Assembly (NCBI GenBank): GCA_020353215.1
Contig: CP070692.1
Coordinates: 139 to 64,138, forward strand
Source of the DNA: Deltaproteobacteria bacterium
GTDB taxonomy: Bacteria > Desulfobacterota > Syntrophobacteria > BM002
DNA: 64,000 nt
Direction of reading: 5' to 3'
Shown here: one piece after another, positions 1 to 64,000 of the stretch
Numbering within the stretch: the first letter of the stretch is position 1
How the letters are laid out: every line of letters begins with the position of its first letter
Translations under genes and position numbers: made by a program
Notes under the pieces: generated by a model
Database searches by the model: none
The model's input: only the letters and a program-made list of their open reading frames with translations
What the model was told of the DNA's origin: nothing

Positions 1-151
1 CGCGAATTGCTCGTTGCGGAGTAGCCTTCCCCTATGCCGGGCTCGCTAATGACATGTTTGGGGAAAGTCCTGTCGTTTTCCTTCTTGCCAGGGGACATGA
101 ACTTACAGTATATGAAGCACTCTACCTTGTAGTTGAAAGAGTTGAGGTCAG

Positions 152-320
152 GTCTTGAATTATAAGTTTTTCGGAGATGACATTTTACTATTTTGCTACG
201 GGCTGAGTAATGGATATCAAATGTCTAGCTAATCCTGAGTCACAGTAGTGTCGCCATGTTGGAGGATCTTGGGGGAATCCTGTTTTGTGAGAACTTATGA
301 TTCAAGACTTTTATTTTTTG
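152..320 (+). other. Long-range hairpin (about 20-bp stem, about 120-nt interior) followed by a T-tract; candidate sRNA 3' end or MITE-like element
   Basis: GTCTTGAATTATAAGTT (152-168) pairs with AACTTATGATTCAAGAC (292-308). The only imperfection is a U:G wobble on the + strand. TTTTATTTTTT follows at 309-319. The flank is AT-rich and non-coding. Confidence 0.3.
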
Positions 321-430
321 CTTTGGAGTTCGCTTTATTGGCAGGCACAGAGGCCTGCCCTACCATGATAAGGTAGAGCGGGCGTTTCGCGCGACTACCT
401 TGAGACCAGATCCGATTTTGAGTTCATTTC

Positions 431-1036
431 ATGATTCGGGCCATCATCTTCGATTTCGGGAGGGTCATTTCGGCCCCAAAGCCCCCATTCCTGTTTCAGT
501 GCTACGAGGAGGATCTGAGACTGACTCCCGGCACCATAAACCGGATCATGTTCTCCAGTCAGGCCTGGCAGGACGCCCTGCTCGGCCAGAAAACGGCAAA
601 AGAGTTCTGGTATGCCATCGGACCGAAGCTTGGGTTGAAAAATCCGGCAGCAATAGAGTCCTTCCGCCGCCGCTACCATGATGACGAGGCCATCAACGAG
701 GGAGTACTGGAGCTGCTAAATAGTTTGCGCGGCCGTTACAGGCTAGCCGTACTCTCCAACTCACCGCCGGGGCTGTCCCGCTGGCTGGCGGAGTGGCGAA
801 TACAAGAGCTGTTCCAGGTGGTGTTCTGCTCCGGAGACGAGGGTTTGGCCAAACCGAATCCGGCTGCTTTCGAGGTAACACTGGAACGATTGGGTGTGGA
901 GGCTGAGGAAGCTGTTTTTATCGACGATACCCTGGAACACGTGGAGGCCGCCCGGAAGCTGGGACTTCACGGGATACACTTCACAACCGCCGAGGACCTG
1001 AGGGAGGAGCTGAAGGATTTACTCGCTCTGCAATGA
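431..1036 (+). CDS. HAD-superfamily hydrolase (subfamily IA-like)
   Basis: 201-aa ORF. HAD motifs are IIFDFGRVI (motif I), VLSNS (motif II), K...GLAKPNP and FIDD (motif IV). Confidence 0.85.
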   Translation: MIRAIIFDFGRVISAPKPPFLFQCYEEDLRLTPGTINRIMFSSQAWQDALLGQKTAKEFWYAIGPKLGLKNPAAIESFRRRYHDDEAINEGVLELLNSLRGRYRLAVLSNSPPGLSRWLAEWRIQELFQVVFCSGDEGLAKPNPAAFEVTLERLGVEAEEAVFIDDTLEHVEAARKLGLHGIHFTTAEDLREELKDLLALQ

Positions 1037-1039
1037 GGC

Positions 1040-1687
1040 GTGGGCATGAGACCTTTTCTGATTGTTGTGTCAGCCTTCATGTTGGGTTTTGTCGCCGCAA
1101 TCCCGGCCGGCCCGGTACAGATCGAGGTGGCCAGAAGATCGATCAACGGCCGTCTTGAGTCTTCCCTTATGGTCATCCTTGGTGCTTTTGTCGTCGATAT
1201 TTTCTATGGTGTCATCGCATTTTTCGGCATCGCTCCCTTTTTGGAGAAAAAGGCGGTAATGGCCGTGTTTTGGTTAGTTGGAGCCGCTTTCCTGCTGACT
1301 CTTTCATTTGTCGTAATCAAGGACAGCGCAAAACACTCTGAATTCGATGCGGAGGTAAAACATTTAACGAAGAAGAGATGGGGTCTTGTTAGCGGGTTGA
1401 CCCTTTCGGTGGTAAATCCCATGATGATATTATGGTGGCTCATGGGACAACGTCTGTTCATGGATATTGGATTGATAACAGACTTCACTGATTATATTGC
1501 TGTTTCGTTTCTTCTGGCTGGTGGGGTCGGTCTTGCTTCTTACCTTACACTGTTGTCTGTCTTCCTTTACTGGACAAAAAGATTCATTTCATTGCCTAAA
1601 ATGCGTTGGATCAACTTGTCCTTTGGAGTTGTTCTATTTTTGCTAGCAGTGTATTTTGCCGTGATGTCTATTCAAGCCCTTGTATGA
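1040..1687 (+). CDS. LysE/RhtB-type translocator-like membrane protein
   Basis: 215-aa ORF with about 6 hydrophobic helices. The N-terminus FMLGFVAAIPAGPVQ resembles the LysE-family signature. It starts 4 nt after the HAD gene. Confidence 0.65.
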   Translation: MGMRPFLIVVSAFMLGFVAAIPAGPVQIEVARRSINGRLESSLMVILGAFVVDIFYGVIAFFGIAPFLEKKAVMAVFWLVGAAFLLTLSFVVIKDSAKHSEFDAEVKHLTKKRWGLVSGLTLSVVNPMMILWWLMGQRLFMDIGLITDFTDYIAVSFLLAGGVGLASYLTLLSVFLYWTKRFISLPKMRWINLSFGVVLFLLAVYFAVMSIQALV

Positions 1688-1740
1688 GGATGGCCTCTGC
1701 TGCCTACCTCTTCTTACCTCTACTCGGTTGGTACCCGAGA

Positions 1741-2766
1741 TTAGTCTTTCTTCGGAGTGTTATCTCTTTGGAACCCGTTGGCGACGAGATCTCCTTTTTC
1801 ATTAAAGATCACCTCGTATAGGAACGGCTTTCGCCCTTGGACGGAACCGAAGCGCAAATCAAAAAAAGTAACCCTCTGTTGGCCGTTGACAGCTCCCTCA
1901 TCCCTGACGATTGGAAAGCGGGCAAACCAGAGGAAGGTCTCAACGCCTTCCACCGTTAGAGCCCGTTTTACCCAAGGGGAATCGTCGAACTGATTGAAAG
2001 CCTCATAGACGACTAGTGGAGTGGGCTGATACTTGGCCCACACCCGGGCGAAAAAGTTTCCAGCTTCACTGGGGTCCCGCTCCTGGGTGCCAATCAGGCG
2101 TACCAACCCTTTGTAAATCTTGTCCTGGGTGACAACATAGTTCGCCCAATGAAAAGGTGAGAGGGGCTGAGGCAGGGATGCGATCTCCTCGGCATGAAGG
2201 CCCCGCTCACGAGCGTGGTTTTCGGCCAAAGACAAGGCCCAAAAATGACTCCCCGCGCATATCGAAATATACAGGGCTGCTAGGGTCACTGAGATCCTCG
2301 CAATGGTTCTACTTCTGTTTCGCCATATTAAGACGGCAATCGTGGAAGAAAAAAGGATACCGGTTAGGAATAAATCGATGATGAAAACCCAGTCCAAGGC
2401 GAAGCGTTGAGTGGACAGGGGGCTAAGGATCATCGTGCCAAACGAGGTGATGAGGTCCAGGAAGGTATGGATCAAGATCTCCACTAGCCAGATGACGAAG
2501 AATGTCCAGAATCTCCTCTTGCCTGAGATTCTTGTAAACAGCCAGGCAAAAAGGAGGGAAAACGGAACAACCAGAAAGATCGAGTTGGTCAATCCCCGAT
2601 GGTGTCGCAGGACAAACTCAGTGCCGAAAAATCCACCGACGAGGTTGTCGACATCCGGGAAGAGGGAAGCGGTGACGCCGGCGATCACTCCCCATCTTCC
2701 GGTATCCTTGGTCAAACCAGTCTTGGCAACAATGTAGCCGGCAAAGCCGTGGGTGACGGTATCCAT
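1741..2766 (-). CDS. Membrane-bound metal-dependent hydrolase (YdjM/DUF457-like) with C-terminal soluble extension
   Basis: 341-aa ORF. The N-terminus MDTVTHGFAGYIV is followed by His-rich TM helices (RHHRGLTNS, HTFLDLITSFG), typical of DUF457. Confidence 0.7.
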   Translation of the reverse strand: MDTVTHGFAGYIVAKTGLTKDTGRWGVIAGVTASLFPDVDNLVGGFFGTEFVLRHHRGLTNSIFLVVPFSLLFAWLFTRISGKRRFWTFFVIWLVEILIHTFLDLITSFGTMILSPLSTQRFALDWVFIIDLFLTGILFSSTIAVLIWRNRSRTIARISVTLAALYISICAGSHFWALSLAENHARERGLHAEEIASLPQPLSPFHWANYVVTQDKIYKGLVRLIGTQERDPSEAGNFFARVWAKYQPTPLVVYEAFNQFDDSPWVKRALTVEGVETFLWFARFPIVRDEGAVNGQQRVTFFDLRFGSVQGRKPFLYEVIFNEKGDLVANGFQRDNTPKKD

Positions 2767-2841
2767 GCAAAAGAATATAATGCTTCACTGGGGTAGATTT
2801 CAATCCCGTCCGGTAAACTGATCTTTACCCACAAGTGGGAC

Positions 2842-3101
2842 TGCTGGACACAGGGGGTGGTGGAACCATTGGAGTGGCAATGGGGTCTCTTCTTTCGTTC
2901 CGAGGCTCCCAACCCGGCCACTTCTAACGCGTCTGCGGCCAGGGGAAGGCGTCCCCGCCTTGTTTCCCGTTCCTATGGAACGGGACCAAGGGCTCCCCTA
3001 GCCGCAAACGCGGAAGTGGCACGGGCCTCCCGCCAGTCACTGCAGAAGAGGCTCCATTGCCCCTCTTGAGGGAGCAGATGAGGCACCCCCTGTGTCCAGC
3101 A
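2842..3101 (+). ncRNA. Candidate structured RNA or long imperfect palindrome (rod-like; closing stems, large internal loop, terminal stem with 3-way apex)
   Basis: Nested helices are 2842-2859/3084-3101 (18 bp, perfect), 2871-2892/3045-3066 (22 bp with 3 G:U wobbles that only pair on the + strand), and 2917-2924/3013-3020, 2928-2939/3001-3012 and 2941-2946/2994-2999. Apical hairpins lie at 2947-2960 and 2965-2985. No credible ORF is present. Confidence 0.3.
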
Positions 3102-3244
3102 CCAATGTGGGATATGGTCAGTCCGGAAGAGGGGGGCAGAAGGTAAACCCAGTTGTGGCACCACTGATAGGGCGATGCCCACACTTGTGACAGTAAGCAA
3201 ATGTTATCGTTGGCAGTGACATGGCTCAAGGAGGATCAATCAGC

Positions 3245-4315
3245 ATGAGAAAGACGATCATTGTTGTATTGACAACCTTCCTACTGTCGGGATGTGTGAG
3301 AGAAGATCGCTCGCTGGAACGCGATGATGGTCGTTTTGTGGACCGGCAGATGAAAAACGTTACCCAGTTGACATTCGAGGGTGACAACGGCGAGGCCTAC
3401 TTCAGCCGCGACGGTCTCAGACTCATCTACCAATCAAACCGGGACGCGTATGGTTGCGATAAAATCTGGATCATGAACGTTGACGGTTCTGACAAACGGA
3501 TGGTCAGTCCTCCACATGGAGCCCACACCTGTTCTTTCTTTTTTCCAGACGGAGAGAAGATACTCTTTGCCTCAACCAGTCATCTTCCCGGGGATTGTCC
3601 ACCGAGACCCAAACGTCCGCACACCGTTCACTTTATCTGGCCGCTGTTTCCGTACGATATCTTTGTTGCCAATGCTGACGGATCCGGCTTGAAACGGATC
3701 ACCGATAGCCCCAAGTACGATGCCGAACCTATTGTTTCTCCTGATGGGAGCCAGATCGTGTTCGGCTCTCAGAGGGACGGGGATTTCGATATCTATATTA
3801 TGAACGCGGACGGCTCACGTGTGCGAAGGTTGACGGATCGGGTGGGATACGACGGGGGCCCCTGGTTTTCACCGGATGGGAAGAGGATCGTCTGGCGGGC
3901 CTGGTATCCGGAGACCGAAGAAGAATTGGCCTTATGGCGAGACTGCATGGAAAACGACTACATCGTCGGGGTCCCTCTGGACATCTGGGTCATGGATGTA
4001 GACGGTGGGAACAAGGTGAGACTGACGCAAAATGGTGCTACTAACTGGGCACCTTCATGGCATCCAGACGGAAACCGGATCATCTTTTCAAGCAACATGG
4101 ACGATTGGCACGCTGATATAGAGAAGTTCGGCCATAACTTTGAACTCTACCTGATCAAGGTTGACCGCACGGGTCTGGAAAGAATCACGTTCAACAATGT
4201 GTTCGACAGCTTCCCGATGTTCTCCCCGGATGGGAGGAAACTCGTATTTGCCTCGAACAGAAACCCTGAAAAACCCCGTGCCACAGATATCTTCATCGCC
4301 GACTGGGTTGAGTAG
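3245..4315 (+). CDS. TolB-like WD40/PD40 beta-propeller lipoprotein
   Basis: AAGGAGG lies 10 nt upstream of the ATG at 3245. The lipobox is LLSGC. PD40 signatures repeat (FSRDG, FFPDG, VSPDG, FSPDG, WHPDG, FSPDG). Confidence 0.85.
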   Translation: MRKTIIVVLTTFLLSGCVREDRSLERDDGRFVDRQMKNVTQLTFEGDNGEAYFSRDGLRLIYQSNRDAYGCDKIWIMNVDGSDKRMVSPPHGAHTCSFFFPDGEKILFASTSHLPGDCPPRPKRPHTVHFIWPLFPYDIFVANADGSGLKRITDSPKYDAEPIVSPDGSQIVFGSQRDGDFDIYIMNADGSRVRRLTDRVGYDGGPWFSPDGKRIVWRAWYPETEEELALWRDCMENDYIVGVPLDIWVMDVDGGNKVRLTQNGATNWAPSWHPDGNRIIFSSNMDDWHADIEKFGHNFELYLIKVDRTGLERITFNNVFDSFPMFSPDGRKLVFASNRNPEKPRATDIFIADWVE

Positions 4316-4344
4316 TCTTGAGATCACTTCCATTGAGAGAAAAT

Positions 4345-7300
4345 ATGAAGCGACTGTATTCAGCAATATTGTTCCTGCTGACGCTGACCCTTAGCCCAGA
4401 CTGCTTGGAGGCCCACGAGTTGGTCCGACACCACCTTAGGATCATGCTCTATCCGGACGAGAACAGACTCGTTGCGGAAGACACGATCACCGTACCCGCA
4501 GGTCTCGTCAAGGGAGCACGATTTCTCTTGCACGAGGGACTGAACCCCTCGTCTCCCACCCCGGGTGTTGAGATTGCACGAGAGACGCGGATGACCGGAG
4601 ACGTTCCGGTGGAATCGTTCAAGATTCGTCTCCCGCCGGGTAAAAATGCGTTTGTACTCAGATACGGTGGAAAGATTCACCACCCCCTCGAAGGTTACGG
4701 CAAGGAGCGAGCTCGAGGTTTCAGGCGGACTTCGGGTATCATCGCCGGAAACGGCGTCTATCTGGCCGGTAGTTCCTCCTGGTATCCGAGGTTTAGTGAG
4801 TCACTGGTGACCTTTACCCTTAGAGTCGAGTTGCCAGGAAATTGGGATGCGGTAGGCCAGGGTAGTAGGACCCTACATGTTCGCAACGAGGATCAGACTT
4901 TGGTGCAGTGGGAATCGCCAGAGCCGCAGGAAGGTATCTTTGTGGTTGCCGCACCTTTCGTGGAGTACACCCAGGCGGCAGGCAGGGTTGAAGCCATGGT
5001 CTTTCTGCGCGCTCCGGACGAAGAGCTGGCAGACAAGTACCTGGACGCCACGGTGCGATACCTGGCTCTGTACGAGAAGCTCATCGGTCCTTACCCGTAC
5101 AAGAAATTTGCCCTGGTGGAGAACTTCTGGGAGACAGGTTTTGGAATGCCCTCCTTTACGCTCCTCGGGTCTAAGATCATCCGATTTCCTTTCATACTTT
5201 ACTCCTCCTACCCTCACGAAATCCTTCATAACTGGTGGGGAAACAGTGTTTTTCCCGATTACAACAGGGGAAATTGGGCCGAAGGACTGACCGCCTATCT
5301 CTCCGACCACCTTCTGAAGGAGATGCGAGGCAATGGCGGGGAGTACCGACAGCAGACACTTCAGAAATACGCGGACTATGTGCTGAAAGAGCGGGATTTT
5401 CCCCTTACCCAATTCCTTTCCAGACACAGCTCTTCCTCCGAGGCCGTGGGTTACGGGAAATCCCTCATGTTCTTTCACATGCTGCGCCAAGAACTAGGCG
5501 ATGAAACCTTTGTGCGAGGTCTTCAAGAGTTCTTCAAAACACACAAGTTCAAGCTGGCGTCGTTTGAAGATCTTGGTAAGAGTTTCGAGGCGGTTTCCGG
5601 AAAGGAGTTGGGGGATTATTTGGGCCAGTGGCTGACTCGGGCAGGTGCACCGGCGCTGAAGGTAAGTCGTGCAGAAGCCAGGATTGAAGGAGACGGCTAT
5701 GTTCTAACCGGACTTTTGGAACAGGTGCAGTCAGAGAGTCCATACCGTCTGCGCATTCCGGTCGCCATTACCATGGAAGGTCAGGCCCAAACCCATCAGA
5801 CTGTCGTGGTTATGGAGAAGAGAAAACGGCGGCTGGAACTCAACCTGCCTGCCCGGCCCTTGAGGCTCGATGTGGACCCTGAGTTCGACGTGTTCCGCAG
5901 GTTGGACCGTGACGAGATTCCCCCTGCCTTGACTCAGGCCTTTGGAGCGAGGAAGATGCTCATACTTCTGCCCTCTAGAGCCGAGAGAGGTCAGCTTCGC
6001 GGATACTGGAAGCTTGCCGAAGCCCTTGGTCAGTCCGGGCCGGGTGAAGTGGAGGTAAAGCTCGATACTCAGGTGGATCAACTTCCGTCGGAGCGTGGAG
6101 TGATCCTATTAGGGTGGGATAACCTTTTCTTAAGCGAGATTCTCTCTGCGTTGTCAGAATATGATCTGACCATCAGAGACAACATAGTGTCCATCGACTC
6201 GACTCAAATCCCACGAGATAACCACTCAGTAGTACTAACTGCAAGGCAACCCAAGAGTAAGGATCTGTCCCTGATGTGGGTTGCGTCAGACGTGCTTGAA
6301 GCCCTCCCGGGCCTGGGACGGAAACTACCACACTACCACAAGTACAGCTATCTTGCCTTCCGAGGCCAGGAGCCCACCATTGTGACCAAGGGCAGATGGC
6401 CGGTCCGTTCATCACCCATGACCGTATTCTTGCCCCACGAAAACGGCACAATATCTGGGGTGGAAAGGGGAAGACTGGCCTCTCGGGAGCCTCTGGCAAC
6501 CCTTCCCCCCGTCTTTTCCACAAAGCGGATGATGGAGACGGTGCGCATCCTCTCCAATGACGCACTCCGTGGACGGGGGTTTGGCACTGAAGGGCTTGAC
6601 CGCGCGGCTGAATTTATCGCGGCGAGATTCAGACAGGCTGGTCTCAAGCCGGCGGGGGACGCAAGCGGGAACTATTTTCAGACCTGGGAAGATATGGGGG
6701 GAGATCCAGAGCGCAGGGTCACCATGAGAAACGTTGTGGGGGTAATCCCGGCGAAAAATGGTGAGCATGAAGCCCAGAGCGTTGTCGTGGGAGCCCATTA
6801 CGACCACCTTGGGTTGGGCTGGCCGGATGTGAGACAACAAAACAGAGGGAAAATCCATCATGGTGCCGACGATAATGGTAGTGGGGTCGCAGTGCTCATT
6901 GAACTTGCTCGGGTGCTAGGCGAGAGTCCGAAGCCACACCGCAGTGTGGTGTTTGTGGCTTTCACCGGAGAGGAAGCAGGAAGGAAGGGCTCTAGGTACT
7001 ATGTGGCCCACCAGCAGAGGTACCCTTTGGAGCAATGCGTCGGGATGCTCAATCTGGATACGGTAGGACGCCTCGGCAAAAACAAACTGCTCGTGCTGGG
7101 AACCGGTTCGGCTAGGGAGTGGATGCACATCTTTAGAGGGGTCGGTTTTGCTACCGGTGTCCAAGTTGAAACCGTGTCCGAGGAACTGGATTCCAGCGAC
7201 CAAAGAAGTTTCCAAGAGGCTGGAATTCCGGCGGTCCAGCTATTTACAGGACCTCATTCGGACTACCACCGTCCCAGCGATACAGTGGACAGAATAGATG

Positions 7301-7689
7301 CTGAGGGACTCGCAAAAGTGGCGGCCATCGCCAAGGAGGTAGTTGAATATCTTGCTGGGCGCGAGGAACCTATGACAAGCTCGTTAACACCTGGCAGAGA
7401 AGTTGAGTCAACTACCAAAAGAAAGCGGAACGTCAGCCTCGGCACCATCCCTGACTTCGCTTACCGCGGACATGGTTTTCGCCTCTCCGGCGTGGTGCCG
7501 GGTTCTCCGGCTGAGTCTTCCGGTCTCAAGGAAGGAGATGTGATCGTAAGAATCGATGCAGATGCTGTCTCCAGCCTGCAAGATTTCTCCAATATCCTCA
7601 AGGCATTAAAGCCCGGCGACCGGATTTCCATCACCTTCATGCGCGCTGGGAGGAAAACGACCGTGGAGGCGACTTTAAAGGCGAGGTAG
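4345..7689 (+). CDS. Secreted fusion peptidase: M1 (gluzincin) domain + M28 aminopeptidase domain + C-terminal PDZ
   Basis: Signal peptide MKRLYSAILFLLTLTL. The M1 motif is HEILHNWWGN...WAEGLT. The M28 motifs are GAHYDHLG, DDNGSGVAVLIELAR and FTGEEAG. The PDZ motif is GSPAESSGLKEGDVIV. The ORF frame opens 2 nt after the TolB-like stop. Confidence 0.85.
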   Translation: MKRLYSAILFLLTLTLSPDCLEAHELVRHHLRIMLYPDENRLVAEDTITVPAGLVKGARFLLHEGLNPSSPTPGVEIARETRMTGDVPVESFKIRLPPGKNAFVLRYGGKIHHPLEGYGKERARGFRRTSGIIAGNGVYLAGSSSWYPRFSESLVTFTLRVELPGNWDAVGQGSRTLHVRNEDQTLVQWESPEPQEGIFVVAAPFVEYTQAAGRVEAMVFLRAPDEELADKYLDATVRYLALYEKLIGPYPYKKFALVENFWETGFGMPSFTLLGSKIIRFPFILYSSYPHEILHNWWGNSVFPDYNRGNWAEGLTAYLSDHLLKEMRGNGGEYRQQTLQKYADYVLKERDFPLTQFLSRHSSSSEAVGYGKSLMFFHMLRQELGDETFVRGLQEFFKTHKFKLASFEDLGKSFEAVSGKELGDYLGQWLTRAGAPALKVSRAEARIEGDGYVLTGLLEQVQSESPYRLRIPVAITMEGQAQTHQTVVVMEKRKRRLELNLPARPLRLDVDPEFDVFRRLDRDEIPPALTQAFGARKMLILLPSRAERGQLRGYWKLAEALGQSGPGEVEVKLDTQVDQLPSERGVILLGWDNLFLSEILSALSEYDLTIRDNIVSIDSTQIPRDNHSVVLTARQPKSKDLSLMWVASDVLEALPGLGRKLPHYHKYSYLAFRGQEPTIVTKGRWPVRSSPMTVFLPHENGTISGVERGRLASREPLATLPPVFSTKRMMETVRILSNDALRGRGFGTEGLDRAAEFIAARFRQAGLKPAGDASGNYFQTWEDMGGDPERRVTMRNVVGVIPAKNGEHEAQSVVVGAHYDHLGLGWPDVRQQNRGKIHHGADDNGSGVAVLIELARVLGESPKPHRSVVFVAFTGEEAGRKGSRYYVAHQQRYPLEQCVGMLNLDTVGRLGKNKLLVLGTGSAREWMHIFRGVGFATGVQVETVSEELDSSDQRSFQEAGIPAVQLFTGPHSDYHRPSDTVDRIDAEGLAKVAAIAKEVVEYLAGREEPMTSSLTPGREVESTTKRKRNVSLGTIPDFAYRGHGFRLSGVVPGSPAESSGLKEGDVIVRIDADAVSSLQDFSNILKALKPGDRISITFMRAGRKTTVEATLKAR

Positions 7690-7790
7690 GGAAGTGTGAA
7701 GGGCAGTATTGCGGTAGATGTGGGGCTGCCCCGTGTACCACGCGGAGTGCTTTTGGAAGCTGTTCAGATCAGGCAACGATACGGAGAGGT

Positions 7791-9119
7791 TCAAAGATGC
7801 TTTGACAGGGATATTTGGAATATGGTGCCCCGCTCCACGCCAGGAGTCGCCCAAACCATGCCCTGGTGCCGCTCTGCAATCTCTCTTACGATGGCCAACC
7901 CAAGTCCAGCGCCATCGACAGCCTTGGATGCCTCATCCCGCCGAAAGGCCCTGAAAATCCCTTCGTAGTCTCCCCCTCGAATGCCGGCACCGTTGTCGCT
8001 TACGGCAAGGATGTGGTGCTCCTTTGATTGCTCATAAGCAATTCTGATCTCACTCAAGGTGTCTCCGCCGTGTTTCAGTGCGTTTTCTACAAAATTCCTG
8101 AAAACCCGGAGCAGGGACGGCTTGTCCGCCTTGATGCTGCCCGGGGCTTCAGGTTCCAACCACTCGATTTGACGGCTGGTTAATTGAGGAGAGAATTCGT
8201 CTCTAATGACCTTGAAAATCTCTTTAAGGCTAATTTTCTCCAGTTCAAGCGGTGCCTCCTTGGCTGCGATATACACATTGATCTTTTCTACTAGGGCAGC
8301 AACATGTTCGGAAGCCTTCAATATTTGAGCACAGTAGTTGCTGCCCCTTTCGTCGAGACCGTGGCTGTAGTTTCTATGAAGAAGCTCTGTCAGCCCGTAG
8401 ATGGCCGTTGCCGGACTCTTAAGATCGTGTATTACCGAATAGGCGAAAAACCTGAGTTTCTCTGAACTGTTTCGTAAAGCTTGCTCGACAAGTTTTCGCT
8501 CCGCGATCTCAAGCCGCAATTCGTCATTGGCTCTCGCAAGCTCAGCCGTTCGCTCCTCAATGCGAATCTCCAGTTCGTCATGCGCCTGGAGCAACGCCTC
8601 CTCTGCTAGTCTACGCCCATCTATTTCGCGCTTCAGTTGTTCGTTGGCTTGAGTCAGCTCTGTGGTCCGTTCCTCAACTCTCCTTTCCAACTGGTCATGA
8701 GCTTGCTGGAGTGCTTTTTCCGCCTTTTTCCTTTCGTAGTCCAACTTCTTCATGCTGAGGGCGTTTTCTACCGTGGTTAGCAATTCCTCGAGGTCAAAAG
8801 GTTTTCTTAGGTAGTCATAGACACCTTTGCGCAACGATTCTACGACTGAATCTGTTGAAGCATAGCCGGTCATGACAATAATGGAGGTGGTCAGACCTTG
8901 GCCACGAATAAAATCCATGACTTGATCACCTCCCACCTTCGGCATAACCATGTCCAGCAGGATAAGATCGAAGTCACCTTGGGCAACCAATTCAATGGCT
9001 TCTTTGCCACCATTTACTGCAGTTATCTCGTAGCCGCGACCGCTCAAGAATGTCTTCAAGCTATCACACAGCCGGGGTTCATCATCAACAATCAAGACCT
9101 TGGACGTAACCGACATCAT
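7791..9119 (-). CDS. Hybrid response regulator / histidine kinase (REC - duplicated coiled coil - HisKA - HATPase_c)
   Basis: REC motifs VLIVDDE...ILLDMVMP. Two ERTxEL..AN..L..EI coiled-coil repeats. H-box SVIHDLKSP. N/G boxes ENALKHGG, DNGAGI and GAGLGLAIV. Confidence 0.85.
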   Translation of the reverse strand: MMSVTSKVLIVDDEPRLCDSLKTFLSGRGYEITAVNGGKEAIELVAQGDFDLILLDMVMPKVGGDQVMDFIRGQGLTTSIIVMTGYASTDSVVESLRKGVYDYLRKPFDLEELLTTVENALSMKKLDYERKKAEKALQQAHDQLERRVEERTTELTQANEQLKREIDGRRLAEEALLQAHDELEIRIEERTAELARANDELRLEIAERKLVEQALRNSSEKLRFFAYSVIHDLKSPATAIYGLTELLHRNYSHGLDERGSNYCAQILKASEHVAALVEKINVYIAAKEAPLELEKISLKEIFKVIRDEFSPQLTSRQIEWLEPEAPGSIKADKPSLLRVFRNFVENALKHGGDTLSEIRIAYEQSKEHHILAVSDNGAGIRGGDYEGIFRAFRRDEASKAVDGAGLGLAIVREIAERHQGMVWATPGVERGTIFQISLSKHL

Positions 9120-10814
9120 TTACCCTTCGTAGTCAGCCAGTTTCCGTATGCCGTAACGCATCGGCAGCCAGACCACAGCAAGATTGACCACTACCCCCAG
9201 GAAGAAACAGCCGCCGATATACAGCCACTGGACGAAACTAAGGGAACGTTGTTGCACCTGGGCCATGAACAGAGTGTATACGGGTCCCGCCTCCAGGACG
9301 ACTATCAAAACAATGAAGCTCATAGCCAGAATCATATAGAGTAGGCCACCAAAACCAGTGGCCACCTGCGCCACGTTCTCGGCTTTAAAGTTGGGGAAAA
9401 CCGCCCCCATGCCGATGCCAAGAGCAGTGATGCCAAAGACCATCCAAAAGATAGTGATGGGCGTCAGCCAGCGCATCAACGGGGCCACCTGGAGTAATTC
9501 GTTAGAGGCGATGGCGAGAATCTGACCAAGAAGAAGCAAGGGAGCCAGGTAGAAAAAGAATTTGCTCCACAGCAAACGTCCGAGTGTTATCGGTGAAGTC
9601 TGCATGATCCAGAAGGAAAAGCCCTCGGCGCTTACCGCCGGAAAAATGAAGCGAACGCCGATGGAGGCGAGGACAAATCCAGCCAAACCCATGTTCAGGA
9701 ATGCGATGAGATTCTGGAGATAGAAGGTGGGCATGCGAGCACGCTCTAGAGGCAGGACACTATAGTTGTATAGGTACACAACGATTAGCGCAAAAATCAG
9801 GAGAAGCTGAGACCACTGGGAATTGTCACGAAAGAAAGTCTTGAAGTCCTTGCCCATCAAGGCGGTGAACTGAGACCCACGCCTTGGTCCGAGTACGGCA
9901 GCAAGCGGGGTCCTATTTATGAGCCGCCCAATCACAATACGGCGAGCCTCCTGGGACTTGGACCAGCTTTGGGGATAGACCAGAAAGGTTACAAATGCGC
10001 TAACCACCACACTGGCCCCGGCCGTCATCCAGAGAAAGCCCTGGTAGAAACCACCTGGAGTGGAGGACGGTCGCAAAAACGGCCAAACTGACTCAGTGGC
10101 CCAGGTGCTTGGTAGATAAGCCGAAGATGGTGCACTCAAAGCGCGGAAGTAGATGACCACGTCGGTAAAGGCATCCGGGTCCACAAGCCGTTCCGGTCGC
10201 ATGAATCGAAAGAGAAAGTAGAGCAGAATTCCCAGCAAAATGAAGAGGAGAAAGAGGATGTCGCGGGTGCGTTGGGCAGGAAAGATCTGCACCAGGAGCA
10301 TGGTGAGGGTTACACCAATTGAGCCAGCCAGCACCAGATAAGGAATCATCACACTGAGCAGACTGAGATAGTACAATCCTGATCCCCGGTAAGTAAGACC
10401 ATACGCCGTGAAAATAGGGATGCCGAAAAGAAGCACCATCCAGGAGCTCTCCAGCAGTGTCTCCACAAAACGGGCCGCAAAGAGCTCGCCCAGGGAAACT
10501 GGTGTGGCGTGGATGGTACTCAAGTCCTGGGAGAGAAAAAAAGTGCTGAGGGCGACGAGCACATTGCTGAAGATCAGCAAACCAAAAAAGGTTAGGAAAA
10601 CCATGGAAAGGAGCTTGTATGCCAGGATGTCTCCAAACTCCTGCACCGCCTGGAAGTAGCTGAGGACCCGGTAAAAAATGACATAGATGCCCACCCAAAA
10701 ACCAATTGCCATGGCTAGCAAAGAGGTGGTCTTGATTAGAGTCCGCCTCCCTCCGAAGAGAAAGCCGTTCTTTAAAGCCCACCAACGTGGAGCAAGCAAG
10801 GTCAATACGTTCAT
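9120..10814 (-). CDS. Multi-pass ABC exporter permease (ABC-2-like)
   Basis: 564-aa ORF with at least 12 hydrophobic helices. It lies downstream of an ABC ATPase, and its stop directly abuts the start of the hybrid kinase (9119/9120). Confidence 0.7.
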   Translation of the reverse strand: MNVLTLLAPRWWALKNGFLFGGRRTLIKTTSLLAMAIGFWVGIYVIFYRVLSYFQAVQEFGDILAYKLLSMVFLTFFGLLIFSNVLVALSTFFLSQDLSTIHATPVSLGELFAARFVETLLESSWMVLLFGIPIFTAYGLTYRGSGLYYLSLLSVMIPYLVLAGSIGVTLTMLLVQIFPAQRTRDILFLLFILLGILLYFLFRFMRPERLVDPDAFTDVVIYFRALSAPSSAYLPSTWATESVWPFLRPSSTPGGFYQGFLWMTAGASVVVSAFVTFLVYPQSWSKSQEARRIVIGRLINRTPLAAVLGPRRGSQFTALMGKDFKTFFRDNSQWSQLLLIFALIVVYLYNYSVLPLERARMPTFYLQNLIAFLNMGLAGFVLASIGVRFIFPAVSAEGFSFWIMQTSPITLGRLLWSKFFFYLAPLLLLGQILAIASNELLQVAPLMRWLTPITIFWMVFGITALGIGMGAVFPNFKAENVAQVATGFGGLLYMILAMSFIVLIVVLEAGPVYTLFMAQVQQRSLSFVQWLYIGGCFFLGVVVNLAVVWLPMRYGIRKLADYEG

Positions 10815-10906
10815 GGTGCCTTAGATTCCCCGGTGTCCGTATTATCCATCATAGCCGGATGGACACTGACAAAAGAACTAGGCCCGGAGGACCAGATTTC
10901 TCAGAG

Positions 10907-11662
10907 TCAAATGAAGTCTAGTGGTTCCGGGCTAACAGCGTCGGCGCCGGTGAGATGCAAAAATACCGACTCCAAGTGAGGGTCTTCCTGGCCTGCGGCC
11001 TGTTTCAACTCTGCGACCGTTCCCTCGGCCACCAGTTTGCCTTTCTGGATTATACCGATGCGATCACAAAGCTCCTCGGCAATGCCCAGCGTATGAGTGG
11101 ACATGAAAACAGTCATTTCGCTGCGCCTGAGTTCTCTAAATATTCTCTTAATCAGGCGGGCTCCTTTAGGATCCAGTCCCACCATGGGTTCATCCACAAT
11201 AAATACCCGAGGTCCATGGAGCAGGGCTGAACTCATAATTAGCCTCTGTTTCATGCCGTGGGAAAAGCTACCCACAAGCTCGTTGCCCCATTCGGCCAAT
11301 TCGAAAAGCTCCAGCAGCCGCTGCACCCGCCTATCCAGGTGCTCCCCGTTGATCCCGTAGATGTTCGCTATGAAGGTCATGAATTCCAGGCCGGTCAATT
11401 TCTCATAGAGAAAGGGACGGTCAGGTATGAAACCCACACGTCGCTTAACCTCGACCGCATGTTGTCGCAAGTCCAAACCGTCTATGGAAATTCGGCCGGA
11501 GGTGGGCCGAAGTACGCCGGCGAGCATCTTGATGGTGGTCGTCTTACCTGCACCGTTTGGGCCGAGAAATCCGTAGATCTCACCACGGTTGACCCGGAGG
11601 CTCACGTTGTCAACCGCAGTAACCTGCTGGTAGCACTTGGTCAGGTTTTCCAACTGAATCAT
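10907..11662 (-). CDS. ABC transporter ATP-binding protein
   Basis: Walker A GPNGAGKTT, signature SHGMKQRL, Walker B FIVDEP, H-loop STH. Confidence 0.9.
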   Translation of the reverse strand: MIQLENLTKCYQQVTAVDNVSLRVNRGEIYGFLGPNGAGKTTTIKMLAGVLRPTSGRISIDGLDLRQHAVEVKRRVGFIPDRPFLYEKLTGLEFMTFIANIYGINGEHLDRRVQRLLELFELAEWGNELVGSFSHGMKQRLIMSSALLHGPRVFIVDEPMVGLDPKGARLIKRIFRELRRSEMTVFMSTHTLGIAEELCDRIGIIQKGKLVAEGTVAELKQAAGQEDPHLESVFLHLTGADAVSPEPLDFI

Positions 11663-11840
11663 GGCTCATTCCCAATGAAGTAGTGTGTCCACTCGGTGGT
11701 TCCAATTCCGTTGCCACTGTCCGATCCATCCCCTGTAGTGGAAGTCTGAAAGTCGTGGCGTCTCGCGGCTGCTTCTCTTGTCCACGGACGACTGTGCGAT
11801 TCATGAAACGGAAACACCTTGCAGGGAAAAGGGGATGGAT

Positions 11841-13337
11841 TCATTCGTATTCAAGGACCTGGATTCGAAGTCGTCCGATTACTCTCACCAACTGGACCTG
11901 GCGGTCCAGATTCCCGATGACGAGCCGGACATGAGTAGGATCCGCAGGTACTTGATTCATGAGGCTGTCCACGGCAACCCATTCTCCCACAAAAACCTCG
12001 TTCCAGGCATGGTAAAAGAAACGGCCATCAACGTAAACCAGGCCTGCAGCTATCCGCGTGGGAATACCTACGGCACGAGCGAGAGCTGCAAAAAGAACGC
12101 TGTGTTCATTGCAATCGCCAGCCCGTCGCTTATAGACCTCCAGGGCGTTCGGAATCGAGAGAGTCGGCCGTTTCTCCAGGTAATCGTAAACCCAGTCGCT
12201 TAGTAAAACCGTGGCACGCAAGCCATCTCTCTCACCGTCAACGATGGCGGCAGCCTGCTCTCTAATTTCCCGAGTATCACTTTGTATAAGCAAGTCGGGC
12301 TGCAAATCCCGGGCCATCTCTGATCTGTTCCAAGGAATGCTGACAGAAGGAATTTCTTGCACCGACTCGCGGACAATGGTCAATTCATCCTTATTCCACC
12401 ATTGTCTACCACCGGTCAAGTCCCAGTCATCTCCTGTGATGCCCTTGATTCGCAATCGTACACGAGTCAATTTCCTCGGTTTGCCAATGGCTCGGTCAGG
12501 CACCACGGCTGCCTCTCGCACTAGCTCGGCGGCAGTTGCCTCTGTCAAACTCCTGAGGGCGTCTTCGCCGTCGGTTCGAACCATCGTCATGCCCAGGAAC
12601 CCCTCCTCCTTTAGGAGTTCACCGTAAGGGCTGATCCATGTCCTGAGCTTTATGCCGTGAAATTCCGTGACTACGCGATAGGCTTCCAGATTGCGGGAAC
12701 GAACACGGATGGTTTCCCTGGCCTCCACGTGCACAGGCACAGCGGTGCGACTCATGGTGGCAGGGTCGAAGAGCATTAGCCTGTAAGTGTTCCCCACCTG
12801 TAACTTCTGTTCACACACGAATGATTTCATTCCACTGCCGAGATAGATTGGTTGAGAAAGGGGTAGCTGTTGGCTCTGCTCCTGCCCGGCCATCGTGCTC
12901 ACCAGGGTCAACTGTCCATCGTCTACCCTTCCGTTCAGACGAAAGGAGATGAGACCAGCCTGGAGGCGAAAAGCAAACGATCTAACGGAGAAGTCGGGTG
13001 CAAGTTGAGCCTCGATTGTGGAGAATACATCCTGAATCTCGTCCAAGAAATCCAAGCGTAAAAAAAGCTCCTCATGGAGCGCATAGCCATCCCTTTCGGG
13101 GCGCAGCCGGGTATGACTATAACCGGCCCTGAGACCATTTTGGAAGATGGCAAACCATTCCTCTTTGTACTCCTGCTCGGCCAGTTGTTTGACCTCAGGT
13201 GTCAGGACCTCTGGTCTACCTCGATGAATTCGGTGGACGAAGATGGACGCATATGCAAGCCATCCCACCAAAACCGCAATTCCCAGAGATAAGGCCACCC
13301 ATCTCTTGAGGCGGCCTTTACTAGCGATTTTCGGCAT
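11841..13337 (-). CDS. Membrane-anchored transglutaminase-like cysteine protease family protein
   Basis: N-terminal TM helix. The C-terminal transglutaminase core is GDCNEHSVLFAALARAVGIP...YHAWNEV...AVDS (Cys-His-Asp). Confidence 0.8.
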   Translation of the reverse strand: MPKIASKGRLKRWVALSLGIAVLVGWLAYASIFVHRIHRGRPEVLTPEVKQLAEQEYKEEWFAIFQNGLRAGYSHTRLRPERDGYALHEELFLRLDFLDEIQDVFSTIEAQLAPDFSVRSFAFRLQAGLISFRLNGRVDDGQLTLVSTMAGQEQSQQLPLSQPIYLGSGMKSFVCEQKLQVGNTYRLMLFDPATMSRTAVPVHVEARETIRVRSRNLEAYRVVTEFHGIKLRTWISPYGELLKEEGFLGMTMVRTDGEDALRSLTEATAAELVREAAVVPDRAIGKPRKLTRVRLRIKGITGDDWDLTGGRQWWNKDELTIVRESVQEIPSVSIPWNRSEMARDLQPDLLIQSDTREIREQAAAIVDGERDGLRATVLLSDWVYDYLEKRPTLSIPNALEVYKRRAGDCNEHSVLFAALARAVGIPTRIAAGLVYVDGRFFYHAWNEVFVGEWVAVDSLMNQVPADPTHVRLVIGNLDRQVQLVRVIGRLRIQVLEYE

Positions 13338-14058
13338 GTCTTCGCCTCACCAAAGCTTCAGCGTTCTTGATCATCTGTTGAAAACCACGGATATTGATAC
13401 CCGCCCCCAGAGCGATCCTTTCAGCGCTCTCAGTGGTTATCAAGTCTCCAGGTGCGTGGGCGTCTGAATTGATCACCAGGCTTGCTCCCTCTTCCTGGGC
13501 CATCCGGACTACGTGCCCGTTGGTAAAGGAATGGCCCTTGCGGCCTGATATCTCAAGAAGAATGGACCGTTCTGCCGCCAAGGCGACCTCCTCCCGTGTA
13601 ATTAGACCCGGATGGGCGAGAATATCAATGTCCGCTTCAAGTCCGGCCCGGTTGGTCCCAGGTAACACCGGTTCTACGATGGTCTCACCGTGGACAACCA
13701 CCAAACTCGCCCCTAGCTGTCTGGCCTCTGTGGCCAAAGGACCGATGGTGGCCGGCGGTACGTGTGTGAGCTCAATACCCGCAACTGCCTGAATGCGATT
13801 GTGACGATTGATTTCTGCCACAACTCTAGCAACCCGGGGAACGATGAAATCCAGATTGCCCCGGTCAGCATGGTCGGTGATACCTATATAACGGTACCCT
13901 ATCTCCTCGGCGCGCCGCACCAGTTCGCTAACCACAAGTACACCGTCGCTGAACAAAGAATGCGTGTGCAGGTCGATCAAAGCGTCTCTCCTTTCGTCCT
14001 GCAAATCGCCCGCACTCTCCCCCCTGGGGCAGAAAGCCAGAGGCGTGTGCAACACCAT
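13321..14058 (-). CDS. PHP-domain (histidinol-phosphatase-like) metal-dependent phosphoesterase
   Basis: IDLHTHSLFSDG, GITDHAD, VVHGE and NSDAH motifs. It overlaps the transglutaminase-like gene by 17 nt. Confidence 0.8.
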   Translation of the reverse strand: MVLHTPLAFCPRGESAGDLQDERRDALIDLHTHSLFSDGVLVVSELVRRAEEIGYRYIGITDHADRGNLDFIVPRVARVVAEINRHNRIQAVAGIELTHVPPATIGPLATEARQLGASLVVVHGETIVEPVLPGTNRAGLEADIDILAHPGLITREEVALAAERSILLEISGRKGHSFTNGHVVRMAQEEGASLVINSDAHAPGDLITTESAERIALGAGINIRGFQQMIKNAEALVRRRHAENR

Positions 14059-14222
14059 GCAGGATCCATTCCGAATTTAAGATTACAAACTACAAGTGTC
14101 AGCCTGCAGATAATCACTGAAAAAGATCGGGGAGAGTTCTGGTTGGACGTATTTCGGGTTAGGGTCTTCAATTGCGCGCAAGTGACACGTTACTTACCAC
14201 ACGTTTCACCTGACAAGTTGGG

Positions 14223-14720
14223 TCACATCTTGTACTTGCCGAAGTCTTCCGGCGAAAGATTTTCCAGGATGTCGGTCCATTTTTTGGCGTCTTTGTCCCG
14301 GATTTCCGCCTTGCCGACCGTCTCAACCTTGCCGGATTTCTCGATCACTTTCTCACTGACGAAAATCCTGGCGTTTGCCCTTAGGGCGATGGCCAGGGCA
14401 TCACTGGGCCGGGCGTCGATCCTGGTCTCCTTGCCATTCACTAGCAGGTAGATCCAGGCATAAAAGGTATTATCCCGTAAATCGCAGACCTCTACTCTAT
14501 CCACCTTAGCTCCCAGGTGGCCCATCAGATTCTTGATCAAATCGTGAGTCATCGGTCGAGCGAACTGGACCTGTTCGAGCTCCGTGGCAATAGCAGTGGC
14601 TTCCAACAGTCCGATCCAAATGGGTACCGAAGTATCACTGTTGGTATCTTTCAAGACAACAATCGGTGTATTGGTATGTGGATCCATAGTGAGACCCGAA
14701 ATCTTCATTTCCCGCACCAT
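14223..14720 (-). CDS. Bifunctional nuclease (BFN/DUF151) family protein
   Basis: PIVVLKD...VPIWIGLLEATAIA...RPMTHDL...FYAWIYL...IDARPSDALAIALR matches the BFN pattern. The start is placed at MVREMKISG; the longer ORF to 14765 would run into miaB. Confidence 0.8.
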   Translation of the reverse strand: MVREMKISGLTMDPHTNTPIVVLKDTNSDTSVPIWIGLLEATAIATELEQVQFARPMTHDLIKNLMGHLGAKVDRVEVCDLRDNTFYAWIYLLVNGKETRIDARPSDALAIALRANARIFVSEKVIEKSGKVETVGKAEIRDKDAKKWTDILENLSPEDFGKYKM

Positions 14721-16099
14721 GATCTCTCCTTCACAGCATGCAAGCTCGAACTCTCTTTCACACATACCACACCCTCCAACGAGTGGGCATGCGCGGCGGT
14801 AATTAGCACTGGTAACTCTTCACCCACTAGTTGGGGCGTGCCGAGAAAATTAACCACCCGGTTGTGCGGCGTTCGGCCGCTGAGCTGGGAACCTCCAGCC
14901 TGACTCGGGCCTTCCACCAACACCTGGGAGATCTCCCCCACCTGGGCCTTATTGCGCTCCATAGTCAACCGTTCCTGCAAGCTTTGCAGCGTTTGTAGTC
15001 GCCGCAACTTAACCTCTTCCGGCACTTTGCCGCCCAGACGGCTGGCCGCCGTCTGGGGTCGATCCGAATACTTGAAGGAGAAGATTGATTCGAATGAAAC
15101 TTCCTCCATCAGACTCAGAGTCTGTTGAAAATCATCTTCACCCTCTCCTGGAAAACCAACGATCATGTCGGAGGATATGGCCACGTCCTCGCGTATGGCT
15201 CTCAATCGTCTCACCTGTTGCAAGTAATGGGCCCGCGTGTAGCCACGTTTCATCAGCTGCAGAATCGGATCGGATCCAGATTGCACTGGGAGATGAATAT
15301 GGGGGCACAAAGGCTCTAGGTCAGCGAAGCAGTGCATTAGCGACGACGACAGATCTTTGGGGTGTGAAGTGGTGAAGCGAATCCGGAGCAACCCTTCAAC
15401 CCGGGCCAGCAAACGAAGCAATCCAGCAAAGTCGGGCTCCCCTGTAACTCTTAAGCCGTAAGAGTTCACGTTCTGGCCCAACAGAGTTACCGCCCGGACG
15501 CCGCGTTCAACAAGGCTTTCCACTTCTCGGATAATTTCCTTACTCGGCCTACTGACTTCTCTACCGCGAACGATGGGCACGATGCAATACGTGCAGAAGT
15601 TATCGCAGCCCCGCATAATCGTCACGTAAGCAGATACCTCGGGTCGCGATGCCAGAGATCTGCCGTCGACCTCATCCCCGAAATCGTAAGAGAAGCCCAC
15701 AGATGCCTGCCGTTCCCCGGTAGTTTCGTATCGGGCGATCATGGCAGGCACTTCCCGGATGGAGTGGGTCCCCACCACCAAATCCAAATGCGGCAGTCTT
15801 CGCAGCAGTTCCTCACCATGCTGCTGAGCAACACACCCACCCAGAGCGACGACGAGATCCGGCCGCGACCGTTTCAGTGGTTTCAGTCGGCCAAGGTAAC
15901 TGAATGCTTTCTGTTCGGCTTTGTCGCGAACAGTGCAGGTGTTGATAAAAATCAGGTCGGCCTGACGATAATCTTCCACTAGCTCCCACTGGTGTTTGCC
16001 AAGGATCTCCACCAGCCGCTCGCTGTCGTAACGGTTCATTTGGCAGCCAAAGGTTCTGATGAAAAGTCGTCCGACCTTGCTATCATTGGGTAGTCTCAT
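14705..16099 (-). CDS. miaB: tRNA-2-methylthio-N6-dimethylallyladenosine synthase
   Basis: UPF0004 domain FIRTFGCQMN, radical-SAM motif CDNFCTYC, C-terminal TRAM domain. Confidence 0.9.
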   Translation of the reverse strand: MRLPNDSKVGRLFIRTFGCQMNRYDSERLVEILGKHQWELVEDYRQADLIFINTCTVRDKAEQKAFSYLGRLKPLKRSRPDLVVALGGCVAQQHGEELLRRLPHLDLVVGTHSIREVPAMIARYETTGERQASVGFSYDFGDEVDGRSLASRPEVSAYVTIMRGCDNFCTYCIVPIVRGREVSRPSKEIIREVESLVERGVRAVTLLGQNVNSYGLRVTGEPDFAGLLRLLARVEGLLRIRFTTSHPKDLSSSLMHCFADLEPLCPHIHLPVQSGSDPILQLMKRGYTRAHYLQQVRRLRAIREDVAISSDMIVGFPGEGEDDFQQTLSLMEEVSFESIFSFKYSDRPQTAASRLGGKVPEEVKLRRLQTLQSLQERLTMERNKAQVGEISQVLVEGPSQAGGSQLSGRTPHNRVVNFLGTPQLVGEELPVLITAAHAHSLEGVVCVKESSSLHAVKERSWCGK

Positions 16100-16107
16100 G
16101 ATATCAT

Positions 16108-16953
16108 TCAGTTATCTGCTTCGAGTACCTCTTGCAGTCTTGAAATCTTCTTTATGGAATGTGAAAGTCGCTTTGCCAGAGCGCTGATCATACGTCTGGC
16201 AATTTCCGGGTGGTCCTCAATCATATCTTGGATATGCTCTGCTGAATAGACCTGAACCACGCTATTTCCTCTGGACGTGACAGTTGCGGAGCGTTCCTGG
16301 TTGAGCACGCTGGCCATTTCGCCGAAAAACTCACCAGGGGTTAGAATGAGCCCCACTTCTCGACCATTCTTACTGACAACCAACCCCTGCTCCGTGGATA
16401 CCAGCTTAAAAATGTCTGTCTCTCTAAGTCCCTCCCTTATTATGACCTCTCCATCAACGTAGAAGCGAATATTAACATCGTCCAGGGCCGGCTCATTGTC
16501 GTTCCGCACCACAGCTCGGACGGTCTGAGACATTTGCCCGAGAACCGACAGCAGGATGGACCGGCCCAGCTGTGGTCGCTCGTACAAGATAAAGTCCATG
16601 GCGTCTCTACTGTAGGTAGCGATCCTGGCACTGTCTACAGCCCTAGCAGTAATGGTTGAAGGGTGATTGAGGAAGCTGCTCTCCAGACCAAATACGTCTC
16701 CTACCTCTAAGATACTCAGCTGTCGCCCCCGGCGGACGATCTTCACTTTGCCGCTGAGCACAACATAGAAACGATCAGTGTGGTCACCTTCCAAGATGAT
16801 TTCTTGGTCATCCTGATAAGTGCTGATCTCCAGGGCGGTAGGCCCCTGTTCCAGGTCCACTCCTGTACGCTCCTCCTTATCAACCACCGGTCCACCTAAC
16901 CTGTACCCAAACGCCAGGACCTTCGACCGCAGCGGACAGGTGTCTATAGTCAC
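16108..16953 (-). CDS. Protein with two cyclic-nucleotide-binding (CAP_ED) domains and no output domain
   Basis: Two cNMP-like beta-rolls (GDVFGLES; GEFFGEMASV...RSATV). It lies 8 nt upstream of miaB. Confidence 0.8.
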   Translation of the reverse strand: MTIDTCPLRSKVLAFGYRLGGPVVDKEERTGVDLEQGPTALEISTYQDDQEIILEGDHTDRFYVVLSGKVKIVRRGRQLSILEVGDVFGLESSFLNHPSTITARAVDSARIATYSRDAMDFILYERPQLGRSILLSVLGQMSQTVRAVVRNDNEPALDDVNIRFYVDGEVIIREGLRETDIFKLVSTEQGLVVSKNGREVGLILTPGEFFGEMASVLNQERSATVTSRGNSVVQVYSAEHIQDMIEDHPEIARRMISALAKRLSHSIKKISRLQEVLEADN

Positions 16954-17069
16954 ACGCTTATTACCCGCGGCCCCGCTCGCTTGCTGCGTTCAAACGTATG
17001 ACCGTGCTGGCGCCTGGACCCTAAGAAGCACGTAGTGTGCGGTCGAGCAAGCTGGCTAATTCACTCTCG

Positions 17070-17351
17070 TCACTCATACGCGATTTGCTCAGGTCGTGGC
17101 GTGTGATGATGGTCACCACTTTCATCATCCGCGGTGACCCGATGCAGTTCGAGTTCCTTGGCGAGGGCTTCCATCAAATCCTTCAGCGGACCATGGCTGC
17201 CAGGCGGAACCGAAAGCTGGACCAATCCACGATTGGGTTCGAGTGTAGTGAGAGTTGCCAACCCCTCATAACCCTCCAGGATAAACTTGAGATAGTGAAT
17301 TTCGTATGGGTTGATCCTGTAGAGCCAAAGGTCTGAACGCATAGAATTCAT
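17070..17351 (-). CDS. DUF4911-like small protein
   Basis: The sequence INPYEIHYLKFILEGYEGLATLTTLEP...VQLSVPPG matches my memory of DUF4911. Confidence 0.55.
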   Translation of the reverse strand: MNSMRSDLWLYRINPYEIHYLKFILEGYEGLATLTTLEPNRGLVQLSVPPGSHGPLKDLMEALAKELELHRVTADDESGDHHHTPRPEQIAYE

Positions 17352-17597
17352 AGTAATGACCTTAGCCCGGATATTTCATGATTTCACGCCTTGGCGTGAC
17401 TCCGACCGTTTTACTTGTCATCACGCTTCGCTGTCACTCATAGTCACTGGGTCACTGTGTCGTCCAATGCCAAGATCACGACACCATGGCTTTGCCATTC
17501 CTGGTGATGGGTTTATGGAAGCGACCGAATGACTTGATGACGGGCGTTCGCCCAAATGACCTGATGACAGCCTTGTCAGGTACGGCTCGGATTCGAG

Positions 17598-17704
17598 TCC
17601 CGCGGGATGGGTGCCCGGTTGCCCGCTCATCCTCTTCGCACTCACTCCGCTCCGCTCAGTCCCCACCCCTTTGGGTCGGGTCCCCGGTTACACGGTCTCG
17701 CGAC
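17598..17704 (+). repeat. Dispersed intergenic repeat, copy A
   Basis: Shares TCCCGCGGGAT...TCTTCGC.CTC..TCCGCTCCGCT..AGTC.CCACCCCTTT.GGG.GG.TCCCCG..TACACGGT.TCG.GAC with 37321-37425 and 44971-45097. Confidence 0.7.
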
Positions 17705-17991
17705 ACAAAATCATCAAATATCCGGGCTAGGAGACCTCTCGCAAATCGCCTAAACACGTTACCATGTTTGGTTGACGGTGACAAGGACAAAGCCCTGTGA
17801 GGATATACCCAAAACCCCCACTATTCAAGAGATGATACGCGATCAGGCGACCGTGCGATCTTGACTTGGCGGAACAGTTGCGATTTATTGTCAAGGTCAC
17901 AATAAAGGGACAGCGGGAGTTGCTCCATTTACTATCCGCTTGCGTTTCGTCTCCATAACCGCTGTGACGCAGTTCACAAAGGTGGGCAGAA

Positions 17992-19734
17992 GTGGGAAGC
18001 GTGAACGACATGGCAGAGCCGATTCAAGGAGTGCGTTATCTCTGGCGCTTCGAGATTCCGGATCATGAAGCTACTGCCCAAATCAGCAAAACCCTAGGAC
18101 TGCCTCCGCTGATGGCAGCGATTCTCGCTCGTCGGCAGATCACATCTGCCGCGAAGGCGCGCGAATTCCTCGAACCAAACCTGCGGAACCTGCCTTCCCC
18201 GCATCAATTGCCTGACATAGCTAAGGCCGTGGAGCGCATCGCGAGAGCTCTGAAGCGAGATGAACAAATTGTGGTCTATGGGGACTACGATGTGGATGGC
18301 CTTACGGCCACGGCTGTTCTCGTCCAGTTCATTTCGAAATTGGGAGGGCAGGTGCGTTGGTATGTGCCGCACCGTGTCCGCGAAGGCTATGGCCTCAACA
18401 GCGAAGCATTGCGTTACTTCAGCCGCGAGGGCGTCGGCCTGGTCATCACCGTGGACTGCGGCATCGGGGATCATAAGGAGATCCAGGAGGCACGCGAGCT
18501 CGGTCTCGATGTTGTCGTCACAGACCACCATCAACCCCCCAGCATTCTTCCAGAAGCCAGTGCACTGGTAAATCCCAAACAGGGCGACGGCGGCAAAGAC
18601 CACCGTGATATGGCCGGTGTTGGCGTCGCCTTCTACCTTGCCACTGCACTCAGGGCGCACTTGCGCGGGTCTGGACGCTGGCGGACCTCTAACGAGCCCA
18701 ACCTCAAGGCGTATCTCGACTTGGTGGCTATTGGCACTCTGGCAGATATGGCGCCTCTCACATCCACCAATCGTATCCTCGCCAGCATCGGACTTGAGGT
18801 CCTCGCTCGGACTCCCAGAGCTGGTCTGAGAGCGCTCAAGGAAATCTGTGGTCTGCAGGAAAGCCGAGTGAGTGAGGGGGATGTACTATTTCGGTTAGGA
18901 CCGCGGCTCAATGCCGCAGGACGGTTGGGAAGTGCCGACCTCTCCCTGCGCCTCCTGCTTAGCTCCGATCTCGAAAAGGCTCGTCTACTGGCTCGCGAAC
19001 TAGACAAAAGCAACGCCCGGCGACAAGCTGCGGAAGAAAAGCTATTCGCCGAGGCGTCGGACGCGATCGAGGGGGATGGTTCCGCGCATGAAAGCAGATC
19101 TTTAGTACTCGCCTCATCGGGCTGGCCAAAGGGACTCTTGGGCCTCGTCGCCTCCCGTCTGGCGGAACGGTTCGGCAAACCCACCATACTTCTGACTCGC
19201 GCAGATCAGGGTTGGGAAGGCTCCGGCCGCAGCCGCGACCCCTTCGATCTCTATCAAGCACTGGATTCCTGTAAGCAACATCTGGTGCGCTTCGGTGGTC
19301 ATCGGCTAGCAGCGGGCGTCGCACTCACACACCAGCAACTGGGCGTATTTCGGTCTGCATTTGAAAAGATTGCGCAAGAGAAACTCATTCACGGCGGAAT
19401 ACCACAGTCTTGGCCAGTTGACGTTCTAGCCCGACTGGAGGAGATTACTCCGGCACTGATGGCGTATCTTGACCAGTTGCGCCCTTTCGGTGAGGGCAAT
19501 CCTGAGCCGACTTTCTATTGTGAAGACTTCCGGGTGGAGAATCCTCGCGTACTCAAGGACAAGCATTTGAAGATGACGCTCCGTCAAGGGAAGGTACGCT
19601 TTGATGCCATCGGTTTCAACCTGGTGCGGTCGAATCGCCCGCCGCCAATCCCAAAGCGACTGCTCTACAGCCCCGCATGGAACTACTGGCGGGGTGAGAA
19701 ACGCATTCAGCTGCAGATCCTTGACTACTGTTGA
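17992..19734 (+). CDS. recJ: Single-stranded-DNA-specific exonuclease RecJ
   Basis: DHH motifs (VVYGDYDVDGLTA, TVDCG, VVVTDHH) and a DHHA1 region (GGHRLAAG). The start may be the ATG at 18010. Confidence 0.9.
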   Translation: MGSVNDMAEPIQGVRYLWRFEIPDHEATAQISKTLGLPPLMAAILARRQITSAAKAREFLEPNLRNLPSPHQLPDIAKAVERIARALKRDEQIVVYGDYDVDGLTATAVLVQFISKLGGQVRWYVPHRVREGYGLNSEALRYFSREGVGLVITVDCGIGDHKEIQEARELGLDVVVTDHHQPPSILPEASALVNPKQGDGGKDHRDMAGVGVAFYLATALRAHLRGSGRWRTSNEPNLKAYLDLVAIGTLADMAPLTSTNRILASIGLEVLARTPRAGLRALKEICGLQESRVSEGDVLFRLGPRLNAAGRLGSADLSLRLLLSSDLEKARLLARELDKSNARRQAAEEKLFAEASDAIEGDGSAHESRSLVLASSGWPKGLLGLVASRLAERFGKPTILLTRADQGWEGSGRSRDPFDLYQALDSCKQHLVRFGGHRLAAGVALTHQQLGVFRSAFEKIAQEKLIHGGIPQSWPVDVLARLEEITPALMAYLDQLRPFGEGNPEPTFYCEDFRVENPRVLKDKHLKMTLRQGKVRFDAIGFNLVRSNRPPPIPKRLLYSPAWNYWRGEKRIQLQILDYC

Positions 19735-20053
19735 GATGAATCCAGTAGTCAGCGATCAGCCATCAGTAGGAGGTGAATCAGTAACTGAGGGAGAACTGTT
19801 TTTGGCTAGTAACTTGTTGAGGGGCTGACCGTTAGCCGAGGTAATCGTTTGCAGCTTGCGACCAGCGACGATGCGTCTGTTCCGGCTTAGTTGAGGCAAC
19901 GGCTTGAACGGAGTAGATGCCCGACAGCCAGGGCGAAAAATCCTTGCCAATAAGTGCATGGCTGTGCTAGTAAAATATAGCTCTGGCAAGTGCCCAAGAC
20001 CCTTAGGGCAGTGGCGACCGGACCGGACAAACGGATTCTGTAACCGAGACAAA

Positions 20054-21262
20054 GTGCCATCGAAACAGACAATAAAGCCCACGCTACCGACGGTCCATGT
20101 TTTCCTTCTAATCGCGTTCCTGTTTCTCATCACTGCTCCTTTTGTGGTTGAAGCCCAGGAAGGAGATTTGGACAGGCCGCTGGTGGCCTCGGGTATCAGT
20201 TCCGCGCTACAACCGGAAAGCGCAGACGCAAGGAGTCTGGCGTTGGAGGAAGCCCTGCGGGCTGCTGTAGAGCAAGCCTTGGGTTGGCTCCTACCGGCAG
20301 AACGCATCGTCAGCTACTATCCGGTCTTGCGTGATCGAATCCTGACCGAACCCATGGCTTACGTCCAGGACTATCAGATAATCCATGAGGATGCAGAGTC
20401 TGGACTGCATCGGGTCACCGTCCAAACCACCCTCTACACCGAAGGGCTGAAGCGAGATCTGCGTCGGCTGGGTCTGTTTCTGGCAGCGAGTGAACGCCCT
20501 CGTGTAGTGGTCTTGGTTGCAGAACGGGCAAGCCCTCAGGCTCAATGGGAGTGGTGGTGGGGTCTTCCTACTTCCGAGGATCGTGAGTTTGCCTTTTCCC
20601 AGGCCCTGATGCAACTTTTGGCGGCAAGGGGACTCATCCCCCTTGACCCCGCAGTCCTGGCAATGAAGATTCCTGCAGATCCAATCTACCAAGCGCCGCT
20701 ACTGGACAATCAGCTGGGCGCAGCTCTGGCACGGCAGTTAGGCGCCGAAGTCGCAGTGCTCGGCCAGGCGAATTTGCAGATTGGGAGTGCCGAGGGAAAG
20801 ACCATGGCCAGCGGGTCACTCCGTGCCCTGCGAGTGGATGACGGTAAGATCCTGGCCAAAGTCTCTGCCGCCCTGGATGTCAATTCTGCCAATGATCAAC
20901 CGCAATCTATAGCTGGATTGGCTGCCTTAGCCGAACGTATGGCACCGCAACTGGTGGACGGGGTTTTGGCCCCATTTACCGCAGTATCCCAACCGCCCAG
21001 GCATGTCACAGTGCAGGTTTTGGGGGTGCGCAGCTACGGAGATCTCATCCAAATCAAGGAGTACCTGCAGCGCGCCCCTGGGGTAGAAGAGATCAGCCAG
21101 ATGCTGCTGCAATCTGGTGCGGGCTCTTTCGGAGTAATTTTGAAGGGAAACCTCAACGGGCTCACGGATGCTTTCGCGGGTCACGACTTCGGCTCTTTCA
21201 CCACCAACGCCAATTTGACAGGCGAAGATCTCGTGACTGTCACGATCATGAGCAAATGGTAG
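20054..21262 (+). CDS. Secreted hypothetical protein (signal peptide; FlgT_N/LPP20-like alpha/beta repeats?)
   Basis: An in-frame GTG at 20054 gives K-rich n-region + LLIAFLFLITAPFVVEA|QE. The longer ORF from 19904 has no signal-peptide logic. No family recognised. Confidence 0.55.
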   Translation: MPSKQTIKPTLPTVHVFLLIAFLFLITAPFVVEAQEGDLDRPLVASGISSALQPESADARSLALEEALRAAVEQALGWLLPAERIVSYYPVLRDRILTEPMAYVQDYQIIHEDAESGLHRVTVQTTLYTEGLKRDLRRLGLFLAASERPRVVVLVAERASPQAQWEWWWGLPTSEDREFAFSQALMQLLAARGLIPLDPAVLAMKIPADPIYQAPLLDNQLGAALARQLGAEVAVLGQANLQIGSAEGKTMASGSLRALRVDDGKILAKVSAALDVNSANDQPQSIAGLAALAERMAPQLVDGVLAPFTAVSQPPRHVTVQVLGVRSYGDLIQIKEYLQRAPGVEEISQMLLQSGAGSFGVILKGNLNGLTDAFAGHDFGSFTTNANLTGEDLVTVTIMSKW

Positions 21263-21274
21263 TCCTCCCTCCCT

Positions 21275-21829
21275 ATGACCATTCCTAACCTGTTCACTAT
21301 CCTACGAGTCCTGCTGACCCCGGTCTTGGTAATTCTCCTCTTGGAAAACAGGCTTGAATACGCTCTGTTCGTCTTTGTGGTGGCTGGAGTCACGGACGGC
21401 CTCGACGGCCTCATAGCCCGTCTCTATAAGCAGAAATCACGGTTGGGAGCCTATCTGGATCCGTTGGCGGACAAACTGCTGTTGGCAACGACCTATATAA
21501 TGCTGGCTGTGTTGCGTCTAGTGCCAAGCTGGCTTACGGTGATTGTGCTCAGTCGCGATGTTCTCATCGTTATGGGAGTATTCATTCTCTTCATGCAAGA
21601 CCTACCCTTTGAGATTAAACCCTCGCTTTCCAGCAAATTGACTACTTTCACCCAGATCATTACAGTCATTATCACCATGACAACTGCTATTGTGGGGCCA
21701 CATCAAATTGTCCTTAACGTGATGTTTTACCTCACCGGGGCAGTCACTATTGTCTCCTGGGTTCAGTATATGGGCAGGGGACTGCGCATAATGCAAGAGG
21801 CCGGGAACAGTCAGCGAGGCGGCGAGTAA
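21275..21829 (+). CDS. pgsA: CDP-diacylglycerol--glycerol-3-phosphate 3-phosphatidyltransferase
   Basis: CDP-alcohol phosphatidyltransferase motif DGLDGLIAR...G..LDPLADKL, with 4-5 TM helices. Confidence 0.85.
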   Translation: MTIPNLFTILRVLLTPVLVILLLENRLEYALFVFVVAGVTDGLDGLIARLYKQKSRLGAYLDPLADKLLLATTYIMLAVLRLVPSWLTVIVLSRDVLIVMGVFILFMQDLPFEIKPSLSSKLTTFTQIITVIITMTTAIVGPHQIVLNVMFYLTGAVTIVSWVQYMGRGLRIMQEAGNSQRGGE

Positions 21830-21951
21830 AAAACGAGCAGTAATTAGGGAGTAGGTGGCTGGAGCCGCCTGAGAAAAGCCAGTACAGCATGATCTGCTAC
21901 CCTTTCCCTCTTGGTCGCGGTCTATTAGCGCTGGCCTTCGGGAAATTTCTC

Positions 21952-21980
21952 TTGACAGGGACTGACAGTCTTGATACTTA
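21952..21980 (+). promoter_or_regulatory. Putative sigma70-type promoter of tRNA-Val
   Basis: TTGACA (21952-21957), a 17-nt spacer, then TACTTA (21975-21980), about 15 nt before the mature tRNA 5' end. The -10 element is weak. Confidence 0.35.
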
Positions 21981-21995
21981 GTAAGAGCTTTTCGC

Positions 21996-22070
21996 AGGCA
22001 CGTAGCTCAGGGGGAGAGCACTACCTTGACGCGGTAGGGGTCTGGGGTTCAAATCCCCACGTGCCTACCA
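21996..22070 (+). tRNA. tRNA-Val(GAC): tRNA-Val (anticodon GAC), CCA encoded
   Basis: Manual cloverleaf of 75 nt. Acceptor AGGCACG/CGTGCCT, D arm GCTC-AGGGGGA-GAGC, anticodon arm CTACC-TTGACGC-GGTAG, variable loop GGGTC, T arm TGGGG-TTCAAAT-CCCCA, then A-CCA. Confidence 0.9.
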
Positions 22071-22131
22071 ACTAACGCGTGAGGAGTTGATAACTTTATT
22101 CATGGGAAGTGACAATTAGGAGTTATTAGGA

Positions 22132-22170
22132 GGCATCGGAGGGCGCGAGCTCGGATGCCTTTTCTTATTT
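22132..22170 (+). terminator. Rho-independent terminator after tRNA-Val, abutting the thrS RBS
   Basis: GGCATCGGAG...CTCGGATGCC stem (9/10 bp) followed by TTTTCTTATTT. The thrS SD GGAAGGAG starts about 6 nt later. Confidence 0.6.
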
Positions 22171-22184
22171 AGACTGGAAGGAGC

Positions 22185-24113
22185 ATGGACGAAATACGGA
22201 TATCGCTAGAAAACGGAGAGAGCCAAAGCTTTCCGAAGGGTATAACCGCGGGAGAGGCTCTGGAACGGTTGGGTTTCGAGATGGTTGGTTCTGCGGTTGC
22301 TGCCAAGGCAAACGGTGAAATGGTCGACCTCAATCGGCCGCTGAAGGAAGACTCCAGTGTAGAGGCGGTCATCCGCAACAGCAAAGAGGGCATAGAGGTC
22401 CTCCGTCATACCGCCTCCCACGTCATGGCCCAAGCTGTCCAAAGGCTCTATCCGGCAGCAAGAATCACTATTGGACCGGCCATCGAAAACGGCTTCTACT
22501 ACGATTTTGACATCCCGGATCCCATCAGTGTGGACGATCTTCCTCAAATCGAAGCCAAAATGCAAGAGATTATCCAGCAAGCCGTTCCCGTCGAGCGCCA
22601 GGAACTGGATCGACAGGACGCAATCCGGCTTTTTTCAGAACGCAACGAGCCGTACAAGGTGGAAATGCTAGAAGAAATAGACGAACCACGGGTATCGGTC
22701 TATGGCCAGGAGGATTGGCTGGATCTCTGCCGTGGGCCGCACCTTCTGAATACGGCCGAGGTCAAATCCTTCAAGCTTACCGGAGTGGCCGGGGCCTACT
22801 GGCGCGGGGACGAACGTAATCCAATGCTGCAGCGCATCTACGGCACTGCTTTCTTTTCAAAAAAGGATCTTAAGAGATATCTGCAACTCCTAGAAGAGGC
22901 GCGGAAACGAGACCATCGGAAGTTGGGGCGAGAGTTGGATCTCTTTAGCGTCAGCGATGAAGCAGGGCCAGGGCTGGTCATCTACCATCCCAAGGGGGCT
23001 CGGCTTCGCCACATCATTGAGACCTTTGAAAAGGAAGCGCACCTTCGCCGAGGCTATCAAATGGTCATGGGGCCACAACTGCTGAAAACCGAAATGTGGA
23101 AAAAATCCGGCCATTTCGAAAACTACCGGGAAAATATGTACTTTACTGAGGTGGAAGACCAATCCTACGGTATCAAGCCGATGAACTGCTTGGCACATAT
23201 GCTCATCTATAAGTCCACGATCCGCTCCTACCGGGACTTGCCGATCAGGTATTTTGAGATGGGAATGGTTCATCGACACGAGAAATCCGGCGTACTTCAC
23301 GGGCTGACACGTGTACGCCAATTCACCCAGGACGATGCTCATCTGATTTGCACGCCAGAACAACTCAACGGTGAAATAAATGGTATCATTGATTTCGCTT
23401 TAGATATGCTGGAGCTGTTCGGGTTTGAATACGAAATTGAGCTAAGCACCCAACCAGAAAGACGAATCGGTACCGACGAGGACTGGGAAAGGGCAACCAA
23501 CGCGCTGGTTAAGGCGCTCGAAGATAAACAGATATCTTACGAGCTCTGTGCCGGTGAGGGTGCGTTCTATGGACCCAAAATCGACATTCTGCTCAAAGAC
23601 GCTTTGAGCAGACGGTGGCAGTGCTCCACCATCCAGTGCGATTTCACTCTGCCGGAAAGGTTCGACTTGACCTATATCGGTGCGGACGGAGAAAAGCACC
23701 GCCCCGTTATGCTACACCGGACTCTTCTCGGCAGTATGGAAAGATTCTTGGGAGTCCTGATTGAACATTACGCCGGGGCTTTTCCGACCTGGCTGGCACC
23801 GGTGCAGGCCATTATTCTCACGGTGACTGATCGACATCAGCAGTACGCCGAAGAGCTTTACCGCCAGCTTCTCAATGCTGGCATACGGGTGGAAAAGGAT
23901 TTTAAAAACGAGAAGTTGGGGTACAAGATCAGGGAAGCCCAGTTGCAAAAGATTCCTTACATGCTAGTGGTGGGCGACCGAGAGGTCGAGGCGGGCGGAG
24001 CCTCACCCAGACGAAGGGACGGCAAGGACTTGAAGCTAATGGAGGTGCAAGAGTTCATCCGGCTAGTCCAGGGGGAAAATGCGGTAACCGAATCAATTCT
24101 GAAAGCAAACTAG
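22185..24113 (+). CDS. thrS: Threonine--tRNA ligase
   Basis: 642 aa with TGS N-terminus, editing domain ([10 protein letters not shown]), class II core ([20 protein letters not shown]) and anticodon-binding C-terminus. Confidence 0.95.
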
Positions 24114-24326
24114 TCTCCTGCGGCACACAAAATGCTTGTCCTTCGATTCATGAATGCTATGCGGAATACATCAGACGTGGGCTGAGTTCAGTTTTCGAAA
24201 CTCGGATGTCAAAGCTGAATCAATTATTCGATGAGTAGTCTGCTGGACTGAAACTTCGGCAAGGCAGAATTCAGCCGGGCTCAGGCTCTGGCAAATTGAA
24301 TTCAGCGCGGAAAGGAGGGAAACGAT

Positions 24327-24836
24327 ATAATCAAGCAGGTCAATGTCAATCATAAGATCAGGGCGCCCCAGGTCCGTCTTATCGGTGTGGACGGTACTCA
24401 ATTGGGGATTGTGCCGCTTGCCGATGCATTGGCTCGCGCTGCGGACGAGAAACTAGATCTGGTGGAGGTGGCACCAAAAGCGAGCCCTCCCGTATGCAAA
24501 ATTATGGACTACGGCAAGTACAAGTACTTGCAGAGCAAGAAGTTGCAGGAGGCCAAGAAGAAACAAGCCACCATCCAGGTGAAGGAAGTGAAGATACGCC
24601 CCAAGACTGAGGAACATGATTATCAGTTCAAACTGCGTCACATCAAACGCTTTCTCGGTGAAAAAAACAAGGCAAAGGTGACGATCATGTTTCGGGGGCG
24701 AGAAATCGCCCACTCGGAGTTGGGTCTGAAGGTTCTGCAGCGGGTCGTCGCTGATACGGAAGAGGTGGCCGTTGTGGAACAGGAGCCCAAGCTCGAGGGC
24801 AGGAACATGACTATGATCCTGTGTCCTCGTTCTTAG
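24327..24836 (+). CDS. infC: Translation initiation factor IF-3, non-canonical AUA/AUC start
   Basis: The conserved IF3 N-terminus (VNHKIRAPQVRLIGVDGTQLGIV) lies upstream of the first canonical start (GTG 24387). The frame is open only from 24300 (TGA at 24297). No ATG/GTG/TTG occurs in 24300-24386. GGAGG at 24314-24318 precedes ATA 24327 / ATC 24330. Confidence 0.88.
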   Translation: MIKQVNVNHKIRAPQVRLIGVDGTQLGIVPLADALARAADEKLDLVEVAPKASPPVCKIMDYGKYKYLQSKKLQEAKKKQATIQVKEVKIRPKTEEHDYQFKLRHIKRFLGEKNKAKVTIMFRGREIAHSELGLKVLQRVVADTEEVAVVEQEPKLEGRNMTMILCPRS

Positions 24837-25282
24837 GCTCTTTGAGAGAACCCTACCCTCGGGCTGCCGGGATTGATAGCGAGATTCGCAGACGCGTTGC
24901 CTTCATTCGACAACATACTTCCATGGCATTGTACACTCTCCATGATTGCCGCCGGCAAGGCACTCCATTGGTATTTAGGGTTTGGTCAAACGTCGCCACC
25001 AAGGGACTTAAATGAGGTCAACGAGGGTTCGTTGAAGTTTCGGTAGCGTCAGTGGTCCAGTCCGTGAATCGATCGGCCATGGCCACCGGTATTAGTTGAA
25101 TTCCTGACTGAATATCCAGTCGCGAGTGGAGACAGTGGACCAATGATCTGCAGGACTTCGTCAGCGAACATTGCCCCATGTTTCCCTTTGCCCCGGTTTC
25201 CAAAAACATCTTGACAATCGTTACCCTTGGGGATAACTTACACCATTTGTCTATCGGAACTGTGTGCAGGTGGGAGAGGGAC

Positions 25283-25480
25283 ATGCCTAAGATGAAAACC
25301 AATCGCGGCGCGGCTAAGCGTTTCAAGACAACAGGTACAGGGAAACTCCGCCGTTGGAAGGCGAATAAGAGCCATATTCTGACCAAGAAGGCAGCGAAAC
25401 GAAAACGAAACCTACGCCAGCCCGGACTCGTTGACTCCACCAACATGCGGGGAATCCAGCGGCTATTGCCGTATGGCTAG
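25283..25480 (+). CDS. rpmI: 50S ribosomal protein L35
   Basis: [24 protein letters not shown]... The SD GGGAGAGGG lies upstream of the ATG at 25283. Confidence 0.92.
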
Positions 25481-25551
25481 ATCTGTTACGGCGCTGTTGA
25501 TCCCGAGGTCCGACAGACCAGGAATTTCCACTAACCTTTAGAGGGTGCAAC

Positions 25552-25905
25552 ATGGCACGGGTTACGAATGCGGCGTCTTCCAGAAGGCGACGTAAAAAGA
25601 TACTGAAACAGGCGAAGGGATATCGGGGAGCTCGGGGGAATCTGCTTCGGGCCGCCAGGTTAAACCTAGAGCGGGCGCTCAAGTATGCTTACCGCGATCG
25701 GCGGGTTCGCAAGCGTCAATTCCGCTCTCTTTGGATTACCCGTATTAATGCAGCTGCCCGGATGCATGGCCTCTCTTATAGCCGGTTCATGAGCGGCCTC
25801 AAAGAGGCCGGGGTCGAACTGGATCGGAAGGTTCTTGCCGACCTCGCTATTAGCGATCCTAAGGGATTCGCCCAGATAGTAGAACTTGCCCGCAGAGGTG
25901 TATAG
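25552..25905 (+). CDS. rplT: 50S ribosomal protein L20
   Basis: [28 protein letters not shown]... Confidence 0.95.
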
Positions 25906-26340
25906 GCCTCCTTCTTTCCCAGGGCGTGAGATTTATCCGTTGGCAGTTGCAGGTCGGTGAAGTCAATATCAACGTTTGTCGTTTACCAACGATCGCCTGT
26001 TACTGGGTCGTTACGGGTCGCCCACACATCAGAGCCATACCGCCCCGAAAATACTTAGCCAGGACTTCAACCACTTCGACCCGCTGAAGTTACTTTCCGA
26101 CGACTATGGAAATGACACGGGCCACTTACGACAAAGAACGGTTGCCCGAAATCCAATCAGGATAAACTTGGCAGGTGTGAGCAAGTATGTTACGTGGACT
26201 GAACCACAAAGAGCACAAAGTAGACAAAGAGAACACCTTCAGAGATGAGAAATTCTTTGTGGTCCCTGTGACTTTTGTGGTGTTCAAACAGCTCGTCACC
26301 CTTTAAACGCCAGCCTGTAGCTGGCTGACAACAACGAGCT

Positions 26341-27345
26341 ATGAAAAGAGAAATTGACACTCTCATTCGAGAAACCTTTGGGAGACTGACTCAAGTCGAC
26401 AGCGCGTCAGCGCTGGAGAAGCTGCACATTGAGGTGCTTGGACGCAAGGGGGCGTTGGCAGGCCTGTTCAAGAAGCTCGGCAGCAGGCCAGAGTCGGAGC
26501 GGCCCGCATTGGGCAAGGCGTTGAACGAGGCACGGGTGCAGCTGGAAAGTGCCTTGGAGGAGGCCAGGGTTCGGACTGTCTCGGTTCCGTCTGTGGCTTC
26601 AACCATTGATATCACTCTGCCAGGCAGGACGCCGAACCTAGGCCACTTGCACCCAATCACTCAGGTGGGCATGGAAATAACAGAAGTTTTTCGAGGTCTG
26701 GGTTTCGAAGTGGTTGAGGGCCCCGATGTGGAATTGGACTATTATAACTTCGAAGCCCTCAACATCCCCAAAGACCATCCGGCCCGAGACATGCAGGATA
26801 CCTTTTACATTACTGATAACATCGTGTTGCGGACGCATACATCTCCCATTCAAGTGCGGGTAATGGAAAAACAGAAACCACCGGTAAGAATCATTGCTCC
26901 AGGCAAGGCATACCGCTGCGATTCTGATATGACTCATACCCCGATGTTCCACCAAGTCGAGGGGCTTATGGTGGATAAGGATGTCCGCTTTGCGGATCTC
27001 AAGGGTATCCTTACCATTTTCGTGCGGCAGATGTTCGGTTCAGATGTCGACCTTCGGTTTCGTCCCAGTTTCTTTCCGTTTACTGAACCCAGTGCCGAGG
27101 TGGATATGAAGTGCGTGATGTGCATGGGCGAAGGCTGTAGGGTTTGTTCGGAAACGGGCTGGCTGGAGATTTTGGGCTCTGGGATGGTAGACCCGGAAGT
27201 GTTCAAAATGGTTGGCTACGATCCTGAGGAGGTTACCGGGTTTGCATTTGGGATGGGCATCGAGCGTATCGCCATGCTCAAGTATGGGATCAACGATCTT
27301 CGACTGTTTTTCGACAACGACCTGCGTTTTTTGGAGCAGTTTTGA
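26341..27345 (+). CDS. pheS: Phenylalanine--tRNA ligase alpha subunit
   Basis: 334 aa with class II motifs ([34 protein letters not shown]). Confidence 0.95.
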
Positions 27346-27507
27346 ATTTTATCGGTTTGGCGTGTCAGATGTGTGTCGGCTCCCTGGGTTGACGAGTGGA
27401 AAGCTATAGACGTTTTCAGCACAAAGCAATAGACAGGCAGGTTACTCCCATCCGGACTTGGGTCACCGCGTTTTGCAGTCTGAATTCTAGACTTTGAGGA
27501 TGAGTGT

Positions 27508-29916
27508 ATGTTGGTCAGCCTGAAATGGCTCCGCGATTACGTGCGGTTTGATGCATCACCAGATGAGATAGCACGCCGGCTTACCATGGCGGGGTTGGAA
27601 GTGGAGGCGGTGGAGGTTGACCATTTCGGGCTGGAATCGGTGGTTGTGGGGCGTATCCATAAGGTCAAACAGCATCCCAATGACCACCGGTTGAAGATTT
27701 GTGAGGTACAGGTCCGTGGTGCAATGTACCAGGTTGTCTGCGGTGCTCCCAACGTAGTGGAGGGACAGACAGTACCTCTCGCGCTCGAGGGGGCTTGTTT
27801 GGCTGATGGTACGGAGATTCGCGCGGCCGAAATCCAGGGTGTTCCTTCCCAAGGCATGGTTTGCTCCGAAAAGGAACTCGGTCTTGGACAAGAAGAGAGT
27901 GGCATCATGGTCCTGCCGTCCCACCTAGAAGCTGGAACCCCCCTTGCCCAGGCTTTGGAGCTTGACGACATCGTTCTGGATATCGGTATAACTCCAAATC
28001 GGCCCGATTGTCTCAGTATCGTTGGAATTGCACGAGAGGTAGGGGCTCTCTTTGGAGTGGAGTGGTCGCCGCCGCGAATTCGTCTCCAACAGAGCAGTCC
28101 CCCAGTGGAGAGTTTGGCCTCGGTCACGATTGAGGATCCTGACCTGTGTCCGCGCTACACTGCCCGAGTGGTTCAGAATGTTACCATTGGGCCTTCTCCG
28201 CTCTGGATGCGACAACGTCTGGAAGCTCTGGGCGTGAGATCCATCAACAACATTGTGGACATTACCAACTACGTGATGCTTGCATTGGGCCAGCCCCTCC
28301 ATGCCTTCGACTATCATCGTCTGGACGGCCACCGCATCGTGGTGCGCCGAGCCAGACCGCAAGAAACCTTCGTCACTCTGGATGGCCGGAATCACGAACT
28401 TCGGCAAGATATGCTCCTCATCTGCGACGCCAGCCAGGGGGTGGCCTTGGCGGGAATCATGGGTGGCCTCAACTCGGAAATCACCAACGAGACCGATGCT
28501 GTTCTAATCGAGAGCGCCTATTTCGACCCTACTAGCACGCGACGCACCGCCAAGACCCTCGGATTGAGCACCGAATCATCGTACCGGTTTGAGCGCGGGG
28601 TGGATCCCGAGGGAGTAATCGCCGCTTTGGATCTGGCCGCCCAGCTGATGGTCGAGCTGGCTGACGGGGAACTGGCCACCGGGTATCTGGACGTCTATCC
28701 GGTTCCAATCCGTCGAGAACCAGTGCAACTTCGCGTCTCCAAGACCAATCGCTTTCTCGGTACCGATCTCACCGGGGCGGAGATTCACCGGCACTTAGAA
28801 TCCATTCAGTTGGCAGTCCGCATGGTAACGGACGACGTAATGGAGGTTGTTCCCCCCTCGTTCCGTGGGGATTTGAGTCGCGAAGTGGACCTCATCGAAG
28901 AGGTGGCTCGGCTGGCCGGATTCGATCGTATCCCCAGCGGACTGCCCCTGGCCCGGGTGAACTCGACCAAGCCGGCCACTGATCAGGCCATCAGATATCA
29001 AGTCAAACAGATCTTGGCTAATCTTGGTTTCTGCGAGATTATTTCGTACTCATTCATCAATCCGGAGGCCCTTGAGCTGCTAGACCTGACTCCCTCCGAC
29101 CGGCGCAGACGGCCATTGTCGCTTCGCAATCCATTGAGCGAGGAGCAGGCGGCGATGCGCACCTCGCTTGTTCCCGGCATGTTGGAGACCGCTGCCAGAA
29201 ACCAGCGCCAGAACAATTTTGACTTGCGGTTGGTTGAACTGAGCAAGGTCTTCTTCCCTAAAGGTGAAAGTGATCTCCCTGATGAGCGGCTAAATCTCTG
29301 TGGCCTGCTTTCGGGACTTAGGCGACCGACGGCGTGGAATGAACCTGCGGTAGCAGTTGACTTTTTCGACATTAAGGGTGCAGTTGAGGCACTTATGCTA
29401 GAGCTTGGGATCACAGGTGCTCGTTGGGAAACTGTGGAGACTGCACCGTACCTGCGGCCCGACGTCTCGGCCCGCATCCTCGTGGACGGCACCCCTTTGG
29501 GAGATCTTGGCCAGGTGCGTCCTCGAGTGGCGCAAGCGTTCGACCTCAGTGGTGACGTGTACATCTTCGATATGGACTTCGATTTCTTTCTAGAGAAAAC
29601 AGAAACTTGGAAAGCCTTCCACCCGCTCCCAAGGTTTCCGGCGGTAAACCGGGATCTGGCTCTTGTGGTTGAGCAGAGTGTGGCTGCTCAAAACTTGCTC
29701 GACTTCCTTGAGGCCCATCGGTCGGAATTGGTTGAATCCATTGCACTTTTTGATCAGTATCACGGCGATCAGGTGGGAAAAGGCAAGAAGAGTCTGGGCT
29801 TCCGTGTCACCTATAGGTCTCCCGATCGGAGTCTTACGGACCGGGAAGTCAACCAGATTCACACCGAATTCAGCAAGAAAGTCGTAGACGCCTTCAAGGC
29901 AGCATTGCGTTCCTAG
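27508..29916 (+). CDS. pheT: Phenylalanine--tRNA ligase beta subunit
   Basis: 802 aa with tRNA-binding N-domain, B3/4, B5 and FDX-ACB C-terminal domains, recognisable by similarity to PheT. Confidence 0.95.
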   Translation: MLVSLKWLRDYVRFDASPDEIARRLTMAGLEVEAVEVDHFGLESVVVGRIHKVKQHPNDHRLKICEVQVRGAMYQVVCGAPNVVEGQTVPLALEGACLADGTEIRAAEIQGVPSQGMVCSEKELGLGQEESGIMVLPSHLEAGTPLAQALELDDIVLDIGITPNRPDCLSIVGIAREVGALFGVEWSPPRIRLQQSSPPVESLASVTIEDPDLCPRYTARVVQNVTIGPSPLWMRQRLEALGVRSINNIVDITNYVMLALGQPLHAFDYHRLDGHRIVVRRARPQETFVTLDGRNHELRQDMLLICDASQGVALAGIMGGLNSEITNETDAVLIESAYFDPTSTRRTAKTLGLSTESSYRFERGVDPEGVIAALDLAAQLMVELADGELATGYLDVYPVPIRREPVQLRVSKTNRFLGTDLTGAEIHRHLESIQLAVRMVTDDVMEVVPPSFRGDLSREVDLIEEVARLAGFDRIPSGLPLARVNSTKPATDQAIRYQVKQILANLGFCEIISYSFINPEALELLDLTPSDRRRRPLSLRNPLSEEQAAMRTSLVPGMLETAARNQRQNNFDLRLVELSKVFFPKGESDLPDERLNLCGLLSGLRRPTAWNEPAVAVDFFDIKGAVEALMLELGITGARWETVETAPYLRPDVSARILVDGTPLGDLGQVRPRVAQAFDLSGDVYIFDMDFDFFLEKTETWKAFHPLPRFPAVNRDLALVVEQSVAAQNLLDFLEAHRSELVESIALFDQYHGDQVGKGKKSLGFRVTYRSPDRSLTDREVNQIHTEFSKKVVDAFKAALRS

Positions 29917-30016
29917 TGGCTGGATGTGGATGCTGAGATTCTGTTATACGGCGGAAAGGCAACGCATGTAAGAAGCGACTGCAAGGGAGTAACGCTTTCA
30001 ACCTTGCGAGTTGGTG

Positions 30017-30337
30017 ATGGCGGAGATCATTCCCAATAAGAGGTTTTTTAGAATCGGTGAAGTTAGTCGGATCGTCGGTGTGCCAGCCCATGTGCTGCGC
30101 TATTGGGAACGAGAATTTTCTTTGGTTCGACCTCGGCGTAATCGATCAAAACAACGGTTGTACCGTCGGAGCGATTTAGAAATACTTCTGCACATCAAGA
30201 ATTTGCTCCATCACCAGAAATACACGATCGCCGGAGCGCGGAAGAAACTGAAGCCTGAGACCACCTCCGAATCCCTGGAAAAAACCCTAGAGGAGATCAA
30301 GGGTGAACTCGTGATCCTAAGACGATTGCTGGATTGA
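30017..30337 (+). CDS. MerR-family transcriptional regulator (small, HTH only)
   Basis: FRIGEVSRIVGVPAHVLRYWEREF is a MerR HTH. The start is taken at ATG 30017; the ORF opens at TTG 30011. Confidence 0.8.
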   Translation: MAEIIPNKRFFRIGEVSRIVGVPAHVLRYWEREFSLVRPRRNRSKQRLYRRSDLEILLHIKNLLHHQKYTIAGARKKLKPETTSESLEKTLEEIKGELVILRRLLD

Positions 30338-30916
30338 ATCCACTTTTTCAGCAAGAGACATATGAATCATAAGTCTATGAGTTGCATATCGTTTGTATTC
30401 TAGCCGTCCGGCCTCGATAACAATAAATCTAAATCCTTCATCATCCGTTTGCTCAACTGCAAACTCCAGCTCAAGATCTAAGCTGTTGAGGTGACAACTG
30501 GGCATGACATTGCATGCTTTACGGATGTTGGTCTTGATTTGCCGGATCGCAGGTAATAGTCCCAAATTGGAATATCCCGTTGTCACTGAGGAGTCTTGAG
30601 ACGGAGTCATCTTGAGCTTCACGAGATGTATCGTTCCTTTGGAAAATCCATCTTCTGCTCCTACTTCCAGACCAGCGACTTCAAATCTTACATCGGATTT
30701 CGAGTTCCTGACAGCTACAACGGCTAAATGAAGTTCAAATCTTTCAATTACTATCTTGAAATCCGCTGATTCAACGCCCTGTGCTGCCATAACTTCATCT
30801 TTTACTGCACGCACAATCTCTTCTACACTGAAGGTTAGTCCCTCTGCATAGCCTAGTGAAAGCCCTGAAACAAGGCTCAATACAATCAATGTTAATCCTA
30901 GTTTTACGCGTAACAT
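30317..30916 (-). CDS. Secreted/lipoprotein-like protein with two tandem Trypco2-like domains
   Basis: Signal peptide MLRVKLGLTLIVLSLVSG. Two about 80-aa units each show 'helix - hydrophobic beta pair (FELHLAVVAV / LDLELEFAV) - acidic loop - ...H.VKLKMTP / HRLMIHMS'. The gene is noticeably AT-rich relative to its neighbours (by eye). Confidence 0.5.
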   Translation of the reverse strand: MLRVKLGLTLIVLSLVSGLSLGYAEGLTFSVEEIVRAVKDEVMAAQGVESADFKIVIERFELHLAVVAVRNSKSDVRFEVAGLEVGAEDGFSKGTIHLVKLKMTPSQDSSVTTGYSNLGLLPAIRQIKTNIRKACNVMPSCHLNSLDLELEFAVEQTDDEGFRFIVIEAGRLEYKRYATHRLMIHMSLAEKVDSIQQSS

Positions 30917-31798
30917 AGAATACTCCAATACATTCGCCTGTGGATTGAAGACAGACTATGCTGTTAACTCACGCTAGCACGTTTGTCCTCGATATGGGTC
31001 GGCAACATTAGGTTCTAGTCTCTTCCAAGTCCTTGATTCTAGCTCTCCATGGACAGAGGAGCAATCCGGAGAAAGTATGGTTTTTATCTCATCCGTGAAT
31101 CTGTACGTTCTAGATACGCCCAGATAGGGGTGTTCAAGCACGAGAGTCCTGGCCCCCATTAGTCCCAAAGCGCCTGCTGACACCTGATTTATGGGTGTCC
31201 TGCCGGATGTCCACCTCGCAACCTTCGAGGTACTGGCGAGATAGGCCTCTGATCCGGGGCCCTGCAGTTGGTGGAACGTCCATCCTCACGGTCCCGCGAC
31301 ACCGGTTTGTGGATAGCACGGACCAGCTGACCTCCGCCCCAACTGCGGCTCTGCCGGCTCCTAGCATAGTTGGAGATTACTGAGGTCTGCTTTATATGCA
31401 GCATTAGTTAGAGACTCTAGATCGCACAGGGCAAGTGAGCTTGACCAAGTCAATTACAGACGAGACTGGGAAACTGTATTCTGCTTGCATGTGCTCTTAT
31501 AACCAGCCGTACGATTAGGTTTCGTGATCAGTACAATACTGGCCCCAGTGTGGTCTAACATTTGCATGGATGAGGCAACCGAGACCCAATCAATGAGAAT
31601 CATTACCGTAATACTACAGCACCCAATCTGTGCCTTAGGGCGGTAAATCATTGTATTCATTGCCTTACAGAAAAGTAATTGCATTTTGATTTCAATATTG
31701 CTATAGATACCCATGGCTCGTTTTACTAACGAAATTAAACGTATACGGGCAAAACCATCGCCTTGAGTTATGTTGCGGGCGTAAAGAGCGGGGTGCTT

Positions 31799-32194
31799 AT
31801 GGATCTTGTCTTGTCTAAAGAAGCAATAAACAATATCGTTGGCGTTCTTGATGAAGATCTGCTCAGAGCTGGCGCTGATTGCGCCCTTCTGGTCGACCGC
31901 TCCGGCAACCTCATTGTCACCCGCGGCGATCCAGCCAACCTTGATGTGGTGGCTCTTGCCGCGCTGTCCGCGGCGAATTTCGGCGCAACTTCCGAAATAG
32001 CTAAACTCATTGGCGAAGATGATTTTGCGCTGCTCTTCCACAAAGGGAAGAATGAGAATATCCATTTCACCAAAGTCGGGAAGGGTTTCATTCTGATCAC
32101 CCTTTTTGGCAAGGACGTGTCTCTGGGGTTGATTCGATTGAAGACAGCTAAGGTGACGGACCAGCTAATACCCATTCTGACCGGAGAGCAGTAA
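31799..32194 (+). CDS. mglB: Roadblock/LC7 GTPase-activating protein MglB
   Basis: LLVDRSGNLI...LAALSAANFGATSEIAKLIGEDDF...FH.G...SLGLIRL is colinear with Myxococcus MglB as I remember it. It ends 2 nt before mglA. The start is uncertain (TTG 31763 or ATG 31799). Confidence 0.85.
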   Translation: MDLVLSKEAINNIVGVLDEDLLRAGADCALLVDRSGNLIVTRGDPANLDVVALAALSAANFGATSEIAKLIGEDDFALLFHKGKNENIHFTKVGKGFILITLFGKDVSLGLIRLKTAKVTDQLIPILTGEQ

Positions 32195-32196
32195 CC

Positions 32197-32808
32197 GTGT
32201 CATTTATTGATCTGAGTAAGAACGAAGTACAGTGCAAAGTCGTTTACTACGGTCCTGGACGTGGCGGTAAGACCACGAATCTGCTTTACGTTCACCAGGC
32301 AATGACAGAGGCGGTACGTGGCAAGATGGTCACAATCGACACCAAGGGCGATCGAACGCTCTTTTTTGATTTTCTCCCCTTGGCACTAGGCAAGATTCAG
32401 AACCTTAGCATCAAGATCCAACTTTATACGGTGCCCGGTCAGGTAATGTATAACGCCACTCGCAAACTGGTGCTGAAAGGGGTGGACGGTGTGGTGTTTG
32501 TGGCGGATTCCCTCAAAGTCCAGAAGGAAAAGAACGTTGAGAGCTTAGACAATCTTAGACAGAATCTCGCAGAGGATAACATTGACATTGGGGAGATTCC
32601 GCTTGTCCTTCAGTACAACAAGAGAGACCTGGGAGGTTCCAATATTCCCATCCTGTCCGTGGAGGAGATGGAAGAAGATCTCAACAATAGACTTCAGGTC
32701 CCCTGGTTTACAGGAAGTGCGCTGAAGGGTGACGGTGTGTTTGAGACCTTGAGGGAGATCAGCAAGCGAACCGTGAAACAAGTGAGCCGCAAGCTGCTCT
32801 CCCGTTAG
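32197..32808 (+). CDS. mglA: Ras-like polarity GTPase MglA
   Basis: MSFIDLSKNEVQCKVVYYGPGRGGKTTNL (P-loop), DRTLFFDFLP, LYTVPGQ (MglA-type switch 2), KGVDGVVFVADS, QYNKRDL. It is near-colinear with M. xanthus MglA. Confidence 0.93.
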   Translation: MSFIDLSKNEVQCKVVYYGPGRGGKTTNLLYVHQAMTEAVRGKMVTIDTKGDRTLFFDFLPLALGKIQNLSIKIQLYTVPGQVMYNATRKLVLKGVDGVVFVADSLKVQKEKNVESLDNLRQNLAEDNIDIGEIPLVLQYNKRDLGGSNIPILSVEEMEEDLNNRLQVPWFTGSALKGDGVFETLREISKRTVKQVSRKLLSR

Positions 32809-32836
32809 AAACCACCATTGCCCGGGAGGAGGGTAC

Positions 32837-34882
32837 ATGGATTTAACCGACGACACTCTGGCGAGTGTTGATGCCAGAGAGCTCGAGGCCGACATTGACA
32901 GGGCAATAGACGAACTCTTCGTACAGAAGGGAGGGGCACCGGACCCTGCATCTCTCGAAGAAGAGCCGCCAGAAAAGGCAGAAGAAAAGCCCGCGGAAGA
33001 ATCAACCTTAGACCTGGTAACTGAACCAGCAGTCGAGCTTTTGGCGCCGTTGAAAGAGAGCCTCCTCACTCTGGACTGGGAGATCAGCACCCACAATATC
33101 AGGGCCTTCGAGAAAGAGTTGCAGGTCGTCAGCGAAGACTTCGGTGAAGACCGTCACGGCATGGCAGTGATAAAGATGACCCAGGGGGTCCTTAAATACC
33201 TGCATGCCACCAAGGGTTCGGCTGCGCCCATATCGATCCAGTTTCTTCATGCGGCCACACGTGGCCTTGACCTTTTTCTGCGCGAGCCAGGGGCAGAATC
33301 CAGCGAGCGTGGTCGAGTCATGGAGGAGTTGCTTGGCCAGTTTCGGCGGTTAAAAGCCGAGATCCAGAAGTTGAAGCCGAGGGCGACGCCACCAGCTGAA
33401 GAGGTGGCAGCGGTGCCAGCGGTCGAGCCGGTTGCTCAGCCAGTGACACCGGAGGAGCCAGAGCCGGAACCATCAGTGAAAGAAGAGCTCAGCTTTGAGG
33501 AGCTTCCCGAAGAAAGACCATTGATGGATACACTTCCAGAGCACGAGCCGCTCCTAGAGGAATTCCTCGAGGATGAAGCATTCCCTGAGGAGACGCAAAC
33601 GGAGGACTCGCCATTCGATGACTTTCTCGAAACAGAGCAGTTACTTGAGGGTCTGCCCGAGGAAGAGCCGTTACTTGAGGATCTGCCCGAGGAAGAGCCG
33701 ATCCTTGAACAGGTAGTGGAGGAAGAGTTGGCTAGCGCACCGCTCGGAGGAGAAAAGCCAAAGCTAGACGAACTTCCGGAAGAAGAACCAGTCATAGAGC
33801 TTTCTTTTGAACCGGCGGAAGCGACTCCCGCAGGCGCAACAGCCCGAGTAGAGATTCCAGGGGCATTGCGGCAATTGACCCAGGAAACCAGACGCCACAG
33901 CAAGGAGCTGTCCACTGCGCTGGCGGCACTTACTCAAGAAACCGGCAATTTCTTTGGCCATCTGATGCAGACAGTCGCAGGCAAACCGGGTCTTGAGAAA
34001 CTTGAGAGTCTCTTTGGCAATGTCGAGAAAACCCTGGGAGAAAAGCTGACCAATGCACAGGCGCTTTCTGGGAATCTGGACGCAGCAGTAAGGAAACTGG
34101 AGCAGAGTTTGGGCCAATTGCAGGAAGGAGCTATTGCTCCAGGTTCGCAGGCTGTCATGAAGTCAGAAGTGGAGAGAATCCAGCAGGCGGTCCAGATTTT
34201 GACTAAGGTGGCGTCAAGACTGAAACAGAACCCGAGCGATATAGACGCCGAACAGGTACCGAACTCAGAGGATGCAAACCCTGATAGTCGGATTGACACC
34301 CCTGAGTTCAGCGTGGACTCATTGGAGTCCGAAGAAGCTAAAGAGACATTCACTCTCGAGCTGACAGACCAGTTGCCACCAGAGCCGAGTGGCGCTGCAC
34401 CGCCGTCACTGGACGCGATTTACCTCGCCAATGTCGCGGCCAGTACTTTGGGCCTTCCTACAGACAGGGTCGCGAATGTCTTCAAGATCTCAAAGGGAAA
34501 GGCGAAGGCTTTGCGCAAGAGAGGGTACGCAAGGTTGACCGACTTCAAAGCGGCGTTCCGCAGCCTCAAGCGAGGCATGACGGGCCCACTCGCCGACCAA
34601 GAGGTCAAGTCATTGAAAAGAATAAGATTTCCTCTGGTCACTCTCAGTCCGGAAACCTTGGGTAGCCATGGCATCAAAGCGACGGGCTCCGCCAGAGGTA
34701 TCGTCCTGTTCAGTACCGGCGAGCGTCACGGCGCCTTGTTTACTGATGAAGTCATGCAAAGGATACCTTACGATGTGATGAGCTACAGAGAAGCTGGCCT
34801 CTCCGGAGAAGTGAGCGGTACGGCGATCATTGAAGGAGACTTTGAGATAAGTGTGATTGATCCGGACTACGTGATCCAATAG
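32837..34882 (+). CDS. Acidic scaffold protein: Hpt-like N-domain - Glu/Pro-rich repeats - coiled coil - CheW-like C-domain (no kinase core)
   Basis: The Hpt-like helix VLKYLHATKGSAAPISIQFLHAATRGLDLFL has its His at 33203-33205. LPEEEPLLEDLPEEEPILE repeats follow. The C-terminal 157 aa (34409-34879) carry a CheW-like pattern (GIVLFSTGERHGALFTDEVMQ...GTAIIEGDFEISVIDPDYV). No HATPase motifs are present. Confidence 0.65.
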   Translation: MDLTDDTLASVDARELEADIDRAIDELFVQKGGAPDPASLEEEPPEKAEEKPAEESTLDLVTEPAVELLAPLKESLLTLDWEISTHNIRAFEKELQVVSEDFGEDRHGMAVIKMTQGVLKYLHATKGSAAPISIQFLHAATRGLDLFLREPGAESSERGRVMEELLGQFRRLKAEIQKLKPRATPPAEEVAAVPAVEPVAQPVTPEEPEPEPSVKEELSFEELPEERPLMDTLPEHEPLLEEFLEDEAFPEETQTEDSPFDDFLETEQLLEGLPEEEPLLEDLPEEEPILEQVVEEELASAPLGGEKPKLDELPEEEPVIELSFEPAEATPAGATARVEIPGALRQLTQETRRHSKELSTALAALTQETGNFFGHLMQTVAGKPGLEKLESLFGNVEKTLGEKLTNAQALSGNLDAAVRKLEQSLGQLQEGAIAPGSQAVMKSEVERIQQAVQILTKVASRLKQNPSDIDAEQVPNSEDANPDSRIDTPEFSVDSLESEEAKETFTLELTDQLPPEPSGAAPPSLDAIYLANVAASTLGLPTDRVANVFKISKGKAKALRKRGYARLTDFKAAFRSLKRGMTGPLADQEVKSLKRIRFPLVTLSPETLGSHGIKATGSARGIVLFSTGERHGALFTDEVMQRIPYDVMSYREAGLSGEVSGTAIIEGDFEISVIDPDYVIQ

Positions 34883-34952
34883 ACCTCCAACGGCCGAGTT
34901 GGTCGGCCTCCTCCCTTGCGAGCCGGGTTGTTACTAGGGGTCGTCTCTGACC

Positions 34953-37208
34953 ATGCAATCGGAAAACGCTAACCAGCCAATCTCTAGTGACCTGTCTCAG
35001 ATCCAAGGGAAGATCGAGGAGGCCGAACTTTACTTAACTCAAGGACTCTTCGAAGAAGCCCGCCAAATCTACCAGAACCTTCTGGACCACATTGGTCCTT
35101 CGAGTCAAGAAGCTGGAATCAATACTTCCGCCCATCACGCCGGCGAAATGCAGCGCTCATTCATTAAAGAACAATTGGCGCTCATTGACCGTCAGGAGGC
35201 AGACTTTCTCGGAAAACCTCCAAGAGCCGAACCAGAAAAGCCAGCCGTCCCAGGAAAAGAAGGAGCTGCCCTCTTCAATCGAGGCTGGGCACTTCTGGAC
35301 ATCGGGATTTTCGCCGATGCGATCCAACAGTTTCATAGTGCCGCCAGGCTGAATTATCGGCCGGTTGAATGCCTGATGGAAATCGGCAAGGCACACATTC
35401 AACTCGGTCAACATAAGAAGGGAATCAAAGTGCTTGAAGAGGCCTCACGGCGCAAGGACATTAGTGCCGAGGACCGCGACCGCTTGTTGGGGCAGATGGC
35501 AAGAGCCTATGAAGCAGCGGCTGACAAGAAAAGAGCCCTTGAGCTTTATCGTCAGTTGGCTGTGCGGGATCCGTATGACGAGGAGGCAGCGAGCAAAGTC
35601 CAAAGCTTGAGGGAGGAAGGCCATCGATATCAACTCAATATGGCAAAGGTTCATCTGCAAAATGGACAGTTTCCGAAAGCAATCGAGACGCTGCGCTCTT
35701 TGCAGCAGAAGAAGGAGGCTCCAGGGCAGAAGCTAGTGCCTGTGTATGAGCAAATCATGCAACAAGATCCGAGTAATCTCGACGCGGTGATGGATCTGGT
35801 CGAAATTTGTAAAAATCAAGGTAACTTGCTACAGGCCAGCCAGTATCTGGAAAGAGTTCAAGAAGCCCGCCCACAGGACGGTTGGTGCCAGCAACAGCTC
35901 ACAGACATTTATACGATGATGCTCGACAGCGGCGCGGCCGGCCCCAACATCCGACTCAAGCTCGCCGGTCACCTTCTCCGATCTGACCAATTGGCCCGGG
36001 CCCTAGAAGAGTATCTGGAGGTGATGCTGGAGGACGGTGCTTACAAGATGGCCGCTTTGAACCAGTTGGGAGAGGCACTGCTGGAGCGCCAAGACTACGA
36101 TCGCCTTCTGGAGATATTGGGAGATGCGTGTCCATGGGTGGAGTCCACCGAGGAAGGAGCTGACGCCCTAAATTATTACTACCTATTGGGGATCGCCTGT
36201 GAAAAGAAACACTTCTACGATCAAGCTCAGGCTTACTTTCAGCGCGCCGTTTCCATTGATCCAGACCACAAGGGAGTACGCGCAAAAGTAGAAAACCAGT
36301 CCAAAGGACCGCTTATTTCCCATGGCAAGTCTTTCCTCCCTGTCCGGTTGCCCGAGAGCCTGGAGTACCAGATACAGGAGGACCTTGGACAAGACGAGAT
36401 TCACCAGGTTTTCAAAGTCCGCGAGGTCCCCGGGGGAGACTTTCGGTTGGCGAAAACCCTTTTGCACAATCATTCTGGGTCAGGCAAAATCAAAAATTTT
36501 GTTGCCCAATGGGCTTACCAACAGGTAACCATGGAAAACCGGAATATCATCCAGGTGTTGGACGTGGCTGGACGGGAGGGGCAGTTCTATATAATAACGG
36601 AAGATCTCCCGGGCAGCCTGGAGGAGTTGCTTAAAGAAAAGACACACTTGCCTTTGGCCGCGGCGGTTTGCATGGCGAGAGGTCTGCTCAACGCCCTCGC
36701 ATATGCCCATTCTCATAGAGGCACCGACGATACCTTGAGGAAAATCTTTCATCTCGCCCTGAATCCAAAACGGGTGTTCATCAGCGCCGATGGCGTAGTT
36801 CCGAAGATTGCCGATTTCGGCTTAACCCTCATGCTGGAGAAACAGCTAGGTTGGGCCCCCAACTACCAGGATCTAGCACCGTTCCAGCTGCAGTACCTGG
36901 CACCGGAACAGTTTGACCGCGTTCCTTCACGGATGCCTGATAAGATGAAACAAGCCGCAGATCTGTATACCTTTGGGGTATTATTCTACCAGATGGTCAC
37001 TGGGAAGGTGCCCTTCGAAGGGCCATCACCTGATGACTTCAAGACCCAGCATGCTGAACGATATCCGGTGCCGCCACGAGTGTTTATTTCTAGCATTCCC
37101 GCTAAACTGGATGAAGCCATCCTCAAATGCCTCCACAAAGATCCGAAGAAGCGGTGGCGCACGCCAACTGAACTAGATCTAGCCCTAGAGAAGATCCACC
37201 TGGGCTGA
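34953..37208 (+). CDS. TPR-repeat protein fused to a degenerate Ser/Thr protein-kinase (pseudokinase) domain
   Basis: About 450 aa of TPR-like helices come first, then a kinase fold. LAKTL stands in for VAIK, HLALNPKRV replaces HRDLKPxN, and ADFG, YLAPEQ, DLYTFGVLFYQMVTG and KRWRTP are retained. Confidence 0.8.
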   Translation: MQSENANQPISSDLSQIQGKIEEAELYLTQGLFEEARQIYQNLLDHIGPSSQEAGINTSAHHAGEMQRSFIKEQLALIDRQEADFLGKPPRAEPEKPAVPGKEGAALFNRGWALLDIGIFADAIQQFHSAARLNYRPVECLMEIGKAHIQLGQHKKGIKVLEEASRRKDISAEDRDRLLGQMARAYEAAADKKRALELYRQLAVRDPYDEEAASKVQSLREEGHRYQLNMAKVHLQNGQFPKAIETLRSLQQKKEAPGQKLVPVYEQIMQQDPSNLDAVMDLVEICKNQGNLLQASQYLERVQEARPQDGWCQQQLTDIYTMMLDSGAAGPNIRLKLAGHLLRSDQLARALEEYLEVMLEDGAYKMAALNQLGEALLERQDYDRLLEILGDACPWVESTEEGADALNYYYLLGIACEKKHFYDQAQAYFQRAVSIDPDHKGVRAKVENQSKGPLISHGKSFLPVRLPESLEYQIQEDLGQDEIHQVFKVREVPGGDFRLAKTLLHNHSGSGKIKNFVAQWAYQQVTMENRNIIQVLDVAGREGQFYIITEDLPGSLEELLKEKTHLPLAAAVCMARGLLNALAYAHSHRGTDDTLRKIFHLALNPKRVFISADGVVPKIADFGLTLMLEKQLGWAPNYQDLAPFQLQYLAPEQFDRVPSRMPDKMKQAADLYTFGVLFYQMVTGKVPFEGPSPDDFKTQHAERYPVPPRVFISSIPAKLDEAILKCLHKDPKKRWRTPTELDLALEKIHLG

Positions 37209-37320
37209 TAGCCTAGCGGTATTATTCACCAGACGCCTAGTTCAACCACAGATATGAGCATCATTCCTGGCGTCCTCGGGCCTCAGACCCTGTGACGTAC
37301 TGTGGAAGTAGGTCACGCGT

Positions 37321-37425
37321 TCCCGCGGGATTGGACGGTGACAAGCCTATCTTCTTTGCGCTCTTTCCGCTCCGCTTGAGTCTCCACCCCTTTAGGGCGG
37401 ATCCCCGAGTACACGGTATCGTGAC
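37321..37425 (+). repeat. Dispersed intergenic repeat, copy B
   Basis: Aligns over its full length with 17598-17704. It lies between the convergent TPR-pseudokinase and PATAN genes. Confidence 0.7.
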
Positions 37426-37531
37426 GCCATTTGGTGAATGATTCGGACGAAGTGTCATTGCAGGCAGCTGCTGGGAATTGGCCAAAACCGTCGACTACCA
37501 GCAACTGACAACCGAATCCACGGATAAAGGG

Positions 37532-38761
37532 CTATTTTCTTTTGAGGAAGGAAAGGATACCCCCAGCCTTCTCTTTGCCGCCGACTGCTTGGAGGGCTTC
37601 CTGTTGAAACTGTTCCACGGTTTGATTGATGGCGCTGAGAATTGTCCCTTTGAGCTGGGGCTTTACAGGGAGTTTTTGCCAGGCGGCGCCTGGCTTTATC
37701 AAGGCCTGGATGCTCGCCGTCATCTCCTTCTCATTAAGCACCTCTGTCTGCTTGTGCAGGATTACAAGGATCCAGGCATTGAAAGAGTTGAGAATTGCCT
37801 CCTTACCAGGGGCAGAATCAGCTGCTGACTGAAGCATCCTGTGAATGTTGGTCTTGGCGTCTTTCGAGCAATCGTAGGTTCGCAGCAGTTCCAGTTGGTG
37901 GTCTGGCAACTGATTTTTCGCCTCTTGCAGCAGGGGGAGGGCTTGTGTGCCCACCGCCTTTTCCGAGATCTTCCGCATATTCTGCAGCACTTCATGATAA
38001 ATCTGGATGATGATGGAAGACTCGTTCCGGTCCCCCGGGGCGGCTGTGGGGCCGGACTCGCTCTTCTCGATTATGCCGGAGGAGATCAAAGAGTTGATCA
38101 CGCGGTAGACAACAAACTCGTCGTGCCCGCTGTCAACGATGATCTGCTGGACCGACCTTTTCCCGTCCACGAGTGAAATAACACGCCATTCGTTGGCGGT
38201 GAGGTTGACCGAGCTTTTCTGTTGCTCCACACTTCTGTTAATTTTGAAAACGACTTGGGGGTGTGGAATATTCTTCTTGAGAATGGCCCATTCATCTACT
38301 CGACGAGTGCCCTCCAGAATAATCTCCATGTGATTTAGCTCGGTACTAAATTCTGCGTCCACACTGATCTCCTGGTCCACATACTCAAAATCGCCCTGTG
38401 GCCACAAGAACAAGTCATAGAGAATGTCCCGTACCTGCTGATGAAGGAATTTTTTTAACGTGTCTAACGATATATAACCCTTTTCCACCAGGATCTTCCC
38501 AAGTCGCTCTTGCTTGTGTTTAGCTAGAGTCAGCGCTTTTTGGAGTTCCTGAGCCGAGATGATACCTTTGGCGCGCAGTAGGTAACCAAGCCTTACCTCC
38601 TTCTGGTTTCCAACTGCGTGGATGATACTGCCATTCTTGAAGTAGACCTTCGCCAATCGCCCCTTTTCAGCGATGGTGAGAATCCCTGTTTTCTTATCTC
38701 CGGAGAGTAGCTGAAGGATGCTGGCGAGATTGAAGGTCTCAATGTTGCCCTTCAGTGACAT
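37532..38761 (-). CDS. PATAN (DUF4388) domain protein with inserted MshEN/T2SSE_N-type c-di-GMP-binding motifs
   Basis: The N-terminus GNIETFNLASILQLLSGDKKTGILTI...VYFKNGSIIHA is DUF4388-like. Residues 57-109 read RLGYLLRAKGIISAQELQKALTLA-KHKQE-RLGKILVEKGYISLDTLKKFLHQQ. The PATAN second half follows (DILYDLFLWPQGDFEY). Confidence 0.8.
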   Translation of the reverse strand: MSLKGNIETFNLASILQLLSGDKKTGILTIAEKGRLAKVYFKNGSIIHAVGNQKEVRLGYLLRAKGIISAQELQKALTLAKHKQERLGKILVEKGYISLDTLKKFLHQQVRDILYDLFLWPQGDFEYVDQEISVDAEFSTELNHMEIILEGTRRVDEWAILKKNIPHPQVVFKINRSVEQQKSSVNLTANEWRVISLVDGKRSVQQIIVDSGHDEFVVYRVINSLISSGIIEKSESGPTAAPGDRNESSIIIQIYHEVLQNMRKISEKAVGTQALPLLQEAKNQLPDHQLELLRTYDCSKDAKTNIHRMLQSAADSAPGKEAILNSFNAWILVILHKQTEVLNEKEMTASIQALIKPGAAWQKLPVKPQLKGTILSAINQTVEQFQQEALQAVGGKEKAGGILSFLKRK

Positions 38762-38860
38762 GCAGGACCGCCCTCTGTAAACCGACGTAATTTCAAACGA
38801 GTGCGCAGGATTAAGGTTAACTGTCGAACTGCCGATATATATAGTAGTTGAGGGGTTTTG

Positions 38861-39862
38861 TCAACTCTTATGTCTGAATGCAAACCTCTCAGTCGGTCGA
38901 GACAGACGCAGAAATTGGTGGGCCAGTGTGGCAACACGATGCACATCTTGGGGGTGAAACCAGTGAATCCCCGAATCCCGGCGAAACCAGGTAAGCTGTC
39001 TCTTGGCGTAGCGACGGGTATCCCGCTTCAATGTCCGCAACGCTTCAGACAGTGGCAAATCGGCTGTTACATGCTCCAACAAATGTCGGTAGCCTAATGC
39101 CTGCATGCTCTTGAGCTGCGGTCCATACCCAAGCTTCACAAGCTCTTTGACCTCTTGGAGAAATCCCTGCGCCATCATTTCTTCCACCCGCCGATCAATT
39201 CGGTCATAGAGTTCACGCCGGGGAAGGTTCAGGCCGATTTTCAGAGCCTGAAACGGCCGTTCTCGAAAACCGTGCTCGCGGCGCAGTGCGGAGACAGGCT
39301 TTCCCGTGCACTCCCACACCTCCAGAGCACGGATGATCCTGAACAGATCGTTGGGATGGAGTCTTTGACCGGTTAGAGGATCCACCTCCTGCAGTCTGCG
39401 ATACAGACTTTTTCCGTTGTCCTTCTTCGCCTCCTCGCGCAACCGCTGCCGCACCTGTCTGTTAGAAGGAGCTCCAGGAAAGATCCCGTGAAAAACGGCT
39501 TTCAGGTATAGACCGGTACCTCCCACTACGAGAGCCAACTTTCCATGGCTTGCCAGGTTCTCAATCAGCGCTCGAGCCATCGTGCTGTATCGGCACACGT
39601 CAAAGTCTTCATCAGGATCCAAGATGTCCAGGAGATGATGAGACACCTCCGCCCGTTCCGCAGCCGTCGGTTTTGCGGTACCAACGTTCAGGAATCGATA
39701 TACTTGTACAGAGTCGGCGTTGATAATCTCAGCATCGAGGTCTTTGGCCAACTGGAGAGCGAGCCTGCTTTTCCCCACCCCGGTAGGGCCCATTATTGCG
39801 ATGACCCTCGGTCGTTCGTCCATCTTCCGTCCCGGCTGATCTTCCTGGCAAGAATTCACCAT
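38861..39862 (-). CDS. miaA: tRNA dimethylallyltransferase
   Basis: VIAIMGPTGVGKSRLALQLA, DSVQVYR, ERHHLLD. The true start is possibly at MDERPRV (39823). Confidence 0.9.
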   Translation of the reverse strand: MVNSCQEDQPGRKMDERPRVIAIMGPTGVGKSRLALQLAKDLDAEIINADSVQVYRFLNVGTAKPTAAERAEVSHHLLDILDPDEDFDVCRYSTMARALIENLASHGKLALVVGGTGLYLKAVFHGIFPGAPSNRQVRQRLREEAKKDNGKSLYRRLQEVDPLTGQRLHPNDLFRIIRALEVWECTGKPVSALRREHGFRERPFQALKIGLNLPRRELYDRIDRRVEEMMAQGFLQEVKELVKLGYGPQLKSMQALGYRHLLEHVTADLPLSEALRTLKRDTRRYAKRQLTWFRRDSGIHWFHPQDVHRVATLAHQFLRLSRPTERFAFRHKS

Positions 39863-40025
39863 TTCTCCAGTGGTGCTCGGACGCCCTACGGTATAGAGCG
39901 CCGGTCAGCAAGCTGAGGCAGGGCGGTACCACCCAAATTGGGGAGCGAAATTAGGGCGCATGGCAATTAAGCATGCGAACAGGACTCAAGCTACTAAGGG
40001 TCCACGCTCTGCGACTGCACTATTG

Positions 40026-41813
40026 CTACGACCTATTGAAAATCCGCTCCAATTCGGCCTTAGTGAGCTTCCACCACAGCGGGCGGCCGTGTGGACAAGT
40101 GGCGCATTGCTGCAAGCCGTCAAGTTGTCGCAACAATGCTACCATCTCTTCATTTGTCAGCCGTTGTCCGGCTTTGATGGCCAGCCGGCAGGCCATTGAT
40201 TGCAGTAGGTCCTCGAGTACTTCCCCTGACGTCGGGTAACTCCCACGGCTGCATCCGGTAGCCACTATTTCACGCAGAAGAACGAGTGGTTCCTGCCGCA
40301 GTGCCACCGCCGGTACCGACCTTACCACAAGGGTATGATCGCCGAATGGATCAAGACTGAACCCCAGTTGCTGAAACAGTGACAAAGTCTCTTCCAACCA
40401 GACTGCCTCCTCGGCAGTAACTTCCACGGTGGCCGGAGCCATCAGAATCTGGCTCGCCAACGGTCCCTTAGTTGACTCCCTCCGAAGAGCTTCATAATGC
40501 GCACGCTCGTGCGCTGCATGCTGATCGATGAGAATCAAACCATCTGGGGTTTCACAAAGTATATAGGTGTTGTGCAACTGCCCAATCACGGTTAGTTCCC
40601 CGAAAAATGGACCAATATCCTTTGGCTCTTCCTCCGCGACTTTGGTGGTCTCCTCCTCTGCAAGCATCTCATACCGCACCGAGTCTTTTATCATGAAGCC
40701 TGGAGTTCCGGGCTCTGCGATCTGCTGCTTTTCTCCCAAAGAGAAACCCAATCTCTGGGGGGTCGGCACCACAGCGGGTTGCAGTCTCGTGTCGGTGCCA
40801 AGCCGGCGCTGCCACCGTCTTCTCTCCATACCAACCAAGGCATTTTCTGCTGCACTGGTCACCGCCTTGAAAACAGCACCGGGATTGTGAAAACGCACTT
40901 CAGCTTTGGCTGGATGAACATTCACGTCCACCAGCTCTGCTGACAACTCCAAGAACAAAACTCCCATGGGGAATTGCCCCTTGGGGATCAATGTTCTGTA
41001 AGCTTCCATAAGCGCAACGCTTAGAAGCCGATCTCGAATCGGTCTACCATTTACGTACAGGAAGAGCATTCGACTGTTGGGTCTCCGCACCTCCGGTGGG
41101 CTCAGGTATCCCGAGATGTTCACTGGGGTTTCGTTGTGTGAACAAGACAGCCAAGACTGTGCCAGCCCCTTGGGGAAGACCTGTTCTAGACGCTGCTGCA
41201 AACTCGTTGCCGCTGGCCAATCATGCCCCTGACGGTTTCCATGACGTAGAGAAAAATGGATATCCGCTCTAGCTAGGGCTAACCGGGTGACCGTATCTAG
41301 CACGTGAGCGAACTCGGTTCTCTCCCTCCTTAGAAACTTGCGTCTTGCTGGTTGATTGAAGAACAAATCGCGAATCCAGAGCTGAGTTCCGGGCGGGCAG
41401 CCACATTGTCGGACCTCCTTGACAACCCCGGCGGCAACGCGCAAACATGTGCCTGCGGTAGACTCCCTGGTTCTGCTCTGGAGCTCAACTCTCGATACTG
41501 CTGCCAGACTTGGCAACGCTTCGCCACGAAAGCCGAGAGTCTTAATGGCGACCAAGTCTTCCTCAGTGCAAATCTTGCTTGTTGCATGCCGCTCCAAGGC
41601 CAAAAGAACGTCGTCTTCTTCCATCCCAGTACCGTTGTCTATTACCCGAATGTTCCGACAGACTGGCCCTTCTATTTCCACAATTATCTTCTTCGCCTGT
41701 GCATCTATGGCATTCTCTACGAGCTCTTTGACCACAGAGGCTGGTCTCTCCACAACCTCGCCAGCGGCGATTTTGTTGGCTAAGTTTTCCGCCATGACGC
41801 GAATCTTGGCCAT
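40026..41813 (-). CDS. mutL: DNA mismatch repair protein MutL
   Basis: The start is at MAKIRVMAENLANKIAAGEVVERPASVVKELVENAIDA (GHKL ATPase). The C-terminal dimerisation/endonuclease region includes QHAAHER. The annotated ORF extends 30 codons further upstream. Confidence 0.92.
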   Translation of the reverse strand: MAKIRVMAENLANKIAAGEVVERPASVVKELVENAIDAQAKKIIVEIEGPVCRNIRVIDNGTGMEEDDVLLALERHATSKICTEEDLVAIKTLGFRGEALPSLAAVSRVELQSRTRESTAGTCLRVAAGVVKEVRQCGCPPGTQLWIRDLFFNQPARRKFLRRERTEFAHVLDTVTRLALARADIHFSLRHGNRQGHDWPAATSLQQRLEQVFPKGLAQSWLSCSHNETPVNISGYLSPPEVRRPNSRMLFLYVNGRPIRDRLLSVALMEAYRTLIPKGQFPMGVLFLELSAELVDVNVHPAKAEVRFHNPGAVFKAVTSAAENALVGMERRRWQRRLGTDTRLQPAVVPTPQRLGFSLGEKQQIAEPGTPGFMIKDSVRYEMLAEEETTKVAEEEPKDIGPFFGELTVIGQLHNTYILCETPDGLILIDQHAAHERAHYEALRRESTKGPLASQILMAPATVEVTAEEAVWLEETLSLFQQLGFSLDPFGDHTLVVRSVPAVALRQEPLVLLREIVATGCSRGSYPTSGEVLEDLLQSMACRLAIKAGQRLTNEEMVALLRQLDGLQQCATCPHGRPLWWKLTKAELERIFNRS

Positions 41814-42177
41814 GCAAACCTCCCTTACTACCTCATGTATCGCATTCACTCTTGTTTGACAAGTTTCAAGGAAGTCAAAGGACGACTTCTTTCCAATCAG
41901 CACAAACCACTCAACTCAAGCCTAAATTCTTGTGGGTTAGAGTATGCGAGATGAATTCAGTTGACCACTTATGACAACCAACCAAGATTCCTTGCGGTTA
42001 AAGGTTGACACACTTTTTGAAATAGGCTATTCATGGACCGAATTTCGGCCACAGAGTGAGATAACATCCGGTAACAATTACCAATCTCACCTGACCTATG
42101 CCTACTAATGGCACCTATAGGTATGGCTACAGAGTTCGCTTCTCCGATATCCTTCTGTCACCCACCTGTAGGTCAAT

Positions 42178-43617
42178 ATGCCAGCTGATCGTGAACTCAC
42201 CGATATCACTGCGCTGTTGAGTAACTGTCTTGATGCATTTACCGCTGCTCTGTTTGTCTGGGACGATCGCAAAAGACTCCTAACCATGAGGGCATTTCAT
42301 AGTCTGAGCAAGCAAATTATTCCCAACGTACAGTTCACCCCAGAAGATGGAGGTCTGGTAGGGTGGGTAGCTAAGAGCAAGCAGCCGCTTGCCATCGACC
42401 ACTTTGATCGCCGCAATAAGACCATTCCTTACTACCACAAAGATGAAAACATCAAGTCTTTCTTGGCTACGCCTTTGGGAAAAAGCGGAGGCGTGCTGTG
42501 TGTAGACAGTAAACGCCAGTATGTCTTTACCAATAAGGATCAGAAGCTTCTTTCCGGCTTTGCGACTGTGGTGTCCAACACACTCAGTGGGGAACGGACG
42601 AACCGCCGTCAGCAACTTATGCGCCAGTTGATGACCTTGTGGTATCGTGCTGACCCCTTGCCAGCCGACTCGGATGATCCGGTACCTTATCTCACCCGTC
42701 TTCTGGACTCTGCTCGGCCGTACTTACGAGCCGATGCCGGCTTAGTTGCGGTGCCCATCAAGGAAGGGAAATTTCTGCAATTAGTTGCCACGTCCGGGGA
42801 AGTTCCAGAGCATTTGCTGAACAGGGCCCAACCGACACACCAAGGAATCGCCGGCTGGATCTTCCAGAACCGCAAGTCCCTTGTTGTTCCCAAGTTCAGA
42901 TCCCGCACTCGAATTCCTTTCCTTTTCGGTCCGTCGGACGGCATGGGGAAGATAGGCGCCCTGATCGGTATGCCCCTAGCCTGGGAAGCAGATGAGGTGG
43001 GGGGAGTGATTTGTTTCATCCGCCGTGCGGAGGCTAGTTGGAACAGAGAAGAGATAGATGCCATAACTTCTGTAGTTAGACGGGCCACCCTGGTCCTACA
43101 GAACTTCAGTCTCCGACGCGAACTGGCCATAGTTCGCAATTTAGATCCGATCACCGAGGTGTGCAACGCCTATGCCTTCGACCGGGTTCTCAACAAGAGA
43201 CTCCAAGGCTGCCTAGATGCCAGTGTCACCCTTGGCCTCGGCATCATCACCATCGAGGGACTCGAGGCTTTGAGCACTAAGGTAGCGCTGTCAGATATGG
43301 CTGTCTTGCGCCAACGTGTCGCGGCAATCCTGCTTCAGCGGATGAAAGGCAAACAACTAATGGGCTCTCTCGATCCTGGGCGCTTTGCCGTTCTATTTGA
43401 GGATGAAACTTCGGGAGAAATCAGAGCGCAGCTCACAGACATGACGAGAGCCGTAAATCGGGAACTCCTGGAACGGCTGGAGGAGCCAGCACCAATGCAT
43501 GCGTTTTTCGGCTTTGCGCTGTATCCTCGAGACGCAACTGTATCGCGTGAACTGTGGACCGTGGCTTTTCAGGCGCTGAACACCCGAAGAAACAGTGTCT
43601 CTCTTGGCGCAACTTGA
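42178..43617 (+). CDS. GAF-GAF-degenerate GGDEF domain protein (catalytically inactive)
   Basis: Two GAF-like domains are followed by a GGDEF fold. DPGRF replaces GGDEF and TIEGLE replaces DxDxFK. No RxxD I-site lies 5 residues upstream. Confidence 0.75.
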   Translation: MPADRELTDITALLSNCLDAFTAALFVWDDRKRLLTMRAFHSLSKQIIPNVQFTPEDGGLVGWVAKSKQPLAIDHFDRRNKTIPYYHKDENIKSFLATPLGKSGGVLCVDSKRQYVFTNKDQKLLSGFATVVSNTLSGERTNRRQQLMRQLMTLWYRADPLPADSDDPVPYLTRLLDSARPYLRADAGLVAVPIKEGKFLQLVATSGEVPEHLLNRAQPTHQGIAGWIFQNRKSLVVPKFRSRTRIPFLFGPSDGMGKIGALIGMPLAWEADEVGGVICFIRRAEASWNREEIDAITSVVRRATLVLQNFSLRRELAIVRNLDPITEVCNAYAFDRVLNKRLQGCLDASVTLGLGIITIEGLEALSTKVALSDMAVLRQRVAAILLQRMKGKQLMGSLDPGRFAVLFEDETSGEIRAQLTDMTRAVNRELLERLEEPAPMHAFFGFALYPRDATVSRELWTVAFQALNTRRNSVSLGAT

Positions 43618-43747
43618 GGTGACGGAAATCGAAGCATAGAGCCGCCGGACAACATGATGCGCAGCGCAAGTGACGCGTAAGAATCAAGAACTCATGAATC
43701 GAGTGGCCGGGATTTAGCGAAAGAAGCCTCTCGGCAAATAGATCGTT

Positions 43748-44776
43748 ATGAGACTTTTGGATATACTTTCTGGTTTCTTTGCCAAAGACATGGCTATGGA
43801 TCTGGGTACAGCAAACACCCTCATCTATGTGAAAGGGGAGGGGATTGTGCTCAATGAGCCTTCGGTGGTGGCCCTCAGCCGCAACACTGGAAGGGTTATA
43901 GCGGTGGGTCGTGAGGCCAAGGAGTATCTTGGCCGTACGCCGCAGAAGATCATGGCCATTCGTCCCATGAAAGATGGAGTGATCGCCGATTTTGAAGTGA
44001 CCAGTGTTATGATCACCTACTTTCTTAACAAAGTATACAAGCGCACTTTTCTTTTCCGACCACGGCTTGTCGTCGCAGTGCCCAGTGGCATAACACAGGT
44101 GGAAAAACGAGCAGTTATTGACGCAGCAGAACAGGCTGGCGCACGCCGTGTGCACCTAATCGAAGAACCCATGGCCGCCGCTATTGGTATTGGCCTTCCC
44201 ATCAGCGAGCCCATGGGTAACATGGTGGTCGATATAGGAGGCGGTACCACTGAGGTTGCGGTGATTTCGCTGTCAGCTGTGGCCCATGCTGAGTCGGTGC
44301 GAGTGGCGGGAGATGAGGCCGATCAGGCCATAATTCGGTACATTCAGCAGCATCACCAAATCGCGATCGGTGAAAACGAGGCTGAACGGATAAAGCTGGC
44401 TATCGGTTCGGCCTGCCCACTCGATGAACCGATGACTCTGGAGGTGGCGGGTAAAGAAATCCTTACGGGCATACCCAGATCCTTCCGGGTTCATGATCAG
44501 GAGATCAGACGCGCCCTGAGGGAACCGGTTAATGTGATCATCGAAAGCGTCAAGCGCGCTTTCGAACGGACGCCGCCTGAACTGGCAACGGATATCTCTG
44601 ACAACGGCGTATGGTTGGCAGGCGGTGGCGCGCTTCTCAAGAGATTGGACGTCCTACTGAGTGACATACTGCAGCTCCCGGTTAAGGTGGACCCGGATCC
44701 TCTTACTGCAGTGACCCGTGGCGCGGGTCAGGTGATGGAATCTATAGGTGATTTCAGGCAGGTTTTCATCAACTGA
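43748..44776 (+). CDS. mreB: Rod-shape-determining actin homologue MreB
   Basis: DMAMDLGTANTLIYV, EPSVVA, IEEPMAAAIG, VVDIGGGTTEVAV. No mreC/mreD lies downstream. Confidence 0.95.
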   Translation: MRLLDILSGFFAKDMAMDLGTANTLIYVKGEGIVLNEPSVVALSRNTGRVIAVGREAKEYLGRTPQKIMAIRPMKDGVIADFEVTSVMITYFLNKVYKRTFLFRPRLVVAVPSGITQVEKRAVIDAAEQAGARRVHLIEEPMAAAIGIGLPISEPMGNMVVDIGGGTTEVAVISLSAVAHAESVRVAGDEADQAIIRYIQQHHQIAIGENEAERIKLAIGSACPLDEPMTLEVAGKEILTGIPRSFRVHDQEIRRALREPVNVIIESVKRAFERTPPELATDISDNGVWLAGGGALLKRLDVLLSDILQLPVKVDPDPLTAVTRGAGQVMESIGDFRQVFIN

Positions 44777-44970
44777 GATCGCAACTGCGTCAGCAGCTCC
44801 TCTCTTTTGTGTGTTTAGGTAGAGTCTGTTTACCTGCTGCGAGAGTCAAGACGGAGCCCTAGCTCACATTATTTGCCAAACGGTTGCTGCGACCGGAGAT
44901 TTGGTCGTTTTTCGAGACGTCCTCGGCCCACTTACTCTTCGATGTTCTATTCAAGTACGGGTCGGGTGCG

Positions 44971-45097
44971 AGCCCCTGCGGTGGCAGCTCATCTTTTTCG
45001 CGCTCGCTCCGCTTCGGCCTTCGTTTAAACTTCGGCGAGACAAGCCGCACAGTCTCCACCCCTTTAGGGCGGGTCCCCGGTTACAGGGCCTTGCGAA
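44971..45097 (+). repeat. Dispersed intergenic repeat, copy C (with an internal insertion of about 37 nt)
   Basis: The 3' core AGTCTCCACCCCTTTAGGGCGGGTCCCCGGTTACAGGG and the 5' part TCTTTTTCGCGCTCGCTCCGCT match copies A and B. Confidence 0.65.
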
Positions 45098-45196
45098 ATC
45101 GATTCGTCGATAATGCGGGCTGGAAATGCTCGACTGTAGGGTATAATTCTGATCATTTTCGGACCGCTACGAGTATACAGCATCAAGGAGAAATCG

Positions 45197-45388
45197 ATGC
45201 CCTCTATCCTGAGTGAGTCAGACGTGGAAGGTCGTCTCAACTGCTTTGGGGAGTTCGATCCAAAAGACAGGATCTGTATGAACCACTGCGCGGTGAGTAT
45301 TGGGTGTGCCATAGCCAAGAGTCGGTACTTTACCCTCCAGAGCTTCGAGGATTCCCTCTCCAGCCTAATTCAGTTTGATATTGACTAG
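45197..45388 (+). CDS. Small Cys-rich hypothetical protein (63 aa)
   Basis: A strong RBS AAGGAG lies 7 nt upstream of the ATG. The Cys pattern is C-x10-C-x3-C-x5-C (CFGEFDPKDRICMNHCAVSIGC). No family recognised. Confidence 0.5.
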   Translation: MPSILSESDVEGRLNCFGEFDPKDRICMNHCAVSIGCAIAKSRYFTLQSFEDSLSSLIQFDID

Positions 45389-45556
45389 CCGCAGCAGTCA
45401 CGATTTGCCCGTTGGAATCGCGCCTTTGATCTTCCTTCCGGGCATTCTCAGGCCTTCCTTCGCTTGGCTCCCCGCCCCCTTTACGTCAGGCGGGAGATCA
45501 AAGCTTAATTGAACCGTATTGGGGCTGGATATGCCTCGGGTAATATGCTTGGTGAG

Positions 45557-46288
45557 CTACAAGATTTGACTAAGAAATAGCTTGGTGCGCTCATGGGTGG
45601 GATCCTTGAAGAAGTGCTCCGGGGTGCCCACTTCGACTATCTGCCCTTCGTCCATAAAGATAACCTTGTCTGCCACCTCTCGGGCGAAGCCCATTTCATG
45701 GGTCACCACTACCATGGTCATTCCCTCCCGAGCCAGGGTCTTCATGACATCCAGCACCTCCCCGATCATCTCGGGATCCAGGGCCGAGGTGGGCTCGTCA
45801 AAGAGCATCACTTTGGGATCCATCGCCAAGGCTCTAGCAATGGCGACCCGCTGCTGCTGCCCCCCGGAAAGGTTGTCCGGATAGGAGTCTGCCTTGTCGG
45901 GAATGCCCACCTTGCGCAATAGGGCCATGGCCTTTTCTTGTGCCTCCTCTTTGGAGCGCCGGCGCACCACATTCTGGGCCAGGGTGAGGTTTCCCAAAGC
46001 CGTCTTGTGGGCAAAGAGGTTGAATGATTGGAACACCATGCCCAGTTCCGCCCGGACTTTGTTGATATTGGTCTTGGGATCAAGAATGTCAACGCCGTCT
46101 ATATAGATATGGCCGCTGTCAGCCTTCTCCAGACGATTCAAACATCGCAGGATGGTGCTTTTCCCTGATCCAGATGGGCCTATGATCACCACCACCTCGC
46201 CCTTGTCCACCTGACATGAGACATCGACCAGTGCCTCGATCTTATGGGTAGTGTAGAAGGTCTTGTAAACGTTTTCTGCTCTAACCAC
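45557..46288 (-). CDS. Polar amino-acid ABC transporter ATP-binding protein (GlnQ/HisP-like)
   Basis: [45 protein letters not shown]. Confidence 0.92.
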
Positions 46289-47294
46289 CGATCGCGGTCC
46301 TCCTCTCCAGATATTGCACGAACATGGACAGGGAAAAGGTCAGCACTAGATAAAGCAAGGCACAGACAAACCAGAGCTCGAAGGGCTGTAAACTGGTGGT
46401 GACCACCTCCCTGGTTGCCTTGGTGAGCTCACGAATGGCAATGATTCCCAGAAGCGACGAGTCTTTAATGAGACTGATGAACTGCCCCGCCAGAGGCGGC
46501 AGAATGCGCCGGAATGCCTGGGGCAAGATGATGTGGCGCATGGCCCGGGGGTATGTCATCCCCAGGGACCGGGCCGCCTCCATCTGCCCCCGGTGGATGG
46601 ACTGGATACCGGCTCGGACGATTTCAGCCACATAGGCGCCGGCGAAAACGGCCAGCGCTGTCACACCGAACCAGAGAGGTGGCAGCTGGCTGAACCCCTT
46701 TTGGGCCAGCATGGCATTGATCATGGTGCCCAGGACAAAGTACCAGATAAAAATCTGCACCAACAGGGGTGAACCCCGGATCAGTTCGATGTAAGTGATT
46801 GCCGACCATCTCAAGGCGGGATTGGAGGAAATCCTGGCCAATCCAGTGAACAGGCCAATCACTATGCCCAGCAACACCCCGATGACACTGACCGCCATGG
46901 TGAGCCAGAGCCCCTGAATGAGAATGCCCACCTTCCACTTCTGATAGGATCCCAGGACATCGCCTGGATAGATAAAATCCCCCTCATCAACTCGCAGCGA
47001 ATCTGCCGGAACGAGATAGACCTCTTCCTCGCCATCCCCGCGGACCGTGACCTCTACCTGGTCACCCTTTGCAACCAGAGATGCTACCTCGCCCTCTATC
47101 TCCGCCCTGGTCTCAATAGTATCTTTATAATAGAAGTACTGTGGTACCCGGTACCAGCGCCACACATACTCCACCCTCTGGGTGGCTACGTAAATGCCGC
47201 CGACAACTGCCCCTACCATCACAAAAAAGAGGATAATGGAGATGTGGCGCCAACCCCGGGTCCGGAGGTAATCAGTTATGGAAAAATTGCTCAT
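46281..47294 (-). CDS. Polar amino-acid ABC transporter permease (HisM/GlnP family) with N-terminal extension
   Basis: The EAA-like loop is [22 protein letters not shown]. The start is placed at MSNFSITDY. It overlaps the ATPase gene by 8 nt. Confidence 0.85.
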
Positions 47295-47407
47295 TGCCAC
47301 GAGCTCATGGAGGTGGGGCCCGGTAGTCAGATAATGACCATCGCGCCCCCCCCGCCTCAATGGACTTTCTGGTTTAAGAATATCAGCGACTTCATTTCAC
47401 TGCCGAC

Positions 47408-48238
47408 CTACTCCTGAATGTCCTGGATCCAGGCCGTACCTTTGATCCACTTGTTGTAGATGCGCTCATAACGGCCGTCGTTTTTCACCTGTCTAAGGAA
47501 GTTGTTGAGCCAGTTCAGAAAATCCGGGTCGCCCTTGTTGATCGCCCAGGCCAGCGGCTCATACGTGAAAGGCTTGTCCAGGAAGACCAGTTTGCCCTTG
47601 CCCTGCTGCGCATTGAAGACCACACAGTATGGCAGGTCGTAGACAAAGGCATCGGCCTTGCCGTTGACCACCTCCAGGGCGGCCTCCGGTTCGGTCTCGA
47701 AGGACTTATAATTGCACTTGGGTATGAGCCGTTTTACTGCCTGCTCGCCGGTGGTACCCAGTTTGGAAGTTACGATGTACTTAGGGTTGTTCAAATCTTT
47801 ATAGGACTTGATCTTGCCCTCGTGCTTCTTGGCCAGCAAGATGGCCTGCCCGATTACAATATAGGGATCGGCGAAGTTAATCTTCAGATTGCGCTCCTGG
47901 GTGACGGTCATACCGCTCATGATTATGTCAAACTTGTTGGTGTTCAGAGCCGGGATGATACCATCCCAGGCGGTGTTGATCTGTTTCAACTTTACGTCCA
48001 TGGCCTTGGCCATCTCTTTGGCCATGTCCATGTCGAACCCGACAAACCTGCCCTTCTTGTCAGTCATCTCAAAGGGCATGTACCCCGCCTCAAAGCCGAC
48101 CCGGAGCTCACCCCGTTTCAAAATGGTCTCCAACGTGGACTTTTTGGCCAAGTCGATATCAGCCGCCAAAACCTGAACCTGCAAAACACCTAAAAGAAGT
48201 GCTGCGACGACTGCCAAAACAACTGCGAACCTTTTCAT
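47408..48238 (-). CDS. Amino-acid ABC transporter substrate-binding protein (family 3 SBP)
   Basis: Signal peptide MKRFAVVLAVVAALLLG (start 48238), then RVGFEAGYMPFE...FDIIMSGMT... Confidence 0.88.
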   Translation of the reverse strand: MKRFAVVLAVVAALLLGVLQVQVLAADIDLAKKSTLETILKRGELRVGFEAGYMPFEMTDKKGRFVGFDMDMAKEMAKAMDVKLKQINTAWDGIIPALNTNKFDIIMSGMTVTQERNLKINFADPYIVIGQAILLAKKHEGKIKSYKDLNNPKYIVTSKLGTTGEQAVKRLIPKCNYKSFETEPEAALEVVNGKADAFVYDLPYCVVFNAQQGKGKLVFLDKPFTYEPLAWAINKGDPDFLNWLNNFLRQVKNDGRYERIYNKWIKGTAWIQDIQE

Positions 48239-48311
48239 GTCATCCTCCTTTCTCAACTGCGTCGGCAAAAATGGCTGTCTGATTACTCCTTCCAACCTCT
48301 TCCAGGCAAAC

Positions 48312-48473
48312 TCAGTATGATTTGCCCTCATCCAAAAGCTCTTCAATGTTCATTTGGATCCTGCAATCGGGACACTTGGGGATCTCTTCCTGGGGGATAT
48401 ATACGATTTGCGTTCGTTTACATTTGGGGCACTTTACCTGGACGGGCTCTCTTTTGTCTCGCATGGCTGACAT
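48312..48473 (-). CDS. Small zinc-ribbon protein
   Basis: CPKC-x18-CPDC. The start is uncertain: ATG 48473 or ATG 48464, the latter having AAGGA 9 nt upstream. Confidence 0.45.
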   Translation of the reverse strand: MSAMRDKREPVQVKCPKCKRTQIVYIPQEEIPKCPDCRIQMNIEELLDEGKSY

Positions 48474-48697
48474 TCCTTCTTCTGCACCTATTACCACAAG
48501 GTGAAGAGTAGAACAAGAAAGAAAATGGACCGATTAACTCACAGGCGAGATCTTGCCGGCTTTCTTTCCCAGATTTTGAAATGAGGAAAACTTGATTGGG
48601 CTCATTGGTTTTCGCCACATCAAGGCGAGGACCAGAACGAACTATAAACTGACGTAACCAATAACAATAGCAAAAACACTGGCGTGAAATCCCATTG

Positions 48698-48988
48698 CTA
48701 TTTGGCGAGAAGCTGGTGAACTTCGGATGCAGAGATTCCCCTAATGACAATACATTTCACTCTGGAAGTGGCACCCGTGTGTATGATCAGTTGATTGCGG
48801 GGAACCTTGAGTTTCTTGGCTAGAAATCTGAGCAAGTGTTTGTTGGCCGCCCCACCCACGGGCGGCGAAGTAATCCTAATCTTGAGGGCTTTACCGTGCA
48901 AACCGACCACCTCATCCCGAGACGAACGCGTCTGCACCTGTACTCTGAGGGTTACCCCTTGTTCGCTTTCGCTCACATAGGAAGACAT
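48698..48988 (-). CDS. YggU/DUF167 family protein
   Basis: L.V.VQTRSSRDEVVG.HG.ALKIRITSPPVGGAANKHL..FLAK.L.V is the DUF167 pattern. Confidence 0.8.
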   Translation of the reverse strand: MSSYVSESEQGVTLRVQVQTRSSRDEVVGLHGKALKIRITSPPVGGAANKHLLRFLAKKLKVPRNQLIIHTGATSRVKCIVIRGISASEVHQLLAK

Positions 48989-49014
48989 ACTGAAGCCCCA
49001 TCATTTACTGTCTA

Positions 49015-49878
49015 CTAGCTGGAATCCGGCCACAGTCGCATGTTATCAATCAGCCTGGCCTGCCCCACAAAGACGGCCATAGCCATCACCGCGGCCGGTG
49101 TTACTGCGGTGAGGTCGGTCATGGTCTCCTCGTCAACCACCTGAAGGTACTGAATGCGGGTGTGCGGCTCAGCTTCGATCATCATCTCGGCTCGTTGCAC
49201 CAAAACATCCGCCCTCAGCTCACCTTCAGCCACCATCTTGCGAGCCTCCAGCAGAGAGAGCGATAGTGATAGGGCCGAGCGTCGTTCTTCTTCTGAGAGA
49301 TAAGTGTTGCGGCTGCTCATGGCCAGACCATCAGATTCACGAACTGTGGGGTGAGCGATGACTTCCACCCCCAGGTTCAGATCCTTGCTAAGTCTCCTGA
49401 CCACGACAAGCTGTTGGAAGTCCTTTTCTCCGAAAAACGCCAAATGGGGGCGGACCAAACAAAAAAGTTTGGTGACCACCAGAGTGACACCGGAAAAAAA
49501 ATCTGACCTGTACAGACCGCAAAGATGCTGGGTTAAATGCTGCACCTCCACTCGAGTCTGGAATCCTGGCGGGTACATCTCTTCCACTGCAGGAGCAAAG
49601 ACGACGTGGACCCCAAGTTCATGGCAGAGCTTCAGGTCGCGATCCAAATCACGAGGATACTGTTCCAGATCTTCGCCAGGACTGAACTGGGTCGGATTAA
49701 CAAATATGCTGACCACCACCTGCTCGGAACGCCGCATCGCCTCTTCCATAAGGGCAAGGTGTCCCCGATGCAGAAAACCCATGGTGGGCACAAACCCAAT
49801 AGTCTTGCCTTCACGCCAGCGCTCATCTCGCCACTTATTTATCTCGGCATTGGTTCTAAATAGTTCCATTAAGGGCAA
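49015..49878 (-). CDS. panC: Pantoate--beta-alanine ligase
   Basis: GFVPTMGFLHRGHLALM, SIFVNPTQF, FGEKDFQQ. Confidence 0.92.
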   Translation of the reverse strand: MPLMELFRTNAEINKWRDERWREGKTIGFVPTMGFLHRGHLALMEEAMRRSEQVVVSIFVNPTQFSPGEDLEQYPRDLDRDLKLCHELGVHVVFAPAVEEMYPPGFQTRVEVQHLTQHLCGLYRSDFFSGVTLVVTKLFCLVRPHLAFFGEKDFQQLVVVRRLSKDLNLGVEVIAHPTVRESDGLAMSSRNTYLSEEERRSALSLSLSLLEARKMVAEGELRADVLVQRAEMMIEAEPHTRIQYLQVVDEETMTDLTAVTPAAVMAMAVFVGQARLIDNMRLWPDSS

Positions 49879-50023
49879 CTCCTAGGCAACGACTCCAGTT
49901 CTTTGGCAACATAACCAACAGAAGTCGCTGCCCTCAAAGGGACAGGCCGACTTGAACCAAATGGGGGGCATTGATCTGATTGAGAAAGGAGAAGCAAAGG
50001 TAAGTGCGAACCGAACGGATCGA

Positions 50024-50527
50024 TCAGGGTTTTTTGAAGAATTTCAACTTGCTTTCCAGGTCTTCGGCCTCGGCTTCCTCTTCCTTGTGCATGTCCAACA
50101 TCTTCTGATAAGTTTCGATGGTAGCACGTAGTTTCAGCTCGAATTGCGTGCGCTGTCTCTTGAGTTCAGCTATATCCTCGTGAATCTGGGCCAATCGGTT
50201 GTGGGCATTGTTGAGAATGCGCTCTGCTCTGACCTCAGCCTCGGAGACCATGAGCTTTGACTCTTTCTCAGCATTTACCTTCATCTGCTCCACCGCCTTC
50301 TGCGCAGTTACCAGCGTGTTTTTCAGCGTCTGTTCGCGCTCACGGTGTTCATTGAGTTGCCGATTCTTTTCATCCAGATCCCGCTTCAACTCATCTATCG
50401 TCTTAAGCAATGCACTCATCTGGTCCGCAACTTTTTGCAGGAACGATTCCACCTCCTTGGCGTCCAGGCCTCTAAAAAACCTGATGCGAAACTGTTTCTG
50501 CTGGATCTCCAGGGGGCTCAATAACAT
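50024..50527 (-). CDS. DivIVA-domain protein
   Basis: LSPLEIQQKQFRIRFFRGLDAKEVESFL is followed by a long coiled coil. Confidence 0.85.
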   Translation of the reverse strand: MLLSPLEIQQKQFRIRFFRGLDAKEVESFLQKVADQMSALLKTIDELKRDLDEKNRQLNEHREREQTLKNTLVTAQKAVEQMKVNAEKESKLMVSEAEVRAERILNNAHNRLAQIHEDIAELKRQRTQFELKLRATIETYQKMLDMHKEEEAEAEDLESKLKFFKKP

Positions 50528-50577
50528 CTGTTTCTCCTTTTCTCAGGCTGCAAAGGGTGAGGGATAAAAGTCGAGGG

Positions 50578-50880
50578 TCAATGTACCACGTGTCCGGCCA
50601 GATCGTGGAGCGAGGCAACAACGAATCGTTGTAGAAACAGGATGGCGAGAATCACAATTATGGGCGAAAAATCGATACCACCAAAAGAGAGAGGCAAGCG
50701 TCGTCTGATCGCTAGAAGTACAGGATCTGTGATGCTGTAAAGAAACCGAACAATCGGATTGTAGGGATCCGGATTGACCCAGGATATTACCGCTCTGGCA
50801 ATGATGACCCACATGTAGAGATTGAGAACTAAACCGATAACGGTGGCCAGCGCAGTTAACAGATTGCCTACTACAAACAT
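50578..50880 (-). CDS. YggT family membrane protein
   Basis: 100 aa with the YggT pattern (ARAVISWVNPDPYNPI..FLYSITDP.L.PIRR). Confidence 0.85.
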   Translation of the reverse strand: MFVVGNLLTALATVIGLVLNLYMWVIIARAVISWVNPDPYNPIVRFLYSITDPVLLAIRRRLPLSFGGIDFSPIIVILAILFLQRFVVASLHDLAGHVVH

Positions 50881-51286
50881 TTATATTTCCTTTCTGCCTT
50901 CTACTTGTGCAGCTGCAACACTACCTAGATTCTCCAGGTATGTCAAGGAGAATTCCCTTATTTTCAAGAAGATAAAGTCCGGATTCCTGGTTGACTGCGA
51001 GGACTGCATTGACATTTTTCCAGCCTTCTCCAATAATGACAAATTGTGTTGGTAGTTGTCATTTGTTTGGTGACAGATTTGTCATCAACCTATCGTTGTT
51101 TTATCACTAGGCGTCTGTAATTGACCTTTCCACCTTTGTCATTTACCACAAGTCGCAGCCCGAAACCTGCAACTGCGAGAGTTCAATACCAATCCGCCGT
51201 GTAGTGGCCTTCCACTAGACGGCACGAGGCCGAAGCTCGTAAATGCAATTGAAGACGGGACTCTTGATTGGAACGAGGAGATTTTT

Positions 51287-52102
51287 ATGGTGGCATCCAA
51301 GAAAATTGGCTTCGTCGGTGGCGGAAACATGGGTGAGGCACTCATCAAGGGACTGCTGAGTTCCGGACGCTTGCAAGCAGACCAGATCAGGGTCAGTGAC
51401 GTCAGGCAGGATCGACTCCGCTTTCTGCAGGACACGTATCAGGTTCTGACCGTGCCAGACAATGCTGAACTGACCAGAGAAGTGGACGTAATCGTCATCG
51501 CTGTTAAACCCCAGCAAATGGCGGATGTGGTTGCCGACATAAGCGGTAACCTGGAGCACCTGCCCCTGCTGATCTCTATCGCCGCTGGGGTGCCGCTGGC
51601 CATTATCGAACGGGGAATCGGTGAGCCGGTGCCCGTGGTCCGGGTAATGCCCAATACGCCTGCATTGGTCTTGGCGGGCGTATCTGCCATTGCCGGCGGA
51701 ACCCACGCCAATGAAGACCATCTGGCAATTGTTCGGCTGCTCTTTGAGGCAGTTGGTCAGGTTGTGGAGGTGAATGAAGCGAATATGGATGCGGTCACCG
51801 GCTTAAGCGGCAGCGGTCCCGCCTACGTTCTCCTCTTCATCGAGGCTCTGATGGATGCTGGAGTCTTGACGGGACTATCGCGCCAGGTGGCAAGGGAGCT
51901 GGCTGTGCACACAACCCTAGGAGCAGCTAAACTCTTAGCCGAGGGTGATGCACATCCGGCTGCTTTGAAAGACCAGATCACCTCCCCGGGCGGTACGACC
52001 ATTCACGGCCTAGCGGTCCTAGAGCGCGCAGGAATGAGGGGGATGGTGATGGAGGCGGTGGCTGCAGCTACCCAACGGTCCATGGAACTCGGGAAGAAGT
52101 AA
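51287..52102 (+). CDS. proC: Pyrroline-5-carboxylate reductase
   Basis: KIGFVGGGNMGEALIKGL, RVMPNTPA, SPGGTT. Confidence 0.92.
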   Translation: MVASKKIGFVGGGNMGEALIKGLLSSGRLQADQIRVSDVRQDRLRFLQDTYQVLTVPDNAELTREVDVIVIAVKPQQMADVVADISGNLEHLPLLISIAAGVPLAIIERGIGEPVPVVRVMPNTPALVLAGVSAIAGGTHANEDHLAIVRLLFEAVGQVVEVNEANMDAVTGLSGSGPAYVLLFIEALMDAGVLTGLSRQVARELAVHTTLGAAKLLAEGDAHPAALKDQITSPGGTTIHGLAVLERAGMRGMVMEAVAAATQRSMELGKK

Positions 52103-52126
52103 CCACAGACGACGGATACCGGGCGA

Positions 52127-52963
52127 TTAGGCCGTCTCAATTTCCATACTTATATCAACCGCACGGGCAGAATGGGTCAAGGCCCCCACCGAAATCAGAT
52201 CAACACCGGTTGCAGCAACCTCTCCGATATTGTCCAAGGTTATTCCTCCCGAGGCCTCGACCAGGACCTGGCCATCAACTCGTTTCACCGCCTCTGCAAT
52301 GGTTTCAAGATTCATGTTGTCCAGCAATACGGCATCGATACCCGCAGCGAGGGCCTCGTCCAACTGGTCCAGGGTTTCAACCTCCACTTCTACCATGAGA
52401 GTATGCGGTTTACACGTTCTTGCGGCCAACACGGCCTGTTGAATGCCTCCAGCCGCAATAATGTGGTTGTCTTTGATGAGTACGCCATCGTAGAGTCCAA
52501 AACGGTGGTTGTAGCCTCCACCAGCACGTACTGCCTCCTTTTCCAGGAAACGCCAGACAGGGGTAGTCTTCCGTGTGTCCAAGATCCGAGTACGGGTGCC
52601 AGACAACTTGTCCACATAAGTCCGGGTTAGGGTTGCGATTCCAGACAGTCTCTGGAGAAAATTGAGGGCGGTTCGCTCGGCCATGAGTATGGCGGCCAAA
52701 CTTCCGGTTACTTCTAGCAGCGACTGCCCAGGCTTCGCAAGATCGCCATCCTGCAAAGAAGATGCGACCTCCAGAAGGCTATTTGCAGTCCAGAAGACCT
52801 GTTTGGCAACAGCAATACCGGCAAGAATCAGCGACTCACGGGCGACAATACGTCCTTTTCCAACGGCGCTTGAGGGCACGGTGCACAAAGTGGTAATATC
52901 ACCACTACCTACGTCCTCTGCTAAGGCTCTGCGGATCAACGATTCTAGTTCAGCAGGGAGCAA
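52127..52963 (-). CDS. nadC: Nicotinate-nucleotide pyrophosphorylase (carboxylating)
   Basis: EDVGSGDITT, ERTALNFLQRLSGIAT, DTRKTTP, KDNHI, EASGGI. Confidence 0.92.
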   Translation of the reverse strand: MLPAELESLIRRALAEDVGSGDITTLCTVPSSAVGKGRIVARESLILAGIAVAKQVFWTANSLLEVASSLQDGDLAKPGQSLLEVTGSLAAILMAERTALNFLQRLSGIATLTRTYVDKLSGTRTRILDTRKTTPVWRFLEKEAVRAGGGYNHRFGLYDGVLIKDNHIIAAGGIQQAVLAARTCKPHTLMVEVEVETLDQLDEALAAGIDAVLLDNMNLETIAEAVKRVDGQVLVEASGGITLDNIGEVAATGVDLISVGALTHSARAVDISMEIETA

Positions 52964-52966
52964 GCC

Positions 52967-55621
52967 TTACTCCTCGGTGACAAGTTGTTCAAGTCTCTTA
53001 AGCTGTGTACTGAGCTTATTCAGTTTGCCATCCAGACGCTCTGATTTGTCCTTTTGCTTGGCAACAATGTCCGCCGGCGCTCGGGTAAGGAATTCTTCAT
53101 TGGCAAGTTTCTTCTTTGTACGTTCCAGTTCAGGCTCTAACTTGCTGATCTCTTTCTGCAGACGTCTGGTTTCCTCCTTGAAGTCAAGGAGGCCCTCCAG
53201 CGGCACAAAAAGCTCAAGCTCACCAACCACAGCCGAGGCCGCCATGCGCGGCCGTTTCTGATCTCGTCGGAACTCCAAAGCTGAGAGCTTGGCAAGATCA
53301 TTCACGTAGTGGGCCTGATCCCTCAGCAGTTCGGTTAGCCTGTGTGGGCCAAGTACTATTGCCTCCACTTTTGCTGCAGGGGCAATGTTCATCTCGCCTC
53401 GGATATTCCGAATAGCGGTGGTCACATTCATGAGCACCGCCATCTCTTCTTCAGCCTGAGTATCCTCCAGAGATGGGTCGCGTTCAGGAAATTGCGCGGT
53501 CGTGATACTTCCGTCGGTGTTCGGCAGGTGACACCATAACTCCTCGGTGACAAAAGGCATGATTGGATGAAGCAAACGAAGAAGGACAGAGAGCGAGTGG
53601 ACGAGAAACTGCTGGGTTTCCGTGCGTTCCTTCTCGTTGTCGCCATAGAGAACGGGCTTGATCAATTCGAGATACCAGTCACAGAATTCGTGCCAGGCAA
53701 ACTGGTAGCATACGCCAGCAGCCTCGTTGAAATGATAGGAGTCAAGAGCTCCTGTCACCCGCATTATAATTTTCTGTAATCGACTGAGTACCCACCGGTC
53801 CGCCAATCGTTGCGGTCGTGGCAATGGGGCATCTAATGCCGCTCCTGCGACATTCATCAGAGTGAAACGGCTGGCGTTCCAGAGTTTGTTGACAAAGTGT
53901 CTATAACCCTCAATCCGATCTTCTGACAAACGTACGTCTCTTCCCTGCGCCGCAAAAGCGGCCAAGGTAAAGCGGAAGGCATCCGTGCCGTACTGGTCCA
54001 TGATCACTAGAGGGTCGATTACATTCCCTTTGGACTTGCTCATCTTTAGGCCCTCGGCATCCCTCACAAGGGCGTGAATGTAAACATCCCGAAATGGCAC
54101 TTCTTTCATAAAGTGTAGACCCATCATCATCATCCGTGCCACCCAGAAAAAGAGAATGTCGAATCCAGTGACCAGTACAGAAGTGGGGTAGAAGTGCTCC
54201 AGATCGAGAGTCTTATCCGGCCATCCCATTGTGGAAAAAGGCCAAAGCGCCGAACTGAACCAAGTATCAAGCACATCCTTATCTTGAACCAAACTACTAC
54301 TCCCACATTGGTTGCACCGCCGGGGTTCGTCCATGGCGACAATAACCTCGTCGCAGTCCTCGCAGTACCAGGCAGGAATCCTGTGCCCCCACCAAATTTG
54401 CCGGGAGATGCACCAGTCTTCAATGTTTTCCAGCCAGTCAAAGTAATTTTTCTCCCACACACTGGGTATTATCCGAGTACTACCATTACGCACCGCTGCA
54501 ATCGAGGCTTCAGCCAGCTGTTTTACCGCCACGAACCACTGCTTTGACAGCATGGGTTCGATGATTGTCTTGCACCTGTAGCAGTGGCCTACCCGATGCT
54601 GGTAATCTTCGACCTTGATAAGAAACCCCTTTTCCTTGAGATCACCGACGATCTTCTCCCTGCAGGCCTCACGATCCAGCCCAGCGTAGGGACCGGCTTC
54701 CCGGTTCATCACTCCCTGCTCGTCCATTACACTAAGTGGGAATAAGCCGTGTCTCTGGCCGATCTCAAAGTCGTACGGATCGTGGGCTGGCGTTACTTTC
54801 AAGGCACCGGTGCCAAAGTCCTGATCAACATGCTCATCTGCAATCACTGGCAGTTCGCGATTTACCAAGGGCAGCCTTACCTTCTTTCCGACCAAATGCC
54901 GATAGCGTTCATCCGCCGGGTGCACGGCCATACCGGTGTCCCCCAGCATCGTCTCCGGGCGCGTTGTAGCCACAGTGACGCTGCCGGTTCCGTCGACCAG
55001 GTCGTAACGTACGTGGTAAAGGTTGCTCGCTCGGCCTTCGGCTTCTACTTCTAGGTTGGCCAATGCAGTCATACAGCGTGGACACCAGTTGATGATCCGA
55101 TGTCCCCGATAAATAAGCCCCTCATGGTAGAGGGAAACGAAGACTTGTCGCACAGCTCCCGACAGGCCTTCATCCATGGTGAAGCGCTCTCGACTCCAGT
55201 CGCAACTAGCCCCAAGCCTCTTGAGCTGATTAATAATTTTTCCACCGTACAGGCGGCGCCATTCCCAGACTCTGGCAATGAACTTCTCCCGCCCCAAACG
55301 GTGGCGATTTAAACCTTCTTCTCCAAGCTGACGCTCCACCACGTTTTGAGTGGCAATGCCAGCATGGTCGGTCCCGGGCATCCACAGGACATTGTGTCCC
55401 GTCATTCTCTTATAACGGCAGAGGACGTCCTGGAGAGTATTGTTGAGAGCGTGTCCCATATGCAAATCACCGGTCACATTTGGGGGGGGTATGACGATGG
55501 AAAAGGTCGGTGCCGGGCTCTTTTCGGTGGCACGAAACAGTTCGTGTTCCTCCCAATAGCGATACCATCTCGCCTCAACCTCCGCTGGCTCGTACGCTTT
55601 GGGCAAAACTGGGTTGTTCAT
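52967..55621 (-). CDS. valS: Valine--tRNA ligase
   Basis: PPPNVTGDLHMGHA (HIGH), KMSKSKGN (KMSKS) and a C-terminal coiled coil. The start is taken at MNNPVLPKAYEP. Confidence 0.95.
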   Translation of the reverse strand: MNNPVLPKAYEPAEVEARWYRYWEEHELFRATEKSPAPTFSIVIPPPNVTGDLHMGHALNNTLQDVLCRYKRMTGHNVLWMPGTDHAGIATQNVVERQLGEEGLNRHRLGREKFIARVWEWRRLYGGKIINQLKRLGASCDWSRERFTMDEGLSGAVRQVFVSLYHEGLIYRGHRIINWCPRCMTALANLEVEAEGRASNLYHVRYDLVDGTGSVTVATTRPETMLGDTGMAVHPADERYRHLVGKKVRLPLVNRELPVIADEHVDQDFGTGALKVTPAHDPYDFEIGQRHGLFPLSVMDEQGVMNREAGPYAGLDREACREKIVGDLKEKGFLIKVEDYQHRVGHCYRCKTIIEPMLSKQWFVAVKQLAEASIAAVRNGSTRIIPSVWEKNYFDWLENIEDWCISRQIWWGHRIPAWYCEDCDEVIVAMDEPRRCNQCGSSSLVQDKDVLDTWFSSALWPFSTMGWPDKTLDLEHFYPTSVLVTGFDILFFWVARMMMMGLHFMKEVPFRDVYIHALVRDAEGLKMSKSKGNVIDPLVIMDQYGTDAFRFTLAAFAAQGRDVRLSEDRIEGYRHFVNKLWNASRFTLMNVAGAALDAPLPRPQRLADRWVLSRLQKIIMRVTGALDSYHFNEAAGVCYQFAWHEFCDWYLELIKPVLYGDNEKERTETQQFLVHSLSVLLRLLHPIMPFVTEELWCHLPNTDGSITTAQFPERDPSLEDTQAEEEMAVLMNVTTAIRNIRGEMNIAPAAKVEAIVLGPHRLTELLRDQAHYVNDLAKLSALEFRRDQKRPRMAASAVVGELELFVPLEGLLDFKEETRRLQKEISKLEPELERTKKKLANEEFLTRAPADIVAKQKDKSERLDGKLNKLSTQLKRLEQLVTEE

Positions 55622-55814
55622 CGTATAATTCCTTACAAGAGGTCTATAGCTTATCACTCGTGATCAGTAGTCAATTAAGACATTAATCCTCGTCCATTTG
55701 AGACGGATCAGATGATCCAAACCACAGTTCTCAGACAGCACTAGGTGACCGTATCCTACTGCTGAGAGTTGGTAGACAACAACCATGAGACTATCAACTA
55801 CGGATAACAGATGT

Positions 55815-55860
55815 CAAAAATGCAGAAAAGAAAATGGGGATTATCCCAATAACCCCCATT
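55815..55860 (-). terminator. Rho-independent terminator of the acidic-repeat gene
   Basis: The minus strand reads AATGGGGGTTAT-TGGG-ATAATCCCCATT (11/12-bp stem) followed by TTCTTTTCTGCATTTTT. Confidence 0.55.
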
Positions 55861-55897
55861 GGTAACCCGCAACGTTTGCGGCGTGCAATCACTTCCT

Positions 55898-57040
55898 TTA
55901 TTCCACTGTCTCTTTAAGTTTCTCTATCTCCTGCGCGATAATACGCTCCACTATGGCGGGTAGACGTTCCTCAACCAAGCGAGTTACTACCGCCTCCACC
56001 TGGGCGCTCACGAGGCCTGCCAATTCTTCAGCCGCAGCCGGGGTTATTATCTCGACGGGATCGGCAATTTCGGCAGCCATAGCTTCCTGCGAGGGCGCCT
56101 CAGCCTCGACTGCCAAGTCGGCGAAGAGGTCTTCGGGGAAGTCTTGGTCAGCACTGAGATCTTCGCCCACGGGTGTTGGCTCGGCCTCAGCCTCGACCGC
56201 CAAGTCGGTAAAGAGGTCTTCGGGGATGTCTTGGTCTGCACTGAGATCTTCGCCCACGGGTGTTGGCTCGGCCTCAGCCTCGACTGCCAAGTCGGCGAAG
56301 AGGTCTTCGGGGATGTCTTGGTCAGCACTGAGACCTTCGTCCACGGGTGTTGGCTCGGCCTCAGGCTGGACCTCCAAGTCGGTAAAGAGGTCTTCAGGGA
56401 AGTCTTGGTCAACACTGAGATCTTCGTCCACGGGTGTTGGCTCGGCCTCAGGCTGGACCTCCAAGTCGGTAAAGAGGTCTTCGGGGATGTCTTGGTCAGC
56501 ACTGAGATCTTCGCCCACAGGTGTTGGCTCGGCCTCAGGCTCTGGCCGCTGTGCCTCGACGGTCTCGTCTGTGGCTTCGTCCAATAATTGCGCCACATCC
56601 ATCTCGTAAGTTGAGAAAAGCTCAGCTAGCGCTTTGTTGGTCTCGTGATCCACATCTCCTTCGGCAGTATCGCTTACCGCCTCTTCGCCTGGTTCTTTGT
56701 CTTGGGCCTCTCCTTCTTGCTCCGGCTGAACTTCTGCAGTAGATTCTTCCCAGCTCTCTTGAGGGTCTACAGACGCTCCTACGCTTGGATCTTCATCCCT
56801 CAATTCCATATCCAGATCCAGCTCATCCAGCGAGAAGTCTTTATCATCGTCCGCAGATGCTGGAGGTGTTTCTCCTATACGGGGGGAGGTATCCTCAGAG
56901 GCCGAAGACTCTTCCTCGAAGACATCCACCAGTTCAATGATTTCGTCCTCTAGTTCATCCAATTGGAGATCAAGGTCTTCGCCAGACGACGCCTGCGAAT
57001 CCTTGTCCTCCAAATCGTGGCTGTTTGATTCTTTTTCCAT
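55898..57040 (-). CDS. Highly acidic Pro/Glu/Asp-rich repeat protein with PopZ-like C-terminal helix
   Basis: 380 aa with five 29-aa repeats (PEAEPTPVGEDLSADQDIPEDLFTDLAVE). The C-terminus is LVSAQVEAVVTRLVEERLPAIVERIIAQEIEKLKETVE. Confidence 0.8.
   Translation of the reverse strand: MEKESNSHDLEDKDSQASSGEDLDLQLDELEDEIIELVDVFEEESSASEDTSPRIGETPPASADDDKDFSLDELDLDMELRDEDPSVGASVDPQESWEESTAEVQPEQEGEAQDKEPGEEAVSDTAEGDVDHETNKALAELFSTYEMDVAQLLDEATDETVEAQRPEPEAEPTPVGEDLSADQDIPEDLFTDLEVQPEAEPTPVDEDLSVDQDFPEDLFTDLEVQPEAEPTPVDEGLSADQDIPEDLFADLAVEAEAEPTPVGEDLSADQDIPEDLFTDLAVEAEAEPTPVGEDLSADQDFPEDLFADLAVEAEAPSQEAMAAEIADPVEIITPAAAEELAGLVSAQVEAVVTRLVEERLPAIVERIIAQEIEKLKETVE
56101..56535. repeat. 5 x 87-bp in-frame tandem repeat inside the acidic protein gene
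   Basis: Units begin at 56101, 56188, 56275, 56362 and 56449. Identity is roughly 90 % by eye. Two sub-variants are visible at the unit 5' end (CAGCCTCGAC.GCC vs CAGGCTGGACCTCC). Confidence 0.9.
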
Positions 57041-57493
57041 CGCTACAAGTTACAAGTTAGTTAGAAATCTTAATCAGTTATAGAGTTAAATTAGCAATAG
57101 CATAACGCCTCAGCCGCTGTCAAGCGATTTTAACCTTCAGTGTATACCGGTTAATTCCGTTTACAAACCACTCCCCATTCGTTAAACTCGAAACTCGGCG
57201 CGGGACCTTGCAGTGGTCCGAACCGGTAAGAACCATATACCGGTATTCCAAGAATTCGTGGAATCTTCGTTACAAGATGAGTGGTTCGAGTGTGCAACAG
57301 TGAGTGGAAGTGGAGCGATTTATCATGTGGAGTAAGGGAACAAGGGGACCATCAGGACAGTATCGGGATTTCAGTCTCTGGTCGTTACCAGAATGTATCA
57401 TCTTTCCGGAGCTGCGTAGACAATCCGTAGGGAGATTGCCATCAAGCTTCGCCCCCCCCTCTCCCGAATCCCATTCTAGGTCTTTAAGTAGCC

Positions 57494-58573
57494 ATGCGGG
57501 TCATTAGCCGCTACATCAGTCGAGAACTCACCAAGATCATTGCCATCTGCCTCGGGGCATTCGCCGCAATATATCTAGTGATCGACTTTTTCGAAAAAAT
57601 AGATGATTTCCTCGAGGCTCGCGTTCCCATTTTCCTGGCACTGCAATACTTCGTTCTGAAGATCCCTCTGATTATACAGCAGGGTGTCCCTATGGCTGTT
57701 CTTATGGGTACCCTCATCACCCTCGGTCTGAGTGCTCGCAACAATGAGCTTACCGCTTTGAAGGCTAGTGGTGTAAGTCCTATCCTTTTTGCCGGGCCAA
57801 TCGTTATGGTTGCGTTAATGCTGAGCCTAATGGACTTCGTAATGTCCGAATATGTGGTGCCACTTACCAGCGGTCAAGCGAATCATATTTGGAAGAGCGA
57901 GGTCAAGCATCGTTCCAGCCCAGGGGGATTCACCCAAGAAAGTTTATGGTACAAAAGTGGACGGGTGCTCTACAATATTCGCGTGTTCCACCCGAAACGC
58001 AAAATGTTGGAGGGAGTTACCATTTACTTCTTTGACAGCACGTTCGGTCTGGTAAAGAGGCTTGACGCCCGGAGAGGAGAATGGGATGGCGAGGCGTGGG
58101 TCTTGACTGACGGCATCCTTCTCCAGCGCGGCACTGAGGGAAACTTCACCATGGTGCGTTTTCAACGCCGACGCCTGGAACTGGAAGAACGCCCTGAGAA
58201 CTTCCAGCACCTTGAGAGAGCGCCTGAAGAGATGACGGTTGCTGAACTCGGACGTTATGTAGATAAGATCCAAAGCGAAGGATACAACGCCACTCGCTAT
58301 CGGGTTGATTTTCACGCCAAGATCGCCTTCCCTTTCATTTCGGTCATCATGGCGCTGTTGGGCATCGGTGTCGCGCTCTATCAGGGAAAACGGGGTGGTA
58401 TTGCTGTGGGTGTGGCTGCGAGCGTTGCTTTGGCCTTTGTTTATATCCTGGTCTTTCAACTCGTACTGTCGCTTGGCTATGCCGGTAGACTCCAACCCAT
58501 TCTAGCCGCCTGGGCATCCAACATCTTTTTTGGCGTAGTAGCCCTGTTTTTGTTAGCACATGCAAGGCATTGA
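57494..58573 (+). CDS. LptF/LptG-family LPS export permease (YjgP/YjgQ)
   Basis: MRVISRYISRELTKI..., six TM helices with a large periplasmic loop. No partner lptF/G is adjacent. Confidence 0.85.
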   Translation: MRVISRYISRELTKIIAICLGAFAAIYLVIDFFEKIDDFLEARVPIFLALQYFVLKIPLIIQQGVPMAVLMGTLITLGLSARNNELTALKASGVSPILFAGPIVMVALMLSLMDFVMSEYVVPLTSGQANHIWKSEVKHRSSPGGFTQESLWYKSGRVLYNIRVFHPKRKMLEGVTIYFFDSTFGLVKRLDARRGEWDGEAWVLTDGILLQRGTEGNFTMVRFQRRRLELEERPENFQHLERAPEEMTVAELGRYVDKIQSEGYNATRYRVDFHAKIAFPFISVIMALLGIGVALYQGKRGGIAVGVAASVALAFVYILVFQLVLSLGYAGRLQPILAAWASNIFFGVVALFLLAHARH

Positions 58574-58712
58574 TTGAGCTTGGGTGGGTCGCGGTCGGGA
58601 GGAAGTAGGGTTGTTACTTTTGGCCGTGGATAGTCTCGCTCCCCGTGTCGGACGAGAGTCGGTGGCCGCTCTGCTCCTCGGCGCGGAAGAAGGAGAGGAG
58701 GTAATCCCCCGT

Positions 58713-59093
58713 TCAGGAGGCAATACTTGCTTCCAGGGCCATTTTGATTTTCTTTTTCAGTTCAGTTAAATCAAATGATTTTACCACGTAAAAGTCAGCT
58801 GCAATGGACTTCATATCCTCCTTGAAGGTGTCGTAAGCAGTGGAGAGAATAACAGGCAAGTCGTAGAATTGGTTGCGGATATCCTGCAGCAAATCCAGAC
58901 CGTCATAGTCCACCATTTTGATATCCAGAACCACTAGATCCGGCTTTTCGTTCTCAATCCGTTCCAATAATTTATACCCGCCTTCTGCAGTACTGACGTC
59001 GTAGCCCTCTTCCTTGAGTTCCTCAGAGTAGAGCAGTCGGATGTGCTCTTCGTCGTCCACGACCATTATTTTCGCCATTATCTTTCCCTCCAA
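58713..59093 (-). CDS. Single-domain response regulator (CheY-like)
   Basis: IMVVDDEEH...DLVVLDIKM...ILSTAY...K are the REC hallmarks. Confidence 0.88.
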   Translation of the reverse strand: MEGKIMAKIMVVDDEEHIRLLYSEELKEEGYDVSTAEGGYKLLERIENEKPDLVVLDIKMVDYDGLDLLQDIRNQFYDLPVILSTAYDTFKEDMKSIAADFYVVKSFDLTELKKKIKMALEASIAS

Positions 59094-59132
59094 ACCGGAA
59101 GAGCTAGTGCAGTGAAGCTCCGCAAGAACAAC

Positions 59133-60398
59133 CTAACTGAGATTTCCCCATTTACCAAGCAGGTACGGTTTTGTTTCTTCGAAAATCATGCACTCGTTTT
59201 CAATGTATTCCTCTGCTTGCTGTATGGACATCCTTTCCGTTTTCTTGACAAAGGACAAGGTCTTTCCCAAAAATAGGGGGAGGAGCGACTTCAGCAGTTC
59301 CTGGCGATCCGCCACCTCTTTTTTGTAAGCTACCGAGTAAGTGAAAAGAATTCGAGCCCAGAGTTCTGAAGGAAAGCTGAAATGGGCCATGGGAAGTTCC
59401 CTAATTTCGCCGAGCTTGTTGTAAATGTTGTTCTCCAGAACGGTTTCCCATAATTGCTGATATCGGTCAAAGCATTGGACAAAGCCTTGATGGAGTTCAT
59501 CCTCCGATACCTCGATGGGCGCCGGTGTCTCCACCTCACCGACTCCAAAACCATAAATCGCGGTGGGTTTACTCCATTTCACTCGGCCCCAAAAGTCCTG
59601 AAAGAGCATCATCAGGTCCAAAAGGGTGCCCACAGTGTGAGTGAAAGCTGGCTCCGGAGGAACAAAAGGCCCGTCATTCTGATGGTTCTTTGGTCGACCG
59701 ACGAAAGACTGGCAGATAGGAATACCCTGATAGATAGCCAGAGTAGTCATCCAGATATCCACGCCGCACTGGGCCACCGTGTCATTCCAGGTGGGATGAG
59801 TGAGGTAAGTCTCTGCCAGGTTGGCAGCGAAGGCGCAATCCCCCCCGATTGGTTGGCGAACGCGGCGTCCGTAAAGCGCTCGAGTAAGCGGATATACGAT
59901 ACTATTGCCCACTGCACCTTCGTACTTGTGTTGTAGGTATAGGGGTGCAACAAAGCCAAAGCCTGCAAAAATGGGTTCGCCTAGGTTCTTGATCCACAAA
60001 GGTGTAATTCCGTTAAGATCGCCGCTGACAACAATTACGGCCTGGGCTTGGAGTTCGACAGCCTTGGCGATGAGGTTCTTTAGATTATAACCCCGGCCTA
60101 CGATCCCAGGCGGTGTCGACAAGTATACTTTGGGAACCTCACTGGTTGTCTGGAGGAAAACTTCTTTGGTTCCGTCCTCTGAGTGGTTGTCGCAGTTTAT
60201 GATCACCGAGTTCCTGCCACCAAAATGGTCCAAAAGCCCTTTGGCAGCCTGCGCCGTTGAGTGACCGATGTTTTTCGCCTCGTTGTGAGAAGGTATTCCC
60301 ACAACCAGATCAGCACGTTCTACCTTGTCAGGATTCTCTTCGTACGCGAGCATGGATGTTCCCTTCACGGCCGACGCTTTTCTGTCAAAGCGGTACAA
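59133..60398 (-). CDS. GT-A-fold glycosyltransferase (family 2-like)
   Basis: LVVGIPSHNEAKNI...IINCDNHSEDGT... is typical of GT2-like enzymes. The start is possibly at MLAYEEN (60353). Confidence 0.6.
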   Translation of the reverse strand: MYRFDRKASAVKGTSMLAYEENPDKVERADLVVGIPSHNEAKNIGHSTAQAAKGLLDHFGGRNSVIINCDNHSEDGTKEVFLQTTSEVPKVYLSTPPGIVGRGYNLKNLIAKAVELQAQAVIVVSGDLNGITPLWIKNLGEPIFAGFGFVAPLYLQHKYEGAVGNSIVYPLTRALYGRRVRQPIGGDCAFAANLAETYLTHPTWNDTVAQCGVDIWMTTLAIYQGIPICQSFVGRPKNHQNDGPFVPPEPAFTHTVGTLLDLMMLFQDFWGRVKWSKPTAIYGFGVGEVETPAPIEVSEDELHQGFVQCFDRYQQLWETVLENNIYNKLGEIRELPMAHFSFPSELWARILFTYSVAYKKEVADRQELLKSLLPLFLGKTLSFVKKTERMSIQQAEEYIENECMIFEETKPYLLGKWGNLS

Positions 60399-60504
60399 AA
60401 ATATAGTAATTCCGGATTATTGACTTGCTGGTGCTTTTAATACACCATAAAGGGGAAAAAGTAAACCGGTTTCTCTTTTCCCTTAACCATGCGGTTTTGC
60501 AGTC

Positions 60505-61320
60505 CTAGGGTGCAGATGGGGTGCGGATGGGTGCAACCTTGTCCAAGTCATCCACCTGAGCCTTATGTTCTCTGCGCAGCCAATGAGCGTATCTCCTGAG
60601 AGTGAACCCAGGGTCATGGTGCCCTAACTGATTGCTCACGTCAACTATATTATCCCCCGTTGCTACCCTAAGAGTAGCGTATGTATGGCGCAGGTCGTGA
60701 GTCCTGATTGATTTCATAGGGACCACACTGCGCAAAGCGTTTAGAGTCGGCTTGTGTTTTAAACGGTTGCCTTTTCTCATCAGCAAATACCGTGCCGGAA
60801 AGTCTCACAACCTTCTGGTTTCTCCTGAGTTCTTTCAGAGCATCTACCACCATTGGAGTAAGGTCAATCTTGCGCGGTTTCTTGTTTTTCGGAGGCACAA
60901 TTCTCTTTCGTCGGTAGTCATAGCCTTTGGTAATCTCAGCAGTGCTTGCCTCAAAGCCAATGTCAGGCCACTCCAGTGCTAGGATTTCACCTATTCTGAG
61001 TTCTGTTCTCACTGTCAACAGGAGCAGTGCACAGAGGGTTTTCGATAGTGCTAGAGGCTTGTTCCAGCAGGGTGCTCACCTCATCTGCTGTGAGAGGGTC
61101 TACGCCCTTACTGTTTTCATTTCCAGCATACTTGCCCCTTTTGGAGCACGGATTAGCCGTTACGATTTCATCCTCTATGGCACTGCCAGACATGCCACTC
61201 AGGACAGCAATAACCGTGTCAATCCGCCTTTTGGAGAGACCGGACCAATATTGCCACTGGTAAAAGAGTCTTTCTTGTCACCGGCCTCGCCCCCTTCCAC
61301 TCCTCCATGCTACCCACCTT
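60505..61320 (-). pseudogene. Tyrosine recombinase/phage integrase, disrupted by at least 2 frameshifts
   Basis: Three minus-strand fragments lie in different frames. 60987-61193 carries ...LTADEVSTLLE. 60668-61018 carries TVRTELRIGEILALEWPDI. 60505-60786 carries IRTHDLRHTYATL...LGHHDPGFTLRRYAHW. A possible start MEEWK lies at 61308. Confidence 0.75.
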
Positions 61321-61671
61321 TTGGCAAGGCTTTTGCATGGAAACATCATGCGAGGTAGTGCGCTGCTGCCTCTTTTGTATCAACCACCCTCCTTTCTCCC
61401 CCATCGGCCGACCGCCTAAACCAGGCAGGGCCAATACAGGTCGATGGGGGTTTTATTTGTGCAACTGTCGCAACTATCATTCACTGATTCTTTCCCCACA
61501 CACTGAGCATTCGTTAAATGGGTAGGAGTTTAAATCTCCTAAGTAACCCTATCCAAAAGATGAGAACAAAACCATGCCTTCTCCCGATTGTGTGCGACTC
61601 AGTCGAGAAATAGTATTAGAGTCACAAGGAGGCATAAAGGGCGCGTTTCTTCTCCTCAAACCTCCTTCTTA

Positions 61672-61719
61672 CCCCACTGACTCCCCCCTCTTCCTTCAGT
61701 CGGTGGGGTTTCTTCTTTT
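61672..61719 (+). terminator. Orphan rho-independent terminator-like hairpin
   Basis: CCCCACTGAC (61672-61681) pairs with GTCGGTGGGG (61699-61708), giving a 10-bp stem with one U:G on the + strand. TTTCTTCTTTT follows. Confidence 0.45.
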
Positions 61720-61764
61720 CCACTCCTCCATGTTGCCCATCTACCGTAGCAGGAGCAGGGGTGA

Positions 61765-62235
61765 CTAGTCTTCCAAATCAGAAAAATAGCAGCATCCAGC
61801 GTACCCAGTAAGATTATCCTTTGCCCACTCATGGAACAGTTCAGAATCAACAGCAACTTTAACTGGCACAACAACGCACCAATGATTTCCTCTGTCCACA
61901 GTGACGGCAGGTGGTGCATGTTGTTTTTCCCAAAGCCACAGACGATAGAAAACACCCCTTTTCCTGTAGAGAGCGTTATCTATTAGCTTCCCACTGCACT
62001 CGTAACCAAGTTGCACCATCTGGCAATCGGACCAGACTTTTTCAATACTCCCTACGGGCTTACAACAACAATCTTCCAACCTCCACCCCCTTCGTGCTAA
62101 AGTGAGCTCCAAGGCCAGGGTTCTCTTTTGGTACGGGTAGCCCCGGCCCGGAGCCTCGCGCCTACTGGCCGGCCTGGTCGGTAGGCGCTTCCTTTTCGTC
62201 CAGTTCTTCAGGCCTCTTCCTGTCCTATCACACAA
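61765..62235 (-). CDS. Hypothetical protein (Cys-rich, island-borne)
   Basis: It is the only long ORF in this stretch. No recognisable motif. The start is uncertain (an internal Met is possible). Confidence 0.3.
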   Translation of the reverse strand: MCDRTGRGLKNWTKRKRLPTRPASRREAPGRGYPYQKRTLALELTLARRGWRLEDCCCKPVGSIEKVWSDCQMVQLGYECSGKLIDNALYRKRGVFYRLWLWEKQHAPPAVTVDRGNHWCVVVPVKVAVDSELFHEWAKDNLTGYAGCCYFSDLED

Positions 62236-62433
62236 AGAAATCCCGGCTTTCCCACGTCGACACGTGACGGCCTTGGCCTTCTCCTGTAGTAGTATGTTTC
62301 GCAGAGCCGAAAGTGTGCATTAAGGGATGGGATCTTTACTTTGTCAGCGTTGGGACTTCAACATCACCCAACCTGCGATTGCCTTAGAAATAACCATTCT
62401 GCCCAGCCAGACCTCCAACTCCGTGTCTACCAG

Positions 62434-62538
62434 ATGCCAACTTAGTTACCAGACTGCCAACCAAGTTTGCATTCTCTAACTATTCTAGATTAAATGTATT
62501 TCGTCCACTTACACCAGAAACTGCCAACCTAGTTAGCA
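62434..62538 (+). repeat. Three 18-nt direct repeats (iteron- or arm-site-like)
   Basis: ATGCCAACTTAGTTACCA (62434-62451), CTGCCAACCAAGTTTGCA (62454-62471) and CTGCCAACCTAGTTAGCA (62521-62538). The consensus is TGCCAAC-NN-AGTT-NN-CA. Confidence 0.55.
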
Positions 62539-62973
62539 AATTTCCCAAAATGACCTGCCAGAATCCTCTGCAGCCCAGTTTGTCTAAGCACAAAAATATC
62601 TAAATATATCAACAGGTTAAATTATAAACTGAATCTATAATCCACGTCCAATCATTTGGCATGCAAGTTGCCTAATAGCAAAGTGGTGCCTAACCCCAGT
62701 TACTCAAACACAAAAGGAGGTTGCCATAAAAAAATAGAAGAATTCACACGGGAGATTGAGCTTCTTTTCATCTCGATTATTCTGGCCTCCTGGTTGGGTC
62801 TGCAAGGGATTTTTCTCAAGCAGCTGGTAACACTCTGCTATTGACACTGCTAACAGATTTCTCTTAGTCCGAATATGTATTGCATTCCCTACACTAGCGA
62901 ATACCCACAAAGCCCAATTGGTTTCCAGCTGGACTGCCTGCGATAGATTCACTGAAAGGAAGGAACACTGAAA

Positions 62974-63159
62974 ATGAAAACTGACTCTCAGGCGCAGTGT
63001 GCCAATTGTCAAGCCACCTATTCTTACGTAGAGCAAGGTAGAAGGGACTATTTTGTCTCTTGGGGATCTTACTTTCTCTGTGACATGTGCCACAGACTAG
63101 CTCTTCTGGAAGCATTGCAGCCTGATTCCAAACCGCCGTTTGAACCTGCCAAAGGATGA
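62974..63159 (+). CDS. Small CxxC...CxxC hypothetical protein (61 aa)
   Basis: CANC-x23-CDMC. A purine-rich stretch AAGGAAGGAA lies upstream of the ATG. Confidence 0.4.
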   Translation: MKTDSQAQCANCQATYSYVEQGRRDYFVSWGSYFLCDMCHRLALLEALQPDSKPPFEPAKG

Positions 63160-63225
63160 AGGAAGACTCATTAGATCATTCTGTATGGCCTTGTGGCAGC
63201 TCCTTAAAAACGCTGCCCAGAAAGG

Positions 63226-63534
63226 ATGATGAAAATGAGAAAATGGCCGAAGACGGACTCTGAAGACCTATGGTTTGTGCGCAAGTACTGCTTTGCGAAA
63301 ACATTCCCTGCAAGCGATGTACGCTGTCGCTTTGCAAAAGCAAAGATAATGGCCAAATCTTACGAAATCTCTGCAGGTAGAGGCTACTTCAAGGAAGTGG
63401 ATGGAATCTTCCTTTGTCGTTACCCTGATGAAAAGATGCCTACACACGAAGCACGCCTGACTTCAGAGCTGGACCAATGTCCTAACTCCGAAAGAAGAGA
63501 AATGATTGATGCGCTGTATGCGGGAGAAGTCTAA
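63226..63534 (+). CDS. Hypothetical protein (102 aa)
   Basis: An ORF with GAAAGGA upstream and no recognisable motif. Confidence 0.4.
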   Translation: MMKMRKWPKTDSEDLWFVRKYCFAKTFPASDVRCRFAKAKIMAKSYEISAGRGYFKEVDGIFLCRYPDEKMPTHEARLTSELDQCPNSERREMIDALYAGEV

Positions 63535-63623
63535 CTCTGATTGTATTCTGATTATTATCTTGGCTGTTGTCACTTTTTATCATCAAAAACCATGTCCGAA
63601 GTTCCCAGTGGGATAAGGAGTGA

Positions 63624-63905
63624 ATGCAAGTGAACAGAAGAAGATTCATTAGACACTTCCTTGAATGCCCTGTTACGGTGGCAACACCTCAAGGCACCAT
63701 GTCAGGACAAGCAAGAAACCTTAGTGGAGATGGCGCTCTAATCTGTTGCCAGCAGCCACTAGATCCGAGGGAGGGCATGGATTTAACTATCGAATTCTCT
63801 GATGGGTTCTCTCTGGAAGTGCCATCTGAAGTTGTGTGGTCCTATAAGACTAATTCGGAAGATGAGAAGAACTTGTACAAGATGGGTGTTCGCTTTCTCA
63901 GGTGA
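63624..63905 (+). CDS. Single-domain PilZ protein
   Basis: RRRFIRH (RxxxR) and NLSGDGA (D/NxSxxG) have PilZ spacing. AAGGAG lies at 63615-63620. The start may be GTG 63630. Confidence 0.8.
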   Translation: MQVNRRRFIRHFLECPVTVATPQGTMSGQARNLSGDGALICCQQPLDPREGMDLTIEFSDGFSLEVPSEVVWSYKTNSEDEKNLYKMGVRFLR

Positions 63906-64000
63906 AAGCAATGAGGCGAGCAGTCCAATCAGAGAATTCATCCTCAGGCTCTACCCTAAGTCGCGCCCGTAGCTACCAGTTCCACTCCACAAACGCCCAG

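Follow-up and report, generated by a model that had tools for sequence, protein, structure and literature searches.

The window analysed here, a whole stretch of 64 kb, encodes on its minus strand a protein of 409 residues with an exact copy among NCBI MAG proteins, named there only 'DUF4388 domain-containing protein'. The gene and the parts of its product are located as follows:

37532..38761, minus strand: gene for the PATAN(MshEN_N)-winged helix-helical domain protein, 409 aa (ORF list; AlphaFold mean pLDDT 84)
38285..38752, minus strand: PATAN / DUF4388 (PatA_N) domain, residues 4-159 including the insertion (Pfam PF14332)
38435..38593, minus strand: MshEN_N-type module ('alpha-clip'), residues 57-109, two helical hairpins, putative c-di-GMP site
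38522..38593, minus strand: motif 1, residues 57-80, RLGYLLRAKGIISAQELQKALTLA
38507..38521, minus strand: spacer KHKQE, residues 81-85
38435..38506, minus strand: motif 2, residues 86-109, RLGKILVEKGYISLDTLKKFLHQQ
38045..38209, minus strand: winged-helix-like domain, residues ~185-239 (sub-threshold Pfam match)
37583..38032, minus strand: C-terminal all-helical domain, residues 244-393 (AlphaFold model)
37535..37582, minus strand: disordered C-terminal tail, ending in KEKAGGILSFLKRK (pLDDT < 50 for residues 394-409)

The PATAN domain assigned by the sequence-only reading, an earlier interpretation of this DNA, is borne out by Pfam, in which PF14332 is matched over its full length (profile 1-122/122) with 122.8 bits against a cutoff of 25 and E=1e-35. 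The N-terminal model (pLDDT 92, pTM 0.84) contains the PATAN core strands 2-6, 26-32, 35-42, 45-51, and 124-129 and the helices 12-21 and 144-162. Foldseek with this model found no confident PDB match for the core fold, the weak matches being of actin/EutJ/PilM type with a probability <=0.4. The winged-helix region is composed of predicted helices 189-197, 204-211, and 215-227 and a strand at 231-233 (AlphaFold model). The C-terminal domain, with modelled helices at 244-282, 287-293, 302-311, 320-341, 344-355, and 368-393, has no family match in Pfam or NCBIfam. A likeness of the full-length model to SEAC/GATOR1 proteins was weak (E 0.04-0.2, TM 0.16; Foldseek against the PDB), and no claim is drawn from it. 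The tail harbors a basic-hydrophobic motif, GG[IL][FL]S[FL], that is kept throughout the family alignment and, judged from its residues, is a possible amphipathic membrane-targeting element.

The insertion in the PATAN domain begins with residue 57 at position 38593 and finishes with residue 109 at position 38435, a layout of 24+5+24 residues. Its description in the sequence-only reading as two 24-residue motifs around a 5-residue spacer is exact in sequence and coordinates. The deviations listed there are likewise correct: R63 at position 7 of motif 1, which is a core hydrophobic residue in MshE, A80 at position 24 of the same motif, and a tyrosine at position 11 of motif 2, where the Vibrio prototype MshE has phenylalanine. 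With the spacer of exactly 5 residues, 19 of the 22 constrained motif positions are matched; a six-frame scan of the window gives 12 for the runner-up site, and the maximum among 2000 shuffles of the protein is 13, which excludes chance.

Calling the motif 'textbook' was nonetheless an overstatement. Both halves depart from the strict regular expression. The relaxed search heuristic of Wang et al., [RKPN]hGxxhhxx[GAS]hhxxxxhxxxhxx[QNKRYWST], accepts motif 2 but not motif 1. As both expressions under-call the family, a profile and a residue-by-residue analysis were used instead. NCBIfam NF053729 (c-di-GMP motif, MshE-related), a curated model of 53 positions, is matched end to end (profile 1-53/53) by residues 57-109 with 52.3 bits against a cutoff of 38 and E=3.7e-14. 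In a phmmer search of the PDB, residues 5-69 of MshE (5htl) align in register with residues 53-117 (E=3.3e-5). Of the residues singled out by Wang et al. (R, L, G, G, L, L, and Q in each motif plus a cross-motif Leu), 14/15 are present. The exception is the glutamine of motif 1, a ribose- and phosphate-contacting residue, which is Ala here and Gln in no member of the family. The Pfam model for T2SSE_N/MshEN, PF05157, to which the sequence-only reading had pointed, gives no match in the 409-residue protein up to E 10 or in 117 relatives with E up to 0.001, because only the MshEN_N half is present: PATAN strand 5 follows directly after the module, and there is no MshEN_C (T2SSE_N1) subdomain in the AlphaFold model or by Pfam. 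The appropriate model for the module is therefore the dedicated NCBIfam profile and not PF05157.

In the AlphaFold models, the module has a pLDDT > 90 and folds into helices 58-64, 70-83, 87-93, and 99-117. These lie between predicted strands 45-51 and 124-129, PATAN strands 4 and 5, so that the proposed location of the motif pair at the alpha-helical insertion of PATAN domains agrees with the model. The paired helical arrangement expected of MshEN is also predicted, as the module superposes on c-di-GMP-bound MshE (5htl_B) with an rmsd of 0.7 A over 53 columns (43% identity, probability 1.00). The superposition on PilF GSPIIB (8pdk_B) gives 1.2 A, again with probability 1.00, and the N-terminal model fits c-di-GMP-bound MshE and PilF alike. 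The curated HMM, the sequence match to MshE, and the structural superposition identify the 53-residue module as a bona fide MshEN_N type.

The module shares the 24+5+24 layout, the RLG...G...L...L...Q pattern, and the four-helix, two-hairpin fold with the MshEN_N domains of Vibrio cholerae MshE and Thermus PilF GSPII (PMC5013675; 5htl, 8pdk). Unlike the N-terminal modules of those secretion or pilus ATPases, it is spliced into a PATAN domain, and its c-di-GMP site is a predicted one. It further differs from MshE in the absence of the MshEN_C/T2SSE_N1 half, in the alanine that ends motif 1 in place of glutamine, and in the arginine at a core hydrophobic position. Cyanobacterial PATAN-REC regulators, among them PatA, PixG, and PixE, similarly contain a full PF14332 with an insertion of two repeated helical hairpins in the same place, and PATAN regulators act on the type IV pilus motor. 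The 409-residue protein, from Desulfobacterota rather than cyanobacteria, is not of the PatA type, as Pfam finds no Response_reg match in it, and winged helix, helical domain, and basic-hydrophobic tail take the place of the receiver.

According to the summary by Han et al. 2021 (bioRxiv 10.1101/2021.06.11.447907), the helical insertion, termed the alpha-clip, goes back to Makarova et al. 2006 and was already related to the N-termini of GspE/PilB. The accessible published descriptions do not link it to c-di-GMP. The 2016 census of MshEN domains (PMC5013675) counts PATAN-embedded modules, for instance Myxococcus MXAN_4739 and MXAN_6627 and Stigmatella STAU_5589, in which, as here, a motif at ~51-129 is followed by the PATAN LF-W--G-YEF strand; printed fragments of such modules match Pfam DUF4388. 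They are listed in the census without the PATAN name or experiments and have other downstream domains, and they are not orthologues of the family described here. A PATAN context for the experimental binder Bd2402 ('REC-MshEN_N-UNK') was looked for with the supplement fragment, which gave no database candidates and no Pfam match, and no further paper was found. The novelty implied by the sequence-only reading is therefore overstated: since the insertion is a known and widespread feature of PATAN domains, the protein is a good new example and not a new kind of thing.

The protein belongs to a family of ~410 aa, with the architecture PATAN[MshEN_N]-winged helix-helical domain-basic-hydrophobic tail, that is found in Syntrophobacterales and Desulfobacterales; its culturable carriers include Desulfospira joergensenii DSM 10085, Desulfobacter latus AcRS2, and Desulfamplus magnetovallimortis. 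All full-length members (108/108) match NF053729, as do 116 of 117 diverse PATAN representatives. Within the family, RLG, G66, L73, and L77 of motif 1 are invariant or almost so, and L87, G88, G95, L102, and Q109 of motif 2 are conserved; the ligand-contacting glycine and leucine positions remain invariant or near it down to 36% identity. R86 is restricted to the close clade, with S, H, A, P, or K in orthologues that are 37-43% identical. Among 176 related PATAN domains, 132 align with residues 57-109 without gaps and 14 have a glutamine at position 24 of motif 1.

The genomic neighborhood suggests a link to cell polarity. Upstream of the PATAN gene and on the same strand are mutL and miaA, as the sequence-only reading had noted, and on the opposite strand an operon converges on it:

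31763..32194, plus strand: mglB (Roadblock/LC7), the operon's first gene (Pfam Robl_LC7 E=1.1e-11)
32197..32808, plus strand: mglA-type small GTPase (Pfam Arf/Ras; motifs GPGRGGKTT, TVPGQ, NKRD)
32837..34882, plus strand: 681-aa protein, conserved 3' of mglA (no Pfam/NCBIfam match)
34953..37208, plus strand: TPR and Ser/Thr protein kinase, the operon's last gene (Pfam Pkinase E=5e-25, multiple TPR families)

The pairing of a Roadblock/LC7 protein with a Ras-like GTPase that has MglA-type motifs identifies an MglA/MglB module; the mglB product matches the NCBIfam MglB model with E=1e-15, under its equivalog cutoff. The 681-aa protein has a ~130-aa module in common with counterparts of 584 aa (E=3e-11) and 910 aa (E=3e-14) at loci L004 and L005. 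The statement that the PATAN gene faces the mglBA operon holds for the operon as a whole; its direct neighbor, across a gap of 323 bp, is the TPR-kinase gene, which is present at the locus in the close clade only, and mglA itself lies 4.7 kb away. The scan for promoters and terminators around the PATAN gene gave counts equal to the shuffle expectation.

What is specific to this family is that its gene converges on an mglB-mglA pair in 50 of 61 species-level loci, where the adjoining mglA orthologues are 49-95% identical. The pair is kept while the outer flanks differ or are unrelated, which strengthens the connection to MglA; in 9/61 loci, no mglA lies within 9 kb. The proximity of MglA/MglB genes to PATAN genes was noted earlier (PMC4316618), and in Synechocystis PATAN domains bind PilB and PilC (Han et al. 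2021).

With a probability of roughly 55%, the 409-residue protein is a c-di-GMP-sensing partner of the MglA/MglB polarity module, a reading in which we infer the binding of c-di-GMP, its affinity, and the coupling to MglA. The protein would serve as a cytoplasmic signalling adaptor. A single c-di-GMP would span both helical hairpins as in MshE and PilF. One guanine would be sandwiched by R57 and the L73/L77/L87 cluster and the other by R86 together with L58/L102/L106; the Hoogsteen edges would be read by the backbone amides that follow G59 and G88, and Q109 would contact ribose and phosphate. Since the insertion interrupts the PATAN core, the ligand is expected to alter the PATAN surface or the oligomeric or membrane state of the protein. 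Such a change may reach the winged helix as well as the helical domain and the basic-hydrophobic tail, and may modulate the MglA/MglB Ras-like switch together with the co-encoded 681-aa protein and TPR-kinase, and hence polar processes such as the placement of type IV pili.

Several observations on known receptors bear on this reading. Isolated MshEN_N domains and varied fusions bind c-di-GMP at 14 nM to 0.5 uM, and substitution of Q32 in MshE shifts affinity at most fivefold (PMC5013675). PilF GSPIIB has a leucine at the position of the motif-2 arginine and was nevertheless crystallised with c-di-GMP, indicating that this arginine is not essential. From the sequence, A80 in place of the terminal glutamine, the arginine at position 7, and the loss of R86 in orthologues of 37-43% identity would argue against c-di-GMP binding. 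On the genomic side, it is a point against the proposed partnership that the linkage is convergent and not co-operonic, that some loci are without mglA, and that the 64-kb window encodes no diguanylate cyclase whose GGDEF motif is intact. The sole GGDEF-like domain there is degenerate; the nearby protein that contains it was rejected as a local source of c-di-GMP, since it has a DPGRF motif, no RxxD, and a Pfam score below the cutoff. The literature search returned no binding data for PATAN-embedded modules.

A connection between c-di-GMP and MglA has a precedent in the polar hub of Bdellovibrio, which consists of MglA, the TPR protein Bd2492, RomR, and CdgA (Milner et al. 2014, PMC3983030). 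The locus described here, with a TPR-kinase and a putative c-di-GMP receptor encoded beside mglA, resembles this hub by functional analogy only, as the receptor in Bdellovibrio is a degenerate GGDEF protein and not a PATAN/MshEN_N protein, and mglB is absent there. To our knowledge, a c-di-GMP route to the MglA/MglB switch is known for the Bdellovibrio hub only.

The leucines assigned here to the ligand may instead owe their conservation to packing against the PATAN core or a partner protein. An alternative, which we regard as unlikely but serious, is that the alpha-clip serves protein-protein interaction and has lost or never had nucleotide binding, as in N-domains of the GspE/XpsE type. Its motif would be conserved for structural reasons, and it would mimic the N-terminus of a PilB-type ATPase to compete for or share a binding partner, either at the pilus base or within MglA/MglB. 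Precisely this mimicry was proposed for cyanobacterial PATAN domains, and c-di-GMP was not invoked (Han et al. 2021, bioRxiv 10.1101/2021.06.11.447907). The failure of motif 1 against the relaxed pattern fits this explanation, as does the variation across PATAN domains, most of which have A, S, or G in place of the motif-1 glutamine and often A, K, or S in place of the motif-2 arginine. XpsE demonstrates that the fold can be retained without binding; however, non-binding homologues, XpsE among them, have lost glycine and leucine contacts (G11V, L29R, G40L, L54H, L58C) (PMC5013675), all of which are kept here and invariant or almost so in the family. The score of the c-di-GMP-motif HMM far above its cutoff, the predicted conformation within 0.7 A of the ligand-bound state, and the existence of relatives in which a PATAN(MshEN_N) domain is fused to GGDEF, HDOD, and HD domains, which include c-di-GMP turnover domains, also favor a nucleotide-binding module.

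It is quite improbable that the protein is a c-di-GMP-responsive transcription factor, with PATAN(MshEN_N) as the sensor and the winged helix binding DNA, in which case adjacency to mglBA would reflect regulation of the operon and not a protein-level partnership. The winged-helix region does weakly resemble TrmB, a family matched by 28/117 related representatives, and some orthologues have been named MarR-family or predicted transcriptional regulators by JGI, yet the TrmB match of 19.2 bits falls below the cutoff of 25.6. A single basic residue occurs in EFVVYRVINSLIS, the putative recognition helix, the segment is net acidic, and the large helical domain and conserved basic-hydrophobic tail are atypical of MarR/TrmB regulators. 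Convergent neighbors could have a regulatory region in common, but genes in this orientation have no common promoter region, and the known PATAN proteins work at the pilus motor or the membrane. Very improbable is a preference for another cyclic dinucleotide, such as 3',3'-cGAMP, a signal in some Desulfobacterota relatives: MshEN binds cGAMP weakly (PMC5013675), and the arginine at position 7 and the small residue at position 24 are family-wide rather than random drift and might retune specificity, but the glycine-amide readout that selects guanine O6/N7 is kept in both half-sites, nothing in the 64-kb window points to cGAMP signalling, and an MshEN_N module preferring another ligand is without known precedent.

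At present, the finding improves, on good evidence, the annotation of one hypothetical protein and is not the discovery of a new kind of system. Networks of c-di-GMP consist of many cyclases and few known receptors. A tentative extension, somewhat doubtful as it stands, is that PATAN alpha-clips as a class are c-di-GMP sites and that the ~410-aa family is a device placing MglA/MglB under c-di-GMP control. PATAN proteins would then form a very large and hitherto unrecognized family of c-di-GMP effectors. Were binding to occur, the conserved mglB-mglA linkage would offer a concrete system for second-messenger control of cell polarity; were it absent, the family would present a clean case in which a nucleotide-binding motif has been put to another use, structural or protein-binding. 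Binding of c-di-GMP by the MshEN_N modules embedded in PATAN domains would turn thousands of 'DUF4388' proteins into candidate receptors; 3054 clusters at 50% identity match the PATAN domain at E<=1e-10.

The PATAN protein is the product of a 409-codon open reading frame (37532-38761, minus strand). Its residues 57-109 (38593-38435, minus strand) read RLGYLLRAKGIISAQELQKALTLA KHKQE RLGKILVEKGYISLDTLKKFLHQQ, exactly as located and spelled in the sequence-only reading. The published consensus of MshEN_N, the c-di-GMP-binding module of MshE, is RLGxx(L/V/I)(L/V/I)xxG(L/V/I)(L/V/I)xxxxLxxxLxxQ, repeated twice with a spacer of 5 residues (PMC5013675). The module agrees with this consensus at 19 of 22 constrained positions, compared with 12 for the runner-up in a scan of the window in all six reading frames and at most 13 when the protein was shuffled 2000 times; the observation is therefore real and far above chance. 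The three deviations listed by the sequence-only reading are all correct, and the Tyr at motif 2 position 11 is a conservative change, as the Vibrio prototype has Phe there. The description of the motif as "textbook" is too strong, because neither motif 1 nor motif 2 matches the strict consensus expression, motif 1 falls outside the relaxed search pattern of Wang et al., and the HMMER comparison that had been proposed with the Pfam MshEN model returns no match to the protein.

Three independent lines identify residues 57-109 as an MshEN_N-type module. NF053729, a curated NCBIfam profile of 53 positions, matches these residues end to end (52.3 bits, cutoff 38). In a phmmer search of the complete set of PDB sequences, residues 53-117 line up, in register, with MshE residues 5-69 (5htl; E=3.3e-5), and the c-di-GMP-binding domains of Thermus PilF are matched as well. 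AlphaFold models were built from alignments of 108 homologues (full length, mean pLDDT 84) and 117 homologues (residues 1-182, pLDDT 92, pTM 0.84), and predict module helices at 58-64, 70-83, 87-93 and 99-117. In Foldseek, the predicted module superposes on c-di-GMP-bound MshE (43% identity, 0.7 A over 53 columns, probability 1.00) and on c-di-GMP-bound PilF GSPIIB (1.2 A, probability 1.00).

Pfam PF14332, the PATAN domain (DUF4388, since renamed PatA_N), covers residues 4-159 over the whole profile (E=1e-35), in line with the DUF4388 assignment made from sequence. The predicted core consists of strand 2-6, helix 12-21 and strands 26-32, 35-42 and 45-51 before the module, and strand 124-129 and helix 144-162 after it. 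This order, in which four helices lie between strands 45-51 and 124-129, places the module between PATAN strands 4 and 5 and bears out the claim that it is an insertion. For the core alone, Foldseek gives no confident match among the solved structures of the PDB.

A residue-level alignment with MshE reveals that 14 of the 15 residues highlighted by Wang et al. are kept, including R57, L58, G59, G66, L73 and L77 of motif 1 and R86, L87, G88, G95, L102, L106 and Q109 of motif 2. The sole loss is MshE Q32, which is A80 here. An identical protein is present in NCBI, encoded on a 4.7-Mb contig, and full-length homologues of ∼400-440 residues, down to 36% identity, occur in Syntrophobacterales and Desulfobacterales, with carriers such as Desulfamplus magnetovallimortis, Desulfospira joergensenii DSM 10085 and Desulfobacter latus AcRS2. 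All 108 full-length members match NF053729. Across alignments of 30 and 108 sequences, G59 and G88 are invariant, while R57, L58, G66, L87 and G95 are invariant in the smaller and at least 90% conserved in the larger; L73, L77 and Q109 are near-invariant in the family, position 80 is never Gln, and R86 is limited to the close clade. R63 (38573-38575, minus strand), at motif 1 position 7, occupies the place of a core hydrophobic residue in MshE; nearly all of the 30 family sequences have this Arg, and 87 of the 176 related PATAN domains have Arg or Lys there. Judged from these alignments, a basic residue here is peculiar to PATAN and departs from the motif of the ATPases.

In MshE, changes at Arg9, Asp12 and Gln32 shift affinity by no more than fivefold, whereas changes of Leu or Gly cause more than tenfold loss or abolish binding; binding by MshEN_N, on its own or in various fusions, was measured at 14 nM-0.5 uM (Wang et al., PMC5013675). 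Non-binders such as XpsE have lost Gly and Leu residues (PMC5013675), precisely those that the PATAN protein retains. PilF GSPIIB has Leu at the motif 2 Arg position, yet was solved with c-di-GMP, so that Arg is dispensable there. The family-wide loss of the motif 1 Gln, together with Arg at the core position, may make binding weaker or retune it.

The insertion extends well beyond this family. When 1.84 billion cluster representatives were searched exhaustively with residues 1-165 (HMMER), 10058 proteins matched at E<=1e-3; the number falls to 3054 at E<=1e-10 and to 119 at E<=1e-30. The best 150, of 95 to 1492 residues and some of them giants with 4-6 PATAN copies, mostly align along nearly the entire query, typically 1-165 to 1-165. 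They contain 176 domain matches, of which 132 are ungapped over residues 57-109. Contact positions are kept at L58 (150), G59 (145), G88 (166), G95 (144), L102 (154) and Q109 (149), with the motif 1 terminal Gln in 14 and the motif 2 Arg in 58. Among 117 diverse representatives, NF053729 matches 116 and PF14332 all 117. These matches and the retained contact positions indicate that an MshEN_N insertion is a class-wide feature of PATAN rather than an oddity of this gene. In a few representatives the fusion partner is a GGDEF, HDOD, HD, protein kinase or receiver domain. Four database proteins of 1455-1492 aa (P0121-P0124) carry 4-6 PATAN domains each; the inspected copies own an insertion on the 24+5+24 plan, several nearer the canonical motif than that of the window protein, e.g. 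RLGQVVVDREMASEAAVERGLAAQ-AKLGL-RLGETLVEQGALTKERLLEALKEQ.

PATAN-inserted MshEN is absent from the architecture list of Wang et al., in which the nearest entry is "MshEN - HD-GYP - REC - DUF4388" (MXAN_2809; PMC5013675). Their supplementary alignments already hold PATAN-embedded modules, in fragments of MXAN_4739, STAU_5589 and MXAN_6627 that begin near residue 51 or internally, reach the PATAN LF-W--G-YEF strand and score 25.1, 22.1 and 15.5 bits against Pfam DUF4388. The literature found pairing "MshEN" with "PATAN" or "DUF4388" nowhere states that the PATAN insertion binds c-di-GMP, and the search found no binding experiment on a PATAN-embedded module. The helical insertion of PATAN domains, and its relation to GspE/PilB N-termini, had been described before (Han et al., bioRxiv 10.1101/2021.06.11.447907, citing Makarova et al. 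2006). MglA/MglB homologues are regularly encoded close to PATAN proteins (Han et al.), and PATAN genes lie near mglA genes of groups 1 and 5 (Wuichet and Sogaard-Andersen, PMC4316618). The present protein is thus a well-conserved further example of a known arrangement, PATAN with an MshEN_N insertion near mglBA, and not a new architecture.

The neighbourhood in the window is as follows.

40026-41903, minus strand: mutL, upstream of the PATAN gene on the same strand
38861-39862, minus strand: miaA, also upstream on the same strand
31763-32194, plus strand: mglB, in the operon converging on the PATAN gene
32197-32808, plus strand: mglA, with GPGRGGKTT, TVPGQ and NKRD motifs
after mglA, plus strand: 681-aa protein without known domain, in the converging operon
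34953-37208, plus strand: TPR/Ser-Thr kinase, final gene of the mglBA operon

The gene does follow mutL-miaA and face the mglBA operon, as had been noted, with the qualification that the gene directly facing it is that of the kinase, which ends the operon. Nine metagenomic contexts and 80 species-level genome loci were compared by tblastn, and linkage was counted in the 61 loci that extend 6 kb or more beyond the gene on its downstream side. A convergent mglB-mglA pair lies within 9 kb in 50 of these (8/12 in the close clade, 42/49 in the clade at 36-47% identity), an mglA-like gene in another arrangement in 2, and no mglA within 9 kb in 9. Only the close clade has mutL-miaA and the kinase, and the outer flanks elsewhere are unrelated; outside the close clade the operon comprises mglB-mglA, a 526-910-aa protein without known domain, small ORFs and a 91-aa ORF. 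This comparative evidence for a functional tie between the PATAN family and the MglA/MglB module is strong. The mglB/mglA/large-protein operon is located at:

window, 31763-37208, plus strand
homologous loci: L004, 11284-14884; L005, 11530-16912; L008, 9272-13198; L009, 8381-12169; L010, 9228-13334

A module of ∼130 residues is common to the large proteins and the 681-aa protein of the window (E=3e-11 and 3e-14), and the operon genes may represent a set of MglA partners not yet described in Desulfobacterota. In the 910-aa protein the module is matched by three separate stretches, and in the window's clade the kinase takes the place of the small ORFs.

With a probability of roughly 55%, the most likely reading is that the PATAN protein senses c-di-GMP and serves the MglA/MglB polarity system as an adaptor. 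Its input would be c-di-GMP, as suggested by the intact contact residues, their conservation and the ligand-bound-like predicted conformation, along with the published MshEN_N affinities, the XpsE losses and the PilF GSPIIB Leu. Its output would be action on MglA, to which the conserved synteny, PATAN-PilB/PilC interactions in Synechocystis (Han et al., bioRxiv 10.1101/2021.06.11.447907) and the Bdellovibrio precedent point, where a c-di-GMP receptor and a TPR protein dock with MglA at one pole (PMC3983030). The sequence-only interpretation is supported wherever computation could test it. A more tentative proposal is that the whole class of PATAN proteins consists of c-di-GMP receptors that gate MglA modules. 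The role of the conserved "ligand" leucines might instead be to touch the PATAN core or a partner protein, and it is conceivable, if unlikely, that the alpha-clip, as the PATAN helical insertion is called, is a nucleotide-free protein-interaction or PilB-mimicry module. Beyond the PATAN domain the protein has three more parts.

residues ∼185-239: winged-helix-like segment (TrmB, 19.2 bits, under the 25.6 cutoff)
residues 244-393: all-helical domain without family match
37535-37582, minus strand: disordered C-terminal tail ending KEKAGGILSFLKRK, its GG[IL][FL]S[FL] core kept across the family

That the protein is a transcription factor which responds to c-di-GMP and works by its winged helix, a TrmB-like form of which occurs in 28 of the 117 representatives, is improbable, as the match is sub-threshold, the recognition helix is not basic, the genes are arranged convergently and the C-terminus resembles a membrane tail. 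A preference of the module for another cyclic dinucleotide, such as cGAMP, is very improbable. The protein is of value as a clean test case for c-di-GMP binding by PATAN-embedded MshEN_N modules and, through such binding, for the coupling of c-di-GMP to MglA-dependent polarity.

By inspection, the tail KEKAGGILSFLKRK is a possible amphipathic membrane-targeting element of MinD type. The full-length model has weak Foldseek matches to SEAC/GATOR1 chains (E 0.04-0.2, probability 0.96-1.0, TM about 0.16), which vanish with residues 1-182 alone and hence derive from the winged-helix and C-terminal part; GATOR1 is a GTPase-activating complex for Rag GTPases.

In one clade (L002, 17620-19878), genes for a PatA_N + cNMP_binding protein and for a PilZ protein follow a second mglA-like gene, and here too PATAN and cyclic-nucleotide receptors are paired with an MglA-type GTPase; in L055 and L083 of the same clade, an mglA-like gene lies about 6.5 kb downstream on the same strand. 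Between mutL and mreB, in the window as in the homologous locus L001, a GAF-GAF protein (42178-43617, plus strand) carries a degenerate GGDEF domain (Pfam 17.8 bits, under cutoff) with DPGRF for GGDEF and without RxxD, and from these residues is probably not an active cyclase. A 203-aa ORF (30317-30928, minus strand) between pheT and mglB matches Trypco2 (trypsin-co-occurring domain 2); syntenic L001 has a MerR-family gene in its place.
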